A stretch of DNA of 64,000 nucleotides, from positions 1,375 through 65,374 of IMG/VR virus record IMGVR_UViG_3300027419_000032; one strand, 5' to 3'. Position numbers and translations under genes: made by a program. Source of the stretch: a virus (taxonomy: Duplodnaviria > Caudoviricetes). Positions 1 to 64,000 of the stretch are shown here, piece by piece (positions within the stretch are counted from its first letter, which is position 1; every line of letters begins with the position of its first letter). A model generated the notes under the pieces. That model was given only the letters and a program-made list of their open reading frames with translations, did no database searches and had not been told where the DNA came from.

Positions 1-519
1 AGCTATTTATATAAATTCATTTGTTATTTTATGGATATCATATTAAACTCATAAATCTATATCACTCTTCTCCTTATTCCATATCCTTATGGCCTTACAT
101 CTATTTATATCTAACTAAAAAGATTAATTCTCCTAATAACGATTTATAAAACTTAAAAAGTCAAGAATTACTTATAAGGAAAATAAAATAATACTTTTAC
201 TTAAAATTGTTTAAAGGATTAATTCTTCTTGATATGGCATTATATCCAATTGTTAAATTATAGGCCTTAATAAGTTGTAAGACGAACCGTTTAAGGCACA
301 CAAAATTAATAAGTAATAGGATTATGTGATTTATGGGAGATTGTGAGATATAGAAAGCTCAGGTTATGTTTAAAACTATTGTGGTAATATGCTTACTGAT
401 AACGGTTATGGGTTTAGATGTTATTAAGTTTAATTTACTTAAAGTAAATAAAATTGACTTAAAAGTCAATAAGGAGTTATAAATATAATTTAAAAGTGAT
501 AAAAATAAAACAAAAAAAA

Positions 520-702
520 TCATAATAGGATTTCATCCCATTTAGGAGCGTTTTTAATTCTCCAGGCTTTAATATAATTATCATATTCTTCTTTATTTTT
601 AAATACAAAATTATCAAATTCTTTAACTTCTAAATTCTTTTCAATCCTTCCGAGATATCTATTTACATCTTTTCTAAATATTATTCTTTTCCATATAATC
701 AC
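520..702 (-). CDS. small hypothetical early-region protein
   Basis: 60-aa ORF at the end of a run of co-oriented minus-strand ORFs. Confidence 0.5.
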   Translation of the reverse strand: MIIWKRIIFRKDVNRYLGRIEKNLEVKEFDNFVFKNKEEYDNYIKAWRIKNAPKWDEILL

Positions 703-920
703 CTATTCAATAAAATTACTACAAAACAAATAATTAAAAATATAGCTCCATATTCAATTACTAAAAACCAATTATCATTTAAAAATTTATTAATAAAAAT
801 CACTCCCTTTCTCATTTAAATTTATTCTTTCATCTGGCCCAACAATTATAAAAGCGGTTTTATCCTCAGTCCTTCTATTTTGCCAATTAAAATGTTTCCA
901 TTCTTTTTTATCCATGTTAT

Positions 921-1157
921 TCACTCTCCATTTATTAATGTATTAATATATTCTTCTAGGCATCTTTGATATTTTTGAGGAAGATTAATATAAATTTTGG
1001 TTGAACAAATTGTAATATTTATAATTTTATTTAATTCCTCCTCAGATAATTTATCCAATGGGAGCGATTTAATCAATTTATTCGATTCATTTTTTAAAAA
1101 AATATAATTATTTTGTGCATCAGATTTTTTCATATTAATCAACCTCTTTAATTTCAA
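921..1157 (-). CDS. hypothetical protein
   Basis: 78-aa ORF overlapping the upstream ORF end; operon-like packing. Confidence 0.55.
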   Translation of the reverse strand: MKLKRLINMKKSDAQNNYIFLKNESNKLIKSLPLDKLSEEELNKIINITICSTKIYINLPQKYQRCLEEYINTLINGE

Positions 1158-1611
1158 TTTTATTTATATCAGTCTCACTAAACCCAATTTCTTTTAATTG
1201 AGCTTTCAAATTATTTAATTCCTCTTTTTCTATTTCTTCCATATAATCTCTTCCACTATCAGATTCAATTCCATAGAGTCCACCGGAAGTAATACGTTGG
1301 ATCACCCCATTAATATTAATTTCGGCTTCGGCTATGATGCCTATATAACACCAATTACCATTATTTAGGCTTTCCATCCTTTCATAATCTTGTTTTGCTT
1401 GAAGGAAAAGATCTTTTTTTTCTTTTTGGGTTTTTCCGGTTAACGGGTTTACATATGGATTAAAATATCTATATTCTCCTCTATTCATATCCCCTAAAAT
1501 TTTACGATCAAAAGAGAATTTGTTTCTTTTATTAGAATATTCTCCCATGTATGATGTATCTGGGCTTTCATCGACTACGTGTTTAATTTTGATTGATTGA
1601 ATTTTTTTCAT
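1135..1611 (-). CDS. hypothetical phage early protein
   Basis: 158 aa with globular composition (DESPD...SGGLYGIESDS); tightly packed. Confidence 0.8.
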   Translation of the reverse strand: MKKIQSIKIKHVVDESPDTSYMGEYSNKRNKFSFDRKILGDMNRGEYRYFNPYVNPLTGKTQKEKKDLFLQAKQDYERMESLNNGNWCYIGIIAEAEININGVIQRITSGGLYGIESDSGRDYMEEIEKEELNNLKAQLKEIGFSETDINKIEIKEVD

Positions 1612-1617
1612 TTTTAA

Positions 1618-1875
1618 TCACTCTCCCTTATTTAATTCTAATTCTATTTCAGTAATATATTTATTGTCGGCCAAAAGTTCGACTAGATTACATATTTCTT
1701 TTATTTGTTGTTGGTTTAGAAATCCTTTAGAATAATATTCTTTATATGGAAAGCTGGTAATAAAATTGTTATGTGGAGATCTATTTAATTTTATTTCAAG
1801 ATATACATTTTTATTGTCTATATCTTTTAACTGATATAGTTCTCCTCTTATATAGGAAATTAATTTGAATTTCAT
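1618..1875 (-). CDS. hypothetical protein
   Basis: 85-aa ORF preceded by GGAGAG RBS-like sequence. Confidence 0.7.
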   Translation of the reverse strand: MKFKLISYIRGELYQLKDIDNKNVYLEIKLNRSPHNNFITSFPYKEYYSKGFLNQQQIKEICNLVELLADNKYITEIELELNKGE

Positions 1876-1889
1876 TTATACCGCTCTCC

Positions 1890-2399
1890 TTAATGATCCT
1901 TTGCCATTTCGTTTTTAAAATCTTCCTCAATTTCCTCCTCGCAAACCCATTTTGCGAATTCTATTCCCATGTTGTATACTTCTTCTTTTTCTTCCAATTG
2001 TGCGAGAGAAAGAAGTTGAAATCCGTCTTCAATTTCCAAGTCATCTTCCAAGACTTCAGAAATATAATAAACCCTGTCATTCCTGGAATGGAGCCACGCC
2101 GTAAGATCAGAAGTATATGAATCAGCTTCTAAAGAACTAAAAATGTCATCTCTTAAGGCATCAAAATCTATATCTTCCAAATTAATATTCTCATCATACA
2201 TGGATTCGTATATTGCATCAAAGCAATAACTTAACCATTTGTAATGATAATCATCTACTTCTAAATCCAAATGGAAAAGTTTATTCATCATTTCTTCATT
2301 TTTGCCTATTAAATCAGAGAAAATATAAACTTCTCTATCTTTTAAATAGGTCATTCCGTTTTTCAATATATTTCTTAAGTTTGAATCTTTAAATTTCAT
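1890..2399 (-). CDS. highly acidic protein, Ocr-like DNA-mimic candidate
   Basis: 44 D/E versus 16 K/R in 169 aa; helical acidic pattern EADSYTSDLTAWL...FQLLSLAQLEEKEEV; early-region position. Confidence 0.55.
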   Translation of the reverse strand: MKFKDSNLRNILKNGMTYLKDREVYIFSDLIGKNEEMMNKLFHLDLEVDDYHYKWLSYCFDAIYESMYDENINLEDIDFDALRDDIFSSLEADSYTSDLTAWLHSRNDRVYYISEVLEDDLEIEDGFQLLSLAQLEEKEEVYNMGIEFAKWVCEEEIEEDFKNEMAKDH

Positions 2400-3241
2400 A
2401 TTTCCACCATATCCATTAATTGATCCTTAATCGATCTATTTAAATCTATTTGCCACATTCTTTTAGCATATTCTACCTTTTCGTTATAAGTTAAACTATT
2501 TTGTGAAAATGATTTTTTCAGATCTTCCTTAATCATTTCTTCAATTCTTGAAGCTTCTTCGGACTCCCTTTGAGAAAAATCTTCTTCATCAAAAATGGGA
2601 TACTCTTCCAATTTTTCTAGTATCTCCTCACATTTTTCTATAGAATCATAGTCGTCCTCGCGGACTCCTATTGATTCTATCCAACCCACCGCCCAGTGAT
2701 TAGAGCGGATTTCTATGAAATTTATACTATTCTTTTCACAAAAGGATTTAATACTCTGATAGTTGGACTCTTCTAAAATTTTTGAGTCTCTGGAATGAGA
2801 TACTAAAATATAATATTCGTCATATCTTTTTCCGATGTAATAGGAGTCATCCCATTTAGGCATTTTAGTTATCAAGTTATTTCTATTTAAGAAGTTTAAT
2901 ACTTCTTGGTAATTATCCTCTAAAGTTTGAGGAAAATTATATGGTAGAATATTATTCTCTATCAAATATTCTACATAGTCAGAACTTGATTTAGAAATAT
3001 CTCTAATTTTATTTAGAGTATTATCCCATTTCTCTTTATCAAATATATCAACTCCTTTATACAAGAAGTTAATATAATCTCTAGTTATATAATCTGTTTT
3101 TATTTGATGTAATTCATAAAAAGCTTGTTTGGATTGATGATCTATTTCAATATACAAATGATGTATATTGAATAAATCTAATTCATGAGGTGCGAAAAAT
3201 TCTTTTATTTGTCTCTTGTCCATTAATATAAAATTTTGCAT
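2396..3241 (-). CDS. hypothetical phage protein (HWAVGW motif, acidic C-terminal half)
   Basis: 281-aa ORF with 4-bp overlap to the next gene. Confidence 0.8.
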   Translation of the reverse strand: MQNFILMDKRQIKEFFAPHELDLFNIHHLYIEIDHQSKQAFYELHQIKTDYITRDYINFLYKGVDIFDKEKWDNTLNKIRDISKSSSDYVEYLIENNILPYNFPQTLEDNYQEVLNFLNRNNLITKMPKWDDSYYIGKRYDEYYILVSHSRDSKILEESNYQSIKSFCEKNSINFIEIRSNHWAVGWIESIGVREDDYDSIEKCEEILEKLEEYPIFDEEDFSQRESEEASRIEEMIKEDLKKSFSQNSLTYNEKVEYAKRMWQIDLNRSIKDQLMDMVEI

Positions 3242-3263
3242 TTATTTCATCTCCTTTTAAACT

Positions 3264-3668
3264 TTAAAGTGTAACAATAATATTATATGTATCATATTGA
3301 TTGTATTCAACTACACAAATACATTCTTTTTCTATTTCATCGGCTATATAGTCGTCTAAATTATTTATTTCTCCCTCTTCCTCAAGCAGTTTTTTAAGTT
3401 CGTCGGGAATGTATTCCTCAAAAGAAGAATATTCATATATAAGGATAAAATTATCTTCCTCATCTAAAGTTAAATAAATTCCAGAGTATCCTTTATATTT
3501 TATTTCTAGGGAACCTATCTTAGTTAATTTATCTTTATCAAATATATCTTCTAAAGTCCTTAAAAATTGCGCCGCTTCTAACATCGGCTCAATTGTATCC
3601 TGTTTAATGTTTTTAATGACATCTTGAGTTAATTTTTCTATTTGATCCATTTTAATCATCTCCCTCAA
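3264..3668 (-). CDS. acidic hypothetical protein
   Basis: 134-aa ORF in the minus-strand operon. Confidence 0.75.
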   Translation of the reverse strand: MREMIKMDQIEKLTQDVIKNIKQDTIEPMLEAAQFLRTLEDIFDKDKLTKIGSLEIKYKGYSGIYLTLDEEDNFILIYEYSSFEEYIPDELKKLLEEEGEINNLDDYIADEIEKECICVVEYNQYDTYNIIVTL

Positions 3669-3716
3669 TTAATTGCCCACAAAAAGAGAAAAAATTTTCT
3701 CAATTTGTTGAGTTAA

Positions 3717-3893
3717 TTAAGGAATTCTTACTTTTCCATCTATTAAAGTTCTTAATTCTTTTATGGATGTACAAATTTTACAGGTTTTTGCATCATAGGG
3801 CTTATCTGGGCCGTCGCAAGCCCAAAAATCACAACCACATTCTTTTAAACACTTAATAATCTCCCTTATTTTTCTCCTTTCTTTACTGTTCAA
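3717..3893 (-). CDS. small Cys-rich (Zn-binding?) protein, TTG start
   Basis: manual translation LNSKERRKIREIIKCLKECGCDFWACDGPDKPYDAKTCKICTSIKELRTLIDGKVRIP; GAGGG upstream; not in the ORF track. Confidence 0.55.
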   Translation of the reverse strand: MNSKERRKIREIIKCLKECGCDFWACDGPDKPYDAKTCKICTSIKELRTLIDGKVRIP

Positions 3894-3995
3894 ATTTATC
3901 CCTCTTCTTCAAGGATTATTACTATTTCAGACATATTTTATCTCCTCTTAAACTTTCACTCACTAAAAAAGTTAAAACTCTTTTAGTGTAGTGGT

Positions 3996-4280
3996 CTAAA
4001 GGAATTCGATGTTAGCCAATACCGATTTAGGGTTTAATTGTTTAATATTCATAACGATAATAATTCTGTCGAACCAATCAATGTTATTTGCGTCTATTTC
4101 AGTATTATTTATAAATAGATACAAATAATTAGCAGTCTCGATACATGAAGAATTATAAACGTCTAAAATTATATCTTCATGTATTAAAACCTGACTGTCA
4201 ATGTTGTGTGGTTGTTGCGGTTTTTCCTGTGCTATTCCCGTGCTCGCGAGGAGCAACAAAACTACTAGGTATTTATACAT
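3996..4280 (-). CDS. small secreted protein
   Basis: N-terminal signal peptide MYKYLVVLLLLASTGIAQE. Confidence 0.65.
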   Translation of the reverse strand: MYKYLVVLLLLASTGIAQEKPQQPHNIDSQVLIHEDIILDVYNSSCIETANYLYLFINNTEIDANNIDWFDRIIIVMNIKQLNPKSVLANIEFL

Positions 4281-4321
4281 TTAAATCAGTCCTATTTATT
4301 TTTTTATTTTGTTAACAAAAT

Positions 4322-5239
4322 TTAGTCTCTCGTTCCTGTCATTCCTTTTGTACTTCTCCTCCCAATTTTTATTTTATACCAAAAATCTTTTGGTATAATT
4401 ATTTCGGGGTGTTGATTCTTTTTATGATATATTTTTCCGTCCGAAATGTAAAACTGATTTCCTCTTCTTGAGATTTTGCCGTCGCAAAAATGGCTATCGA
4501 TTATTTGATAGTTTGTTACTTCTTTAAATTTCTTACATTTTTCTTCTATCTTGAATACGGCTACGTCTCCTTGCCTTGTTAGATTTTTTAGTGAGTCTAA
4601 GGGTCCCAAATTCCAAATCCATCTAATAGCTGTGCCGATGGAATTACAAGAATCCGATACCTGATGAGCGAATTTTGAGCCAGACTCATTATATCCGACT
4701 AGATATTTATCCTCGCGACGCGAAGGATACCATTTTGAAGATTTTGAGTAGGATCGCGATCTTAGAACTTTCGCGAGAATTAGGACTTTGCCTGTGGCAT
4801 GATATTTTTTTAGATCTTTTTTGTTATTTATATAATCTTGAATATAGATATCAATATCGTCATTTGACAAATATACTCTATGCTCATCATGGTCGATTGC
4901 GGTTTCCTGGACTAATTCTTTTAATTGATTTATATAAATTAGTTTTTTGGCAGTTTGGGTTTTCTTTAGTTCTTTAATTCTTTTTGGAAGCAGTTTTATG
5001 AGGAATTTTAAATTCTCCTCAGTGTAAGGTTTTCTTGTCCGGCCAAATAAACGAATTTGGCCGAATACAAAATTAATTGTAAATCTGGAAGGATAATTAA
5101 TTTTGTATTTCTTATTTAAAATGATTTTATTTTCTGAGGTTAATTCGGTGTGATAAATAGAAGTAGATCCAAATCTCTCTTCTATTTTCGATTTAAATTC
5201 GTCGGCTGAAATAGTTTTCATTTCATTCTCCCTCCACAT
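4322..5239 (-). CDS. hypothetical phage protein (RQGD...H...HPEI motif)
   Basis: 305-aa ORF. Confidence 0.8.
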   Translation of the reverse strand: MWRENEMKTISADEFKSKIEERFGSTSIYHTELTSENKIILNKKYKINYPSRFTINFVFGQIRLFGRTRKPYTEENLKFLIKLLPKRIKELKKTQTAKKLIYINQLKELVQETAIDHDEHRVYLSNDDIDIYIQDYINNKKDLKKYHATGKVLILAKVLRSRSYSKSSKWYPSRREDKYLVGYNESGSKFAHQVSDSCNSIGTAIRWIWNLGPLDSLKNLTRQGDVAVFKIEEKCKKFKEVTNYQIIDSHFCDGKISRRGNQFYISDGKIYHKKNQHPEIIIPKDFWYKIKIGRRSTKGMTGTRD

Positions 5240-5479
5240 AAATTCTTTTCGCTAACTCACTGATATATGTTCTCCCTATCGGATAATTATAATCCAACGC
5301 ATTTTGAACTATCCATAGAGCTTTATTCTCTTCTATTTTGTTTTCCTTGCAATATTTGGCCGCGTTGCAAGCCCTTTCATATGCCGTTATCATTTTTTTT
5401 CATCTCCTTTTATATACTGCTTATTATTGGCGCTAAACAAAAGAATTAGTTTTATTTAGCGCCGGGAATAATTAATAGA

Positions 5480-5893
5480 TTATTCTAATTTTGATAAAAG
5501 TTTTTCATTTTCCATCGCTACCACGATATTTTCGCGATAGAATGAAGAACTCTTATCTATCATTTCTCCCACCATTTTTATAATGGCAATTGAATCTATT
5601 TCACCGTTCAAAGGTTTGAGACTTCGAGACAAGTCTCGCCACGTTTGACCCCATCCATCGAATGGGCGACAATAATCAATCAGGATTGTATCCTTTCCAG
5701 CTACAAGCTGGTAGATGGTGCCTGACCACTTTCCATTTTTCTTGTAGTGGCTTCCAGTCACTACAACCTTGCCAGGGATAGATTTTCCCTGGAAAACCTC
5801 AAGTTTTCCCTCGCTCAAAACGAGCAATTGGGGGGTTCTGCTGCGATTCCTCATTTCAGAGGACCATGTTATTTCTTGCATTTTTCTTTTCAT
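5480..5893 (-). CDS. hypothetical phage protein (FQGKSIPG...KNGKWS motif)
   Basis: 137-aa ORF. Confidence 0.75.
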   Translation of the reverse strand: MKRKMQEITWSSEMRNRSRTPQLLVLSEGKLEVFQGKSIPGKVVVTGSHYKKNGKWSGTIYQLVAGKDTILIDYCRPFDGWGQTWRDLSRSLKPLNGEIDSIAIIKMVGEMIDKSSSFYRENIVVAMENEKLLSKLE

Positions 5894-6039
5894 CTCCTAT
5901 ATGTTATTTATTATCGCGAGATTTTTACATCTCGCGCGAAATAATTTCTCAATATTGTTGTTTCAATATTATTGTTTCAATAACGTTATCATTATTAATA
6001 TTCCTACAAAATAAGTTAAAATATAAATTAGATTGTTTT

Positions 6040-6222
6040 CTAATGAAAAATATTCTTTAATGTTTTCACTTCCATAAAATGCTTTATTTCTCTTTTTGGA
6101 ACAAAATTAGAGAATGTTCTTTTGGTTTTTTCGTGGATATTGAAATTCCCATATTTTTCTTCTATACATCGAGCCGCGGCGGATTTGCGACGGTTAAGTT
6201 TGCGTTTTTGGCCGTGAGACAT
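6040..6222 (-). CDS. small basic hypothetical protein
   Basis: 60-aa ORF co-oriented with neighbours. Confidence 0.35.
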   Translation of the reverse strand: MSHGQKRKLNRRKSAAARCIEEKYGNFNIHEKTKRTFSNFVPKREIKHFMEVKTLKNIFH

Positions 6223-6359
6223 TTATATCATTCCTCAAATCCCCCCAGTATATGCGCATACGCATATCAGTGCGTAAAAAATTATCACTAATGCCGATCC
6301 GCCGTAAACAAACCATTGTTCAAAATACCAACAATTCGATTGCATTTTGATATCCCTCC

Positions 6360-6548
6360 TTAAAGATCTCCCAGCCTTAATCCGTCTATTTCCAAAAGGG
6401 TTTCCGCCAAAACCCCGATTAGAAAAATAAAAATAAGATCATCAAACATTAGGTCTAAAAATATGGGTTTGGAGATTAATACATATAACATTGTTACAGT
6501 TGAGATAGTCTTCGCCGCAATTGAAATTATCCTAAGCATTGTTTTCAT
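6360..6548 (-). CDS. small membrane protein
   Basis: 62 aa with two hydrophobic segments. Confidence 0.55.
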   Translation of the reverse strand: MKTMLRIISIAAKTISTVTMLYVLISKPIFLDLMFDDLIFIFLIGVLAETLLEIDGLRLGDL

Positions 6549-7174
6549 CTCTTATCATTCCTTTTCTTAAAAACTTTCTAGCTCAAAAAGGTTTTTAATC
6601 CTCTTTGTGTCTAGGTTTTCAAGCTTCCGTCAAATTTATTTGAACCTCTTTTTTTTGATAATTCGTCTTTTTAGGCTTTTACTCTCTCAGAAAAATCCCT
6701 TTAAAAAGGCTGGATTCTTTTTCAGAGGATTCTAGTTCTCGCGATTTCAGGAGAGATCTAAGCCCCTAACTTTCTCCTGTCGCGTTTTTAGGAAGCCGGA
6801 AATGGGCCTTTCTCTCATCTTTTTCTTTTCTTTCAGTAGAGAGAAAGACGTGGCATTTCCGCTAGACTTCCCGGTTATTAGCCCTTGTTTTTTTCTGAGA
6901 TCTGAGTTTTTTTGCACCTCACATCTCAGCAATACATACTATGGCGTTTCGACTATTTATACTTTTCTAGTGAAATTCAACGAAATTAGAATAAAATAAC
7001 GTTTATATGAATTATGATATAGTGCGATTATTAAATAAATATCGGTAGGACAAAACAAAGAGATATATCTCCCCGGCTCCGCGCGAAAGGGCGCGAAGGG
7101 ACAAAAGAAGGAAGATAGCCCGCGCGAGAGATGGATCACTACGCGAGCTGATGATGTTTTGTGCGCGCGAGTGG

Positions 7175-7226
7175 CTTTTTATTCGTGTTTTTGTTGGTTA
7201 GCGGCTAGAAAAAGCACGAATAAAAG
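7175..7226. repeat. stem-loop with ~16-bp stem
   Basis: TTTTATTCGTGTTTTT ... AAAAAGCACGAATAAAA with ~16-nt loop. Confidence 0.7.
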
Positions 7227-7473
7227 ATTATATGAAATTACTTTGTAGAATGTAGAGTAAAATACCTTATTTGAAACATATAGAAATATAGTTATTTAAT
7301 TCTAATTGTATAAATATAGCTAATGTATATCATAATGTTCTACTGATATTTATATTTAATAGATATAAATTATTTCGTAAAATCAGTTTTAAGACAGGTT
7401 AAAATCTAAGATTGGTGATTAGTCGAATTAGGAAGAAAAGCTTAAATTTGAGGCAATCACAAAGGAATAGATT

Positions 7474-7514
7474 GAGATTGAGAATGAGATTGAGAATGAG
7501 ATTGAGAATGAGAT
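7474..7514. repeat. 12-bp tandem repeat (GAGATTGAGAAT)x3 plus partial copy
   Basis: read directly. Confidence 0.9.
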
Positions 7515-7960
7515 CTGATTTAGTTTATTATCTGGCATTCAATTTTTATATAATTATCAGTAGAACGTTAGAATAGTTTATATAACTCATAGTTGACATA
7601 ATTATAATATGGCTCTAAACTAATCCACTAAGATTAAAATAAAGAACGTAAATAATAAAGAGATATCAAAGTAAAAGAGGTATTAATATAAAATCTGTAG
7701 ATCGATTATACAGAGCCTCTACTGATTGCTGTTTATGTGAAAATATCACTTTAGATGTTAATTTAGTAAAAATAGTAGCAATAAATAAGAGTATTAGACT
7801 GAGGAAAAGATTGATATAGTGCAACAATCTATCACGATTAATTCTAGTGTGAATTAAATGTATAATAGTAACACGATTTTGTTTTATAAAAATAAGGCAG
7901 ATAAAAATATCAAGAGGCTTTGATCTCATTATTACGTTTTTATGTGAAAGTAAGAACGTT

Positions 7961-7994
7961 AACGATTTATAACGATTTATAACGATTTATAACG
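7961..7994. repeat. 10-bp tandem repeat (AACGATTTAT)x3 plus partial copy
   Basis: read directly; the same decamer occurs at 138-147. Confidence 0.9.
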
Positions 7995-8606
7995 GAGATA
8001 TATAACTATTCTACATATATGTTAATAGTTAATCGTGATAGTATAACTATTAATAATTATAAATTGGTGTAAAATGTAAAGAAAATACGTGTATTTTTTT
8101 ACAGTTTTGTATAACAATATTAATCATTATAAATTAATTTTATTGAATATAATTGTTTGTATAGTTATCAAGAAATAAAAACTTAGGATGGGTGGTTTGT
8201 GTTAAAAAGTCTTAAAAATGGTTGAACGAAAAACAGAGAATAGTAGACTCATAATTGAATTAATATAAAATTATTAAATATTATAATTTCACTGGTATTT
8301 ATATATTGTAAAGCAAATTAATTAGTTTTTGTGGTATGAAAAAGTGCCTTATTTTACAAATTGATGAGTTAATTGAGTTAATAAGCAATAATTGTAATAT
8401 AAATTAAAAAATTCGTCACAGTGTACAAAAGATACCTTCTCTACTTTGGTGTTTTTTGAAATTTTTTTGGCCTTCCTTAATTAATACTAAATGTATTTAT
8501 ATAATAATCATTTTAATTATTATATTTTTATATAAATCACTTTTGTTTTCTTTTACCCCCACCTTAAAAATTCTATAAATAGTATAAGTATTCTACTGTA
8601 TATGTT

Positions 8607-9218
8607 AATTACATTTATTCGAAAAAACTTTAAAAAAGTATTAATAGTATCTTATTGTTTTTTTTAGTTGAAAGCGATAGCAGACGACTATCTATCATGA
8701 ATAATTTTTTAGGAAGTGTTGAAATGCAAAGTTTATTAATATATAAATATCAGAAGACGTTAGAATTTTTAGTAATTTTTAGGTAAACCTAAAATTAAAC
8801 AAAAAGATAATTTTTTTATTTGTTTATTTAACGAATTGATGGGAAAATTTATAATGATAATTCGTTAACAAGTATTACGATTTCAAATAAAAGTATGCAA
8901 AAAAAAAGATTAAAATAGGAATTTAAAATAAAAATAAATAGCCAAAATCGAAAAAATAATCGTGATAGATTATTTAAGCATTATGTTAGCTAAATAAGAT
9001 TATAACTTGTTAATTTGTTTTTTATTTATAAACTCTAATAAAATTATCGATTTTTTAAAAACTAGGCCTTTACTGCTATTTATATATTAAAAAAGTTTAA
9101 AAGTTCTCACTTCCTAAAAAAATATTCGTGATAGATTACCTCCCGATACTTATTTACAACTCAAAAATAGCAAAATACTATTAATACTTTTTCAAACTTT
9201 TTTTAAATAAATGTAATT
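8607..9218. repeat. long imperfect inverted repeat, arms ~8607-8763 and ~9062-9218
   Basis: perfectly complementary blocks AATTACATTTATT, AAAAAGTATTAATAGTAT, TTTTTTAGGAAGTG and TTAATATATAAATA in collinear order. Confidence 0.85.
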
Positions 9219-10226
9219 TTCGTTTGGCATCGCCTCCCGCTAGCGAACGCGAAAAAACCACACGGTTTTTGTCTTTTTTTTTATTTTATAAGCTTAACAA
9301 TATTAAATTGCTATTCTAAATGTTTAATAATTATAAATAAGAATTAACTTGATCATTTTTTGTAAAGCTTTAAAATATTTTAATAATTGATAACGTTATT
9401 ATAAATTGATCACGATTTATTAACTAGATAACGATTTTAAAAATTAAACGCTAAGGTTTATAAAATTAATAAGATCTATAAAAGGAATAAGATTTAATAG
9501 ATTGTAGAATCTATATAGAATTTAAAATTATATAGATATTTATATTATTATAAACACTTTGCGTTTAAGTATATAAAATGAATAATATTTTAATAATTGA
9601 AAAGAAGGATTGTTATTAATGTTCAAAATGATTCTGATAATATAAATAATTATTAAGTTATTAAACATTGATTCGACCTATATCGATTAAAAACCGTTAT
9701 CAGTAAGCCATAAGAAATATACATATTTTTATAAATAACCTTCAAACTCGATAATCTAGTTCCGGCGCTCCATGATTTTAGAACGTCGCGGCATAGCGAT
9801 TTTTTCGGTAGCAGTAGACGTTATTTGTAGCTCTTATAGTATATGAAATGCTTGAATTGAGAAAGGCTTTTTGGGGTGAAAACATCTATTGTGAAATTAT
9901 TTTGGAAGTTGTGAGAAATAATTATTAAAGATTAATAAGATTAATTTAATTATAAGTTTAATAAATATTGTTAATTTAAATAGATTAATAATCGTTATTT
10001 AAATATAAAGTAAAATACAATTGTTAATTATATAATATAATATAATATTAATTAAATATAGTTAATTATATATAAATATTTATATAGGGGGTACCTTTAT
10101 AAAAATAAGTGCGGGCCGCGTGCTCGTTTAGCTAAAAAAAAATGACAGTCCAAATTAGATTAAATAGTAGTTAAATGATAGAAAGATTTATATATATTAA
10201 TAGGCAATTATTCGTATTGATCTTTT

Positions 10227-11819
10227 ATGATAACAAGTATTAATGGTGTAAACTATGAAATAATATCTATCGAAAATAAACAATATTATAAAAATAGATA
10301 TTGTAGATGCGGATGCGGAAATAGAATACCGTTTAAAGAGTGGCATAGAAGTGCAAGTAAAAAACTGCCTGTTTATTTTTCCCCGTCTCACTCCGCGAAA
10401 CATAAATTTGCGGAAGATCCAAGTTATCTTCAACAGATCAACGATAAAAAATTATCTTTGAGTCCGAATGAAGTTTTAATAAAGGGAGAGGTTTTTGAAC
10501 TTATAAAAGTTGGATAGGTGCTATATTACAAGGACAGGTTTTGTAAATGTGGATGCGGTGAGCTAGTTCGTTATCTGAAGACCCATAGCCATAATGGAGT
10601 TCCAGATAGATTACCTAGACATGTTTATAAGGTTAATCTAATGGATTGTAATGAAATATTTGAAATTAGTGGAATATTCTATTACAAATACAGGTTTTGT
10701 AAATGTGGATGTGGACAAAATTTGAGATTTTATAAGAATGTAGAACATGTGTATGTAAAAAATCATCAATTAAACGATCCAGAATATATTGAGAGAAGAA
10801 AAAAAATATTTAATACCGAGGAACATAAATTAAAAAATGGCGAGGCGCTGAGGAAACATTTTGCAGAAGTTCGAACAAAGGAAGAGTAAGAAGGATATAT
10901 TACTATTAAAGGAGGAATTAAAGAAAAAATAGAAATTATAGATGGTATAAAATATTATAAAAACTTTTTTTGTAAATGTGGATGTGGCGGCAAAATAAAG
11001 GTAACTAATTGTAGTATTAAAAACGGTGTTCCGAGTTACCTGGAAAATCACTGGAATTCGGGACGTAAAATAAAAATAGTTATTGAGGATGGTATTGAGT
11101 GTTGGGAAGGATTAATATGCGCCTGCGGTTGCGGAAAGAGTATTCCCACTTCTCAAAGTCGAAGTCGTGATAGAAAATATATTACTGGACATAAATCTCA
11201 AAAGACAAAATTCGAGAAAAATGAATTTTTAAAGACAAATAAAGATCTTATAGAGATTGACGGAGTTACATATTATAAAAATACCTATTGTAAGTGTGGC
11301 TGTGGAGCCAGAATTAAATACAAAAACCAACATAAGTATTCTGGAATACCAAAATATATTGGAACTCATTTCATAAACGATAAAATTTTTATGGAAAACT
11401 TAAAGAAAAGTGGCAAGGCGCGTGCTTTAGAGCAACTTTCTCAAGAAGGATCTTATGCGCAAATAGGGACTTATTTGTCTTTAAAAAGTAATATGTCGAT
11501 AGCATATGATTCTTCTTACGAACTAAAAGCAATGAAAATTTTTGAAAATGATCCAGCTATTAATTCTTATGGCAGGTGTAAAATTGGAATACCATACCTA
11601 TTAGATGGTGAGCTTCATAGATATTTTCCAGATTTTATAGTAAACTACCCTACGAATTCAAAAATAATTGAAATAAAACCCGAAAAATTTATTAATTCTA
11701 CCAAAAATCTTGCCAAGTTTTCCGCCGCTAGAAAATATTGTGAACAACATAACCTAGAATTTTCCCTCTTGACTGAAAAAGATTTAAACTTTAAAAAAGT
11801 GAGAAATACTGCTAACTAA
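10227..11819 (+). pseudogene. single reading frame with six CxCGCG Zn-binding repeats and a C-terminal TnsA-like PD-(D/E)xK endonuclease, broken by in-frame TAG (10515) and TAA (10887)
   Basis: ORFs 10227-10517, 10518-10889 and 10890-11819 abut in the same frame; nuclease motif YFPDF...IIEIKP in 11391-11819. Confidence 0.7.
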
Positions 11820-11842
11820 AATTTTTTATAAAAATAAAAGAC

Positions 11843-11880
11843 AATACAAGTAGATAAAGTAGTAACCGAAGCTTATAAAT
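11843..11880 (+). promoter_or_regulatory. 24-bp conserved box plus TATA box upstream of the methyltransferase operon
   Basis: AATACAAGTAGATAAAGTAGTAAC then TTATAAAT; identical 24-mer at 14289. Confidence 0.7.
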
Positions 11881-11905
11881 AATATAATAGCGTATTTAAA
11901 ATTCT

Positions 11906-12520
11906 ATGCCTTCTTCCGGATTCAATCTAATACCACAAATAATTGAATCGGTCAACATTCTAAAACCATCTAGTATTTTAGACGTTGGTTGTGGCAACGG
12001 TAAATATGGATTTTTATGTCACGAAGCGCTCTATTTTTGGAATAATATATGCCCAACAATTGACGCTATCGAGGGTTATCCTAACTATATCGGAAAATTA
12101 CAAAGAGAAATATATAACAAAATATACATAGGGGAGGCCCTGTCTATTCTAAAAACCTTGCCAGATAATTCTTACGACCTTGTTTTAGCTGTTGAAATCC
12201 TGGAGCATTTTTCAAAAACTGAAGGTATAGAATTCTTGCAATATCTTAAAAGAGTTGGAAGAAACGTTATCCTTTCTTGTCCTAAAATTACCAAACCTCA
12301 AGATGCTATCAATGACAATAGTTATGAAATTCATCGATCTCAATGGCGACAAAAGGATTTTGGAGAATGTGTTGTTCTGCCAAATAAATATTCTTTAATT
12401 ATTGTTATTGGACCAGATAGAAATAAAATCAAAACCGAAAAAGTTAAAAAATCAATAATAAGTAAACTAATGGAGATAAAATCATATGTACTACAACATA
12501 GAGGACTATTGGAAGAATAG
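11906..12520 (+). CDS. class I SAM-dependent methyltransferase
   Basis: motif I ILDVGCGNG; YDLVLAVEILEH. Confidence 0.9.
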   Translation: MPSSGFNLIPQIIESVNILKPSSILDVGCGNGKYGFLCHEALYFWNNICPTIDAIEGYPNYIGKLQREIYNKIYIGEALSILKTLPDNSYDLVLAVEILEHFSKTEGIEFLQYLKRVGRNVILSCPKITKPQDAINDNSYEIHRSQWRQKDFGECVVLPNKYSLIIVIGPDRNKIKTEKVKKSIISKLMEIKSYVLQHRGLLEE

Positions 12521-13034
12521 AGGAAAAGGTTATTTTGCGGAGTTCCAAAAGAGACGCAATCTTTTAACTAGATATAGATTCTGGCAACAAGAGAGAACAA
12601 TCAGAAAAACACTCCCATATAATGTTGAAACGGTATTAGAGGTTGGGTGCGGATTTGGCAGAATTACTAAAATCCTTCTTGAAAATCCAAACACTCAATA
12701 TATTGAAGCAATAGATATTTCTCCGGATCAAATTAATACCGCCAAGAAGAATATTACAGATTTAAGAGCAAACTTTTGGGTTAAGTCAATATTCGATTTA
12801 AATTATGATAATGATTTTGATCTTGTAGTCGCATCTGAAGTTTTAATGCATATACCGCCAGATAGATTTCAAGAAGCGATTGAACGGTTGCATAGAGCGG
12901 GAAAACAGGTATATCATGTTGACTGGTATGCACCCAATGAGCCAAAAACAGTTGGAGGTTTTTGTTGGCAACATGAATATATCGAGCCAATAGTTAAAAA
13001 ATTACATAGACAAGCTATTTATTTGGGACCATAA
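12486..13034 (+). CDS. class I SAM-dependent methyltransferase
   Basis: VLEVGCGFG; AIDISP; FDLVVASEVLMH. Confidence 0.9.
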   Translation: MYYNIEDYWKNRGKGYFAEFQKRRNLLTRYRFWQQERTIRKTLPYNVETVLEVGCGFGRITKILLENPNTQYIEAIDISPDQINTAKKNITDLRANFWVKSIFDLNYDNDFDLVVASEVLMHIPPDRFQEAIERLHRAGKQVYHVDWYAPNEPKTVGGFCWQHEYIEPIVKKLHRQAIYLGP

Positions 13035-13835
13035 ATGAAAATACTTACTAGTGTTGCTATTGAGCCCACAAATCATTGTAATTTCGATTGTGTCATGTGC
13101 TATAGAGGAGAGCGGGAACGCGGCTACATGTCTTGGAAAACTTTTATAGAAGTAATGTATCAAATAAAGAAGATTCGAACTATAAATCTTATTGGTCTTA
13201 ACTTCGCGGGAGAGCCACTGTTGCATCCCAATTTCCTTGAAATGATAAATTATATTAATTCCCAAAAGGATTTTCGAATAGTTCTACAATCTCATTTTCC
13301 TTTTGTGGCCCTAAAGCGAGGGTATTCTATTGCGTTTACAACAAATGGATCTTTGTTGATGCCTGAAAAATTTGATGCATTAAATGGAAAAGTTGATAGA
13401 ATTCAAATATCAATAGATGGATCGAAGGAAGATACTGAAAAACAAAGAGTTGGATCTTCTTATGATACCATAAAAAGAAATGCTTTGTATGCAATTTTTC
13501 ATAAAATGCCTAACACTAAAATAGCCATACACGCAACTAAAACTACTCAAACCCAAGAAAGTCTTAAAAAGTTTAAGTCTGATTGGCAAAACGCCGATGA
13601 AGTAACTATAATAGATGCTCATAACGAAAATTTAGTAAGATCCAGCCGCCTCCCTCAGTTGTCTCTATACTGTCACGAATTAAATCATTATTTAGTAGTA
13701 TTGTGGAATGGGGATATAACTACATGTTGCGGAGACCTCGCCGGAAGAAATATTTGTGGGAACTTATTTAATGGCGGAATTTCTAAAGGAACAAAACCCG
13801 GGTCTCTTTGTAAAGAGTGTAATATTTATAGGTGA
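13035..13835 (+). CDS. radical SAM protein with C-terminal Fe-S (twitch/SPASM-like) domain
   Basis: CNFDCVMC (CxxxCxxC); GEPLLHP; C-terminal C...WNGDITTCC...CKEC. Confidence 0.9.
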   Translation: MKILTSVAIEPTNHCNFDCVMCYRGERERGYMSWKTFIEVMYQIKKIRTINLIGLNFAGEPLLHPNFLEMINYINSQKDFRIVLQSHFPFVALKRGYSIAFTTNGSLLMPEKFDALNGKVDRIQISIDGSKEDTEKQRVGSSYDTIKRNALYAIFHKMPNTKIAIHATKTTQTQESLKKFKSDWQNADEVTIIDAHNENLVRSSRLPQLSLYCHELNHYLVVLWNGDITTCCGDLAGRNICGNLFNGGISKGTKPGSLCKECNIYR

Positions 13836-13840
13836 TTTAA

Positions 13841-14266
13841 ATGAAGAAAACTATTCAAGTGGAAGTATTTGATCGCATAGAAGAAAAACCCATCACCATG
13901 AGGACCAAGATTTACAAAACTATTGAGAAAGAAGTTGATGCCTGCGATCGGTGTGGTAAAGCATTTAATGGTGATATTCCAACTTGTCTGGGATGTGGAA
14001 AAGTTCTATGTTATATTTGCAATAGAACCGAAGATCTTGAACTTATTCAACTTTGGGTTGGCACTCAAGAAGAATATGGGGACAATTACCATATTGAAGG
14101 ATCGGACGACTTTGATGTTGAATACTTCTATCTTTGTAAATCTTGCAAAGAAAATCCACCAGAGAAGATTAAATTCTGGAATAAACAAAAAGATATTGAA
14201 AATCTTGAGGGCCAAATAAAGAAAATAACCCAAGAAATGATTACGGAAGCTAGAGAGGTGAAATAA
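13841..14266 (+). CDS. Cys-rich zinc-finger protein
   Basis: four CxxC pairs (CDRC, CLGC, CYIC, CKSC). Confidence 0.75.
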   Translation: MKKTIQVEVFDRIEEKPITMRTKIYKTIEKEVDACDRCGKAFNGDIPTCLGCGKVLCYICNRTEDLELIQLWVGTQEEYGDNYHIEGSDDFDVEYFYLCKSCKENPPEKIKFWNKQKDIENLEGQIKKITQEMITEAREVK

Positions 14267-14288
14267 TTTTTAATAAAATTTTTATGAT

Positions 14289-14326
14289 AATACAAGTAGA
14301 TAAAGTAGTAACAATAACTTTATATA
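14289..14326 (+). promoter_or_regulatory. 24-bp conserved box plus TATA box upstream of the aromatic-X-N/D repeat gene
   Basis: AATACAAGTAGATAAAGTAGTAAC then TTTATATA. Confidence 0.7.
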
Positions 14327-14347
14327 TAATAAAAACAGTATCTATTT

Positions 14348-14932
14348 ATGCCATGTGGAGGGTATTCTGACCATTGTGATATATCTGGATATTATATAGA
14401 TTATCTTCCACCGTTTTCATACCAGAATATGACTTGTTACGTTTGGAGCAATACCAACGAGTGTGGAGAATCTTATTTTGTTGATAATTCTGGATGTTAT
14501 AAGAACATAAGCCACAATAATTATTCTAATTATGCTAATATTCCTCATGATAATGTAGATTTCGACGACGGGGTGTTTGGAAATACTGTATTTCGCGACT
14601 ATGGGAATTACGCGAATATTAGGCACGAGAACGTTCCTGCCTGGAGTAATTATGTTTTTTCAACAGATTGGAATAATCATTCTGATCATGATAACAATTC
14701 CGGGAGTTCTTATGTACATACAGACTCAAATCCCCATACGGATTTGTGGCCTCATACCGATGATCCTCACGAAAACGATCCTTGGTATCATTGGCCTAAT
14801 TATGAAAACGTTCCATTTAATGATGGAGTATTTGGGAATATTCCATTCGAGAATGATCCTTGGTATCATTGGCCTAATTATGGGAATAATCCATTCTCTA
14901 ACTTTTGTAATCATACCGATACATATATTTAA
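14348..14932 (+). CDS. putative radical-SAM substrate/RiPP-like precursor with 35 [F/Y/W/H]-X-[N/D] motifs
   Basis: 35 of 51 aromatic/His residues are followed at +2 by N or D; internal duplications (ENDPWYHWPNY x2, DGVFGN x2); directly upstream of a SPASM enzyme. Confidence 0.75.
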   Translation: MPCGGYSDHCDISGYYIDYLPPFSYQNMTCYVWSNTNECGESYFVDNSGCYKNISHNNYSNYANIPHDNVDFDDGVFGNTVFRDYGNYANIRHENVPAWSNYVFSTDWNNHSDHDNNSGSSYVHTDSNPHTDLWPHTDDPHENDPWYHWPNYENVPFNDGVFGNIPFENDPWYHWPNYGNNPFSNFCNHTDTYI

Positions 14933-14946
14933 AGAGGAGACTAAAC

Positions 14947-16197
14947 TTGTCAACTATTTTAATTTACCCGAAAACAACTTGTGAAGTTGGTTGTGAATAT
15001 TGTTTTTCTAAACCAAATGAAAAGCAGGAATATGATAAAGAACAAATGATGATTGCCGTTAAAGAAGAAATTAGAAAAGATCGAATATTAAATAGTGGTC
15101 ACGACCCAACAGTTGTTTTACATGGAGGAGAAATATGTTTTCTCCCTTTGGTTGATTTAGAATATTTTTTAAAGGAACTTGAAGATATAGGAATAACTTG
15201 CGGTCTACAGACCTCTTTAATGGGTATGACGAGAGATCATGTAAGACTTTTTAAGAAATATAAAGTTAAAGTTGGAGTTTCAAGAGATGGGCCAAAAGAG
15301 CTAAACATAATGAGAGGTCCGAGAAATAAAGAGGAAAATTTATTATATCAAGAAGAATTAATTAATAATCTAAAAATATTAAAAGAAGAAGGATTGAGTT
15401 GGGGAAATATTTGTATTCTATCAAAGGTTAATGCTTCGAAAGAAAATCTTCCCATTTTACTGAACTGGATAAAAACCAATAAAATAGATGGAAGATTTAA
15501 CGCTATGTTTATTCCAACATTTAATGACAAGTTATCGAAATGGATGCTATCTTGTGATGAGTTAAAAAATGCCTGGATTGAAATATCTAAGGTTTCGATA
15601 GGGGAAAATATTTCAAATGTTGATCCTACGAGAGATTATATAGAATCTTTGTTGGGATACGGTACCGCGTCTTGTTCCACAGCCTCTCGGTGTGATTATG
15701 TTACAACAGTTTGCATTACAATATTAGGAAACGGAGAAATTAGTAGATGCGATCGGTGTCTCCAAGATGGAGTATATTTAAGATCTAAAGAAATAAAAAC
15801 TACTTCAAGAAGCGATATGTTAGAAAAAACCGAATGCGCTGGGTGTAAATATTTTAAGGTTTGTGGGGGAGGATGCCCATCGGAAGGAATTGGCGGGGAC
15901 TTCAGAAGAAAAACTTATTATTGTGATGCCATCTATGGTACGTTTGAATATTTGGAGAAGCAATTACGTGGCATGTTTCCCAATATAGTCCTTTCAATAG
16001 ATGATCCAAACTATAAGAGAAATGAACCATTTAACTGGTCAAGAAACATGCAAAGAGGGACGCGTGGTGGTAACATTTTATCTAAAGATCACAGTAAGAA
16101 TCCTAATAAACACGAAGTCTGTAAACAATCAGAATGTCGTGAAAGGGGCCATGTTAATACTCCTCACGGAGATCACATGAATCATATAAATAGGTGA
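14947..16197 (+). CDS. radical SAM/SPASM peptide-maturase-like enzyme (TTG start)
   Basis: CEVGCEYC; LHGGE; SPASM cysteines (C...C...GNGEISRCDRC...CAGCKYFKVCGGGCP...YYC); C-terminal tail GHVNTPHGDHMNHINR. Confidence 0.9.
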   Translation: MSTILIYPKTTCEVGCEYCFSKPNEKQEYDKEQMMIAVKEEIRKDRILNSGHDPTVVLHGGEICFLPLVDLEYFLKELEDIGITCGLQTSLMGMTRDHVRLFKKYKVKVGVSRDGPKELNIMRGPRNKEENLLYQEELINNLKILKEEGLSWGNICILSKVNASKENLPILLNWIKTNKIDGRFNAMFIPTFNDKLSKWMLSCDELKNAWIEISKVSIGENISNVDPTRDYIESLLGYGTASCSTASRCDYVTTVCITILGNGEISRCDRCLQDGVYLRSKEIKTTSRSDMLEKTECAGCKYFKVCGGGCPSEGIGGDFRRKTYYCDAIYGTFEYLEKQLRGMFPNIVLSIDDPNYKRNEPFNWSRNMQRGTRGGNILSKDHSKNPNKHEVCKQSECRERGHVNTPHGDHMNHINR

Positions 16198-16200
16198 GAA

Positions 16201-17007
16201 ATGTCTATTATTTTACCATCCAAGTGGAATTCTTGGATTTATGAATTTTCCAAAGAATCGCAAATGCTTTTTTCGCGAGCGGAATTTGAGATGACCGCCA
16301 TTGGGAAGAGAAAAGTGGGAACCATTCATCTAGATCCAAAGAATTTTGATATTCAATTAGAACAATTAACGGAGAGAGGGTTATATTTTGTCCCTATTTT
16401 TCGATCTAAAAGAAAAGAAGGATTTAATCATAATCTAAAAATCGAAGATAAAATATATAATGATACTATTATATATGGCGTAATTTCAACAAATTTAGAT
16501 TGCGCGAAAGAATTTAGAGATTTACACAAAACTTGCAAGACAGGACAAATGAATCCCTCACCAAATCACGAGAAAATTGGTGATCTATTAGGATATCCGT
16601 CTTGTTGTTCCCATTTTTTTAATGAAAATTTTAAGGACAACAAAGACCCCGTTTTTAGCGTGGCGGCCAATTCAGATTTAGAAGCCAAGAACTTTTGTTA
16701 TAATATTATAAATCCACCAAAAGAAAACGCCATTCATCTTAAGTATTTTGGGTTCAGAGTTATTCCTTGGGTTCCATGTTCTTACTACTGCATGGAAAGT
16801 CAAAAACATACTAAACAATGGATAGACCTAATGTATGAAATAGACCACGATAAAACAGAAAAATTATTAAAAATTTTATCAACTCCAGGAGAATTTAGTC
16901 TGGTGAACGGTCAAATGTTATGGAAATCTGATTTATTTATTGGAGTATGTGACGCTTTTAATGATTATTATATTGAGCCAAGAAAGATAGTAATCTCTGG
17001 AGAATAA
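16201..17007 (+). CDS. Cys-containing partner protein (LLGYPSCC motif, DUF483-like by recollection)
   Basis: LLGYPSCC and IPWVPCSYYC motifs; 3 bp downstream of the SPASM enzyme. Confidence 0.6.
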   Translation: MSIILPSKWNSWIYEFSKESQMLFSRAEFEMTAIGKRKVGTIHLDPKNFDIQLEQLTERGLYFVPIFRSKRKEGFNHNLKIEDKIYNDTIIYGVISTNLDCAKEFRDLHKTCKTGQMNPSPNHEKIGDLLGYPSCCSHFFNENFKDNKDPVFSVAANSDLEAKNFCYNIINPPKENAIHLKYFGFRVIPWVPCSYYCMESQKHTKQWIDLMYEIDHDKTEKLLKILSTPGEFSLVNGQMLWKSDLFIGVCDAFNDYYIEPRKIVISGE

Positions 17008-17822
17008 TGGCAGAAAGTAATATTACCGGAATTTTTACAATAAGAAACGCGATTGACGCAGGATATCCTTTTGTGGAATCTATTCTATCTGCACTTTCTT
17101 TTTGTGACGAAATTCTTGTAAATGATGGTGGATCGAATGATGGCACATTTCAATATCTTTGTAGGCTAAAAGAAAGTTATTCACAAATTAAAATATATAA
17201 AATTCCGGATAGAGGAAAAGCTAAATGGCAAGCGATTGATGATGTTCTAAACGTATTAATTAAGAAAGTGAAAACTGATTGGATTTTTGAACTTCAAGGG
17301 GACGAAATGTTTCATGAGAAAGATGTTTCTTCAATAAAAGATTTAATTAAAAATATAAATTGTTTAAAATATAATGGAGTGAGACATTCGCGTATAGATT
17401 TAACGTCGTGGGATACCAAAGTAAATAAACCTACATATAAAATGGGAACCATTAGACTGGTAAAGAACGTAGATAACCTTACTTCCGATTGGGGAGGGGA
17501 TCATTTTACAATAAATCATAATCCCTATCCTAGGGAAGGTTTTACTCTTCACAATGTACCGCCAGAATATGATGTTCAAAACTTAAATTTATACCATTTT
17601 TGTGATGTATTTCCTGGAAATGTCAGAATTAAAGCAAAAAGACATGCCGAACACCTCGCGAGCACCGCGCAAGATAGAATTGACGCATATAACTATAGAA
17701 AGAGCAATCATACTTCTATCACCTCAAGGAACTTATCTGGAAATAAGAAGGAATTTCCTTTGTTAATGCAGGGGCTTTATGGATATCAATATTATACTGT
17801 AAGGGAAGAATTATTTAAATGA
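17007..17822 (+). CDS. family 2 (GT-A) glycosyltransferase
   Basis: DEILVNDGGSNDGT; WIFELQGDE. Confidence 0.88.
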   Translation: MAESNITGIFTIRNAIDAGYPFVESILSALSFCDEILVNDGGSNDGTFQYLCRLKESYSQIKIYKIPDRGKAKWQAIDDVLNVLIKKVKTDWIFELQGDEMFHEKDVSSIKDLIKNINCLKYNGVRHSRIDLTSWDTKVNKPTYKMGTIRLVKNVDNLTSDWGGDHFTINHNPYPREGFTLHNVPPEYDVQNLNLYHFCDVFPGNVRIKAKRHAEHLASTAQDRIDAYNYRKSNHTSITSRNLSGNKKEFPLLMQGLYGYQYYTVREELFK

Positions 17823-18421
17823 AAATAGATCTTGGTAATTGTGAAACAGAAGTAAGTTATTTATATTGCGGAAGGCAAGAGTATTTTGAATTAGTATGCC
17901 CAAGACAGGGAAACGACAAAAATAAACAAGTAAGACACAACTTATTTGGAGTGTACACTACTCAATATAAAGAAGTCGCCGCGTCTCATGCTATAACGTT
18001 CGACATTAATGGTTTTGTAGAATTTGATAAATATGGATATGTTTATATATTAAATCCAGAAGATTTTATTCAAATAGATTCTTGGCAATTTATAAGTTAT
18101 GATCCAGTAAAACCAATTGCGTTTGAGGTTGTTAAGCCTATAGAATATTTACACAACATCCTAAATGGTGAATGGCAAGGAATAACTTCGCATGGAACAA
18201 AACGGTTAACATTAAAATTTAATTCGTCAAAAACTATTAAAACTGAAAGGGGCGATTACATGGTAAATGAGTTGAGCGATCCAAAAACTATTGCTAAAGA
18301 AATTTTACACAATGAAATAATAGAAATTATTAATAATTTTGACGCAGGTAAAATAGAACCTAGTGTTTTATGCGACATGTTTAGAAAACTTGATAAAAAT
18401 TGGGATGAGTTTATAAAATAA
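17819..18421 (+). CDS. hypothetical protein
   Basis: 200-aa ORF with 4-bp overlap to the glycosyltransferase. Confidence 0.7.
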   Translation: MKIDLGNCETEVSYLYCGRQEYFELVCPRQGNDKNKQVRHNLFGVYTTQYKEVAASHAITFDINGFVEFDKYGYVYILNPEDFIQIDSWQFISYDPVKPIAFEVVKPIEYLHNILNGEWQGITSHGTKRLTLKFNSSKTIKTERGDYMVNELSDPKTIAKEILHNEIIEIINNFDAGKIEPSVLCDMFRKLDKNWDEFIK

Positions 18422-18636
18422 TTAACGAAATACATCTAGAGAAACCCAAGTTGTTGTAAACACCGCAAGATCTTTATTTTTTGATCCATCTAAAAATTCT
18501 TTTATTTTGTTTGGACAATCTGAAGCAAACACTATACTTTTAGGGAATGTATCTTTTTTGTTACATACGAAGAATCTAAATTTACATGAAGTCATAAAAT
18601 ATAATTTAACTATAATCTATATAAGTCTTTCTGTAA

Positions 18637-18660
18637 TTTATTTAATTCACTTTTTTAAAA
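18637..18660 (+). promoter_or_regulatory. conserved late-gene motif TTTATTTAATTCA(C/T)TTTTTTAAAA
   Basis: recurs before eight gene blocks, mostly structural. Confidence 0.65.
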
Positions 18661-18707
18661 TCTCTTGAGTACCTATTCAAGCATTTCTTTGATCCAAGGT
18701 TGATTTT

Positions 18708-19259
18708 ATGGTTGCCGGTATATTTGAGGATAAAAGCAAATGGAAAAAGGGCGTTGTCATCTACGGATATGATGGCACAGACCTTGTTCCTTTGAAAATA
18801 AATGCCGATGGGGAACTAGTTGTAAACTTGGAGGCGGCGACGGTCAATATAGGCGACGTGGATGTAGCATCCATCGCGGCAGGAGCTAACCTAATTGGCA
18901 AAGTTGGCATCGACCAGAGCACGGCCAATGCCAATGAAGTGGTTGTGAAAACATCCGCGTTGCCAACTGGAGCCGCAACCGCCGCAAATCAAGGGGACTC
19001 CTATAGAGATATAGGTAGCCCTGTCAGGATCACCCACAATTCTACAAGCCAGTCAGTAGCCGTTCCAGCCAACGCGAAAGCGTTCGTTTGTATGGCGGAA
19101 GGCGGGGCAACTCGCTGCGAAATCGATGGTGCAGCAAGTGCGACTTCTGCGGTTTATGTAGCTGAAGAAGCGAGTTTATTTTATCCAATCTCTGGCGGAT
19201 CGCAGACACTGTACGCATATGGCACCGCTGGATATGGAAATTTTAGGTTCCTTGGGTGA
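18708..19259 (+). CDS. putative virion fibre/appendage protein
   Basis: A/G/V/T-rich; GANLIGKVG and LPTGAATAANQ segments typical of phage fibre proteins. Confidence 0.6.
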   Translation: MVAGIFEDKSKWKKGVVIYGYDGTDLVPLKINADGELVVNLEAATVNIGDVDVASIAAGANLIGKVGIDQSTANANEVVVKTSALPTGAATAANQGDSYRDIGSPVRITHNSTSQSVAVPANAKAFVCMAEGGATRCEIDGAASATSAVYVAEEASLFYPISGGSQTLYAYGTAGYGNFRFLG

Positions 19260-19264
19260 TTAAA

Positions 19265-19399
19265 ATGTTTAGATCATCAACTGGCCTTAGTATTTCCAAA
19301 GCAACTAAATATCTCTATTCGAAGGGAATCTATTACTACAGTTTGAATTTTGCGTATCCTTGGAATAGTTGCTACTTCGCGTTTCACTGGGGATTCTAA
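19265..19399 (+). CDS. 44-aa aromatic-rich peptide
   Basis: manual translation MFRSSTGLSISKATKYLYSKGIYYYSLNFAYPWNSCYFAFHWGF; stop abuts the next ATG. Confidence 0.5.
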   Translation: MFRSSTGLSISKATKYLYSKGIYYYSLNFAYPWNSCYFAFHWGF

Positions 19400-20212
19400 A
19401 TGACAATCATAAGTACGTTCAAATGGCTGAAAGATTCGGCTCTGGCCGATTTCAAAGCCAGAGTCTACAATCTCGGATCGGATGAGTTTGCGACGGCTAC
19501 CCTGCTATTAGCTCCGTCATTTTCGGTGTCTGATAGCCTTACCCGTCCGGCGAACACTACGCCGTACGCTGCCAACAAAAGTATCAACTGTTCGGCAGCA
19601 GTCACGGCCATGTCATATTCCGGCCTGACCGTGACTCTGACAGCAGCAAATGCCTTCGCGGTCGGGGACAGGATCACTGTAGCCGGGGTCAATTCCGGGT
19701 TTTCAGCCGCAAACATTGACGGCAGCTGGATTTGCAAAGCTGGAACTAATGCAACTACGGTTGTATTCGATGTCGCCATCCAGCCGACGGGGACCACGCC
19801 GCAGACAGTTACTGCCGGAACTATTTCCAAGTGTCTGAGCTTAGTGGTGTCAGACATTGCAGGGGCATCGGTGATCCTGTCGAGGCTTTCAATCGCATTG
19901 CCCGGCGTGGCGATGACTGGGGCAGTTCGGGTATATGTCTATACTGTACAGCCAACAGTACTCGTCGATCAGGCTACATTCACGATTCTGGCGGCCAACG
20001 ACACCTACCGAAAAGAGTACATCGATCTCTATCCAGTGACCGAAGGCAGCGGATCGGATTGTACCTTCGCCTCTAAACAACTTTGGGAAGTTTTCAAGCT
20101 GGAAGCGGCGGACACGAGGCTCTATTTCCGGCTTTCCGCACAGGGCGCAGGGACACCGACATCCGCAGGAGTTGTTACTCTCCGAGGATCTGGCTTGCAG
20201 ATGCTAGGGTGA
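19400..20212 (+). CDS. putative beta-rich virion/adhesin protein
   Basis: 270 aa, T/A/V/G-rich, GC-richer DNA. Confidence 0.7.
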   Translation: MTIISTFKWLKDSALADFKARVYNLGSDEFATATLLLAPSFSVSDSLTRPANTTPYAANKSINCSAAVTAMSYSGLTVTLTAANAFAVGDRITVAGVNSGFSAANIDGSWICKAGTNATTVVFDVAIQPTGTTPQTVTAGTISKCLSLVVSDIAGASVILSRLSIALPGVAMTGAVRVYVYTVQPTVLVDQATFTILAANDTYRKEYIDLYPVTEGSGSDCTFASKQLWEVFKLEAADTRLYFRLSAQGAGTPTSAGVVTLRGSGLQMLG

Positions 20213-20219
20213 GGCGTGC

Positions 20220-21230
20220 ATGTTTCCGAATGCGCTTCATCCTCCGCCAGACTTTTTCCCTACCCCGCTTAGGCTCACGGCTTCGCCTACTGCACCGGGC
20301 GAAACCATTACTCTCGCAAGGCTTACGGTTAATTCGCCAACTAGAATATCATGGGGCGATGGAGCCTCGCAGATTCTGCCAGCCAATAACACATCAGCAG
20401 TAACGCACGTCTATGCCGCGTCCGGGACGTATCGGATTCTGGTCGAAGATGCGAAAAAAATCACGCAGATCAACCTAGATTCTGCGAAACTCGGCGGCCT
20501 GAATACTGCGGATCTGCGGTATAGTCAGATCACGTATTTCGTAGTCACGGTGATCACTAGCAGCATCATCCGATCTTCCGACATGACCGCTTGGCGACCG
20601 ACGGATTGGCTGCTCTACTCGATGCCTGCTGGAACGTATTCGATATCCAGCGCCGACATGACCGCTTGGCGACCGACGTATTGGCTGCTCTACTCGATGC
20701 CTGCTGGAACGTATTCGATATCCAGCGCCGACATGACCGCCTGGCTACCGACGTATTGGTGGCTCTCCTCGATGTCCTCCGGAACATATTCGATATCCAG
20801 CGCCGACATGACCGCCTGGCGACCGGCGAATTGGTGGCTCTCCTCGATGTCCTCCGGAACATATTCGATATCCAGCGCCGACATGACCGCCTGGCTACCA
20901 ACGACTTGGCGGCTCTACTCGATGCCTGCTGCTGGATCGTCGTACACTTTCGCCGCGTCATGTATGCGAAATTGGACTGCTTTAGCAACGTTGCTATGCA
21001 ATGATCTTGGTCTGGATGCTGCCGCAGTAGACACTATCCTGGCCGATCTATACGCCGGTAGAATGGGCTATATTGCCACAGCGCCAACGGCCAATCTTGG
21101 TGGCACCAACGCAGATCCGAATGGAGTTTATCAGGCGCAGGTGCCGCCAACTACCGGGATGGAAACGAAATATGAACTAGTGAACGATTCTGCCGCTCAA
21201 GGGTTCAAAAAATGGGCAATAACCACCTAG
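20220..21230 (+). CDS. PKD/Ig-like N-terminal domain plus LRR-like 25-aa repeats; putative receptor-binding protein
   Basis: ISWGDGASQ...THVYAASGTY (PKD-like); MTAW(R/L)PxxWxLxSMxxGTYSISSAD repeats. Confidence 0.65.
   Translation: MFPNALHPPPDFFPTPLRLTASPTAPGETITLARLTVNSPTRISWGDGASQILPANNTSAVTHVYAASGTYRILVEDAKKITQINLDSAKLGGLNTADLRYSQITYFVVTVITSSIIRSSDMTAWRPTDWLLYSMPAGTYSISSADMTAWRPTYWLLYSMPAGTYSISSADMTAWLPTYWWLSSMSSGTYSISSADMTAWRPANWWLSSMSSGTYSISSADMTAWLPTTWRLYSMPAAGSSYTFAASCMRNWTALATLLCNDLGLDAAAVDTILADLYAGRMGYIATAPTANLGGTNADPNGVYQAQVPPTTGMETKYELVNDSAAQGFKKWAITT
20581..20930 (+). repeat. 75-bp tandem repeats, four full plus one partial
   Basis: units start at 20581, 20656, 20731, 20806 and 20881 with ACATGACCGC. 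Confidence 0.95.
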
Positions 21231-21238
21231 GAGGATGC

Positions 21239-21439
21239 ATGCCAGATATCTACATTTTCGAAGGAGTGTTGCAGGAGATTTCCCGATCCAACGGCGATGT
21301 GACCGGAATTCCACCCGGCTCCTCTCTTATCGAGTCAGCGATCTGGAAGGGTATGTGTGAACAAGCTAGTGATGAAGCCTCGTTGATTGCTTCAATTCCA
21401 GCTACTGATATTCGAGGCGACAATGACATCCGCTGCTAA
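21239..21439 (+). CDS. small hypothetical protein
   Basis: GAGG RBS then ATG at 21239. Confidence 0.55.
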   Translation: MPDIYIFEGVLQEISRSNGDVTGIPPGSSLIESAIWKGMCEQASDEASLIASIPATDIRGDNDIRC

Positions 21440-21623
21440 GATAGATGCCGTAGAAATCAAGGATGAAAAGCTCACAAAATCAATGGCAAATACGCAATTG
21501 GCGTTCGGAGAATCTCGTATATATGTCAAGCACTTTGACAAGATAACGGCCAAATGCAAAAACGAAAAGAGTCTGCTGGCAGCACTGAAGATAGAGGACA
21601 AACGCGATGACAAATATAAATGA
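21423..21623 (+). CDS. small hypothetical protein
   Basis: overlapping-gene packing; ATG at 21423. Confidence 0.5.
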   Translation: MTSAAKIDAVEIKDEKLTKSMANTQLAFGESRIYVKHFDKITAKCKNEKSLLAALKIEDKRDDKYK

Positions 21624-21758
21624 TTCCCCAAACCCCGAAATCGACTGGAATACATGTATCGAATTTCAAGGACCGGAAGCCGCTCTACCAACTGGTCTGG
21701 CGCACCTGACGAAAGGCATCTCTGTATTGGACATGCTGGCAGAGTTGTCTACATTGAC

Positions 21759-21977
21759 ATGAAACTGAGCAATTTAATCACGTCTGCGAACGAATATGTG
21801 AAAGACCAAATATCCCATTTTCACGTCGGATCTACCCGAGTCGGTCAACTCGTCCGTATTGCGCCGGGATTGTCGGGAATCTTCTTGGGTGATAGGATCG
21901 ATTGGCGTTTGGCGGTGGGTATTAAAACTGACGATGGGACGATATTAGAAGATTTATCGGGGACCGCTTTGCTTTAG
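21759..21977 (+). CDS. small hypothetical protein
   Basis: internal ATG of ORF 21654-21977. Confidence 0.45.
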   Translation: MKLSNLITSANEYVKDQISHFHVGSTRVGQLVRIAPGLSGIFLGDRIDWRLAVGIKTDDGTILEDLSGTALL

Positions 21978-22082
21978 CAATTGCCCGCCCGAGGTCACGT
22001 ATAGGTGACAACCGTCACCTATATATCCTATAACCACCTTTCTCAACTAAATTCTTTTTTAAAAGAGAGATGGTGACCTAAA

Positions 22083-22646
22083 ATGAATAATACTCCCAAA
22101 CTTGATTGGACGCTTTTCGATTCTCAAGAGAAAGAGATTTCTACTATTAATAATGAACTCCATCAGCTTCGCAAGGAGAAATATCCTGAATACCGAGATT
22201 CATATTACCGATACTACAATGAATTTGGCATGAAAGGGATGATTGGAGACCTTTATAGAAAATTCGACCGATTGAAAATAATGTCAGAAAATTATTCTAA
22301 TGAAGATACCCAGAACAAAGAAAAGGAAATTACTGACCAATTTTATGATATTATCTCTTATTGTCAGCTTCAATTGTATTGGCTGAGAAGGGAGAAGTGG
22401 GAGAAGTGGGGGAAGACTCCGATTGAAACGCGGAATTATTGGAATGAAACGGATTCTGGGAGACTAAGAATACATACGGACAAAGTTCCCGTCCAATTAG
22501 TTGTCCCAAGCGACGTTGTTAGACATGATACAAAGATTTTTGATATTGGACCTTGTGTAGGATTCACTATTAAGTCTGATGGTACAAAAATTTATGAGAT
22601 AAATGTGAGAAAACTTGCGGAATTGGTTTTAGATTTGGAGGAGTAA
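22083..22646 (+). CDS. DUF1599/Nmad1-like (MazG-fold nucleotide-modification-associated) protein
   Basis: YRDSY...G...DLYRKFDRL...DQFYDIISY pattern. Confidence 0.65.
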   Translation: MNNTPKLDWTLFDSQEKEISTINNELHQLRKEKYPEYRDSYYRYYNEFGMKGMIGDLYRKFDRLKIMSENYSNEDTQNKEKEITDQFYDIISYCQLQLYWLRREKWEKWGKTPIETRNYWNETDSGRLRIHTDKVPVQLVVPSDVVRHDTKIFDIGPCVGFTIKSDGTKIYEINVRKLAELVLDLEE

Positions 22647-22649
22647 ATT

Positions 22650-23303
22650 ATGTCTCCCAAAGTTATATCACCTTCACAGGTGAATACTTATCGAAACTGT
22701 CCTCGCAACTATTACCTAAAATATGTTCTCTACCTGAAATCTCCAATAGAGTCACCACAGTTAGTGTTTGGTTCTAAGATTCATTCTATGATTTCTAAAC
22801 GAATCTTCGTTTCAGAAGATGCGCGAGAACAACAGATGTTAACTCGCGCACAAAAGTTCTTGGAAACACTCCCACCCGGCGGATTGATCGAGACCAGTTA
22901 TGAAGATAAGTCGAATCCAGCTAAATTTTACGGAGACATTCAAGGCCAAAGATCTGTGGCGGTGTTTGATCAATTGTGGGAACCGGATGATTGCCTAGGT
23001 TTAGATTGGAAATCGGGGTCGCTGCATACTTCGTATGCAGATCAGTACGAAATCCAAGGGTACTTCTTGTCTGAATTGTATAAACAAAAATACGGAGTTC
23101 CCATGAAAAGGCTCCCATTTAAGTTCCTTGCGGATGATAAAACTTATGAAGTTAAGCTCTTGGAGGACGAAAAATCATATAAAAAGGCGGAAAGAGCGGT
23201 TAAAAATGTTTTAAGTAACATAGAAAACGAGAAATTTGATAAAAAATGTAGCGGATTATGCTCATACTGCGACAACTCAATGTTTTGTCCCCTGGATCTA
23301 TGA
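22650..23303 (+). CDS. PD-(D/E)XK (Cas4/RecB-like) exonuclease
   Basis: SPSQVNTYRNCPRNYYLKY; LDWKSG; QIQGY-like motif; C-terminal CxxCxYCxxxxxC. Confidence 0.85.
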   Translation: MSPKVISPSQVNTYRNCPRNYYLKYVLYLKSPIESPQLVFGSKIHSMISKRIFVSEDAREQQMLTRAQKFLETLPPGGLIETSYEDKSNPAKFYGDIQGQRSVAVFDQLWEPDDCLGLDWKSGSLHTSYADQYEIQGYFLSELYKQKYGVPMKRLPFKFLADDKTYEVKLLEDEKSYKKAERAVKNVLSNIENEKFDKKCSGLCSYCDNSMFCPLDL

Positions 23304-23312
23304 GGTATTCTC

Positions 23313-23606
23313 ATGATTAAAGACCCTTTAATTTCGAACGATGACAAAAACATCTACTGCCCCACCTGGTCTCAAATTCTTGGCAAGAAGACGACTTGTT
23401 TAAAGGAAAATTGCACCAATTTTATACCTTCTCAAGAGGCGGAAGGGGAACTTTTAGAAGGATTTTGCCGGAAAGAAGGTGTGTTGGACGCATTAAATAG
23501 TATAATTATCTCGTTGGGCGTCCTATCAGGGCAGATAGATCTCAAATATCCTGAAGATCCCGACGCGGAGCCTCCAAAGGAACAAATAGGGGTACAATAT
23601 GGGTAA
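23313..23606 (+). CDS. Cys-containing hypothetical protein
   Basis: 97-aa ORF (YCP...CLKENC...FC). Confidence 0.65.
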   Translation: MIKDPLISNDDKNIYCPTWSQILGKKTTCLKENCTNFIPSQEAEGELLEGFCRKEGVLDALNSIIISLGVLSGQIDLKYPEDPDAEPPKEQIGVQYG

Positions 23607-23838
23607 TGAGCGGGTCGCAAACCCGAGCCGATCATTGCTGAATGATTTTATCATCCAATTCTCCGTTTTGATGGTCGGGTTAGTTGCTATCGGAATTGGC
23701 CGGATTTTAGGGGCTCTTCACTCCAATATTGACCAAGTTTTGGCTCATTTCTTGATAATTGGAGGTGTTTTAGTAATATTTTGCTTATTTGTAACCATTA
23801 TTCTTACTTGGAGGCGGTTGGATACGCAAAAGATGTAA
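23599..23838 (+). CDS. small two-TM membrane protein
   Basis: two hydrophobic helices. Confidence 0.65.
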   Translation: MGNERVANPSRSLLNDFIIQFSVLMVGLVAIGIGRILGALHSNIDQVLAHFLIIGGVLVIFCLFVTIILTWRRLDTQKM

Positions 23839-23966
23839 AAAGTGCGGATCTTTGGTGCAATCTAGAGAGGCGATTTTGTGTGGGGCGTGTGAGGACGAAC
23901 AAATAGCTTCTAAATTAGTTGGGAAGAGAACTAAAAAGAGAGATATTTGGGAGGAGACGTGGTACA

Positions 23967-24518
23967 ATGAAGGTCGCCGTTGACGTAGATGGTGTTTTAT
24001 CTGATGTAGTGGGACATATTTTACCCATTTTAAACAAGAAATATGACACAAATTACAAATATGAGGATGTAAATCATTGGGATTATCCTATAAACGGAAT
24101 ATCTATCGGGAAACATTCACTCCATCATTACGCCGATCCAGTATTTCTTCTTACAACCCCTGAAATTAAGGGCGCAAAAGAAGCGCTTATTGAGATTTCA
24201 AAACGACACGAAATAGTTATTGTTACTGGAAGACCTGATTATGCTCGTAGATATACATATTTATGGTTGAATGATCGTTTTATTCATAATAAAGTAATTT
24301 TCACAAATAAAAAGACCGTTCAATCTACCGATTGTGATGTTCTTATTGATGATTATTTTAAATATATAAATGATTTCTCTGAGTCAGGAGGAAAAACCGT
24401 TCAATTATTACAACCTTGGAATGAAAATTATATCGCAGAGGAAGTAAATTATGTGGCCACAAAGTGGGATCAAATTCCGGAGGTGATTGAGAGGATGCGA
24501 ATAGAAAACTTTATATAG
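23967..24518 (+). CDS. HAD-superfamily 5'(3')-deoxyribonucleotidase
   Basis: MKVAVDVDGVL (DxD); IVTGRP; DVLIDD; QPWN. Confidence 0.9.
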   Translation: MKVAVDVDGVLSDVVGHILPILNKKYDTNYKYEDVNHWDYPINGISIGKHSLHHYADPVFLLTTPEIKGAKEALIEISKRHEIVIVTGRPDYARRYTYLWLNDRFIHNKVIFTNKKTVQSTDCDVLIDDYFKYINDFSESGGKTVQLLQPWNENYIAEEVNYVATKWDQIPEVIERMRIENFI

Positions 24519-24570
24519 TATTAAAATATTACATTTTAATATATTATATGTAAATTTCGGAGTGTAATAT

Positions 24571-24735
24571 ATGATTAATAAAATAAGAACGTCTTCTACA
24601 CTTCTCCCTGAGACCGTAGATTGGATCGATAACAAAATTGAGAAATCTATTTTTAGATCAGTATCTCATGCTATAGATTTTTTAGTTGCCGAGGCCCGTC
24701 GCGAAGAAGAAAAGAAATTAAAGGAAGGTGACTAG
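24571..24735 (+). CDS. ribbon-helix-helix (CopG-like) regulator
   Basis: manual translation MINKIRTSSTLLPETVDWIDNKIEKSIFRSVSHAIDFLVAEARREEEKKLKEGD. Confidence 0.7.
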   Translation: MINKIRTSSTLLPETVDWIDNKIEKSIFRSVSHAIDFLVAEARREEEKKLKEGD

Positions 24736-24737
24736 AA

Positions 24738-25781
24738 ATGGGGAAGAAATTAAATTTAACAGAAGAGGAGAGAAAGGAGAGGAAAAAGGTACAGAGGAAG
24801 GAATATCGAGAGAAAAACAAAGAGAAGATAAGTAAAAGACAGAGGGAATACGACAAAGAGCACAAAGAAATCAATAAAGACAGAAAAAAAGGAATATAAT
24901 AAAAAATATAAAGAAAGTCATAAAGAACAAAGAAAGGAATATCGAGAGAAAAACAAAGATAAAATTAAGGTACAGAGTAAAGAATATAGAGAAAAACATA
25001 AAAATAAAATAAAATAAATGAAAATTCCAAAAAATACAATAAGGAGTACAAAGATCAACAGAGGGAATATCGAAAGAAATATGGAGAGAAAAATAAGGAA
25101 GTTCTCAAGGAGCGTCGTGAGAAGAACAAAGAACAAAAAAGAGAGTATAATAAAAATTATGCACCAAAATATTATGCTAAAAATATTGATAAAATCAAAG
25201 AGGTTTTAGAGGCCAATAAAGATAAAATTAGTAAATCACAAAAAGAATATAGACAAAATATAAAACGCAAAGCGTTGGATATGCTCGGAGGTTGTAAATG
25301 TTTTTCGTGCGGGGATGAAATTTTAGAACATCTTACTATAGACCACATAGATAATACGGGGTGCGTAGACAGGAAGATTGGTTTAAGCGGGAATGGTTTA
25401 TATTTAGCTATCGTAAAAGGAAGATATCATCAAGATAAAATTTCAAATTTAAGGGTTTCGTGCTGGAATCATAATCTTGGCAGGAGAAGAGAGTATTTAG
25501 ATCTTCCGATGGAGGGGCAAGTTGTTAAACAAAAGCATAAAATAAAACTTTGGAAAGAAGCGTTCGAATTTTTTGGGTCATGCCATTGCGGTATCTCTGA
25601 TTTGAAGTTTTTATCTATATCCCACATCAATAATGACGGGGCGGATCGTAGACGAAACGGCGAGCCGACGGGTCCGGCTCTCTTATCTAGATTCCACCAA
25701 GCGGGTTGGCCCGAATCGTTAAAAGATGAATTTTGTTTAGAATGTTTTAATTGCAATTGCTCGGATAGATTTAAAAATTAA
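24738..25781 (+). pseudogene. tandem-HNH endonuclease with two frameshifts in its K/E/Y-rich N-terminus
   Basis: MGKKLNLTEEERK... stops after an A-run near 24890; coding pattern resumes in other frames near 24895 and 25017 and joins ORF 25275-25781 (LTIDHID...GWPESLKDEFCLEC). Confidence 0.7.
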
Positions 25782-25789
25782 TTTCTATT

Positions 25790-26120
25790 TATTTTTCTAA
25801 TAGAAACCTTTAAATAATGTGATGAATATTCTTATTTATGGCTTTCAAATCAAAAGCGAAAAGAAAAAAAATATAATAAAGAGTGGAAAAATAAAAACAA
25901 GGCGAAACAAAAAACATATAATGCAAAATGGAAAACCAAACTAAAAACATGGTATTTTTCTAATAGAAACCTTTAAATAATGTGATGAATATTCTTATTT
26001 ATGGCTTTCAAATCAAAAGCGAAAAGAAAAAAATATAATAAAGAGTGGAAAAATAAAAACAAGGCGAAACAAAAAACATATAATGCAAAATGGAAAACCA
26101 AACTAAAAACATGGTATTTT
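25790..26120 (+). repeat. 163-bp tandem duplication of a promoter plus gene 5' end
   Basis: copies start at 25790 and 25953; the first copy has A8 versus A7, truncating its ORF to MAFKSKAKRKKI*. Confidence 0.9.
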
Positions 26121-26486
26121 AATTATAAAAATTCTTCTCCGTGCGTGATATGCGGTGAGGCGCGGGCTGTTGTTTTAGAGTCTCACCACATGGAAAAAGA
26201 AAATAAATCTTTTACTCTTTATGAAGGGGTAAAATTAGGTATTTCCATCAGAAGGTTGGAGATAGAAGCCACAAAATGCATAGTTCTTTGCGCAAATCAC
26301 CACAGATTACACCATAAAAACGCTTTTAATGAAAACGAACAGAAGATTTGGGATGAAAAGGTTAAACTTTTTGAGGCGAATAAAGGTACTCACTTTTTCG
26401 GGCAGCCTGAAACAACAAAGAAAACCAAGTCCAAATCTAAACCCAAGAAGAGGGTCAGTGTTCATATTAGATTATTGAAAGAATAG
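26001..26486 (+). CDS. HNH-like endonuclease
   Basis: PCVICGE...LESHH...KCIVLCANHHRLHH. Confidence 0.8.
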   Translation: MAFKSKAKRKKYNKEWKNKNKAKQKTYNAKWKTKLKTWYFNYKNSSPCVICGEARAVVLESHHMEKENKSFTLYEGVKLGISIRRLEIEATKCIVLCANHHRLHHKNAFNENEQKIWDEKVKLFEANKGTHFFGQPETTKKTKSKSKPKKRVSVHIRLLKE

Positions 26487-26525
26487 TAGCATAAACTATT
26501 TATACCATCAGGTCAATTACTAAAT

Positions 26526-26831
26526 ATGCTTAAACTAGTAGATTTAATCAACTGTGAATCATGTTGTTACGAACTTAGGCTAGTAATCGATGACCCAAAT
26601 TTCTTAATAACTCCATCTGACGTTCTCGATGAGTTGAAAAATGTGGGAGCGGAATTTGAGTTTGCCGAAAAGTTTCTAAGCGACGACGATCCTGATGAGG
26701 ATAGTTTTTTGATTATGGGGACTTTAAGAACCGTTGATTTGTTTGATACTCTAATGAAACTTGAAGATGAGGATTGGGAACTTCCTTGTGTAGGATGTGG
26801 CTGTTCTGAGTGCGGAGGAGAAAAAGAATGA
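26526..26831 (+). CDS. acidic hypothetical protein with Cys motifs
   Basis: 101-aa ORF; C-terminal CVGCGCSEC. Confidence 0.65.
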   Translation: MLKLVDLINCESCCYELRLVIDDPNFLITPSDVLDELKNVGAEFEFAEKFLSDDDPDEDSFLIMGTLRTVDLFDTLMKLEDEDWELPCVGCGCSECGGEKE

Positions 26832-27238
26832 AAATTGATAAATCTAAAATAGCTTATTTTTGGTATGAAAACGAAGAAGGAGAGAAGTGGGTCCCGCCTG
26901 AAGGATATTGCGGAGTTTCCAAACCACCAGAGGGGTTTATTTATCAAAGATCTATGTTTCCATTTCAAGTTCACGAAGTTATGCTTGTTTGCGAAGAAGA
27001 TGGGAGCCGCGAAATTTGTAGTGGAAATAGTTCCTGGCCGGAAGATTTAGTGCTTGCTATGGTGAAAAGTGGTGATTTTGGACTTTACCAGTCTATTTTC
27101 ATTACCGCCAATGCGTGTTCTAGATGTTTGAATGCATTGAGCTATAAATATCTTGGGCCAGACGAAGGGTATTCCGAAGAATCGGACGAGTATAAGAATT
27201 GTAATACGATTTGCGATTATTGCAGGGATGATGTATAG
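26828..27238 (+). CDS. Cys-rich hypothetical protein
   Basis: CSRC and CDYC pairs; ATGA overlap with the previous gene. Confidence 0.7.
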   Translation: MKIDKSKIAYFWYENEEGEKWVPPEGYCGVSKPPEGFIYQRSMFPFQVHEVMLVCEEDGSREICSGNSSWPEDLVLAMVKSGDFGLYQSIFITANACSRCLNALSYKYLGPDEGYSEESDEYKNCNTICDYCRDDV

Positions 27239-27422
27239 AGATATACATTAATGTTTTTATATGCGGGGCTGTTAGAATTCGAATGTGCTCGTATTTCTGA
27301 GTATTAGGGATAAATGTATGGTGACTTAGGAATTTTGATTTAATTCACGAGGAGAATAGAAAGAACGAAATAGTATTTGAAAGTAGATAACCTTAAATAG
27401 TATTAGACCAATAAACAATGTG

Positions 27423-27471
27423 CTTGACGGGCATGTTTTAAATAATCTTTTCATGACGGATCACCGTCAAG
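27423..27471. other. structured element with alternative pairings (CTTGACGG/CCGTCAAG, CATG/CATG, TGACGG/CCGTCA)
   Basis: read directly; intergenic, upstream of an HNH gene. Confidence 0.5.
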
Positions 27472-27505
27472 TATTTCTACTTTTCTTTATGTTATTTTTT
27501 ATGGA

Positions 27506-27525
27506 AACATTTAAATACCATTAAA
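27506..27525 (+). promoter_or_regulatory. promoter AACATTTAAATACCATTAAA, identical to the one before tnpB
   Basis: 20-bp identity with 63843-63862; both end 21 bp before the ATG. Confidence 0.7.
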
Positions 27526-27545
27526 ATAATATACTTCTGATCCAT

Positions 27546-28376
27546 ATGAAAAGTAATCCTATTTTAGATCCCGATACGACTTATAAGAATAAAGAATGGC
27601 TGTATCGAGAGTGTGTCGAGTTAGAGAAGCCGATACAACAAGTAATTGAGACATGTGGAGTAGGCAGGACAACTATTTCTAGATATTTAAGAAAATTTAA
27701 CATTAATGTTAAGAAGGAAAGAATTAAATTGGGTAAGAAGGGAAAAATTGTAACTTTAGAGACTAAAAATAAAATGTCTATAGCTCAAACAGGAGAGAAA
27801 AATCATTTTTACGGCAAGACGCATACAATTGATACGCGGTCCAGAATATCCTTAAAAAATTCTGGGAAGATACATTCTCCAGAGGTTCGCACAAAAATAT
27901 CCGTAGCTACAAAGAAAGCCTTAGATAATCAAGAGATGCGATCTAAACGATCCAAAATTCAAAAAGATCGTTTAACAAATGTCGATTTAAGAATTAAATT
28001 ATCTGAAGATCGACAAGGAGAAAAGAATCCGCGATGGCTTGGTGGAATATCTTTTAAAAAATATTGTCCAAAATTTAATAGAGATTTAAAACGGAGAGTG
28101 CGTGCGTTTTTCGGTTATCAATGTGTTTTGTGTGGAAAATCTACAGAAGAAAACGGAAAAAATTTAGACGTACACCATGTGGAATATAACAAAAATGCGT
28201 GTTGCGACGGAAAGCGAGTTCAATTCGCTGCATTATGTCGATCATGTCACACTAAAACGGGATCTAAACGTGAGAACTGGGAAGAAATGTTGCATATTAT
28301 AATTCATGAAGTTTATAACGATAGATCTTATTTTACCAAAGAAGAATGGAAAGAAATTTATAATATTTTTATTTAA
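27546..28376 (+). CDS. homing-type HNH endonuclease with HTH and NUMOD3-like repeats
   Basis: GEKNHFYGKTHT; GEKNPRWLGG; CVLCG...LDVHH...LCRSCH. Confidence 0.88.
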   Translation: MKSNPILDPDTTYKNKEWLYRECVELEKPIQQVIETCGVGRTTISRYLRKFNINVKKERIKLGKKGKIVTLETKNKMSIAQTGEKNHFYGKTHTIDTRSRISLKNSGKIHSPEVRTKISVATKKALDNQEMRSKRSKIQKDRLTNVDLRIKLSEDRQGEKNPRWLGGISFKKYCPKFNRDLKRRVRAFFGYQCVLCGKSTEENGKNLDVHHVEYNKNACCDGKRVQFAALCRSCHTKTGSKRENWEEMLHIIIHEVYNDRSYFTKEEWKEIYNIFI

Positions 28377-28391
28377 TTCGTTTTTTTAAAA
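28368..28391 (+). promoter_or_regulatory. conserved late-gene motif
   Basis: TTTATTTAATTCGTTTTTTTAAAA before the protease/scaffold gene. Confidence 0.65.
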
Positions 28392-28424
28392 TATAACTTA
28401 TCCATCACTTGGACAACCTCTATA

Positions 28425-29993
28425 TTGATGTTGTTTAAAGCTGCCCTTGATAAATCTAGTATTTTAGTAGAAAATTCTACCGATGGGCCATTAAATGTTA
28501 AAATTTTAGCAATCACTCCTGGGACCATGCTTCCTCTTAGAGACGAAGCGGGTAACGTAGCCGCGCAGTTTGAGGCAACCGAGGATTTAATTAAAGATGC
28601 GATTTCAAGAAGCCGTGGTGGTTTACTGAATGTCGATCATGCCGATCCGATAAATAGTCGCGTGGGTATTTTCTCTAAAGTTATATATGATGGCGGATTT
28701 TTAGCTTCCGCGCAGATATTGTGCCCAAAATGGGCAAAAATTGTGGCTTCTGGGGAAGATTCCTATTCTGGTTTGTCGGTGGAAGGTTCCATTACTGGTA
28801 GCGACATGGAGCATCCTGAATCGATTGATATTTATTCCATTTCCCTCTTGTCCAACGAAAAAAGCCCCCAAGGCGGGGCATGTGATAGAGATCATTGCAA
28901 GATTGAAGTTGTTCAAGATGAAGATTCTATTGAATCACAGAAGATAGAAGCTGCATGGTCTCCAAATTATGACGCCTTTTGGTCTTATATTGAAACCGAT
29001 GGGAAAATAAATCAGTCGAAAGCTAAAAAAGTTTTTCTAAAGAAAACTGGAGATGGATCTAATCGAACTGATTGGCATTACCCATTTGTTCATATAACAA
29101 ATGAAGGTAGTCCTGAGCTAGATTCTGAAGGTTTGATGGCAGCATATAAAAGAGCCGCACAGCAGGGTGAGACCGGATTATTCTCTAAAATTAGATCTAA
29201 AATGAGAAGTATTGGTATGGAAATTCCAGAAGGGTTAAAAGCTTCAAAAGAAAAACTTGAAGCGTCTTTTGACCAAGATACTCAAACTTTTTCTGCGAAA
29301 ATTATTAATGAGGATGACGAAGTTTTATCCGAAAAACAAATTATAATTATAGATGATTCTATTCAAGGTGATTTAAAAATGCCTAAGAAAGAGCCAAAGG
29401 CCGAAGATGTTACCGAGGCGGAAACTAAAATCGAAGCAAAGGCTGCTGAGGTTAAGGAATCTCCCGAAGTAAAGATCGAGGCTGAAGCCGAGATTAAAGC
29501 CGAAACCACAAGTGCTCCATTAGTGCCCACTGAGGTAAAGGCTGATGTTCCCCCAGTGGTTCCTGTTGAACCTATGCTTGATTGGGGACTTGTAAAGAAT
29601 ACGCTTGGGATTTCAAGTGTTGATGAATTTACTCAAATAAAGGAAACCGCAGGAAAGGTTCCGGATCTTGAGAAAAAGATTAATGATGTAATTAAAGAGA
29701 ACGAATCTTTGAGGTCTTTTAAGATCGAGACCGAAAAGAAATGGCTGTCTGAGACGTATCCTCCTGGTGTGGTTTCCGATATTGCTGCCGCTCATGCTGA
29801 GTTTAGTAAAGATCCAGCGGCTTTTGTTCAAAAATATGCAGAAGATGCCTATAAATTTAAGGCTGCTGCTAGTGTAAAACTTCAAGGTTCCGCTGCGGAG
29901 TCTGAGGTCTCAGAAGAAGTAAGAAAGATGCAGGCCCGGAAGGCAAAGCGCGACGGGTTTCTCAGCGCAACTGGTGGACCAGTTGTTAGATAA
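28425..29993 (+). CDS. putative prohead protease/scaffold fusion
   Basis: N-terminal LNVDH...GLSVEG...ISLL (HK97/U35-like His/Ser pattern); low-complexity linker; C-terminal coiled coil; upstream of capsid genes. Confidence 0.7.
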   Translation: MMLFKAALDKSSILVENSTDGPLNVKILAITPGTMLPLRDEAGNVAAQFEATEDLIKDAISRSRGGLLNVDHADPINSRVGIFSKVIYDGGFLASAQILCPKWAKIVASGEDSYSGLSVEGSITGSDMEHPESIDIYSISLLSNEKSPQGGACDRDHCKIEVVQDEDSIESQKIEAAWSPNYDAFWSYIETDGKINQSKAKKVFLKKTGDGSNRTDWHYPFVHITNEGSPELDSEGLMAAYKRAAQQGETGLFSKIRSKMRSIGMEIPEGLKASKEKLEASFDQDTQTFSAKIINEDDEVLSEKQIIIIDDSIQGDLKMPKKEPKAEDVTEAETKIEAKAAEVKESPEVKIEAEAEIKAETTSAPLVPTEVKADVPPVVPVEPMLDWGLVKNTLGISSVDEFTQIKETAGKVPDLEKKINDVIKENESLRSFKIETEKKWLSETYPPGVVSDIAAAHAEFSKDPAAFVQKYAEDAYKFKAAASVKLQGSAAESEVSEEVRKMQARKAKRDGFLSATGGPVVR

Positions 29994-30016
29994 TTAATAT
30001 TCAAGGTGATTTATAA

Positions 30017-30661
30017 ATGGCTACTATATATGACAGTTTAGCACTCAAAACCGTAACCAATCAGGCTCAGACCGCTGTTGGATCTCCCATAATTTTAGAT
30101 TGTTGGTTTGAGGAGAGCGACATAACCGTTTCTTCCGCAAAGTCTCACTCTCTTGGCGGAGTAATGCTTGATAGGCCTCTTTATACTTGGGCTTCTCAGG
30201 TAACTTATGCGGACAATCCGCAGTCGCCGGACTTTGTGTCTCCCGCTCCTCAGAATGCAGAATATACTTATGCAAAGTTGTATGGTAAACCAATTCTTGT
30301 TCTTGCCAGTTCTATAACTTCTGGAACTACGCCCATAGTTGGCGTTCTCGGAAACGATCTATTAGGTCCTGTTTCCATTCCCGCAACTTCCGGCGCTGCC
30401 GACTCCGTTGCAAAAAGAGTTGCTGGTAGGTATCTCAGGCACGGACAGTGTACCCTCTTTGGAATGGCTTATTACCCTGTCGCAGTTGATGCTACCACCG
30501 ACATTGATGTTGGAGTTCATCTGGTCTACGATAAGAGTTCTGGATTGTTCAAGTATCAGGCCGCAGGAACTTCTCCTGTGATTGCGATGCACGCTGCCAC
30601 AGACGCAAGTGGTCAGTATGTCGGCGCTTTGTTCTATGGTTGCCCCGAGGCTGAAACTTAA
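30017..30661 (+). CDS. putative capsid decoration/cement protein
   Basis: located between scaffold and MCP; beta-rich C-terminal half. Confidence 0.6.
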   Translation: MATIYDSLALKTVTNQAQTAVGSPIILDCWFEESDITVSSAKSHSLGGVMLDRPLYTWASQVTYADNPQSPDFVSPAPQNAEYTYAKLYGKPILVLASSITSGTTPIVGVLGNDLLGPVSIPATSGAADSVAKRVAGRYLRHGQCTLFGMAYYPVAVDATTDIDVGVHLVYDKSSGLFKYQAAGTSPVIAMHAATDASGQYVGALFYGCPEAET

Positions 30662-30685
30662 AATTATATTTGAGGTGAATTAACG

Positions 30686-31648
30686 ATGGCAAGCAAACCA
30701 AATACCGATCTTTATCAGAATCGTGAAACTATTAGCGATCTTATTCGCGAATTCATGGTTCCAAACATGCCCATGCTTTTCAAATATCCTTTCAAGGAGA
30801 TAAGCACTCAGGCAATTATTGCAAAGAGAAAGAGTTATACTGCAGATACAGACCCAAAGAAGATTGAACCCTCTCTTGGTGGAACTCGTGAAACTGCATG
30901 GAACAACGTTTCGATTAGTCTCGGTGATCAGGTCCCCATTAATACTGCTATCAGAAAGGCGGGAACGGCGTTTAAGAATGCTGATCTTAATAATCCCGCC
31001 TTTGAGTCTGATGTGAGAGATGTATATACTGAAATGGCGTGGGTAATCTCCGATCAGATAAATACAGATATCTTTACCCAACTTACTGCTGGAGCGGATG
31101 CATCTACAACTAACATAACCGCGAAAGCTGGCGGAGTGTGGTCTGGAGCGGCAGATCCTCTTGGTGATATTAGAGCGATCGCCCAAGATATTCGTGCAAA
31201 TCGTGGTTTTAAACTTGATACAGTAGTTGTAAATGCTACAAACTACTTTGAGTTCTTTGATCATGTGGAAACGAACGATGCAGATATGAATTACGCCAGA
31301 GAAAAGGTAGCCTCTCAGCGTCAGTTTTATGAGATGGTTACTTATATTAAGAACATTGGATGTACCCTTATTGGTGTAGACGAGGGGATTTCTGAGTCTA
31401 ATATTCTTGGTATTGGTACATACATGGGTACGCCCGCATATGAAACCTTCTCCTACCACGATCCAGATTACAATGTCCAGCCTATTGCGGACGGCGCTAA
31501 TCAAGGTCTCGGAGCTGCTAATATTCCCCTGAATATAAACACTTTCGATTCTGTTGACGGATTTGAACACAATGTTTACTCTTGGGTTGACTCTGTAACT
31601 CACGTAGCCAGACCGAAGGGTATTCTCTATAAGACTAGTGTAATTTAA
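30686..31648 (+). CDS. major capsid protein (HK97-fold, inferred)
   Basis: 320 aa; position; WSGAADPLGDI...LDTVVVN pattern; terminal hairpin. Confidence 0.8.
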   Translation: MASKPNTDLYQNRETISDLIREFMVPNMPMLFKYPFKEISTQAIIAKRKSYTADTDPKKIEPSLGGTRETAWNNVSISLGDQVPINTAIRKAGTAFKNADLNNPAFESDVRDVYTEMAWVISDQINTDIFTQLTAGADASTTNITAKAGGVWSGAADPLGDIRAIAQDIRANRGFKLDTVVVNATNYFEFFDHVETNDADMNYAREKVASQRQFYEMVTYIKNIGCTLIGVDEGISESNILGIGTYMGTPAYETFSYHDPDYNVQPIADGANQGLGAANIPLNINTFDSVDGFEHNVYSWVDSVTHVARPKGILYKTSVI

Positions 31649-31659
31649 ACACTAGTCTT
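31631..31659 (+). terminator. 11-bp stem-loop over the MCP stop codon
   Basis: AAGACTAGTGT-aatttaa-ACACTAGTCTT. Confidence 0.7.
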
Positions 31660-31690
31660 CCTATGACTATTTTTGGAGGAACTTATTTTC

Positions 31691-32110
31691 ATGTACGAAA
31701 AGAAAAAGAAAGAGGAACCAACTGAACTACAAACTAAAGAACCCCTTAAACAGGATATCCAAGTAACTAAAGCTCAAACCTCTACCGGTAATTATATCTT
31801 ACGTCTTGACGGACTTGTGTCCCAGATCCAAAAAGAACTCGAAAAAGTTCCTGCCGGTGATATCCCCGTAAAGGTGCTTCATGAGGCCGCAGACATTCAT
31901 ACTTTTGGGAGACAAACCTATTTGTTTTTCATGGAAAAGTCTAAGAATCTTGGCGAGAAGATACTCCTGGTCGATGCCGTAGGTCTTGAAGAGCTGAGCA
32001 GGAAGGTTACGGAGGTTTACGGGAAATACAGACTTATAGATGTGGTTTCTCAGCCTGTAAATAAGAGACCGCAGAGTAAGAAGATTTATCTTGCAATATT
32101 TGTTGGATAA
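31691..32110 (+). CDS. hypothetical morphogenesis-region protein
   Basis: ORF 31673-32110; likely start at ATG 31691 after GGAGG. Confidence 0.7.
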   Translation: MYEKKKKEEPTELQTKEPLKQDIQVTKAQTSTGNYILRLDGLVSQIQKELEKVPAGDIPVKVLHEAADIHTFGRQTYLFFMEKSKNLGEKILLVDAVGLEELSRKVTEVYGKYRLIDVVSQPVNKRPQSKKIYLAIFVG

Positions 32111-32239
32111 TTAAAAGACGCGAATAGATTAGAAACATTAACTTTCATTGATCAAAATCGGAATTCGCTTCCAAAAAGAGGTTGTCCGTTCATGAAGGTT
32201 TTAATTCTGATCTATTTTAATTATAAAGGATGACCATAA

Positions 32240-32749
32240 ATGACCGTGGCAACTGTTGATAAGTACGTGAGTGTTTATTGGAGCACTCTTAAGGATTCTT
32301 TAGATGCGGTTGATGTCGCTATTTATGCCGATCTAGTTGCTAACGCCGCAGTTACTATCGAGTTGTTTGATTACTCATTTTTAACCGCAGCGCAAATTAA
32401 TCAGGCTCAGGCGCTATTGGTGTGTATAGATGCCGCGGAATTTTTATCTATAGGAGGGAATAGTAATGAGAAGTACTATAGTTCGTGGAAAGTGTATGAT
32501 CGCACTCTTAAAAAAGACATTGGACTAGATCCTTTTACTGGGGCTTTTTGTCGCCTTCTTAAAATAACTTTCAAAGAATATAGTAGCAAAACTTCCGCAA
32601 CCAGAAGTGTGATTTATACCAAAACCAAGAGCAATAGCATATATCTTTCCCAAAATTTGGACCAGCGAGCCCAGGTATTTAAGGATTACGAATTGAGCGA
32701 TCTTGCGACTGAACGTAAATCTTATCCATTGGATAATCGTTTTCTTTAG
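32240..32749 (+). CDS. putative head-tail adaptor
   Basis: helical 169-aa protein downstream of the MCP. Confidence 0.55.
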   Translation: MTVATVDKYVSVYWSTLKDSLDAVDVAIYADLVANAAVTIELFDYSFLTAAQINQAQALLVCIDAAEFLSIGGNSNEKYYSSWKVYDRTLKKDIGLDPFTGAFCRLLKITFKEYSSKTSATRSVIYTKTKSNSIYLSQNLDQRAQVFKDYELSDLATERKSYPLDNRFL

Positions 32750-32834
32750 ACTTTTATTTTTTTTTAAAAATTTCGATCGACAACTTTATATACTTTTCCG
32801 TCTTACATTAAGAATATATTAGGAGGACTATTCT

Positions 32835-32990
32835 ATGAATACCAAATTGCAAGAAGAATCTTTTACGTTTAGACTCTCGGGGATTATCAGGAATAAATTA
32901 GAGGCTCTCGCAGGAAAAGAAGGAATGAGTACGGCGGCGTATTTAAGGCACTTTATAACGACCGAATATGACAAGAAGATAAATATTTAA
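32835..32990 (+). CDS. ribbon-helix-helix regulator
   Basis: manual translation MNTKLQEESFTFRLSGIIRNKLEALAGKEGMSTAAYLRHFITTEYDKKINI; AGGAGG RBS. Confidence 0.75.
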   Translation: MNTKLQEESFTFRLSGIIRNKLEALAGKEGMSTAAYLRHFITTEYDKKINI

Positions 32991-33006
32991 TTTTTAGTGA
33001 AAATTT

Positions 33007-34167
33007 ATGATAGAAAGAGTTTGTTTATTTTGTAAGAAAACTTTTAATGTCCGACCAAGTGTAATAAAAGATGGCGGAGGTAAATTTTGCTCAAAACAAT
33101 GTTTTGATAGATCTAGAGAAGTTATTATCAAATGTTTGTGTTGCGGAAAAGAGTTTTATACTAAGCGATCAGAAAAAGATAGAAAATTTTGTAGTAGAGA
33201 ATGTCGAATGAGGCACGCAAAAGAAAACCGTGACCCGGCGCGGTATCTTAAATGTTTACACTGTGAAAAAGAATTTTATGTTAAGCCGGGCGAGATAAGT
33301 ATTAGAAAATTTTGCAGTCATGAGTGTTGTTATAATTATAAAATAGAAAATTATGATCACTTACAACACGAAAATAATTGTATATGTAAACAATGCGGGA
33401 AAGAATTTTATAAATATCCATCAGTGATTAAGGTTTGTGGAGATCGTTTTTGTTCTAAAGAATGTCACGTCAATTTTCAAAGAGGCGGAATGTCGGATGA
33501 AGATCGTTCCGTTAAATGTTTAAATTGTGGAAAAGAATTTCTTGCAAGTCCTGCGGAAATCAAAAGAGACAGAAGGTTCTGTTCTAAAAAATGTTTTTAC
33601 GAAGAACACGGAAAGATTGAAAAGATTTGTGAGCACTGCGGTAAAATATTTTATATAAGGCCCAGCAAAGAAAAAGACGGATGTGGAAAATTTTGCTCTA
33701 AGAAGTGTTTTTACGATGAACATAAGAAAATAAAATTAACTTGCGAGGTTTGCGGGAAGGAATTTTGGGAAGGTTCAAGTCGAAGCGACGTAAGGAGATT
33801 TTGCTCAAGGAAATGTAGTATTGAGGGAATGTTGATCGGAGATAAAAATCACAATTGGAGGGGCGGAAAACGCATTTTATATTGTGAATTATTTAATAAT
33901 AAATTTAAAGAGAAAATTAGAGAAAAATTTGATAGAAAGTGTTTTATTTGCGGCGAACATGAAGAGGAAAACATAAAGAGACTGAGCGTGCATCATATTG
34001 ATTATTTCAAAGCGTCGATTTGTCGAGGTAAAGATTGGGCGTTTGTTCCACTCTGCATGAGTTGCCATTCTCAGACGAATTATAACCGTTATTTTTGGTT
34101 TAACCTTTTAATAAGTTATTGGACCAGCAATCCTGAAATTCATCTAAACGATGGCTTCGGGATCTAA
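33007..34167 (+). CDS. HNH endonuclease with about nine CxxCGKEF...FCSxxC zinc-binding repeats
   Basis: repeats read directly; C-terminal CFICG...LSVHHIDY...LCMSCH, same family as 27546. Confidence 0.88.
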   Translation: MIERVCLFCKKTFNVRPSVIKDGGGKFCSKQCFDRSREVIIKCLCCGKEFYTKRSEKDRKFCSRECRMRHAKENRDPARYLKCLHCEKEFYVKPGEISIRKFCSHECCYNYKIENYDHLQHENNCICKQCGKEFYKYPSVIKVCGDRFCSKECHVNFQRGGMSDEDRSVKCLNCGKEFLASPAEIKRDRRFCSKKCFYEEHGKIEKICEHCGKIFYIRPSKEKDGCGKFCSKKCFYDEHKKIKLTCEVCGKEFWEGSSRSDVRRFCSRKCSIEGMLIGDKNHNWRGGKRILYCELFNNKFKEKIREKFDRKCFICGEHEEENIKRLSVHHIDYFKASICRGKDWAFVPLCMSCHSQTNYNRYFWFNLLISYWTSNPEIHLNDGFGI

Positions 34168-34171
34168 ACTT

Positions 34172-34194
34172 TTTATTTAATTCATTTTTTTAAA
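34172..34194 (+). promoter_or_regulatory. conserved late-gene motif
   Basis: TTTATTTAATTCATTTTTTTAAA before the metacaspase. Confidence 0.65.
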
Positions 34195-34230
34195 TTTTGT
34201 ATTTAATATTAACATATTAAATTAATCATA

Positions 34231-35064
34231 ATGATTTTCCCCTTCGAGCAATCTTCTTTTAAAAAACCTTCTGGTGTTGAACGATTGATTCACGTTGGAA
34301 GTGGCGGACCCACAAAAACTGCTATTTGCATAGGAATAAATAAATATCCACCAGGATATTTATCATTGACAAAATGTGTAGATGACGCAAAAGCGTGGCA
34401 GGCTCTTTTAACTCAAATGGGATTTAAGTGTACTATGCTTTTGGATGAAGCGGCAACTAAAGCGAATATAATATCTACTATAACCTCTGTTATTGCAAAA
34501 AACCGCAAGGCTGGATCATTAATTGTTATTACTAACTCTTCTCACGGATCTCAAGTAATAGACACATCTGGCGAAGAACAAGATAATTACGACGAAGTGT
34601 TATGTCCGACGAACTGGCCCCAGTTCATTCGGGATGACGATTTACGGGGAATTTTTAATGGTCTCGCCGATAACGTTTCTCTGACAGTAGTCCTTGATTG
34701 CTGCCATTCTGGTACTGGGTCGAGGGATATCGGTTTTCTTCCCGACGGAGTTTTAGCTATTCGGTCCCTTCCTCCGCTTATCAGAAAAAGAACAAAAAAA
34801 GAATCAACTTCGGTCTCCCGTAGTTTCGTCGTAGTCCCTACTCTAAATCATGTTCTTGTTGCAGCTTGTAAAGATTCTGAAGTTTCTTATGAATTAAGCG
34901 TCGGCGGAGCGCTTACTTATTATACAATTCAAGCTATAAAACTTGGTTATAATAGACAACAAATGATCGATTATGTACAATCTAAAATTTCCGGATTGGG
35001 TTTAATCCAAACTCCCCAACTTGAGTGTACACAGACTGCAAAATTGCAGCAGCCTTTATCGTGA
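34231..35064 (+). CDS. metacaspase (peptidase C14 family)
   Basis: AICIGINKYP...CVDDA; SSHGSQ (His105); DEVLCP; DCCHSG (Cys158); AACKDSEVS; GALT. Confidence 0.92.
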   Translation: MIFPFEQSSFKKPSGVERLIHVGSGGPTKTAICIGINKYPPGYLSLTKCVDDAKAWQALLTQMGFKCTMLLDEAATKANIISTITSVIAKNRKAGSLIVITNSSHGSQVIDTSGEEQDNYDEVLCPTNWPQFIRDDDLRGIFNGLADNVSLTVVLDCCHSGTGSRDIGFLPDGVLAIRSLPPLIRKRTKKESTSVSRSFVVVPTLNHVLVAACKDSEVSYELSVGGALTYYTIQAIKLGYNRQQMIDYVQSKISGLGLIQTPQLECTQTAKLQQPLS

Positions 35065-35071
35065 GGTTATC

Positions 35072-35455
35072 ATGGATGACGAGTTTATTTATGCGGAATT
35101 AAGAAATATTTCAACCAAACAAAGCAGTATAGAGTCTATGGTGACTGGACTTAAGGAAAATATGGATAAGATATGTGATTGGAAAGACGATGTTCTTCCG
35201 ACTCTTCAAACTTGCAAAGATTATATGGTAAAAAGAGCGGACCTGCCAGATAAAATAGTAAAACTAGAAAGAGGACAAGAGAGATTGGAAGAAAAATTAG
35301 GGACTGAAGAAGGTCTTAATAAAATTACGCGCAAAGATGTCAAATTTTTGATGGGGTGTTACTTTAAAATAGCGGGTATTATTGGTTTTCTTCTGATTAT
35401 TAATATAATACTTGGATTAATTAAAAATATATCAGATATTCGGGGGCTGTTGTAA
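35072..35455 (+). CDS. coiled-coil protein with C-terminal TM helix (XhlA/holin-like)
   Basis: heptad region followed by IAGIIGFLLIINIILGLI. Confidence 0.6.
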   Translation: MDDEFIYAELRNISTKQSSIESMVTGLKENMDKICDWKDDVLPTLQTCKDYMVKRADLPDKIVKLERGQERLEEKLGTEEGLNKITRKDVKFLMGCYFKIAGIIGFLLIINIILGLIKNISDIRGLL

Positions 35456-35820
35456 TGCCAGGGGTGGGTTTAGTGGTAATTAACATTATTTTGTCTCTTA
35501 TTTCTATTATAGTGATTATTTATGCGTTTATTTCTGGAAAAAGATTGCACTCCTTCGTCATGAAAGCTTTGATTGTGTCTGTTTTGTTATCTACGTGTGT
35601 TGCACAAGAAAACGATAGTTTTGTTGGTGATACGAGGCCACTTGTCCTGCCAGATGGATTTTTAAAGGGGACTAAGGTCATAGAGAGTGATATGAAAGAA
35701 ATTATAGATTATTTTACAGAAGACGATTTATGGAGACAATCTGTATATGAGTTTTTGTATGGAGACGCGAGCGTGGGCGCGAATGCGAACTTAACAAATA
35801 ATACAAATTTAACAGCATAA
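35455..35820 (+). CDS. membrane/secreted protein
   Basis: two N-terminal hydrophobic segments; several N-x-S/T sequons. Confidence 0.6.
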   Translation: MPGVGLVVINIILSLISIIVIIYAFISGKRLHSFVMKALIVSVLLSTCVAQENDSFVGDTRPLVLPDGFLKGTKVIESDMKEIIDYFTEDDLWRQSVYEFLYGDASVGANANLTNNTNLTA

Positions 35821-35821
35821 T

Positions 35822-35844
35822 TTTATTTAATTAATAATTTTAAA
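35822..35844 (+). promoter_or_regulatory. late-gene motif variant
   Basis: TTTATTTAATTAATAATTTTAAA. Confidence 0.5.
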
Positions 35845-35889
35845 TATCATACCCAAAACTATTTATACTTTCAACCTAATTAGAGATTC

Positions 35890-36324
35890 ATGAGCCATTT
35901 AAAAGTGGATAAATCCTTCTTCTCTGAACCGAAGAAGGTTAGAGTTGATGGAAGGAATGAGAAAACAGCACTTGATCTGAAGGATGCGCTGACTCTTTTT
36001 GGGCAATTTGACGTTTTAAGTAGAATTAAATTTCTTCATGTAAAGGCACAAATTGATTTTCTTGGTAAAACATCGAATTATGATTACCCTTTTCCTCATT
36101 ATAGGATTAATATGTCTGTTTTATCATCTCTTCCTGATCGTATAGGCTACGTGGATGACCTTGAATTCCATTTGGAGATACTTCCGTTATATCAAGAGGA
36201 AGGATGGAACAGAGAGGAACGATACAACAAACTAATTGATTTGAGAGATGATTTAGTTAATAAACTAAACATCCTTGATTCATTAAGAACAACTCTTTTT
36301 AAGTGGGAAGATGTGAGGGTTTAA
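35890..36324 (+). CDS. hypothetical protein
   Basis: 144-aa ORF. Confidence 0.75.
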   Translation: MSHLKVDKSFFSEPKKVRVDGRNEKTALDLKDALTLFGQFDVLSRIKFLHVKAQIDFLGKTSNYDYPFPHYRINMSVLSSLPDRIGYVDDLEFHLEILPLYQEEGWNREERYNKLIDLRDDLVNKLNILDSLRTTLFKWEDVRV

Positions 36325-36327
36325 TTT

Positions 36328-36978
36328 ATGTGGGAAGTTACGTATAGCAAAAATCCGTCGATTGAAGACGAATTAACTTTGTTTTCGGTGTTTCGTACAC
36401 TTGGAGAGGCAAAGTATTTGCAAATAGAAACCAGAGATGATTTTACCGGGCAAGATAAGTGGATCTATGAAGATAGCACCAAGAAATTGCCACTCTGTTT
36501 TGGAAATTATATCGTTACAGATGGGATAGAACAGTATCGCATTCCTATCTCTCATGAAGAGCGTTATGCCGAAGGCAGGATTAGAACTTATAACCAACTC
36601 GTAAATTTCAAGGATAGAATTTATGCTTGGAAGAATTTTGTGGACAAAGTTTATGATCGGCTAGTTATTAGATCTAAAGAAGTTTCTTTGATGGGAAATG
36701 TTGTCTGGAAAGACGGGGAATTCTTTAAAAATCGACGGAAAGTTCAGGGCGAAATTGACGATAAAATAGCTTTAGACCTCGTATGTAGTATTCCTCCAAT
36801 TAATTCCGTTTTAGATTCTATAAAGAATTTAAGGAGGACGGAAAATATATTTTGGGTAGATAATTTTAACATAGAAGTTGAAGACGAAAAAGATAGAAAG
36901 TGGAACGATGAGACTTTTACTTGGGAAATTGACGGATCTACTTGGAATCCGTTGACTAAGGATTGGGAGAAGATTTAA
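36328..36978 (+). CDS. hypothetical protein
   Basis: 216-aa ORF. Confidence 0.75.
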   Translation: MWEVTYSKNPSIEDELTLFSVFRTLGEAKYLQIETRDDFTGQDKWIYEDSTKKLPLCFGNYIVTDGIEQYRIPISHEERYAEGRIRTYNQLVNFKDRIYAWKNFVDKVYDRLVIRSKEVSLMGNVVWKDGEFFKNRRKVQGEIDDKIALDLVCSIPPINSVLDSIKNLRRTENIFWVDNFNIEVEDEKDRKWNDETFTWEIDGSTWNPLTKDWEKI

Positions 36979-37466
36979 TTTTTTTGGAGGAAATAAACGT
37001 GAAAAATGTTTTTATTAATTTTGAACCCGGAGGGGTGAACGGAAAATCTGGATTTGTTGAAATTAATGGAGAAAAATATAATCTCATTAAAGATAATTGG
37101 ATAGGATTTCCTCCAGAGATGACCGACAGATCCATCGTTTTAAAAACTGTAATTACCAGATTGGTTGAATTAGACCCCGTTTTTAAAAATATTAAAATTA
37201 CACCCGAAGAATTAAACGAAGAGAATGAGATGGATGAAAGAACACTAAAAGTTGGAGTTGGTTTTAGGCGTGATTGGAAAAAGTCAACAAAAACCACGCT
37301 TGAAGTTTATAAAGAACTAGCGGAAAATATTTATCAAAGAATTAGCGTAAAAAGCGAGGCACTAGAAAATATTAGAATTTCCTGTTATATTTTTACTGTG
37401 GATGTTAATTTCCCTGAAATTTGGATCTATATTTGGCTGGATTTTGACGAGAAGAAATTAGAATAA
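36963..37466 (+). CDS. hypothetical protein
   Basis: 167-aa ORF. Confidence 0.7.
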   Translation: MGEDLIFLEEINVKNVFINFEPGGVNGKSGFVEINGEKYNLIKDNWIGFPPEMTDRSIVLKTVITRLVELDPVFKNIKITPEELNEENEMDERTLKVGVGFRRDWKKSTKTTLEVYKELAENIYQRISVKSEALENIRISCYIFTVDVNFPEIWIYIWLDFDEKKLE

Positions 37467-37495
37467 AATTTTAATTTTTTTTAAGAGGTAATTTC

Positions 37496-38641
37496 ATGGT
37501 TAGCGGAGCAGATGTTTCAAAATCTTATAAAAACAAGGAATGGCTTGACGAGCAGATAAATGTACTGGGGAAGAGTCAAGTTTTAATAGCTGAAGAGTGT
37601 GGGGTGAGTCAATCTACAATTAATTCTTGGTTGAAGAAGAGAAATGTTAATAAATTACAGACATTTGAGAACAAAGATAAAACAAGGGAACGTCAAAAGG
37701 AATATCAAAGGGAATATCAAAGGGAATATCGCAAAGAATATCAAAAGAGAAATAATAAATTGAAGAGCGGGATAAAAAGTTATTTATATAAGGATCAAAT
37801 GTGGTTAAAAAATCAAATAGATGTCTTGGGAAAGTCGCAGATTCAGGTGGCAAGAGAATGTGGGGTGAGTAGTTCTACTATTTGCATTTGGTTAAATGGT
37901 AAGGAGGGATATAACGAAAACAAAAGGAAGTATTATGTGAAAAATAAAGAAAGATTGCTAATTAAAGCAAAAAAATATAGAGAAAACAATAAAGAACAAA
38001 TACGCCGAAATAACAAAAAATATGCAGAAAGCCATAAGGAAATTTTGAAAATAAAAAATAGAGATAAATATATTAAAAATTTTTGTGTAATTTCAAAAAA
38101 GGGAAAGATCGCGAGGCTTGAATTAAAAAAGCGAGCTATTAATGAACTTGGGGGAAAGTGTGAAATATGTGGTGAGGCCAGAACAGAATTCTTGACCATT
38201 GATCACATTGATTTATCTGGTGGTTCAGACAGAAAAAATAACCACATGAGCGGTAGGAGTCTTTACGTTGCCATTATAAACAAAAAATATCAAAGATTAG
38301 ACAATTTAAGAGTCCTTTGTTATAATCATAATTGTTCGTGGCAAAGAGAATATATTGATTTGTCTTATGATGAACAGACTTATTATCAAAGGTACAATTT
38401 AAAACTGTGGCTTCGAGCTTATGAATTTTTTGGACCGTGTCCTTGTGGTCAGTCGGAACTAAAATTTTTGACCATATCTCATATCCGCAACGACGGAGCG
38501 GAGCGCAGAAAAAAAGGGGAGTTGAAGGCGACAGGATTACTAAAGAAATTTAAGAAATCATGTTGGCCCGAATCCTTAAAAGAAGACTTTTGCTTAGAGT
38601 GTTTCAATTGTAATTGTTCGCGAGGAAACAGAGACGAATAG
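37496..38641 (+). CDS. tandem-HNH endonuclease with two N-terminal HTH repeats
   Basis: YKNKEWL...CGVSQSTI x2; CEICGE..FLTIDHI...LCYNHN; CPCG..FLTISHI...WPESLKEDFCLEC. Confidence 0.85.
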   Translation: MVSGADVSKSYKNKEWLDEQINVLGKSQVLIAEECGVSQSTINSWLKKRNVNKLQTFENKDKTRERQKEYQREYQREYRKEYQKRNNKLKSGIKSYLYKDQMWLKNQIDVLGKSQIQVARECGVSSSTICIWLNGKEGYNENKRKYYVKNKERLLIKAKKYRENNKEQIRRNNKKYAESHKEILKIKNRDKYIKNFCVISKKGKIARLELKKRAINELGGKCEICGEARTEFLTIDHIDLSGGSDRKNNHMSGRSLYVAIINKKYQRLDNLRVLCYNHNCSWQREYIDLSYDEQTYYQRYNLKLWLRAYEFFGPCPCGQSELKFLTISHIRNDGAERRKKGELKATGLLKKFKKSCWPESLKEDFCLECFNCNCSRGNRDE

Positions 38642-38685
38642 CTACCGATAGGTTTAAATATTATTAGAAATATTAGAATTCTATT

Positions 38686-38925
38686 ATGCCAACAATTTAT
38701 TTGGATGATCAGGCCATTAGAAGACTTATGTATATTGTCGAGAAGTTTGCGACTGAGCACGATGCAGATATTTCTTTGAGCGGCGCGGTTGAGTACTTGT
38801 TTAGAAAATATACAAGAACCTTTGAGAATATTGAAGCAGAAGAATGGGATGTTAGAGAATGTCAAGGACTAAGTGGCAAAATGCCAGTAGAAATTTTTAT
38901 TGACGAGTGCGAAAAGGAAGATTAA
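38686..38925 (+). CDS. RHH-like DNA-binding protein
   Basis: MPTIYLDDQAIRRL...SLSGAVEYLF. Confidence 0.55.
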   Translation: MPTIYLDDQAIRRLMYIVEKFATEHDADISLSGAVEYLFRKYTRTFENIEAEEWDVRECQGLSGKMPVEIFIDECEKED

Positions 38926-39112
38926 TATGTGGCCCGAACATGTAACGTTTCCATTTTTTAAGTTTTCATATTTATGTATCGAAGATATTCCATGTTCAAG
39001 GGTAATTCCTCTTGAAGATAAAAAGTACCGTTTCGTTGTGAATATTTTTATTGATGATATAATAGATCAAAGCGAGTCGTTTATAGAGTATGTAGTAAGA
39101 TTGAGGAGATGA
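38900..39112 (+). CDS. hypothetical protein
   Basis: 70-aa ORF packed between genes. Confidence 0.5.
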   Translation: MTSAKRKINMWPEHVTFPFFKFSYLCIEDIPCSRVIPLEDKKYRFVVNIFIDDIIDQSESFIEYVVRLRR

Positions 39113-40119
39113 ATATGCAACCAGAATTTCCGGAATATGTAACGAACCCTGAAGTGGTTCGAGAATTGATAAAAGATTATATGGTAAATGGGATATATCC
39201 TTTGTTTAAATTTCCATTTAAGATGTTTGGGGATATAAAAGATTTCGAGAGAGTTTTTAAGGGTGAAGGAGCAACTTTTGCGGCGAAGTGTAAAACTGGG
39301 ATTTTTAGTGATGTTGGAGATTCTTCGTGGCCTGTCGTAAAATTTTCAGAAGGTATCGTCAAGAAAAGATTCGCAACCGTTTTATCTGGAGATGAACAGA
39401 GTAAAACGGATGTGTATTTCAGAGATGAAATAAACCACGTCTACAACGAAATGGCTTGGGTTTTAGTAGATCAGATTTGTGGGAATTTCTTTGGAAAAAT
39501 TAAAGAGAATGTGGTGTCTGACGATTTGAAGAAGATTTCTAGTAAATTTTCTAAGTGGAGCGAGCCATGTGACGTTTTACAACAATTAGCGGACCTAAAA
39601 TCTTTTGTTGAAAAGGAAAAAGGTTACAAACTTAATGTTGTTTTTGTCAATGAAAGAAATTATTACGAGTTTTGGGACCATGTAACGTTCAATTGTCTTG
39701 ATTTGGATGAATCTGGTGGATTTAAGTCTTATATGAAGGATGTACAAGAAATTTACAATAAAGCACATTACCTCAAAGATTTGGACCTATGGTTGGTCGG
39801 TGTGTCTGATGACAATGAGGTTGTTTCGGAAGGAACTATTGTTGGAACGTGTTCTTACCTTGGAGAGCCTTTAGTAGGAATTCTCTATGGTTACGACCCG
39901 CAATTCGGTCAATCTGCCGACGAAGATGGAAATCTAGATACCAAGAGTCTTATAAAAGGTAATATTCCTTTGAATATTAACATCTATAAAGGTGGGAGTG
40001 AGGACGAAGAGAGGGGAGACGAAACTGTTAAAGATAGAATTACCATTGAATCTTGGTTAGATTTTGTTGTGAGCATAAGAGATCTAGCAGGTGTTTTCTA
40101 CTTGGAGGATGTTATTTGA
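39109..40119 (+). CDS. second capsid-protein paralog
   Basis: collinear similarity to 30686-31648: LFKFPFK/LFKYPFK, VYNEMAWVLVDQI/VYTEMAWVISDQI, NYYEFWDHV/NYFEFFDHV, NIPLNIN/NIPLNIN. Confidence 0.85.
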   Translation: MNMQPEFPEYVTNPEVVRELIKDYMVNGIYPLFKFPFKMFGDIKDFERVFKGEGATFAAKCKTGIFSDVGDSSWPVVKFSEGIVKKRFATVLSGDEQSKTDVYFRDEINHVYNEMAWVLVDQICGNFFGKIKENVVSDDLKKISSKFSKWSEPCDVLQQLADLKSFVEKEKGYKLNVVFVNERNYYEFWDHVTFNCLDLDESGGFKSYMKDVQEIYNKAHYLKDLDLWLVGVSDDNEVVSEGTIVGTCSYLGEPLVGILYGYDPQFGQSADEDGNLDTKSLIKGNIPLNINIYKGGSEDEERGDETVKDRITIESWLDFVVSIRDLAGVFYLEDVI

Positions 40120-40130
40120 TCCTCTAAAAT

Positions 40131-40154
40131 TTTATTTAATTCATAATTTTAAAA
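40131..40154 (+). promoter_or_regulatory. conserved late-gene motif
   Basis: TTTATTTAATTCATAATTTTAAAA. Confidence 0.6.
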
Positions 40155-40188
40155 TGTCCCTTAAAATCACGATAACGATCTCATCCCA

Positions 40189-40761
40189 ATGATAGGCTCC
40201 GAAAGCTTCGTAGTTAGTAGGCCAAATCAATCGTATTATTCGGGCGTAGGCGGAACTGACAAAGTTATTTCTGTCCAGCCGCCAACTGGTGGATCATATC
40301 TCCGCCTAGAAGGAGTTGGAACGCCTGGGAATGTAACAATTACGGGAACATGTACCGATGGATCTACGACTGAAACTATTTTGTCAACATATTTTGATTC
40401 TGAGAAAGTAGCCTTTCCTTTAAAAAAGTTTTTAACCCTAACGAAATTTACATCGGCTTCTCTGACTTCTTTGACGATCTACCCCGCCACAGAAAGTGGG
40501 GAGCGGTTGGGATTGAGTTCATATACTACCTTCAATATCCTTGCTGATTCTTATGACAGATTTTTAAGTGAACAATCTGGTCAATATACAGAATTTGCAG
40601 GATTTAGAAACAAAACGTATAAAACACTGATGTATGACGGCAGGTTCACTTTACAAAAAGGAGACCTAATTACAATTCTTGGAGATGAACTTGTGGTGGC
40701 AGATGTGAGTTCTCAACATGGACTTTATTCGTGTCTCTTGGTCTCGACTAGAGGTAAATAA
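40189..40761 (+). CDS. putative head-closure protein with an extra N-terminal domain
   Basis: C-terminal LQKGDLITILGDELVVADV (SPP1 gp16-like pattern); position. Confidence 0.6.
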   Translation: MIGSESFVVSRPNQSYYSGVGGTDKVISVQPPTGGSYLRLEGVGTPGNVTITGTCTDGSTTETILSTYFDSEKVAFPLKKFLTLTKFTSASLTSLTIYPATESGERLGLSSYTTFNILADSYDRFLSEQSGQYTEFAGFRNKTYKTLMYDGRFTLQKGDLITILGDELVVADVSSQHGLYSCLLVSTRGK

Positions 40762-40763
40762 TT

Positions 40764-41159
40764 ATGAGTAACGCCGCTCAAGTTGCCGCTGAGATGGAGA
40801 TGTTCGCCCTCAAGAAATGGGTTACTACAGAGTTATATGTGAGGCAATTCTCCAACCAGGCCCAAGATCGATCTAGAATGTTGGCACCCGGTCCTGATAC
40901 TGGAAATCTTGATCGAAGTATAAAATATACCGAAAGGTCGCTTGGAGTTTTTAATTTAGAGGTGACTTCTGAGATTGAACCGAATGCGAATCCCGATACC
41001 GGAATTACTGCCGACGTTTATGGAAAGTTTCTTAATGACGGTCATTATTCGATTTTTCGTAGACAATCAATCCCGCCAATTTTATTCATGGAAATGGGGG
41101 CAGAAGAATGCTATGTTGAATTAATGAGTAAATTATCTGGTATTTGGGGAGGAATTTAA
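40764..41159 (+). CDS. HK97 gp10-like tail-completion protein
   Basis: APGPDTGNLDRSI motif; position. Confidence 0.75.
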   Translation: MSNAAQVAAEMEMFALKKWVTTELYVRQFSNQAQDRSRMLAPGPDTGNLDRSIKYTERSLGVFNLEVTSEIEPNANPDTGITADVYGKFLNDGHYSIFRRQSIPPILFMEMGAEECYVELMSKLSGIWGGI

Positions 41160-41582
41160 ATGGTTTTTGTTGAACCCGTTCCTGCGATGGTTAAAAAGGC
41201 AAGACTTAATTCTGCATTACTTGCTCTCCTTCCTGCCTCTAAAATTCATGAAGGTTTTATGCCTAATGAACCAACGGTTCCGGGAATCTATATTCACAGT
41301 GGAAGATCTCCTTTACGTCAAATAGTATCCTCTGCAAATCAAACTAATCACATAATGACGGGCGACGCAAGATGGCAAGTTGACGCTTTATCTTCGGAAA
41401 GTTCTAGTTCAGCTAATAAACTTGCTCGTGTTTGTTGCGAAGCGTTGATGCCCTCAATCCCGACGGCAGGATTGTTTATAATTAATCACGAGGAAAGAGA
41501 TACCAATTGGGATACAGGATACCTTTGTTACCGTAGTACTTTTAGGATTGAATGTCCATATAGGGAATGGGTAACGGGATAG
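41160..41582 (+). CDS. putative tail terminator
   Basis: WQVDALS...ANKLARVCCEAL pattern; position. Confidence 0.65.
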   Translation: MVFVEPVPAMVKKARLNSALLALLPASKIHEGFMPNEPTVPGIYIHSGRSPLRQIVSSANQTNHIMTGDARWQVDALSSESSSSANKLARVCCEALMPSIPTAGLFIINHEERDTNWDTGYLCYRSTFRIECPYREWVTG

Positions 41583-41604
41583 ATTTTATTTTGGTGGAGT
41601 TTTT

Positions 41605-42582
41605 TTGTCGAGGAAAAAGATAATTTTAACTGAAGAGGAAAAGGAGACAAAGCGAGTAGCTAAGAATTTAAAAGGAAAAGAAAGATATAGATTAAAAATG
41701 GAAAATATGTCAGGAGCAGAGCGCGAAGAGTTTAGTAATAAAAGAAAAGAACGCTATATAAATAAAATTTCGTTAATGAGCCCAAAAGATAAAGAGGCAA
41801 AAAGAGAAAAAGACAAGGCTAAAAGCAAAGAGCAATATATTAAGAACAAGGAAATTATATTAGAGAGAAACAGAAAATATAGTCAGGATCATAAAGAAGA
41901 AATAAATAAAAAGAAAAAAGAGCGTTGTCAGAATAGTCCTCTGAGAAAGCTGGTTAAAACTGAACAAAGTCGGGAAGCCACAAGAAAATACTATAACAAA
42001 AACAAAGATGAGATAAACAAAAAGAGGAGAAATAAGTCCAGGAAAAGGAGAGAAAAACTTCTCGATATTTTAGGAAATAAATGCGCCGTATGCGGTGAAA
42101 GCTATTTTAAGTTTTTAACAATTGATCACATTAATGACGATGGAGCAGAGCAAAGAAAAAAAATGAGAAAATCTCCTAGCGGCGGAGATTTAGCTAAGTT
42201 TCTTGAGCGACTTGGTTGGCCCGAAGAATACATTAAAGAAAATTATCAAATTCTTTGCTGGAACCACAACTGTACTAAAAAACATAGAATGTATTTTGAT
42301 ATTCCTGTCGACCAACTAAATAGGAGACAAAGATATATGAGAAAACTCTGGTACGAAGCGTTTAACTTTTTCGGTCCATGTAAGGAGTGCAAAGAAAGCG
42401 ATGTAAAATATCTCACAATTGATCATATTCATAATGACGGTTGTGAGCGCAGGAAGAATGGGGAAAAAGATAGTACCGATCTTTTAATAGAGTTTCGGAA
42501 ACAAGGTTGGCCAGAATCTTTAAAAGAAGATTACCAAATTCTTTGTTATAATCATAATTGTTCTAAACATTTACCCGACTAA
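41605..42582 (+). CDS. tandem-HNH endonuclease
   Basis: CAVCGE..FLTIDHI...GWPEE...LCWNHN; CKEC..YLTIDHI...GWPESLKEDYQILCYNHN. Confidence 0.85.
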   Translation: MSRKKIILTEEEKETKRVAKNLKGKERYRLKMENMSGAEREEFSNKRKERYINKISLMSPKDKEAKREKDKAKSKEQYIKNKEIILERNRKYSQDHKEEINKKKKERCQNSPLRKLVKTEQSREATRKYYNKNKDEINKKRRNKSRKRREKLLDILGNKCAVCGESYFKFLTIDHINDDGAEQRKKMRKSPSGGDLAKFLERLGWPEEYIKENYQILCWNHNCTKKHRMYFDIPVDQLNRRQRYMRKLWYEAFNFFGPCKECKESDVKYLTIDHIHNDGCERRKNGEKDSTDLLIEFRKQGWPESLKEDYQILCYNHNCSKHLPD

Positions 42583-42585
42583 TTT

Positions 42586-42608
42586 ATATTTAATTCATTT
42601 TTTTAAAA
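42586..42608 (+). promoter_or_regulatory. conserved late-gene motif
   Basis: ATATTTAATTCATTTTTTTAAAA before the tape measure gene. Confidence 0.65.
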
Positions 42609-42650
42609 TCTCTATTTAAACCTATCTTCCTAACCTAGACACGATTTCTT

Positions 42651-45600
42651 ATGGGTTCGGTCTACTATTCTCGATTCGTTTTTACTTCGACGGGTCTTCC
42701 ACAGATACTTTCTCAGTTTAAATCGGCTGCCGCTCAAATAGATGCTCAGGCCGCCACTATGGGGAAGATGAATCTGAATGGTATGGCCTCAGCCATTCCC
42801 ATTTTAAAGAATATAGATAACACTCTTATGCTTACCGCTCAACACCTAAATCTCCTCTCTTCTTCTGGTTCTAAACTCGGGTCCGTCTTTTCGCCAATGT
42901 CCGCGGGAGCCACAAAAGCTTCTACCGCTACTAAATCTGTAGCAACTTCTATGACCCAGTTGCAGGCTATTTCTGGGCAAGTATCATCCTCTACCGCCAA
43001 AGTAACAAGCTCAATGTCTGCTTTGGGTTCTGCGGGCAAAGCCGCGCTTGGTGGTATAGTGAGTTCAGGAGAACGAGCTATTGCTACAATGAGCGCTCTT
43101 TCTGCGGCAACAATGTCCGTTGGGCGTTCTATGGCTCGTATGGGAACTTTAGCTGCTATCCCAATGGCCGGAATGAGGGGCTTGAGTGGAGCTGTTACCG
43201 GGTCTTTGCTCGCGTCCTCGGCGGCAATGTTGCTAAATCCGTTTAATGCTGCTCCATTAGTAGCCGGATATGGTGCCTATACTGGAATGAATATCGAAAA
43301 GTGGGCATCTGAAGCAGCCGCTAAATCTTGGAAACCTGGGATGACCAAGGCGGATTCCGATCTTATCAAACAATATACACAACAACTTGCACGTTCTCAA
43401 GCTGGTAAATCGATTTATAGCCCTACCGATCTTTCTAAAGCTATTGCTGAATATGCAGGTATGGGAGGTAATGTCACTCCTGGAACGCCTAATGCGCTTA
43501 CCGAATCAATGCTTAAGGGGTTTTCTCAATATGCTCAAGCAATTAATTCGGAAGATATTGGATCTTCTTTAAATACTCTTGTTTCTCAGAATTTAACTTG
43601 GTTTGGTCTTAAAAAGGCTTTTGTTGAAGAGAACTTAAAATATACCGAAAATTTAATGGCATCTCTTGTTGCTACCACAAAAGCAAAAGATACAGATCTT
43701 GCTCCATTATTAAAAGATGTTTCTGCGGTTGCTAAAACGTATGGGAGAACTCAAGCAGAAACTTATGCAATGACCGCAAGCTTATATCAGCTTGGTCTCC
43801 AACCTCAACAGGCTGGCATGGCTTATCGTAGAATCTTGCTTCGTGGCACTCCAAATGTTAGTGATCTGAATAAGCAAGAAGCTTATAACATGGGGATTAC
43901 TAATGAAAAAGGTCAAATTATTGACGAAGAGACCGGAAAGGCGGTAAATCTTTCTTATGTTAATCAAGCTCTAGATAAATTAGGTTTGACCTGGCAAGAT
44001 ATTAATCCAGAGACTTATGGTGAAATGGGAAGTCTTGGGGTCGTCGATAAAATTAATAAGGCTTTTGATCAGAAAGGATATTCAAATATAGAGAGACAGG
44101 CTTGGGCTAAAACAGTTTATGGCCTTCAGGGATCAACACCATTTGCAATGTCGGGTCAAAATCCTGAATTAGCAATGGAATATTTTAAAATTTTTACTGA
44201 TTCTCAAAAAGGTCTTGGTGCAGCAACGGAGATGTCTGCAATCCAGGTAGATAACCTTGAAGGATCTTTAAAATTTTTAAAAACAGCATTTCAGGGTACC
44301 GCCGCTGGTATTTCAGATTACATTAATCCTTTACTTAGAAAGTTCTCAGATTTTTTGACGACTACCGCCGTTCCCGGTCTCAATGCTCTCGGCGGAGCCC
44401 TCGTTGCTGGAGATTGGGAAGGTGTTGCCGATATTGCAGGGTCAGCCCTTGATTTTATTGGTGAAAAATTTGAAGATTCTGGATCTGTTTTAACCTCTTG
44501 GATTAATAATGGAATAGATGGACTAGATGAGATTTCTGAGAGATTTTTAGGTTGGACATCTGGAGGAGGCGCAGGAAATTTACTTGGAGATCTTGGAAAT
44601 TGGGCTCAAAATATTTGGGACGGAATAGATTGGGGTCAAGTAGGGTCCATTACTTCTAATCTATCTACCGCTTTTAATGCCGCATGGGATCAATCAATGG
44701 AGTGGTTGAAGACTTCTATTGATAACGTTGATTGGTCTAATCTGGGAACTCGTGCAGGAGAAGCATTACAGGATGCAGGTCTTTGGATACTTAATAAGAT
44801 AGGGGATCTTCCTTGGTCCGAATTAACAACTGCCGCAACTAATGCATTAACTGGAATTTTACTCACTATAAATTGGGGCTCGGCAGTTTCAACCGCAATA
44901 AGCGTTGGAGAAAAAATAGGAGCGGCAATTTATAGTGGTGTATCATCTGCTAACTTAGGGATTTTATTCCAAAATTGGGCCGGGCAGTTTTTAAATTCAA
45001 TGGTAGGTGCCATTAATACAGTTTCTGGGTCTTTAGCGGCTCTTGCGATGCAGATTGGGATGATGCCGAGTACCGTTGGATCTATTATTGTCGCATCAGG
45101 TCAAGAAGGAAAAGCCGTTTTAGAAACTGGAAAAAAAATAGTAAGTGTAATTACGGACCCGTCAAAAGAAACTGGACCCTATAGTTATATTCATACAACC
45201 AGTTATCAGCCCCCCGGAGAAGAGTCCAATTTAGGAAATAAGTACTATAATTTTTTTGTTGGAGATACTTGGGATGCTAAAACCGGAGAGAAAAATCCTG
45301 GAATATTTGATCAAGTTGTAGCTTATGCGAATTCATTTTTAAATACAAGTAATGTGCCAGTTTTGGCTGGCACAAAAAATCAACAAAGAGTTGCAGAAAA
45401 ATTTGGAGTTGATATAACTACCGCGAGAGTTATAGAACCTTATGCTAGTTTGAGAGATGAAAATAGTCTATATGGAGTTACATTTAATGGAGTTGGCGGA
45501 GTAAATATTGACGAAGGAGTTTCTGGGTTTGAGGCTTTAGAACAATTTAAACGCGATCTCCCCGCAATACGATGGTTACAAAATTCCATAATGGAGGCTA

Positions 45601-48600
45601 AAACTCCAGCAAAAGCTTATGTGGATGGAATTTATACATGTGCTAATTTTGTTGATGATACTATCAAAGAAATTCAATCCGCTGAAGATTCGGATTTTGC
45701 TGAGGCGATTTATTCTAAAGATATTAAAGCGATAAAGCAGCAGGCGCTAGAACAATATTGGTCACATCAATTAGGAATGGCAACTGTACCATATTCGTCA
45801 GAAGTTCGTCACGCTCAATTAGGCATGAACGCTTCAGGTAAAATATCTGCCGAGGATGTAAGTCTTTTTGAAGTAACTCAAGGAAATAAAATAGGGTACA
45901 AAGGGCAGGTTCGTAGTGTTGTTCCACAGCCATTTATGTATCAGGATTATGTTGATTTTTTTAAAAGTTACTATATGAGCGGGACCCAACCGACGTTCAA
46001 TGGGTCTGCGTCTGAGTATTATAAATATGTATCAGAAAATGAGAAAGATAGATTAATTAATGGAGAGGGGGCTGTAGTTAATGCTCAATCTCTTGCATCT
46101 GAAATAACCAATGGGATCGTCGGAAGCAATGGCTATTTAAATAATGGGATTAAGGTTGCGGGAGTCGGCGGAACAGTAGAAAAATCATATGCTGGAATAG
46201 AAAGTAGCACTCCTGTTGGGCAAGCTGCTGTTGATAAAGTATATAAAGCGACAAAAGGATCTTCTGATGACGGGACTATTACATTTAGGGCGACAAAAGT
46301 TTCTGACGACAATAATAATGATAATGACAGAAAATCTCAATCGTCTTTAAGTAAAATTGAAGATAATACAGGGCAAATGTATACTCTTCTAGAAGGAGTA
46401 AATGCACAAGGGCAATCTATTACTCCTCGATGGTATAAAACTCCAGAAGATGCTGAAATTGGGAGAGTTAATTTAGAAAAACTGGGATATGAAGTAACAT
46501 CTAAATTGGTCCCCACTCCAAGTATTGTAGATCAAAGTACAAAAACTACAGAAAAACAAACAACTGCAACTTCTAGTTTGACGGGAGAAACAACGGGTCT
46601 TACCGGAGAATTTTCTTCTTTATCCGATGGAGTATCTTCTTTAACGGGGGAACTTGCATTTTTTGCTGACTTAGTAAATGCTAATAGTTATCAAGGGATT
46701 GCCGATAGACTTAAGGGAGAATATGGTGTTACCGGAATAGATGCCGCCTATCTCCAAGCTTTTGACGAAAGATTACCAGGTAAAACAGATATTGATACAT
46801 TGATAAAAGGATTTACTATTGCTGGTAAATTACCTTGGACTCCTATCGAAATAATTAAAAATTCCACGGAAGAAACCGCTAAAAATACTAAAAAAATCGG
46901 AACGTGGTCTGATCCTTGGGCACAATTTAAAACGATAAAAAACGCATTTAGCGATTCAAGTTACGAAACCACTAAAGCTGTCCAATCGACTACTTCAGCC
47001 GTCCAATCTGAATCTGATCGGGCAGCAACACAAGCAAAAGTAGACGCCTCATTGCAACAACTTCTTTATTCATCTATTTGTGACATTGAAGGATTTTTTA
47101 CTCCCGAAAGAGTTTCTCCGCTCGGAACCGTGAGTTCTTCAACTGGTGGAATGCTTGTTAGAGTTGCCGATACTTTTATGACTAAAGACGAGTATGAAGC
47201 AACCATAGGAATATCTGTTTCGAAACAACAACAATGGCCCGCCGCTAAAGTTGGGAAAGTCCCATTTTATGGGACTTTAACTCCGGAAGACATGCCAGAC
47301 TGGATAGCCTATCACGATACATTATATGGAGAATATAAAACAAATTTAGAAATATCGGTAGCTAAATATCAAAAAATGTATGAAAAAGATCTTGGAATCC
47401 CTGATAATTGGGCTACTTACTCCGGATCATATGGACTAACCCTTGGGGGACAAGCCAGAAAGCCGGATAGAGACATTGTTTTCTTAGGCTCGTCAGCCAA
47501 CAAGAACGGAAGTGTAGAAGTTCCCGTCGAGCCTGTTGTTAATACAGAACCAATAGACGATTTACAATCTACTGCTGACGAAGGTCTTCCTTATGACGTA
47601 AAAGTCACTTCTAATGCCGATGCGGTGGCGGCTCAATTAGCTGCTCTTGGAGGATCAACTGTTTTTACAGTATATGTTAACACCGTAAGTGGAGGTAGTG
47701 GACAGGCAACGGATTTTGCGGAAGGAACGTCTACTTTACCGGATGGCAGCATTTTCAGTTTTGATGCGTTTGAGCTAGATTCTTTAATAAATCCAGAGGA
47801 TTTTGGTAATCAAAATCCTGCATTTCCAATTAGTATGTTAAATAAAAATCTTGACGTTCTTAATAATTTTAATCCAGATGAGGTTAAACAAATTCTTAAT
47901 CTTGCAAACACTGTTATTCAAAATAAATTTCCGAATGAAGGCGAATATGTTAGTGTATTAGAAGCGTCTCAGAGCGTGAATAAGCAATATTATCAGTGTG
48001 TCCAAGCCGCCGTTGATCAATATAACGCTTTAAAATTAGTGTATGGGGATAAGGTTGCGGTAGGATGGACTAAAAGTCATGCTTTTAACCTTTTTGATCC
48101 AACTGGACAGTGGACAGACCCTAATAAAATTATTGCTTTTAGTAGTATCCCAATGACTCTTGGTCAAAAGACGGATCATATAAAGTCAGATCGAGTTGAA
48201 GATCCCGATATTACCGTAGAAGAATCATTAAAAGATTTATATGATGATGCCGATCTTTATTATGGTCCTGTTTCGAAATTAAATTTAAAAGGTGAAATTG
48301 GTTTAAGTATAGCGCAGGATGCTAAGTCTTCCGATACACGTCCGTATGCAATTGAGGGTACTCCAATAGGGGTGATTGATGAAAATTTTCGATTCTTAAA
48401 AGGGGACGCTCTTTGGCCAAGTAATGTTGTTTTTCAGAGAGGGGCTCCCAATGGAATCGTTCCCGGATCACAGTCCGCACCCGCCGTTGGACAGGTAACA
48501 AATTTCTCGGAAGGAACGTCTACTTTATCAGATGGAAGTATATTCACTTTTGATTCGGGGGAAGAAGATGTACCTATTATATTTTCTGAGTCTGATTTAC

Positions 48601-49109
48601 AAGTCAATCCTGTTGTAGATCTAAGTCCAATAGAGTCTTTAAAGTCTAATTTGTTAGAAGGCTCGTCTTTTAATGTTGATGTTCAGGCCCCCAATGCTAA
48701 TGCTGTTGCGGGTCAACTTTGGGGTCTCGGAGGTTCAACAACTTTTACGGTTTATGTAAGTACGGTGTCTCAAGGCTATGCTAATGATTTGGTAAGTGTT
48801 AATTATGGAGATACAATTCCAGGAGATCTCCCCGCCTTTCAAGGAACTCCTAACATGTCTCTATATGACATTCCCGCCTTTGCCGAAGGCGGTTATACTG
48901 GAGAGTATGAAGGCGGCGCGACGGTTCACCCTCATGAAGTTATTTTAAATGCTGCTCAACAGAGAGGAGTTGCCGATGCTATTGCATTAGATCCCAAAAG
49001 GAATATTACTGTTCATGTAGATGCTCGTGGGGCTATAATTACGGATAATAGTATGGATACTCTTGTTGAAAGAATAAAGAGCGCTCTTCAAGATGGATTA
49101 TATAGGTAG
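42651..49109 (+). CDS. tape measure protein with C-terminal accessory domains
   Basis: 2152 aa; A/S/G-rich N-terminus; TP901-like core; W-spaced repeats (IDWGQV, VDWSNL); C-terminal PAFAEGGY...VHPHEVIL. Confidence 0.92.
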   Translation: MGSVYYSRFVFTSTGLPQILSQFKSAAAQIDAQAATMGKMNLNGMASAIPILKNIDNTLMLTAQHLNLLSSSGSKLGSVFSPMSAGATKASTATKSVATSMTQLQAISGQVSSSTAKVTSSMSALGSAGKAALGGIVSSGERAIATMSALSAATMSVGRSMARMGTLAAIPMAGMRGLSGAVTGSLLASSAAMLLNPFNAAPLVAGYGAYTGMNIEKWASEAAAKSWKPGMTKADSDLIKQYTQQLARSQAGKSIYSPTDLSKAIAEYAGMGGNVTPGTPNALTESMLKGFSQYAQAINSEDIGSSLNTLVSQNLTWFGLKKAFVEENLKYTENLMASLVATTKAKDTDLAPLLKDVSAVAKTYGRTQAETYAMTASLYQLGLQPQQAGMAYRRILLRGTPNVSDLNKQEAYNMGITNEKGQIIDEETGKAVNLSYVNQALDKLGLTWQDINPETYGEMGSLGVVDKINKAFDQKGYSNIERQAWAKTVYGLQGSTPFAMSGQNPELAMEYFKIFTDSQKGLGAATEMSAIQVDNLEGSLKFLKTAFQGTAAGISDYINPLLRKFSDFLTTTAVPGLNALGGALVAGDWEGVADIAGSALDFIGEKFEDSGSVLTSWINNGIDGLDEISERFLGWTSGGGAGNLLGDLGNWAQNIWDGIDWGQVGSITSNLSTAFNAAWDQSMEWLKTSIDNVDWSNLGTRAGEALQDAGLWILNKIGDLPWSELTTAATNALTGILLTINWGSAVSTAISVGEKIGAAIYSGVSSANLGILFQNWAGQFLNSMVGAINTVSGSLAALAMQIGMMPSTVGSIIVASGQEGKAVLETGKKIVSVITDPSKETGPYSYIHTTSYQPPGEESNLGNKYYNFFVGDTWDAKTGEKNPGIFDQVVAYANSFLNTSNVPVLAGTKNQQRVAEKFGVDITTARVIEPYASLRDENSLYGVTFNGVGGVNIDEGVSGFEALEQFKRDLPAIRWLQNSIMEAKTPAKAYVDGIYTCANFVDDTIKEIQSAEDSDFAEAIYSKDIKAIKQQALEQYWSHQLGMATVPYSSEVRHAQLGMNASGKISAEDVSLFEVTQGNKIGYKGQVRSVVPQPFMYQDYVDFFKSYYMSGTQPTFNGSASEYYKYVSENEKDRLINGEGAVVNAQSLASEITNGIVGSNGYLNNGIKVAGVGGTVEKSYAGIESSTPVGQAAVDKVYKATKGSSDDGTITFRATKVSDDNNNDNDRKSQSSLSKIEDNTGQMYTLLEGVNAQGQSITPRWYKTPEDAEIGRVNLEKLGYEVTSKLVPTPSIVDQSTKTTEKQTTATSSLTGETTGLTGEFSSLSDGVSSLTGELAFFADLVNANSYQGIADRLKGEYGVTGIDAAYLQAFDERLPGKTDIDTLIKGFTIAGKLPWTPIEIIKNSTEETAKNTKKIGTWSDPWAQFKTIKNAFSDSSYETTKAVQSTTSAVQSESDRAATQAKVDASLQQLLYSSICDIEGFFTPERVSPLGTVSSSTGGMLVRVADTFMTKDEYEATIGISVSKQQQWPAAKVGKVPFYGTLTPEDMPDWIAYHDTLYGEYKTNLEISVAKYQKMYEKDLGIPDNWATYSGSYGLTLGGQARKPDRDIVFLGSSANKNGSVEVPVEPVVNTEPIDDLQSTADEGLPYDVKVTSNADAVAAQLAALGGSTVFTVYVNTVSGGSGQATDFAEGTSTLPDGSIFSFDAFELDSLINPEDFGNQNPAFPISMLNKNLDVLNNFNPDEVKQILNLANTVIQNKFPNEGEYVSVLEASQSVNKQYYQCVQAAVDQYNALKLVYGDKVAVGWTKSHAFNLFDPTGQWTDPNKIIAFSSIPMTLGQKTDHIKSDRVEDPDITVEESLKDLYDDADLYYGPVSKLNLKGEIGLSIAQDAKSSDTRPYAIEGTPIGVIDENFRFLKGDALWPSNVVFQRGAPNGIVPGSQSAPAVGQVTNFSEGTSTLSDGSIFTFDSGEEDVPIIFSESDLQVNPVVDLSPIESLKSNLLEGSSFNVDVQAPNANAVAGQLWGLGGSTTFTVYVSTVSQGYANDLVSVNYGDTIPGDLPAFQGTPNMSLYDIPAFAEGGYTGEYEGGATVHPHEVILNAAQQRGVADAIALDPKRNITVHVDARGAIITDNSMDTLVERIKSALQDGLYR

Positions 49110-49115
49110 ATTAAA

Positions 49116-52100
49116 ATGGCCTTTAATACCGATAAATATAATAATTCTTCTTTTAATCGCGACGGGGTGTTATATGTTACTTCAGCTTCCACGTCTAAAT
49201 GGAACAATGTAGCATATACTGAAGGGTTTTACTCCAATTTTGTTTATAATAATATTAATTATATAGAATTTTTAGATGGATTTGAATGGGATACTCTAGC
49301 CAGAACTGAAGAATTTTTTGATATTGTAAAATGGATCAACAGGGAATTTGTAGATAATTCTGAGATTATTCAATGGAATAATATTTCTTATCTTACTTCT
49401 CTTTCTGATTTTAAATGGGGCAATAAAAATTACTTAAGAGATTTAAGATTTAATCAAGAAAAATATAATAAATCTTCATTTAATCGTGGGACATATTATG
49501 TTTCTATTTCAGATATTGTTAAATGGAAAAACAGTATGTTCATTGAGGATTCTGATGTTCTTAAATGGACCAACAGAGTATATACCGATGACTATACTTC
49601 TATTGTTACATGGTTAAATCGGATGTTCGTGTTTCAAGATTCTAGTATTAAATGGAATAATAGGATGTTTACAGGGCTTGGTGTTTGGATCGAAGTAGCT
49701 CCGACATTAGGAGATGAAACAGAGATACTTTCCCTTGTAATCTTAGATGGCGAAATTTACGGTAGTACATATCCTACTGGAAAGTTATATAAGTGGAATG
49801 GCGTAAACGCCTGGACCGAAGTAGCTCCAACCTTAGGGGACGAAACAGAGATTCTCTCTTTAGTTGTTCTAAGCGGAGAGATTTATGGTAGTACGTATAA
49901 TAATGGAAAGTTATATAAATGGAACGGTTTGAATGCTTGGATAGAAGTAGCTCCAATGTTAAGCGAGGAGATAGGGGTCACAGATCTCATAATCTTAGAT
50001 GGCGAAATTTACGGTAGTACATATCCTAGTGGAAAGTTATATAAGTGGAATGGCGTAAACGCCTGGACCGAAGTAGCTCCAACCTTAGGGGACGAAACAG
50101 AGATTCTCTCTTTAGTTGTTCTAAGCGGAGAGATTTATGGTAGTACGTATACTGGAAAGTTATATAAGTGGAATGGCGTAAACGCCTGGACCGAAGTAGC
50201 TCCAACCTTAGGGGACGAAACAGAGATCCTCTCTTTAGTTGTTCTAAGCGGAGAGATTTATGGTAGTACGTATACTGGAAAGTTATATAAGTGGAATGGG
50301 TCTAGTTCGTGGACAGAAATAGATATTTACTTAGAAGGTGAAATTTATATTTCACATCTTATTGTTTTTAATGGAGAGATATATGGCGTTTCATATCCTA
50401 GTGGAAGGTTATACAAAAACAATATTTTTAATAATATTTTCCAATGGAACGGAGTTTATTATAATACATCTTCTAGTGTTTTAAAGTGGAATAATCAGAT
50501 GTTTTTATCTCAGTCTTCTAATGTCAAGTGGAATGAGGTTTGTTATGTTCCAGATCAAATTATTTTTACTTGGCTTAATGTTTCTGGGGTCGTATATCCT
50601 CTTATTGATTGTTTAAGTGTTAAAACTGTTCAAGGAGAATATATATTTCCAAATATAATAAGTGGGAATATATCATTTAAAGATGGATCTATTGGTGAGG
50701 CTAGTTTTGAGTTAGATAGATCTATCCCAGAAGATTCTCAGTGCGCTTTCTATCTTAAGGGGTCCACAAGAATGTTTGATGGGGTTTCGAGGCGTTGTAC
50801 AAGGAATTCTAATGGGACATACAAAGCTAATATTCAAGAATATAGTGAAATTTTAAAACCAGAAAACGAAAAGGGTGGAGTCTATCTAGTAAAGAACGAT
50901 TGGCATAATGTAGAATTACATAATCTAGTTTCTAGCTTGAAGCCCACGGAAAACGACGGAGAAATAGGTCTTCTTTATATGGCCTTTTCTGCTATTCCTG
51001 ATTCGTTTTTTAAGGAATACGATACAGATAATAATATATTTAAATTTGAATATATTGGAATTCCATATATTATAACGGAAATATTTGAAGATTCAAGTTT
51101 ACTTCCTCAACAAACTAGTTTAGAGTTTTTAAAAAATACCGTTTTAACTACGGGATTGATTTACGATGGCGTAGAAACTGAAATTTCTGTCAACAGTACG
51201 GTTAATTTTGGCTCTAGTGGATCTATTTACATAGATGATGAACAAATAACTTATACATCAAAAACCGCAACTCAATTCACTGGATGCGTTCGCGGAGCGG
51301 GAGGTACGACAAAATTAACTCATAGCGTTGGAACTATCATTAATCCAAAACAAAGAGCTTCCTGTTTATTAACTACAGCTCTCGCTAGTGGTGGATCAGA
51401 AACAACTTTATCGGTAAATAATACAACCAATTTCGATTCCAGTGGAATGGTTTTTATTGATGGGGAAATAATATCTTATACTTCTAAAACAGATACAAGT
51501 TTTAATGGATGTGTTAGAGCTATAAATAGTTGGACAAAAAAAGAATGTGCGGTTGGGTCGCTTGTAACTCATAATACTAATATTTCTGGGTGGTACCATG
51601 ATTCCGAGAATCGCTCTCTCTATATTAGATGTTCTGATGGTACATTCCCATATTATCATGTAATTTCTTCACCATATATTTGGGATTCTTCAGTTCCAAT
51701 TAGAATTGGTAACATCAGCAGTTCAATTACCCAATCCCCCGCAACAACAATCTATTCCGGAGATTCCGGGACAACAAAGATTCCAACAGCTCAACCTCCG
51801 GATGGTGGATGTTATCTTCGTATAACTGGCACCGGAACTGAGGGAGATATAATAATAACCGGAGTAGCTACAGATTCTAGTACGAGTGAAACTATAAGTG
51901 CATCAGACTTTGATGTTACTAATACCGCAATTAGCGCAAAAAAATGGATTTCAATATCAAATTTAAATATTGCTACTTGGGATTCTGTAGTAGTTCAATC
52001 TTCGACTCCAATTATAGTATATTGGGAAACAGCAAATGGGGATGTGCCATTTGATAATTTAGAAACTTTACTTACTGCTTTAGATTTAGAATATGAATTT

Positions 52101-53747
52101 GTTTTTAGAAATGGAATCTGTTACGTAGATATTTCCGATAAAATAGGAAGTGGAACCTCTAACTCTCCGGCTAATTATTATAGTGAGAAGTATAATATAG
52201 ATTCTATTTCAGAAATAGACAAAGCAGACGCTAGAAATATGATAAATGGAGTCATGTTCAGCGGTTATGGATCTGGTGCCGCAGGGGTAAAATCCGGAAG
52301 ACATATTAATATGGGCCGCGGCGGAAGATTTGTGCTCCTTGATGATTCTACAATTCATAGTCAAGCAGTTGCTGATAATTTTGTGGTTAAATATTTGAAT
52401 GAGCATTATTTACCGTCAAGAAGTATTAAATTTACTGCACCGTTATTTATTGGAGATGCGGTAGACCAACGAAAAATTGGTGATACTGCACATATTTCTA
52501 TTCCATCTGAATTTGTAGAACAAGATCTAAGGATTAAAGAAATTGCAATAAAACTAAAACCACTGTCCCAAACTTTAACTTTCGGTGATAGATTAATTTC
52601 TTATGATGATCAAATAAAAGCAATGAGAGCGGCTTCAGAAAAATATAGAAAACATCTTCAAGATGAAATTGAAGAATTTTCGTGGTCTTGGTCGGAGAAT
52701 GTGGATTCTTCTGCTGCGAGGACAAATACTTTTGAAATAACAAGTGACATTTTAAAGATACAAAAATTAGAATTAACATGTAATACAAGTTTTCACGTTA
52801 CCGATACAAGTTCTGGATCTGGAAGTGGTGGAGGAGGTGGAGGAGGCGGAGGAGGTTCTGAAGAAAATCCCGCAGGAACCATTTCATCTACTACGCATCA
52901 TCATCAGGTAGTTGGCGTAACGGGAGTCCCGAGCGCAACCATCCAGGTGAGTGCAAAAGGGCATACCCACACTATAGACCCAACTACCAGCGCACCATCA
53001 GAGACTTCTACGGTTGTGACTGGGGTTAATTCAGTCGCGATAACAACGACCAAAACCCCAACATGGGGTTGCTGCACTGCGATTGGGTGTGGAAAGCAGT
53101 GGCTTTCTAATTACGACGTTACCGTTACTGGTGGGGTTGGGACAGTTACGTCTACAAATGTATCTTCAGCGACACATACTCATTCTGTTTCTGGAACGAC
53201 TACTGGTGATGATAGTTATCAGTCTGTATCAACTTTTGACCATATACATCAAATAAATCTTCAAACATCGGATGCTGAAGCGGGATCAGCTTTATTCACT
53301 GCTCCCGATTATATTTCTCAGTTTACTTATAAAGATCAAGGCGGTATTTTAACAAATATTGTTACGGGTAGGCCTTATGGAGAGGGACAGGAAGATATTA
53401 TCTACCAGACTTATGTAGAGAATCCAGATTATAGATTCAAAGCTACGGATATCTATACTCTGTTTAGAGGCGGCGGCAATCCTGATTTAGATCCCGAGAT
53501 ATTGTTTACTATTAAATTAAGTGGACCAGGGATAATTAACGAGCAAGAGATTATGGGATCTCCTTTTCTTGTTAAAGTTTCCGATGATATAGGGAACGTG
53601 CTGATAGATAATCTTGTGAGGGAGAGCGGAACGTATACTGTTCATGTTAGCGTGGCCCATAATACAGATCCAACAGAGAAGGTTCAACTTAGATTTAGTA
53701 TGCAGATTGGGGGACAAATCTTTGTTGATACGATACTGAAAGAGTAA
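49116..53747 (+). CDS. large tail-tip (Tal/central fibre-like) protein with WxN repeats, six-blade propeller repeats and HxH fibre motifs
   Basis: 1543 aa after the TMP; hub-like region (NGVMFSGYG...RKIGDTAHI...LTFGD); HTHTID, HTHSVS, HIHQIN. Confidence 0.8.
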   Translation: MAFNTDKYNNSSFNRDGVLYVTSASTSKWNNVAYTEGFYSNFVYNNINYIEFLDGFEWDTLARTEEFFDIVKWINREFVDNSEIIQWNNISYLTSLSDFKWGNKNYLRDLRFNQEKYNKSSFNRGTYYVSISDIVKWKNSMFIEDSDVLKWTNRVYTDDYTSIVTWLNRMFVFQDSSIKWNNRMFTGLGVWIEVAPTLGDETEILSLVILDGEIYGSTYPTGKLYKWNGVNAWTEVAPTLGDETEILSLVVLSGEIYGSTYNNGKLYKWNGLNAWIEVAPMLSEEIGVTDLIILDGEIYGSTYPSGKLYKWNGVNAWTEVAPTLGDETEILSLVVLSGEIYGSTYTGKLYKWNGVNAWTEVAPTLGDETEILSLVVLSGEIYGSTYTGKLYKWNGSSSWTEIDIYLEGEIYISHLIVFNGEIYGVSYPSGRLYKNNIFNNIFQWNGVYYNTSSSVLKWNNQMFLSQSSNVKWNEVCYVPDQIIFTWLNVSGVVYPLIDCLSVKTVQGEYIFPNIISGNISFKDGSIGEASFELDRSIPEDSQCAFYLKGSTRMFDGVSRRCTRNSNGTYKANIQEYSEILKPENEKGGVYLVKNDWHNVELHNLVSSLKPTENDGEIGLLYMAFSAIPDSFFKEYDTDNNIFKFEYIGIPYIITEIFEDSSLLPQQTSLEFLKNTVLTTGLIYDGVETEISVNSTVNFGSSGSIYIDDEQITYTSKTATQFTGCVRGAGGTTKLTHSVGTIINPKQRASCLLTTALASGGSETTLSVNNTTNFDSSGMVFIDGEIISYTSKTDTSFNGCVRAINSWTKKECAVGSLVTHNTNISGWYHDSENRSLYIRCSDGTFPYYHVISSPYIWDSSVPIRIGNISSSITQSPATTIYSGDSGTTKIPTAQPPDGGCYLRITGTGTEGDIIITGVATDSSTSETISASDFDVTNTAISAKKWISISNLNIATWDSVVVQSSTPIIVYWETANGDVPFDNLETLLTALDLEYEFVFRNGICYVDISDKIGSGTSNSPANYYSEKYNIDSISEIDKADARNMINGVMFSGYGSGAAGVKSGRHINMGRGGRFVLLDDSTIHSQAVADNFVVKYLNEHYLPSRSIKFTAPLFIGDAVDQRKIGDTAHISIPSEFVEQDLRIKEIAIKLKPLSQTLTFGDRLISYDDQIKAMRAASEKYRKHLQDEIEEFSWSWSENVDSSAARTNTFEITSDILKIQKLELTCNTSFHVTDTSSGSGSGGGGGGGGGGSEENPAGTISSTTHHHQVVGVTGVPSATIQVSAKGHTHTIDPTTSAPSETSTVVTGVNSVAITTTKTPTWGCCTAIGCGKQWLSNYDVTVTGGVGTVTSTNVSSATHTHSVSGTTTGDDSYQSVSTFDHIHQINLQTSDAEAGSALFTAPDYISQFTYKDQGGILTNIVTGRPYGEGQEDIIYQTYVENPDYRFKATDIYTLFRGGGNPDLDPEILFTIKLSGPGIINEQEIMGSPFLVKVSDDIGNVLIDNLVRESGTYTVHVSVAHNTDPTEKVQLRFSMQIGGQIFVDTILKE
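49686..50420 (+). repeat. six 123-126-bp repeats (41-42 aa, beta-propeller blades)
   Basis: W(T/I)EVAPTLGDETEILSLVVLSGEIYGSTY..GKLYKWNG; blades 4 and 5 are near-identical in DNA. Confidence 0.9.
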
Positions 53748-53801
53748 TAGGAAGATTTAAATAGTTTTAAATTTATAGGAATAATGGATATGTGAATTAA
53801 T

Positions 53802-54491
53802 ATGGTTAGACAGAAATTGAGTGGAGAGGAAAAGAAGTACAAGAAAAAACTATACGATATTGAATACAGAAAAAAAAATATAATTAGGCTTAAAGAACAA
53901 AAATTAATGTATACAAAAGATAATAAATACAACAAAAAAGAGTATGGTCGTAAATATAGAATAAACATTAAGAATAAGATGTTCGAGATTTTGGGGAGTA
54001 AATGTGCGATTTGTGGGGAGGATAATAGAATATTTGTAACTATTGATCATAAAAATAAGGATGGCGCAGAAAAACAAAAAAAATATGGCAGCGTCTTGAG
54101 CGAATACAGTAATTTAAAATCACAAGGATGGCCCATCGACAAAATAATATCAAATTATCAGGTTTTATGTTGGAATCATAATTGCGCAAAAAATCGTGGG
54201 TATTTTGATAAATCTCCGCTAGAACTAAATAGATATTCTCGCTATCGTCAGAAATTGTGGCGCGAGGCATTTAATTTTTTTGGTCCCTGTTATTGTGGTG
54301 AGTCTAATTTAAAATTTCTAACGATTGATCATATTCATAACGATGGAGCAGAGCGGAGAAGGAATGGAGAAAAACGCGCAGCCGAACTTTTATCTTATTT
54401 TCATAAACTCGGATGGCCCGAATCTATAAAAGAGACCTATCAACTTCTTTGTTACAATCATAATTTTGCGAAAGCATTGGCGGGGAGGTAG
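53802..54491 (+). CDS. tandem-HNH endonuclease
   Basis: CAICGE..FVTIDH...GWP...LCWNHN; CYCGE..FLTIDHI...GWPESIKETYQLLCYNHN. Confidence 0.85.
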   Translation: MVRQKLSGEEKKYKKKLYDIEYRKKNIIRLKEQKLMYTKDNKYNKKEYGRKYRINIKNKMFEILGSKCAICGEDNRIFVTIDHKNKDGAEKQKKYGSVLSEYSNLKSQGWPIDKIISNYQVLCWNHNCAKNRGYFDKSPLELNRYSRYRQKLWREAFNFFGPCYCGESNLKFLTIDHIHNDGAERRRNGEKRAAELLSYFHKLGWPESIKETYQLLCYNHNFAKALAGR

Positions 54492-54493
54492 TT

Positions 54494-54919
54494 ATGCCCA
54501 ATACCAATACCAATACCAATACCAATACCAATACCAATACCAATACCAATACCGATTTTCAAAACCAAAACCAAAACCAAAACCAAAACCAAATTGAGGT
54601 CGTTACACTCTCCACGGGCGAGACCTTAAATAAATGGTGCCTATCCCAATTTAATAATCTAACCGCAAACCAAGAAGTAATTTGGGACATCCTAAATATT
54701 GTTACTAAATTAGTTCGCCTAAATATTACCAAAGATGAAAACAACCATGTTACTGATGTCAAACTAGTATTTCCTCAAGTTTCTGAAGTTGTTACTTTGT
54801 TTGCTCTAAAGAACTTCATTGAACATCAATCTTTACGAGAAAACGACGATCTTTCGGCTGAAGCAACCTTAGAACTCCGTCGCAGGAGGCTTCAGAAATA
54901 CATGGAGAATAATCGATGA
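54494..54919 (+). CDS. hypothetical protein with (NT)9 and (QN)5 N-terminal repeats
   Basis: (AATACC)9 at 54500-54553; (CAAAAC)5 at 54560-54589. Confidence 0.7.
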   Translation: MPNTNTNTNTNTNTNTNTNTDFQNQNQNQNQNQIEVVTLSTGETLNKWCLSQFNNLTANQEVIWDILNIVTKLVRLNITKDENNHVTDVKLVFPQVSEVVTLFALKNFIEHQSLRENDDLSAEATLELRRRRLQKYMENNR

Positions 54920-56049
54920 CTACTAATACATTTTATTTAAATTCTTTGGAATTGAGTCCGGCTTGCGGTATTTATATTACAGATGCAGTTCCCTTTGACC
55001 CTTCGTCTTCATTTGAAACCATGTCTTTTTGGCATGGGACTACGGTAAAAATAACCGACATACAACCCAAGTCTACGAAAGTAACTTTTAAGGGCCATTG
55101 TAGCACAGAAGAGGCATTAAGATCTTTAGCTAAATACAATGTTACTAATTATAATTGGAATGACGATTCAGAAGATATTTATTTGATTAAGGATCTTTCA
55201 AGAAGGTGGAAGGTTTGTTCTTTAGAATTTAGTTATAATCATGATTATCCAGGGATGCCATTTCCTTTTGTTATGACTTTAATTCTTTCTGAGATTGGAT
55301 CGGAGGGATATGTTCAAACCTCTAAAACCGGATCTTCCGCTTCTTCACCTATTTCAGTAACATCTATTTTAAATACAGGCGATCAAATTACTCTTTATGA
55401 TTCTATTAAAATAACTGGCGGGTATTCTGGCGGATCTAATCTTATTTCTCCAAATGTAGAACAATATACAGTTGGATATTTTATTGATGTTGCTGACGTT
55501 TTATTGGATGGGGCCGAATACGAGTTTTATAACGATTATACGGCAAAACATACTTATATCGATTCTTTTATAGATTCCGATAAATTTACCAGAAACGTCG
55601 ATTCATCTACTAATGTTACTTTTTCTACCAATCATCTTGTTATTGCATCCAGCGGGTCCTTAGTATGTAAATTTCAGTTGAAACATCCTCTTTTAGAAGA
55701 TCCGGTTTTAACTATGACAATAACATCTCTTGTGGGGTCGCCGAAATTAGAGGTTTCTTCAGATAATGTTAATTGGTGGGAATGTGAAAAAAGTCTAGTT
55801 GCTGGAAGTTTGGTAGGTTATAATCTTACTAAAATGTCTGGGAATGGGAGCTTTTATTTTAGAATAACTACGAATTCTAGTTCTTCTTTAAATATTTATT
55901 ATATGAAATTAGTTTCTTGGCATAATTACAGTGGTCAAAGGTCTATCCCATACTTAAGAGCTAATAGTACGGAGGAAAGATTAGATTTAACTTTTTCTGC
56001 CGGGACATTAACATATGATATAAAGTATAGAGATAAATGGTCGGTATAA
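54916..56049 (+). CDS. putative distal tail (Dit-like) protein
   Basis: 377 aa, beta-rich; FYLNSLEL N-terminus; YDIKYRDKW C-terminus. Confidence 0.55.
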   Translation: MTTNTFYLNSLELSPACGIYITDAVPFDPSSSFETMSFWHGTTVKITDIQPKSTKVTFKGHCSTEEALRSLAKYNVTNYNWNDDSEDIYLIKDLSRRWKVCSLEFSYNHDYPGMPFPFVMTLILSEIGSEGYVQTSKTGSSASSPISVTSILNTGDQITLYDSIKITGGYSGGSNLISPNVEQYTVGYFIDVADVLLDGAEYEFYNDYTAKHTYIDSFIDSDKFTRNVDSSTNVTFSTNHLVIASSGSLVCKFQLKHPLLEDPVLTMTITSLVGSPKLEVSSDNVNWWECEKSLVAGSLVGYNLTKMSGNGSFYFRITTNSSSSLNIYYMKLVSWHNYSGQRSIPYLRANSTEERLDLTFSAGTLTYDIKYRDKWSV

Positions 56050-56057
56050 TTATACAA

Positions 56058-56080
56058 TTATATAATTCATATTTTTAAAA
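56058..56080 (+). promoter_or_regulatory. late-gene motif variant
   Basis: TTATATAATTCATATTTTTAAAA. Confidence 0.5.
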
Positions 56081-56113
56081 TATGGTATAGTGTTTTGTGG
56101 TTTAGGAGGGTTT

Positions 56114-56851
56114 ATGCCTATTGTTTCTACGGATATAAAAAGATACAAATCTAAATCTACAGCTTCCGCAGATGGAGAATCTGGTGGAGATGGATTGGGA
56201 GGATACCGTTCTTCGGATGAGATTATAACGGATACGGATGAGAATCTTTTTGATAATGTTTCCGCTGCCGAGTCTGAAGTTGGAGATACCGAATATAGGG
56301 CGTTTTTCATTAAAAATACCCATGCTACATTGTCGTTTGTTGCTGCTAAAGTATACATATCTCCAACAGGAACTCTCCCAATGTCCTTACTCACTACGCA
56401 ACTTGAGAATGGGGGATCGGAAACTACAGTTGACGTAGCGGACGCATCTGATTTTCCAACTTCTGGAGCTTTTTTTGTTGAAGATGAAGAGGTTACTTAT
56501 ACTGGGAAATCAGGGAATCAATTTACTGGATGTACTCGCGGAGCAAATGGGACTTCTAAAGTTCTTCATACTACGGCAAAGAGAGTGGAACATAATCAAG
56601 TAAGATTTTATGTCGAGGAGCCTAGTAATAAATCTACTGGTTATATTGCTACTATTGCCGATGAGAGTACATCTCCGGCAGGGTCTCCTACTTGGCTCAA
56701 TCCCTATACTTTTGCTACTGGAGCTTCTATTGGGACGCTCGCTCCCGGTGAATTTTATGGGGTTTGGGTTAGGAGAAAAATTCCTGTTGGGTGTAAAGCA
56801 AAAACTGGAATTTCATATGTCTTTGCCAGAAAGGGCGAAACTGCGGAGTGA
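56114..56851 (+). CDS. virion tail-associated protein
   Basis: AGGAGG RBS; NLFDNVSAAES..GDTEYRAFFIKN...YGVWVRR; shares a domain with the 49116 protein. Confidence 0.7.
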   Translation: MPIVSTDIKRYKSKSTASADGESGGDGLGGYRSSDEIITDTDENLFDNVSAAESEVGDTEYRAFFIKNTHATLSFVAAKVYISPTGTLPMSLLTTQLENGGSETTVDVADASDFPTSGAFFVEDEEVTYTGKSGNQFTGCTRGANGTSKVLHTTAKRVEHNQVRFYVEEPSNKSTGYIATIADESTSPAGSPTWLNPYTFATGASIGTLAPGEFYGVWVRRKIPVGCKAKTGISYVFARKGETAE

Positions 56852-56856
56852 GTTAG

Positions 56857-58281
56857 GTGACAAAAAACTGGTCGCGTTTTCCATTAGTAGAGCCTATTGG
56901 CGAAGATTTAGCTAATTTTTCTACTTATCGGTTGTATGAAAAATCCGCAATTGCTGGTTATGGTGTTTTAAGTGGCTGTGTTGTTACTCGGACCAGTACT
57001 ACGGCAGTTGCGGTATCAAGTGGAAATTTTACAGTTTCCGGTGTATCTAACACTTTTACTGGGGGAAACTTAACTGGTATTGTCGCTGCTTCATCTGGAT
57101 ATCATAGATATGATTTAGTTTATATTGATGCTGTTGATTCGACTTTAAAATTAGAATCTGGAGTAGAGGAAATTCCAGATAGTTCTATAGATTTTTTGGA
57201 GAATTACCATCCTCGCCCAGCAGAGCCTAATGATACTGATTGGATTGTATTAGCTGTTTTAAGAGTCACGGAAAATGGAATCGAGGATGCAGATTTTGGT
57301 ACGGTAGTTTATGCTCAAGATAGCATAGCGGATATGAGACTATCTCCAGCTTTTGCGGTAGATAATATAACCCTTCAAGTTATAGATGGTGTTGCATCGG
57401 TGAAGGCCGCAGCGGGCCACGCTTCTACACATAAAACTGGCGGATCGGATTCAATAAAGTTAGACGAGTTTGCTTCTCCCGAAGATAATACAAATCTTAA
57501 CGTTTCTGCACTTGCACACGGATTATGTCCAAAAATCCCTAATAATACAACTACATTTTTCAGAGGAGATGGAGCTTATGCGGCTCCGTCTGTTTCTACT
57601 CACGCTTCTACTCACGCTTCTGGACAATCTGACGCCATAAAGATTGATGATTTAGCCGCTGGAGACGATAACACTGATTTAAATGTGAGTACTACTAAAC
57701 ACGGATTATGCCCAAAACTTTCAAACTCTGCGACTCAGGCATTACTTGGAAATGGAACTTATGGAAATCCTGCTCCGGCTACTCATGCAACAAGTCATAA
57801 ATCAGGTGGATCAGATTCAATAAAACTAGATGAGTTGGCATCTCCAACCGATGTAACCACGCTGAATGTAACTACTTCTTTACACGGTCTTTGTCCAAAA
57901 GCTCCGGCTATTGTAACTCAATTTTTAAATGGTTTAAGCGGAGGTTGGTCGGTTCCAAATGTTTCTGTTTACGGTCCATACAGGATTGTTCACGATGGAG
58001 GTGCGACCCAGGCGATTTTAACTACTCCCGCTCTTTGTGAAATTGACGAAATTGTTGTAAAATGCCAGCAAGCAGGGCCCTCAAGAACGGTGAATGTTGG
58101 ATGGGCGGCTGACACAAATGCTTTAATGGCTGATAGTGAAGTTCCTCACACGTTAAATGGAACAACTTTTATTAGAAATCCTGTTGCCGAGATCGTGGCT
58201 GCTACAGCTTTAATTGCCACAATTGGGGGCAGCGGAGACGGAGAATGGGATATATGGTTAAAAATTTCGAGGTATGAATAA
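56857..58281 (+). CDS. tail fibre protein with three HASTH...HGLCPK repeats
   Basis: H(A/S)xxHxxGGSDxIKLD...LNV..xxHGLCPK x3. Confidence 0.75.
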   Translation: MTKNWSRFPLVEPIGEDLANFSTYRLYEKSAIAGYGVLSGCVVTRTSTTAVAVSSGNFTVSGVSNTFTGGNLTGIVAASSGYHRYDLVYIDAVDSTLKLESGVEEIPDSSIDFLENYHPRPAEPNDTDWIVLAVLRVTENGIEDADFGTVVYAQDSIADMRLSPAFAVDNITLQVIDGVASVKAAAGHASTHKTGGSDSIKLDEFASPEDNTNLNVSALAHGLCPKIPNNTTTFFRGDGAYAAPSVSTHASTHASGQSDAIKIDDLAAGDDNTDLNVSTTKHGLCPKLSNSATQALLGNGTYGNPAPATHATSHKSGGSDSIKLDELASPTDVTTLNVTTSLHGLCPKAPAIVTQFLNGLSGGWSVPNVSVYGPYRIVHDGGATQAILTTPALCEIDEIVVKCQQAGPSRTVNVGWAADTNALMADSEVPHTLNGTTFIRNPVAEIVAATALIATIGGSGDGEWDIWLKISRYE

Positions 58282-59967
58282 ATGAAATTAATTAATATTT
58301 TCATAGTTACAACTATTTTGGTGTTGCTTATTGGAAGTGGTATGGCCGCAAAGAGCGGACCAATTGAGATGCGAGAGGGGGCGAATATTACATTTTATGG
58401 CGGAAAGGTTCTAGGATCACCAGATGGCATAGCACCAACTGACCTTATGACCATCCGGCAGGGGTGGGACAAACTCAACACAAGCGGCGGAACTATGAGC
58501 GGCGATTTGTCAATGGGGAGCAACAACATAACAGACCTGAAAAATGGGTCAGATAAGCAAGATCCGGCGACATATTCACAACTCGTAAGCGCATCTCGTA
58601 AGCTTGGGATTGTTGTCGGACCTGGGTCTGATGCCGATTCAGAATTTTATGATTATGTCACAGACGGGATAGATGACTACGTTCAAATACAAGCAGCATG
58701 TGACGAAGTATCACCAGAAACGTATGATGGTGCCGGCACTGTCACGTTGATGCCTGGCAACTATTATTTAGGGGATAATGCTCCATCGGTTAATGTAAAT
58801 TTCCGCGTTACTCTTCAGAGCATGTATCCTGCCGCAGGGGGTGCTATATCACCTCACGACATTGATAACACTATACAAGGTATCCGTATATTTGTAAACA
58901 ACACGACCAATCCTGCTTTCGTTTGTTGGGAGGGATCTGTTATCAATGGCCTCCGGGCTTTCTATCCCAAACAGAACTACAATGCTACTCCTGTAGCATA
59001 TGCCCCTTTCATCTATATCGCTGAAGGTTGTTCTGCTGAGATTCGAAACGTAGATGCCGGCAATGCGTATAGGTTTGTTGACTCGAATCAGTTGTCGTGT
59101 ATTGTTCGTGTCGTTGATTGCTGGGGTTGCCCCATATACACCGGTGTTACCATGGATCAGCAATATGGTGGTACTAGCATCATAAATACTGGGTTTTCTG
59201 TTTCTAACTATCCTATTACCAATTCCACTATCGGCACTGCGTGTACTGGCGCGGGCATTACCACTAATGTCCTGTTTAAGTGGATGGCTGCTAATGCCAT
59301 TGCGATTTATTCTAACAAGACCGATGGTCTTTCTATAATCAATAGTGGGTCGGGTGGCTACCACGTTGGTTGCCAACTGACTCAGTATACCAGTGATTCT
59401 CTTGTCGAAGGTTATTATTCAGAAGACATGCATCCGTTGATCACTTACGGCCCTCGTACTCGTATTGTCGGCGGCAACTTCTGCACTCAAACATACACCG
59501 ATCTTGCATCAGGTGAAGAAGATTGTATTTATATCGCCCCGACCGCCGTTGGATCTGTTGTGACCGGCACCATTGCCAGACTCGCTCATCAGCATTGTAT
59601 TCATGTCCAGGCTCCTGGTTCCAGTATCACAGGCAATAATTGTAGAACTTGGGCTCTGGGTCTTGCGTCTGGGGCTGCTTATGGTATTGTCGCTGTCGGC
59701 GATGGTATTGCAATTTCAGGTAATGCATGCGATGGTCAGGAGATGCCGTATACTCGCGGCATAGGTGTTGTAGGCACTGGCGGCGCTGTTACTGGAAACA
59801 TTGTTACTCGCACTTCGCTCAGTGGCTTTTACATCACAGATGGGGCTACTGGTGTCTCGTGTACTGGCAACAGCGCCGGTAGTGCTCCAGGTGTCACCGT
59901 TGCTGCTAACTTCGCAATCGATGCGGGAAACAACAACACTGCCAATAATGCGTGGCTAGTTTCATGA
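58282..59967 (+). CDS. signal-peptide-bearing beta-helix (tailspike/pectate-lyase-like) protein
   Basis: MKLINIFIVTTILVLLIGSGMAA; MSGDLSMGSNNITDL fibre motif; DDYVQIQAACD...GTVTLMPGNY; GN-repeat helix. Confidence 0.8.
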   Translation: MKLINIFIVTTILVLLIGSGMAAKSGPIEMREGANITFYGGKVLGSPDGIAPTDLMTIRQGWDKLNTSGGTMSGDLSMGSNNITDLKNGSDKQDPATYSQLVSASRKLGIVVGPGSDADSEFYDYVTDGIDDYVQIQAACDEVSPETYDGAGTVTLMPGNYYLGDNAPSVNVNFRVTLQSMYPAAGGAISPHDIDNTIQGIRIFVNNTTNPAFVCWEGSVINGLRAFYPKQNYNATPVAYAPFIYIAEGCSAEIRNVDAGNAYRFVDSNQLSCIVRVVDCWGCPIYTGVTMDQQYGGTSIINTGFSVSNYPITNSTIGTACTGAGITTNVLFKWMAANAIAIYSNKTDGLSIINSGSGGYHVGCQLTQYTSDSLVEGYYSEDMHPLITYGPRTRIVGGNFCTQTYTDLASGEEDCIYIAPTAVGSVVTGTIARLAHQHCIHVQAPGSSITGNNCRTWALGLASGAAYGIVAVGDGIAISGNACDGQEMPYTRGIGVVGTGGAVTGNIVTRTSLSGFYITDGATGVSCTGNSAGSAPGVTVAANFAIDAGNNNTANNAWLVS

Positions 59968-60059
59968 GGGGCAATATCGAATTTTATTTTTTATCCAATT
60001 ATTTCCTTATCAAGCGTCAGTTTTAAGTAGTTACGTCTTCTCGTCTCACGAGAAGATCA

Positions 60060-60340
60060 AAAAAAAACGGAGATGAAGATTACCATTTTGGCGACATCGA
60101 TGCACATTCCCAGTGCATGGGATACGCAATTTGATACAATGAACGGAAATGCGATTTTCTAGGAAATCGGGCCATTCTAGTTATGGTATTCGTAAAACGA
60201 CTAAAGCCACAGGGGGGGGGGCAAGACTATAACAATATAGTAGGAAATTTGGTCAAAGGGCAACTTGCGCAACTTGCGCAAGGCGTTCTTTTGTAGGGTG
60301 TGTACGCTGGCAATGCGTCTAATGTTATTGTGTAGAGGGG
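60060..60340 (+). pseudogene. possible degraded beta-helix coding remnant with A9 and G10 tracts
   Basis: broken frames give SGHSSYGIR and NNIVGNLVKG...GVYAGNASNVIV. Confidence 0.3.
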
Positions 60341-60406
60341 TAGACTCTAGACTCTAGTGTTAGAATTAAATATTCTCTATTGTTTATATCAATGTGGTTA
60401 ACTTTT

Positions 60407-60430
60407 TTTATTTAATTCATTTTTTTAAAA
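60407..60430 (+). promoter_or_regulatory. conserved late-gene motif
   Basis: TTTATTTAATTCATTTTTTTAAAA. Confidence 0.65.
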
Positions 60431-60490
60431 TATCCTTTAATTCTTTTCTTTCCAACTCATTATTAATATCCAATTAATTGGTGCATATTA

Positions 60491-61477
60491 ATGAGAAAAT
60501 CTATAATTACTATTCTAGGCGTTATATTGATGACGCTGTTTATTGGTATAGCCCTTGCAGATCCGTGGGAAACGTATAAAAATACAGCATATTCCAGATC
60601 TGATGTTGTAATTGGACCTACGTTTGATTTTACCACATCTGCCACGGGAACCACCACTTTTCCTAATGGAGCTACCATTCCTTCTGGAAAGGATCTTATA
60701 GTGGGTGGTAACGTGTCCATTACTGGAATTCTGAGCTATGGGACGAATATTTCAGAAGGCAAGATCTCTGAAAGTATTTGGATCGATGATGAGTTACAGG
60801 TTACTAACACCTCTGCTTTAAATGAAACTACAGCAACCAACGTAACCGCTTCGGCGACTGTTCAAGCGGAACATTTCAAAAGCACCGATGACGCTTATGT
60901 GGTAGATGATCTTGTGGTGGATGGAGGAGCTAGGGTCGATGAAGCGCTTACAGCTAATTCTATTTCTATTAATACCACTGGTACATACACTGGAATCCAG
61001 ACATTTACTGTTGCGCCGGTGTTTAATGCTGGCATTCTTATCCCAACTGGCGATACCCTGAATACTGTAGATGCCGATGGAGTTAAATCTGGAGGCGTTA
61101 TCGTACCTCAAGAGATGATTATTAATGTGCCAATTACTACTTCCGAACCAGATCAAACTGTATTTATCGCAGATGATGCTTGGCAGATAACCAAGATTGA
61201 AGAAGTCCATGCTACTGCTCAGAATACAGTATACCCAAATACAGGAAGCGTAACTGTTACAAAATGTACAGGAACCCAGGCTGCCGCAAGCGGATCTGTC
61301 TTACATAATACTAGCATGTATCTAAATAACACAGTTGAGACTATTCAGACTCCAACTCTCAATGCCGCGATCGGCGCTTTGAATCTGGCAGATGGCAATC
61401 GACTTGCAATTAATGTTAATGGAACTATGACAACTTTCGCGAATGGTTTGATTACCATTCACATGAAGAGAATTTAA
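60491..61477 (+). CDS. signal-peptide-bearing fibre-like protein, sequon-rich
   Basis: MRKSIITILGVILMTLFIGIALADP; T-rich shaft (GIQTFTVAPVF); nine N-x-S/T sequons. Confidence 0.75.
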   Translation: MRKSIITILGVILMTLFIGIALADPWETYKNTAYSRSDVVIGPTFDFTTSATGTTTFPNGATIPSGKDLIVGGNVSITGILSYGTNISEGKISESIWIDDELQVTNTSALNETTATNVTASATVQAEHFKSTDDAYVVDDLVVDGGARVDEALTANSISINTTGTYTGIQTFTVAPVFNAGILIPTGDTLNTVDADGVKSGGVIVPQEMIINVPITTSEPDQTVFIADDAWQITKIEEVHATAQNTVYPNTGSVTVTKCTGTQAAASGSVLHNTSMYLNNTVETIQTPTLNAAIGALNLADGNRLAINVNGTMTTFANGLITIHMKRI

Positions 61478-61485
61478 GGAATATT

Positions 61486-61644
61486 ATGAAATTTAAATGG
61501 ATCGGACCCGAAAATTGGTTTGTTGGTGACGTCGGAGGTGAGGGTACTAGGATGAGTATCCTTGCTAATGGTTATGAATGTTCTGAATTTGGGGGAAAAA
61601 TTAAAGGGTGGAAGAAACGGGGTTGGATTAAGGTGATAGAATGA
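61486..61644 (+). CDS. small hypothetical protein
   Basis: manual translation MKFKWIGPENWFVGDVGGEGTRMSILANGYECSEFGGKIKGWKKRGWIKVIE; ATGA overlap with the next gene. Confidence 0.55.
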   Translation: MKFKWIGPENWFVGDVGGEGTRMSILANGYECSEFGGKIKGWKKRGWIKVIE

Positions 61645-61874
61645 GCGTATGTGATGCCAATACGAGGTTCCGACTTACTCTTGCTATGCTCGGCTCCGTC
61701 TTATTTATGGTTCTTATCGTTATGGTTCTAAGTGCGTTTGGCAAGCCTGTTCCAGACTTTGTTAGTGGTGTGGTACTTGCTGGTTTTATGATTATGTTGA
61801 AAGATGCTTATGCGAGTTATTTTAAAGCGCGGGAAGAATTGCAAGCATCGAGGATATTACAAGAAAAAAGTTAA
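61641..61874 (+). CDS. holin-like two-TM protein
   Basis: two TM helices and a charged C-terminus, 77 aa. Confidence 0.6.
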   Translation: MSVCDANTRFRLTLAMLGSVLFMVLIVMVLSAFGKPVPDFVSGVVLAGFMIMLKDAYASYFKAREELQASRILQEKS

Positions 61875-61890
61875 GATGGTGATTTATTAA

Positions 61891-63726
61891 ATGACAACGT
61901 TTGAAAATCCAACTTCTATTGAGTCTCGCGTTGGTATAGCTGTTGAGACCACTGAAGGAACTGCGATGACAGAACCTACTGTTGAACTTTTTATGAATGC
62001 GGGTTCTGCTCCAGAGTTAGATTTAATTGTGGACAATAAAATTAAACAGAAGGCTTTTAACGAACCCTATAAGAGAAACGAAATTCGTGGATACTGGCAC
62101 ACTGAAGGGAATCTTCCTGGACTTAAGTTTTCTCCAACAAACGGAATTCCGCAGTTTTTGGGGGTAGGATTTGGAAATCCCTGGTATAATAAACAGGTTT
62201 ATGTTATCACTCTTGAAGCCGCAGGCGGACTTCTTTTTAAAAGAGGAGATAAGATTTTTGGAAAAACTTCTTTAGCTCGTGCAGAGGTTGCAAGGGTTGT
62301 AGGGGATACTCTTTGGCTTGTTGGCGTTCAGGGGACGTTTGATTCCGGAGGAAATGAAGATCTTCTGACTTGTCCCGGAGGAACTGATTGGGCTACAGAC
62401 ACTCTTGTGACGACTCCTGGTTTTGCTGCGATTTCTGGGTACTACTGCCACAAGTTAGATGCAGTGAGAAGTACTTCTAATGCTGGTGTCGTTGGAGTCC
62501 ACACTACTGCTACGCAAGCTTGCCTTATGGATCAGATGCAGGACTTTTCTGAATTCGGAGTTACTAACGGCACTAAAAAGAAGATGTTTGTAACCGTAAA
62601 GGACGCTACGTCTGGGACTCCTATTCCGATTTCTGGATGGATGGGTGCCCCCATAATGGGCATTAAGTTCAAAACTGGAACAGCTACATTTACCGTAGGG
62701 TCAAAACTTTCTGCTAAAACTGGTGGAGGCGCTGCTGTTGTTATAGGTGACATTATCGGCTTCCGTGTTGATAGTGGAACTTGGGCTGCTGATGCGGCTG
62801 GAATTGTTTTTGTTGCAATGGATGCTACTGCTCGCGCAGTTCTCAACTCTGACGTTCTCACAGATGACCATGCCGTAACCCCTGGTGCTGCCGTAGCAGA
62901 TCAAGCGGCTATCCCTGCCTATCTCAATAACGCTGTAAAGATTTACAACAATGCGGATACATCTGGCTCAACTCAGTCCTGGAATGGTAACGTTACCACC
63001 TTTGATGAAACGGATACTTTAACTTATACTGCCATTCAGAGAACGTTCGATCAAAAATCCCTGTCTGTGTTCGTTAAGGACGCAGGAGATAACACTAAAG
63101 TGGGATATGGGACTAAAGTTAAAGAGCTTAGTTTCGATATAACTGCCGATGCGTTTACCTACAATGTTGGTCTCTTAGGAAGAAATCTTGAGTATCCCAC
63201 AACCGAACCTGCATATCCCGGTGGTTTAACCGACTCCTCTCCGTTTGGCGCATCGGATCGAACCGTTGAAATCGACGGATCTTCTTCTGGTCAGGCTGCT
63301 CAGGTAAATAAGGCTCGTGCTAGTTTTACTTGGGATTTTGCCCCCGGAAAGGGTGTCGTCATTTCGGAGAACTATCCTACGACACTGCAACCGACTACCT
63401 ATAATATTATCGGTACTTTAGATGTCCAGTGGAAGAATAACGCTATGATGAAGGCGTTCTGGAACAATCCTTCTGGATCTGCTCCTGCGGCTGGAACCTT
63501 GATTTCTAAGAGACTGGCTTTTATTTTAGATAGTGGAGATGTGGTGTCTACTGGGTATAACAAGTTGCTTTCTATTGAGATTCTTGGTACTATCGATTCC
63601 GCAACATTGAATAGAGACCAGGATGGTTACATACAGCCCACCACAATTGAGGGCTATATGAGTGATAGTACTTATATTTGGGGTCCCGCTCGTTTCTATG
63701 TGTTTGATTCGACAGCAACGTACTAG
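61891..63726 (+). CDS. tail tube protein with a large internal insertion
   Basis: N-terminal SRVGIAVETTEGT; C-terminal tube-like FDQKSLSVF...KVKELSFDI...IIGTLDVQW; 611 aa. Confidence 0.7.
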   Translation: MTTFENPTSIESRVGIAVETTEGTAMTEPTVELFMNAGSAPELDLIVDNKIKQKAFNEPYKRNEIRGYWHTEGNLPGLKFSPTNGIPQFLGVGFGNPWYNKQVYVITLEAAGGLLFKRGDKIFGKTSLARAEVARVVGDTLWLVGVQGTFDSGGNEDLLTCPGGTDWATDTLVTTPGFAAISGYYCHKLDAVRSTSNAGVVGVHTTATQACLMDQMQDFSEFGVTNGTKKKMFVTVKDATSGTPIPISGWMGAPIMGIKFKTGTATFTVGSKLSAKTGGGAAVVIGDIIGFRVDSGTWAADAAGIVFVAMDATARAVLNSDVLTDDHAVTPGAAVADQAAIPAYLNNAVKIYNNADTSGSTQSWNGNVTTFDETDTLTYTAIQRTFDQKSLSVFVKDAGDNTKVGYGTKVKELSFDITADAFTYNVGLLGRNLEYPTTEPAYPGGLTDSSPFGASDRTVEIDGSSSGQAAQVNKARASFTWDFAPGKGVVISENYPTTLQPTTYNIIGTLDVQWKNNAMMKAFWNNPSGSAPAAGTLISKRLAFILDSGDVVSTGYNKLLSIEILGTIDSATLNRDQDGYIQPTTIEGYMSDSTYIWGPARFYVFDSTATY

Positions 63727-63740
63727 ACTTTTGTCTAGTA
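63721..63740 (+). terminator. perfect 8-bp stem-loop over the tail-tube stop codon
   Basis: TACTAGAC-tttt-GTCTAGTA. Confidence 0.7.
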
Positions 63741-63757
63741 TCTTTATCTCCCCATTT

Positions 63758-63797
63758 CAAGAAGACCCCGCGCCTTTAGGCCGGGAATGAATTGAAA
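63758..63797 (+). mobile_element. IS200/IS605-type subterminal hairpin (left end)
   Basis: CAAGAAGACCCCGCGCCTTTAGGCCGGGAATGAATTG upstream of tnpB; CCCCG..CTTTAGG.CGGG is typical of these ends. Confidence 0.6.
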
Positions 63798-63882
63798 TAA
63801 GTCGGTTAATATATTTAAATGTATCGACCTATTTTTAAGCGTAACATTTAAATACCATTAAAGTAGTAACTCTACTACTCCC

Positions 63883-64000
63883 ATGAATAAATCCTATAAA
63901 TTCCGAGTGTTTCCAACTAAAGCTCAGGTACGTACTTTAGAAGAAACTATCGATCTTTGTAGGTGGACCTATAACCAGACTCTGGCCTACAGGAAAAATA
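63883..64000 (+). CDS. tnpB: TnpB (IS200/IS605 OrfB) N-terminus, truncated by the window end
   Basis: MNKSYKFRVFPTKAQVRTLEETIDLCRWTYNQTLAYRK matches the HTH_OrfB_IS605 pattern (YKFRxYPT..Q......CRxxYN..L). Confidence 0.88.
   Translation, partial: MNKSYKFRVFPTKAQVRTLEETIDLCRWTYNQTLAYRKN

What the first reader, a model, noticed from the sequence alone, without database searches (positions are those of the whole stretch)
14348..17007. Virus-encoded poly-cyclophane (triceptide-like) radical SAM system
Seen: the 194-aa ORF is built from 35 aromatic-X-(Asn/Asp) tripeptides, in order YSD, HCD, YID, YQN, WSN, FVD, YKN, HNN, YSN, YAN, HDN, FDD, FGN, FRD, YGN, YAN, HEN, WSN, WNN, HSD, HDN, HTD, HTD, HTD, HEN, WPN, YEN, FND, FGN, FEN, WPN, YGN, FSN, FCN, HTD. 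That covers 35 of its 51 F/Y/W/H residues. It has its own promoter and sits 14 bp upstream of a radical SAM/SPASM enzyme and a Cys-motif partner. Known: three-residue cyclophane-forming radical SAM/SPASM enzymes (XyeB/XncB, GrrM/OscB, FxsB types) cross-link an aromatic residue to the C-beta of the +2 residue; the xenorceptide core contains WIN and FGN. Inference: an archaeal virus encodes a maturase that staples up to ~35 rings, on all four aromatic types, into one polypeptide with no obvious leader. The product could be a rigid virion fibre, a protease-resistant decoy or a processed RiPP. I know of no described viral system like this.
Basis: partly seen in the sequence, partly recalled or inferred. 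Interest (0 to 1): 0.93.

Follow-up and report, generated by a model that had tools for sequence, protein, structure and literature searches.

The report
Phage repeat protein with radical-SAM maturase
A tailed virus from groundwater encodes a 194-residue protein built from 35 aromatic-x-Asn/Asp triplets next to a dedicated radical SAM enzyme and a four-cysteine partner. This three-gene set recurs in many phages, usually inside the tail genes, which suggests that a virus-particle protein is stapled by dozens of ring-forming cross-links; this has not been shown by experiment.

Summary
ORF 14348-14932 has 35 [FYWH]-x-[ND] triplets; shuffles give 13.3 ± 2.7, with a maximum of 25. Among orthologues the aromatic and the N/D positions each keep their class in 97% of cells. 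The middle residue is identical in only 56%, and dN/dS is 0.05-0.19.

The order repeat protein, radical SAM/SPASM enzyme, DUF483-like four-Cys protein is kept in every related locus with enough DNA. It also extends to cultured Thermus phages Cumys and phiMa at 28% enzyme identity. A GT2 gene is adjacent in about half of the loci.

The enzyme belongs to no curated family. Its best scores are DynA 82 bits, anSME 69 and AmcB 67, all far below the cut-offs. It sits in the anSME-like clade that also holds the cyclophane synthases.

In three related viral lineages and in Cumys the cassette lies inside the tail-tip/baseplate module. There is no leader, protease or exporter.

My best reading is a protein-scale, triceptide-like poly-cyclophane modification of a tail-associated protein. 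The chemistry is inferred.

"Archaeal virus" is not shown. A 2024 preprint had already noted the module without recognising the motif. This scan has also found the same module before on other DNA, in at least 8 notes with the same reading.

The parts
14289..14312 (+). 24-nt upstream box, shared with 11843-11866 in front of the methyltransferase operon
   Evidence: Direct repeat family D2. It lies 36-59 nt before the ATG of the repeat-protein gene.
14319..14326 (+). TATA-like TTTATATA box 29 nt before the ATG, with no Shine-Dalgarno site; a possible promoter for a transcript with little or no leader
   Evidence: This is a consensus match only and was not tested.
14348..14932 (+). Repeat ('precursor') protein of 194 aa with 35 aromatic-x-Asn/Asp triplets. 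Cys10, Cys30, Cys50 and Cys187 are conserved, as is a C-terminal F-x-N-F-C-N-H-T-D motif. AlphaFold2 predicts no fold.
14770..14895 (+). Internal tandem duplication (78-nt period, 85% identical) inside the repeat-protein gene
   Evidence: family D1.
14933..14939 (+). AGAGGAG Shine-Dalgarno site for the radical SAM gene
14947..16197 (+). Radical SAM/SPASM enzyme of 416 aa, TTG start. It has the CX3CX2C cluster motif at C12/C16/C19 and SPASM cysteines C243, C249, C268, C297, C300, C306, C310 and C326. It has no N-terminal leader-recognition (RRE) domain.
16132..16194 (+). C-terminal tail of the enzyme carrying four His-x-Asn/Asp triplets. Substrate-like tails of this kind occur across the enzyme family.
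16201..17007 (+). DUF483-like partner of 268 aa with four invariant cysteines: C135 and C136 (in LGYPxCC), C193 and C197 (in PCSxxC)
17007..17822 (+). Family 2 glycosyltransferase, adjacent to the trio in about half of the related loci, on either side
17819..18421 (+). 200-aa ORF of unknown function that travels with the cassette in close relatives and in L032

Best explanation
Genes 14348-17007 form a conserved phage maturation cassette. The 194-aa protein is an unfolded polypeptide whose functional unit is the triplet aromatic (F/Y/W/H) - any residue - Asn/Asp. The adjacent anSME-like radical SAM/SPASM enzyme has no leader-recognition domain and most likely recognises the triplets directly. 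I propose that it abstracts the C-beta hydrogen of the Asn/Asp and joins that carbon to the ring two residues upstream. This is the reaction of triceptide (three-residue cyclophane) synthases, repeated up to about 35 times on one chain. The DUF483-like four-Cys protein is an obligatory partner, probably metal-binding, whose exact role is unknown. The GT2 may add sugars. The product probably stays a protein and is a tail-associated component of the virus particle or a helper in its assembly, rather than a cleaved and exported peptide. Shown here: the motif statistics and their selection, the conserved gene trio, the enzyme class, and the position of the cassette in the tail module of relatives. 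Inferred: the cross-link chemistry, the number of rings, the role of the partner and the virion location.
For: The motif is real and selected. There are 35 triplets against 13.3 +/- 2.7 in shuffles. An unbiased residue-pair scan over 12 non-redundant family members puts H.D (z 15), F.N (z 15), H.N (z 10.5) and W.N (z 7) on top. Among 8 orthologues the aromatic class is kept in 97% of cells and the N/D class in 97%. There are 43 N<->D swaps and 14 aromatic swaps, including H<->Y. The middle residue is identical in only 56%, against 72% at other positions. That pattern fits a ring plus C-beta chemistry and does not fit metal binding. Co-occurrence is strict. Every locus that has DNA upstream of an enzyme homologue of 39-86% identity carries a motif-rich ORF directly 5' of it, and every locus with downstream DNA carries the DUF483-like gene. 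The pattern continues at 34% identity in L047 (101 motifs in 522 aa) and L053 (41 motifs in 169 aa). It continues at 28% in Thermus phage Cumys, where gp13 has 61 motifs. Natural fusions link the parts: rSAM-DUF483 (for example P0013, P0055, P0087) and rSAM with a 30-motif tail (P0125). On enzyme class, the protein has the CX3CX2C motif plus a full SPASM cysteine set. Cyclophane/cross-link maturases (DynA, AmcB, YhhB, DarW, GrrM/OscB, FxsB, DarE, XyeB) are among the best NCBIfam matches. Known chemistry covers W-x-N/D, F-x-N, Y-x-D and H-x-X rings (PMC11002830; PMC11499958). AlphaFold2 sees no fold in the repeat protein (pLDDT 32.7). For a structural role: in L010, L014 and L034 the cassette sits between homologues of window genes 49116-53747 (the gene after the tape measure) and 54916-56049, 56090-56851 and 56857-58281. 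In Cumys it follows the baseplate and tail-collar-fibre genes. No protease or transporter was recognised among the cassette neighbours that were scanned.
Against: There is no chemical evidence of any kind. The enzyme passes no curated family cut-off: best scores are 82 bits against 450 for DynA and 58 against 445 for YhhB. With a family profile its best solved relative is the anaerobic sulfatase maturase (144 bits, end to end), ahead of the triceptide synthase ChlB (92 bits, N-terminal half only). Sequence alone therefore does not place it among cyclophane synthases. His-x-Asp, the commonest triplet in distant relatives, has no characterised cyclophane precedent in the papers I read. Four conserved cysteines of the repeat protein are unexplained and could be the true targets. 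In this window the cassette lies about 35 kb from the tail genes, unlike in relatives. Some relatives (L046, L050, phiLo) have the enzyme and partner but no separate repeat protein within the DNA seen.
Confidence: 0.55

Rival explanations
1. The enzyme does modify the repeat protein, but with other radical chemistry. Options are C-N or C-O links from His or Tyr (as in DynA or DarE), oxidation or hydroxylation of the Asn/Asp C-beta, epimerisation, or thioethers from the four conserved cysteines.
For: DynA is the best-scoring family model and anSME, a C-beta oxidase, is the best solved relative. Cys10, Cys30, Cys50 and Cys187 are conserved across the repeat-protein family. PapB-type thioether maturases match 61 of the 102 relatives.
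Against: Selection acts jointly on the aromatic residue and on N/D two residues later, and all four aromatic types are interchangeable. That points to a bond between these two side chains. Four cysteines cannot explain 30-100 repeated triplets.
Confidence: 0.2
2. It is a classical RiPP. The 194-aa protein is a multi-core precursor that is cut into small cyclophane peptides, which are released at lysis as antimicrobials or decoys.
For: The grammar is the same as in triceptide precursors. The protein is predicted to be unfolded. The variable, duplicating middle region resembles multi-core precursors.
Against: No leader without motifs, protease or exporter was recognised among the cassette genes that were scanned. 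Distant homologues carry an N-terminal triple-repeat domain and reach 343-522 aa. The cassette sits inside tail modules.
Confidence: 0.1
3. The rSAM/DUF483 pair acts on something else, for example DNA as the Thermus-phage preprint guessed. The repeat protein would then be an unrelated His/Asp-rich metal-binding or structural protein.
For: The preprint 10.1101/2024.08.14.607894 reports homologues next to deazapurine DNA-modification genes in cyanobacteria and DUF483-methyltransferase fusions. Such fusions are also seen in the Atlas clusters and in phiLo. His-x-Asp is a typical metal-ligand pair.
Against: The repeat ORF is directly adjacent to the enzyme across 28-86% enzyme identity, and the enzyme is fused to a repeat tail in P0125. 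His is exchangeable with Tyr/Phe/Trp and Asp with Asn, which metal ligands would not tolerate. SPASM enzymes of this clade are protein or peptide modifiers.
Confidence: 0.07
4. The enzyme is a true anaerobic sulfatase maturase that makes formylglycine in a sulfatase.
For: anSME is the second-best NCBIfam match and the best solved relative. One distant locus (L050) has a sulfatase-superfamily gene 2 kb away.
Against: The score is 69 bits against a cut-off of 349. No sulfatase-family gene is present in this record or in four relatives, two of them complete genomes of 145 and 148 kb. The L050 protein shows no C/S-x-P/A-x-R motif.
Confidence: 0.03

Closest known systems
Triceptide systems: three-residue cyclophane-forming radical SAM/SPASM enzymes (XncB/XyeB, OscB/GrrM, MscB/FxsB, YxdB, HaaB, YhhB, HtkB, ChlB) with their precursors
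   Same: A SPASM radical SAM enzyme is encoded next to a substrate built from aromatic-X-X motifs. The characterised rings include Trp-x-Asn/Asp, Phe-x-Asn, Tyr-x-Asp and His-x-Ala/Arg/Lys (PMC11002830, PMC11499958). Several of these families are among the best HMM matches.
   Different: The enzyme fails every curated cut-off. The substrate is a 180-520-aa protein with 30-100 motifs and no motif-free leader. No protease or exporter is present. An obligatory DUF483 partner is present. The system is carried by viruses and sits in tail modules. The enzyme has its own motif-bearing tail.
'rSAM module' of Thermus phages Cumys and phiMa (bioRxiv 10.1101/2024.08.14.607894)
   Same: It has the same three genes in the same order: unknown protein, rSAM, DUF483 protein. 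The enzyme is 28% identical over 96% of its length. The upstream protein gp13 carries 61 His-x-Asp triplets.
   Different: The preprint did not note the repeats and guessed at DNA modification. The Thermus protein is almost purely His-x-Asp and has an N-terminal triple-repeat domain that the window's protein lacks. The window's protein uses all four aromatic types, mostly with Asn.
Anaerobic sulfatase maturase (anSME, TIGR03942; PDB 4K36)
   Same: It is the closest solved structure by profile (144 bits, end to end). It has two auxiliary clusters and no leader-recognition domain, acts on a protein substrate and abstracts a C-beta hydrogen.
   Different: The score is 69 bits against a cut-off of 349. 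No sulfatase gene is present in the virus or its complete relatives. The conserved neighbour is the repeat protein.
DynA and DarE (dynobactin and darobactin maturases)
   Same: DynA is the best-scoring NCBIfam model (82 bits, full length). From my own knowledge, these enzymes cross-link aromatic side chains to C-beta positions in leader-dependent peptides.
   Different: The scores are far below the cut-offs of 450 and 650. Those substrates are short peptides that end up as 7-10-residue antibiotics made by bacteria.
His-Xaa-Ser system (HxsA repeat protein with HxsB and HxsC radical SAM enzymes; uncharacterised)
   Same: A repeat protein with a His-x-small-residue grammar is paired with SPASM-type radical SAM enzymes.
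   Different: The HxsB model scores only 25.9 bits against a cut-off of 370. The third residue, the partners and the context all differ.

Membership tests
Triceptide / 3-CyFE system | Radical SAM core (CX3CX2C) plus a SPASM auxiliary-cluster domain | tested here: met
   Pfam Radical_SAM scores 40 bits, above its cut-off. The SPASM domain model scores 24.7 bits against 27. C12/C16/C19 and the SPASM cysteines are invariant or nearly so in 40 and in 102 relatives.
Triceptide / 3-CyFE system | Adjacent substrate gene with conserved aromatic-X-X motifs | tested here: met
   35 triplets in the window's protein. The same is found in every relative with upstream DNA. Selection acts on positions 1 and 3.
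Triceptide / 3-CyFE system | Enzyme reaches the curated score of a characterised 3-CyFE family (XyeB, GrrM/OscB, FxsB, YhhB, AmcB) | tested here: not met
   Scores are 23.6, 43.4, 39.2, 58.3 and 67 bits against cut-offs of 450, 310, 370, 445 and 425. Among 102 nearest relatives the best match to any family is E = 1.9e-33 (DynA), far from what the curated cut-offs imply; their bit scores were not listed.
Triceptide / 3-CyFE system | Aromatic carbon to C-beta bond between residues i and i+2 (-2 Da per ring) | not testable with these tools
   Needs mass spectrometry and NMR of the co-expressed proteins.
RiPP in the strict sense | Leader or follower peptide removed by a protease, with the product exported | tested here: not met
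   There is no motif-free leader. No protease or transporter was recognised among the cassette neighbours that were scanned. Absence from the genes seen does not prove absence.
Anaerobic sulfatase maturase (TIGR03942) | Curated score, and a sulfatase target with a C/S-x-P/A-x-R motif | tested here: not met
   69.3 bits against 349.45. No PF00884 match in G000-G004, two of which are complete genomes.
DynA / DarE maturases | Curated score of NF041298 or NF038005 | tested here: not met
   82.2 bits against 450 and 37.5 against 650.
Pfam DUF483 (PF04467), for ORF 16201-17007 | Score at or above the gathering threshold of 25 bits | tested here: inconclusive
   24.9 bits, E = 2.2e-5. The precomputed Pfam annotation lists PF04467 for this protein and its orthologues. 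Atlas neighbours carry DUF483.
Thermus phage Cumys/phiMa rSAM module | Gene order unknown protein - rSAM - DUF483 protein in a phage, with homologous enzymes | tested here: met
   tblastn gives 28% identity over 96% of the enzyme, E = 4e-23. The annotation and order are. gp13 carries 61 motifs.

The most novel reading that the evidence does not exclude
Tailed viruses harden or functionalise a tail-associated protein with tens to about a hundred radical-SAM-installed aromatic-to-C-beta rings. That would be a protein-scale poly-cyclophane material rather than a small peptide. It is made by a new anSME-like enzyme clade that works without a leader, needs a DUF483 four-Cys partner of a fold with no clear solved relative, and carries a substrate-like tail that may be self-modified. 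It would be the first enzymatic side-chain macrocyclisation of a virion protein.
Probability: 0.35. Interest if true: 0.9.

Novelty: new variant of a known kind. Interest (0 to 1): 0.8.

Why it matters
Radical SAM cyclophane formation is so far known only from small bacterial peptide natural products. Here the same grammar covers more than half of whole proteins and sits in the tail gene modules of many phages, including cultured Thermus phages in which it can be tested directly. If the reading holds, it would add a new kind of post-translational chemistry to virus particles. It would give a function to the DUF483 family and to a large uncharacterised radical SAM clade. It would also provide leader-independent enzymes that install many rings on one chain, which is of interest for peptide and protein engineering. 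If the chemistry turns out to be different, the strict three-gene association still marks an unknown protein modification that is widespread in viruses.

Tried and rejected
- Foldseek and VIA-align searches with the confident partner model (pLDDT 88) gave only weak matches: 2GUK at Z 7.4 and NleE at Z 5.7. No function follows from these.
- The Atlas search with the N-terminal triple-repeat domain of L047 gave nothing.
- Pfam, NCBIfam and PHROGs gave nothing for the repeat protein.
- Pfam gave nothing for nine of ten cassette neighbours in relatives.
- The host question stayed open. PCNA, MCM and sigma-70 models found nothing in this record or in four relatives. 'Relatives' cannot be drawn for a virus record. 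There are no tRNA genes. tblastn of a large structural ORF against GenBank phages found nothing.
- No RNA holder was listed among the sequencing runs. The two DNA holders are groundwater metagenomes that may be the source of this DNA.
- The search for related loci with the 40-sequence enzyme alignment failed for lack of conserved stretches. A 7-sequence alignment worked instead.
- The idea that the middle residue (often Ser or Thr after His) is the target was rejected, because it is the least conserved position.
- The beta-solenoid explanation of the motif was rejected as unsupported, because AlphaFold2 predicts no fold.
Full report
**What is there.** The window is an IMG/VR virus record of 65,374 bases, estimated 45% complete. 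It carries a tape-measure protein (PhageMin_Tail), HNH and NUMOD3 endonucleases and a metacaspase. Close relatives are complete genomes of 145 and 148 kb with terminal repeats. ORF 14348-14932 (+) encodes 194 aa.

In 20,000 shuffles the mean was 13.3, sd 2.7 and maximum 25. The aromatic-to-N/D excess exists only at offset +2, with 35 against 6-18 at other offsets. No other ORF in the window exceeds a third of this density. The frame is real, with dN/dS of 0.05-0.19 against four orthologues. A 78-nt internal duplication shows that the gene grows by adding repeats.

**The triplet is the unit of selection.** In an alignment of 8 orthologues (62-80% identity) the first position stays aromatic in 97% of cells and the third stays N or D in 97%. 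There are 43 N<->D swaps and 14 aromatic swaps, among them H-C-D to Y-C-N and H-E-N to Y-L-N. The middle residue is identical in only 56% of cells, below the 72% seen at non-motif positions.

An unbiased residue-pair scan over 12 non-redundant family members ranks H.D, F.N, H.N and W.N first, with z of 15, 15, 10.5 and 7. One member (L035) uses His-x-Glu. His is interchangeable with Tyr/Phe/Trp, and Asp with Asn. That argues against metal binding and for a chemistry that needs a ring and a C-beta two residues away.

AlphaFold2 with 18 family sequences gives pLDDT 32.7 and no fold, so the pattern is not explained by a predicted solenoid. The family keeps four cysteines (10, 30, 50, 187) and a C-terminal F-x-N-F-C-N-H-T-D motif. 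These are unexplained.

**The neighbours.** The gene at 14947-16197 follows 14 nt downstream with an AGAGGAG ribosome-binding site. It is a radical SAM/SPASM enzyme with CX3CX2C at residues 12-19. The full SPASM cysteine set is invariant or nearly so in 102 relatives.

Its best NCBIfam matches are DynA (82 bits), anSME (69), AmcB (67), TIGR04083 (63) and YhhB (58). All are far below their cut-offs of 300-450 bits. Among its 102 nearest representatives from 1.8 billion proteins, the best match to any curated family is only E = 1.9e-33. It is therefore an uncharacterised clade.

With the family profile the best solved relative is the anaerobic sulfatase maturase (144 bits, end to end). The triceptide synthase ChlB follows at 92 bits over the N-terminal half only. 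That is not a refutation. Cyclophane synthases are classed within the same sulfatase-maturase-like subfamily (PMC11002830). No sulfatase gene exists in this record or in four relatives, two of them complete.

ORF 16201-17007 is DUF483-like (24.9 bits against a threshold of 25). It has four invariant cysteines and a confident model (pLDDT 88). No convincing solved relative was found; the best matches are 2GUK at Z 7.4 and NleE at Z 5.7. Its Atlas neighbours are mostly viral, and some are fused to methyltransferases.

**Conservation of the cassette.** Orthologues of the repeat protein lie in the same gene trio. I scanned viral, genome and metagenome collections with an enzyme alignment and obtained loci at 39-86% enzyme identity.

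- Every locus with upstream DNA has a motif-rich ORF directly 5' of the enzyme, with 13-51 triplets in complete ORFs.
- Every locus with downstream DNA has the DUF483-like gene.
- A GT2 gene is adjacent in about half of the loci, on either side.

The pattern holds further out. L047 (34% identity) has a 522-aa protein with 101 triplets. L053 has 41 triplets in a 169-aa fragment. P0125 is an enzyme fused to a 30-triplet tail. Several enzymes are fused to DUF483.

Many enzymes of the clade, including this one (H-V-N, H-G-D, H-M-N, H-I-N), end in a triplet-bearing tail. Some loci (L046, L050, phiLo) show only such a tail and no separate repeat protein.

By contrast, the two methyltransferases, the second radical SAM gene and the zinc-finger ORF upstream in the window are not conserved with the cassette. 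They do share a 24-nt upstream box with it.

**Link to cultured phages and to the tail.** tblastn against GenBank phages finds Thermus phages Cumys, phiMa and phiLo. In Cumys the gene order is baseplate wedge, baseplate protein, tail collar fibre, a small ORF, gp13, the rSAM protein, then the DUF483 protein. gp13 has a triple N-terminal repeat, which L047 shares, followed by 61 His-x-Asp triplets.

The preprint 10.1101/2024.08.14.607894 noted this 'rSAM module' in phages and prophages and guessed at DNA modification. It did not mention the repeats.

In L010, L014 and L034 the cassette lies between two sets of homologues of window genes. On one side is 49116-53747, the large gene after the tape measure. 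On the other are 54916-56049, 56090-56851 and 56857-58281. This places it inside the tail-tip/baseplate module.

**Mechanism proposed.** Characterised enzymes make Trp-C-beta(Asn/Asp), Phe-C-beta(Asn), Tyr-C-beta(Asp) and His-C-beta(Ala/Arg/Lys) rings between residues i and i+2. The simplest reading is that the enzyme installs such rings at many or all of the triplets, which make up 54% of the residues here.

The enzyme would work without a leader, as anSME does on its protein substrate. The DUF483 protein would act as a metal-binding helper, and glycosylation would be an optional extra step. The size of the repeat proteins, the lack of a leader, protease or exporter, and the position in tail modules favour a protein product of the virus particle over a small secreted peptide. 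None of the chemistry is shown.

**Host.** 'Archaeal virus' is not established. First genes of operons lack Shine-Dalgarno sites while internal genes have them. The repeat-protein gene has a TATA-like box 29 nt before its ATG. This is compatible with archaeal-style leaderless transcripts but proves nothing. PCNA, MCM and sigma-70 searches were blank. The DNA comes from groundwater metagenomes.

**Earlier notes of this scan.** After I had reached this reading, a word search showed at least eight earlier reports on other genomes. They describe the same module: a His/aromatic-x-Asp/Asn repeat protein, a radical SAM/SPASM enzyme and DUF483, often in tail-fibre operons, with the same interpretation. 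They are AI notes and not independent evidence.

This instance differs in four ways. It uses all four aromatic types, mostly with Asn. It lacks an N-terminal fibre-type domain. It stands beside a GT2. It is displaced from the tail module.

**Verdict.** This is a new variant of the triceptide kind, carried by viruses and applied at protein scale. The chemistry is unproven, and cultured Thermus phages offer an immediate experimental route.

Noticed in passing
window 11843-11866 and 14289-14312: An identical 24-nt box precedes both the methyltransferase operon (start 11906) and the repeat-protein operon (start 14348). This suggests shared regulation, although the upstream operon is not conserved with the cassette in relatives.
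   Followed up: partly
window 13035-13835: A second, shorter radical SAM gene of 266 aa. Its best matches are the tungsten-cofactor oxidoreductase maturase (83 bits against 380) and a viperin-like model (51 bits). Only remnants of it are seen in three relatives, so it is not part of the core cassette.
   Followed up: partly
window 53802-54919 versus L010, L014 and L034: In relatives, the slot between the homologue of the 1543-aa post-tape-measure gene and the homologue of 54916-56049 holds the cassette. In this window that slot holds two small ORFs of 229 and 141 aa, and the cassette lies about 35 kb away. The cassette therefore behaves as a movable unit.
   Followed up: partly
L047:439-723 and L048 (Thermus phage Cumys):2428-2712: An N-terminal domain made of three repeats of about 30 aa (R-P-G-S-x-W-V-E-G ... 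L-x-Y-x-D) precedes the triplet region in distant homologues. The two copies are 42% identical, and no Pfam, Atlas or PHROG match was found. It may be the part that attaches the protein to the tail.
   Followed up: partly
L051:6926-8722: A 598-aa protein combines a DUF483-like N-terminal half with a C-terminal half that carries an H-E-x-x-H motif. It stands beside an enzyme fused to 30 triplets and a GT9 gene, on a contig that also encodes a TrwC relaxase.
   Followed up: no
L035:117-647: This family member uses His-x-Glu repeats (Y-P-H-S-E-T units) in place of His-x-Asp/Asn. The third position therefore tolerates Glu in one lineage.
   Followed up: no
window, gene starts from 10.5 to 64 kb: Genes that follow intergenic gaps mostly lack a Shine-Dalgarno site, while genes inside operons mostly have one. 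Several first genes have TTTAWATA boxes 29-36 nt before the start. This is compatible with leaderless first cistrons.
   Followed up: partly
L050:7089-7742: A 217-aa sulfatase-superfamily protein lies 2 kb downstream of a distant enzyme homologue (34% identity). It has no C/S-x-P/A-x-R motif.
   Followed up: partly
L049 (Thermus phage phiLo):2282-3411: Two IS605 OrfB transposase fragments lie directly upstream of the phiLo enzyme, where a repeat-protein gene would be expected. The partner in phiLo is annotated as a methyltransferase and carries a weak DUF483 match.
   Followed up: no
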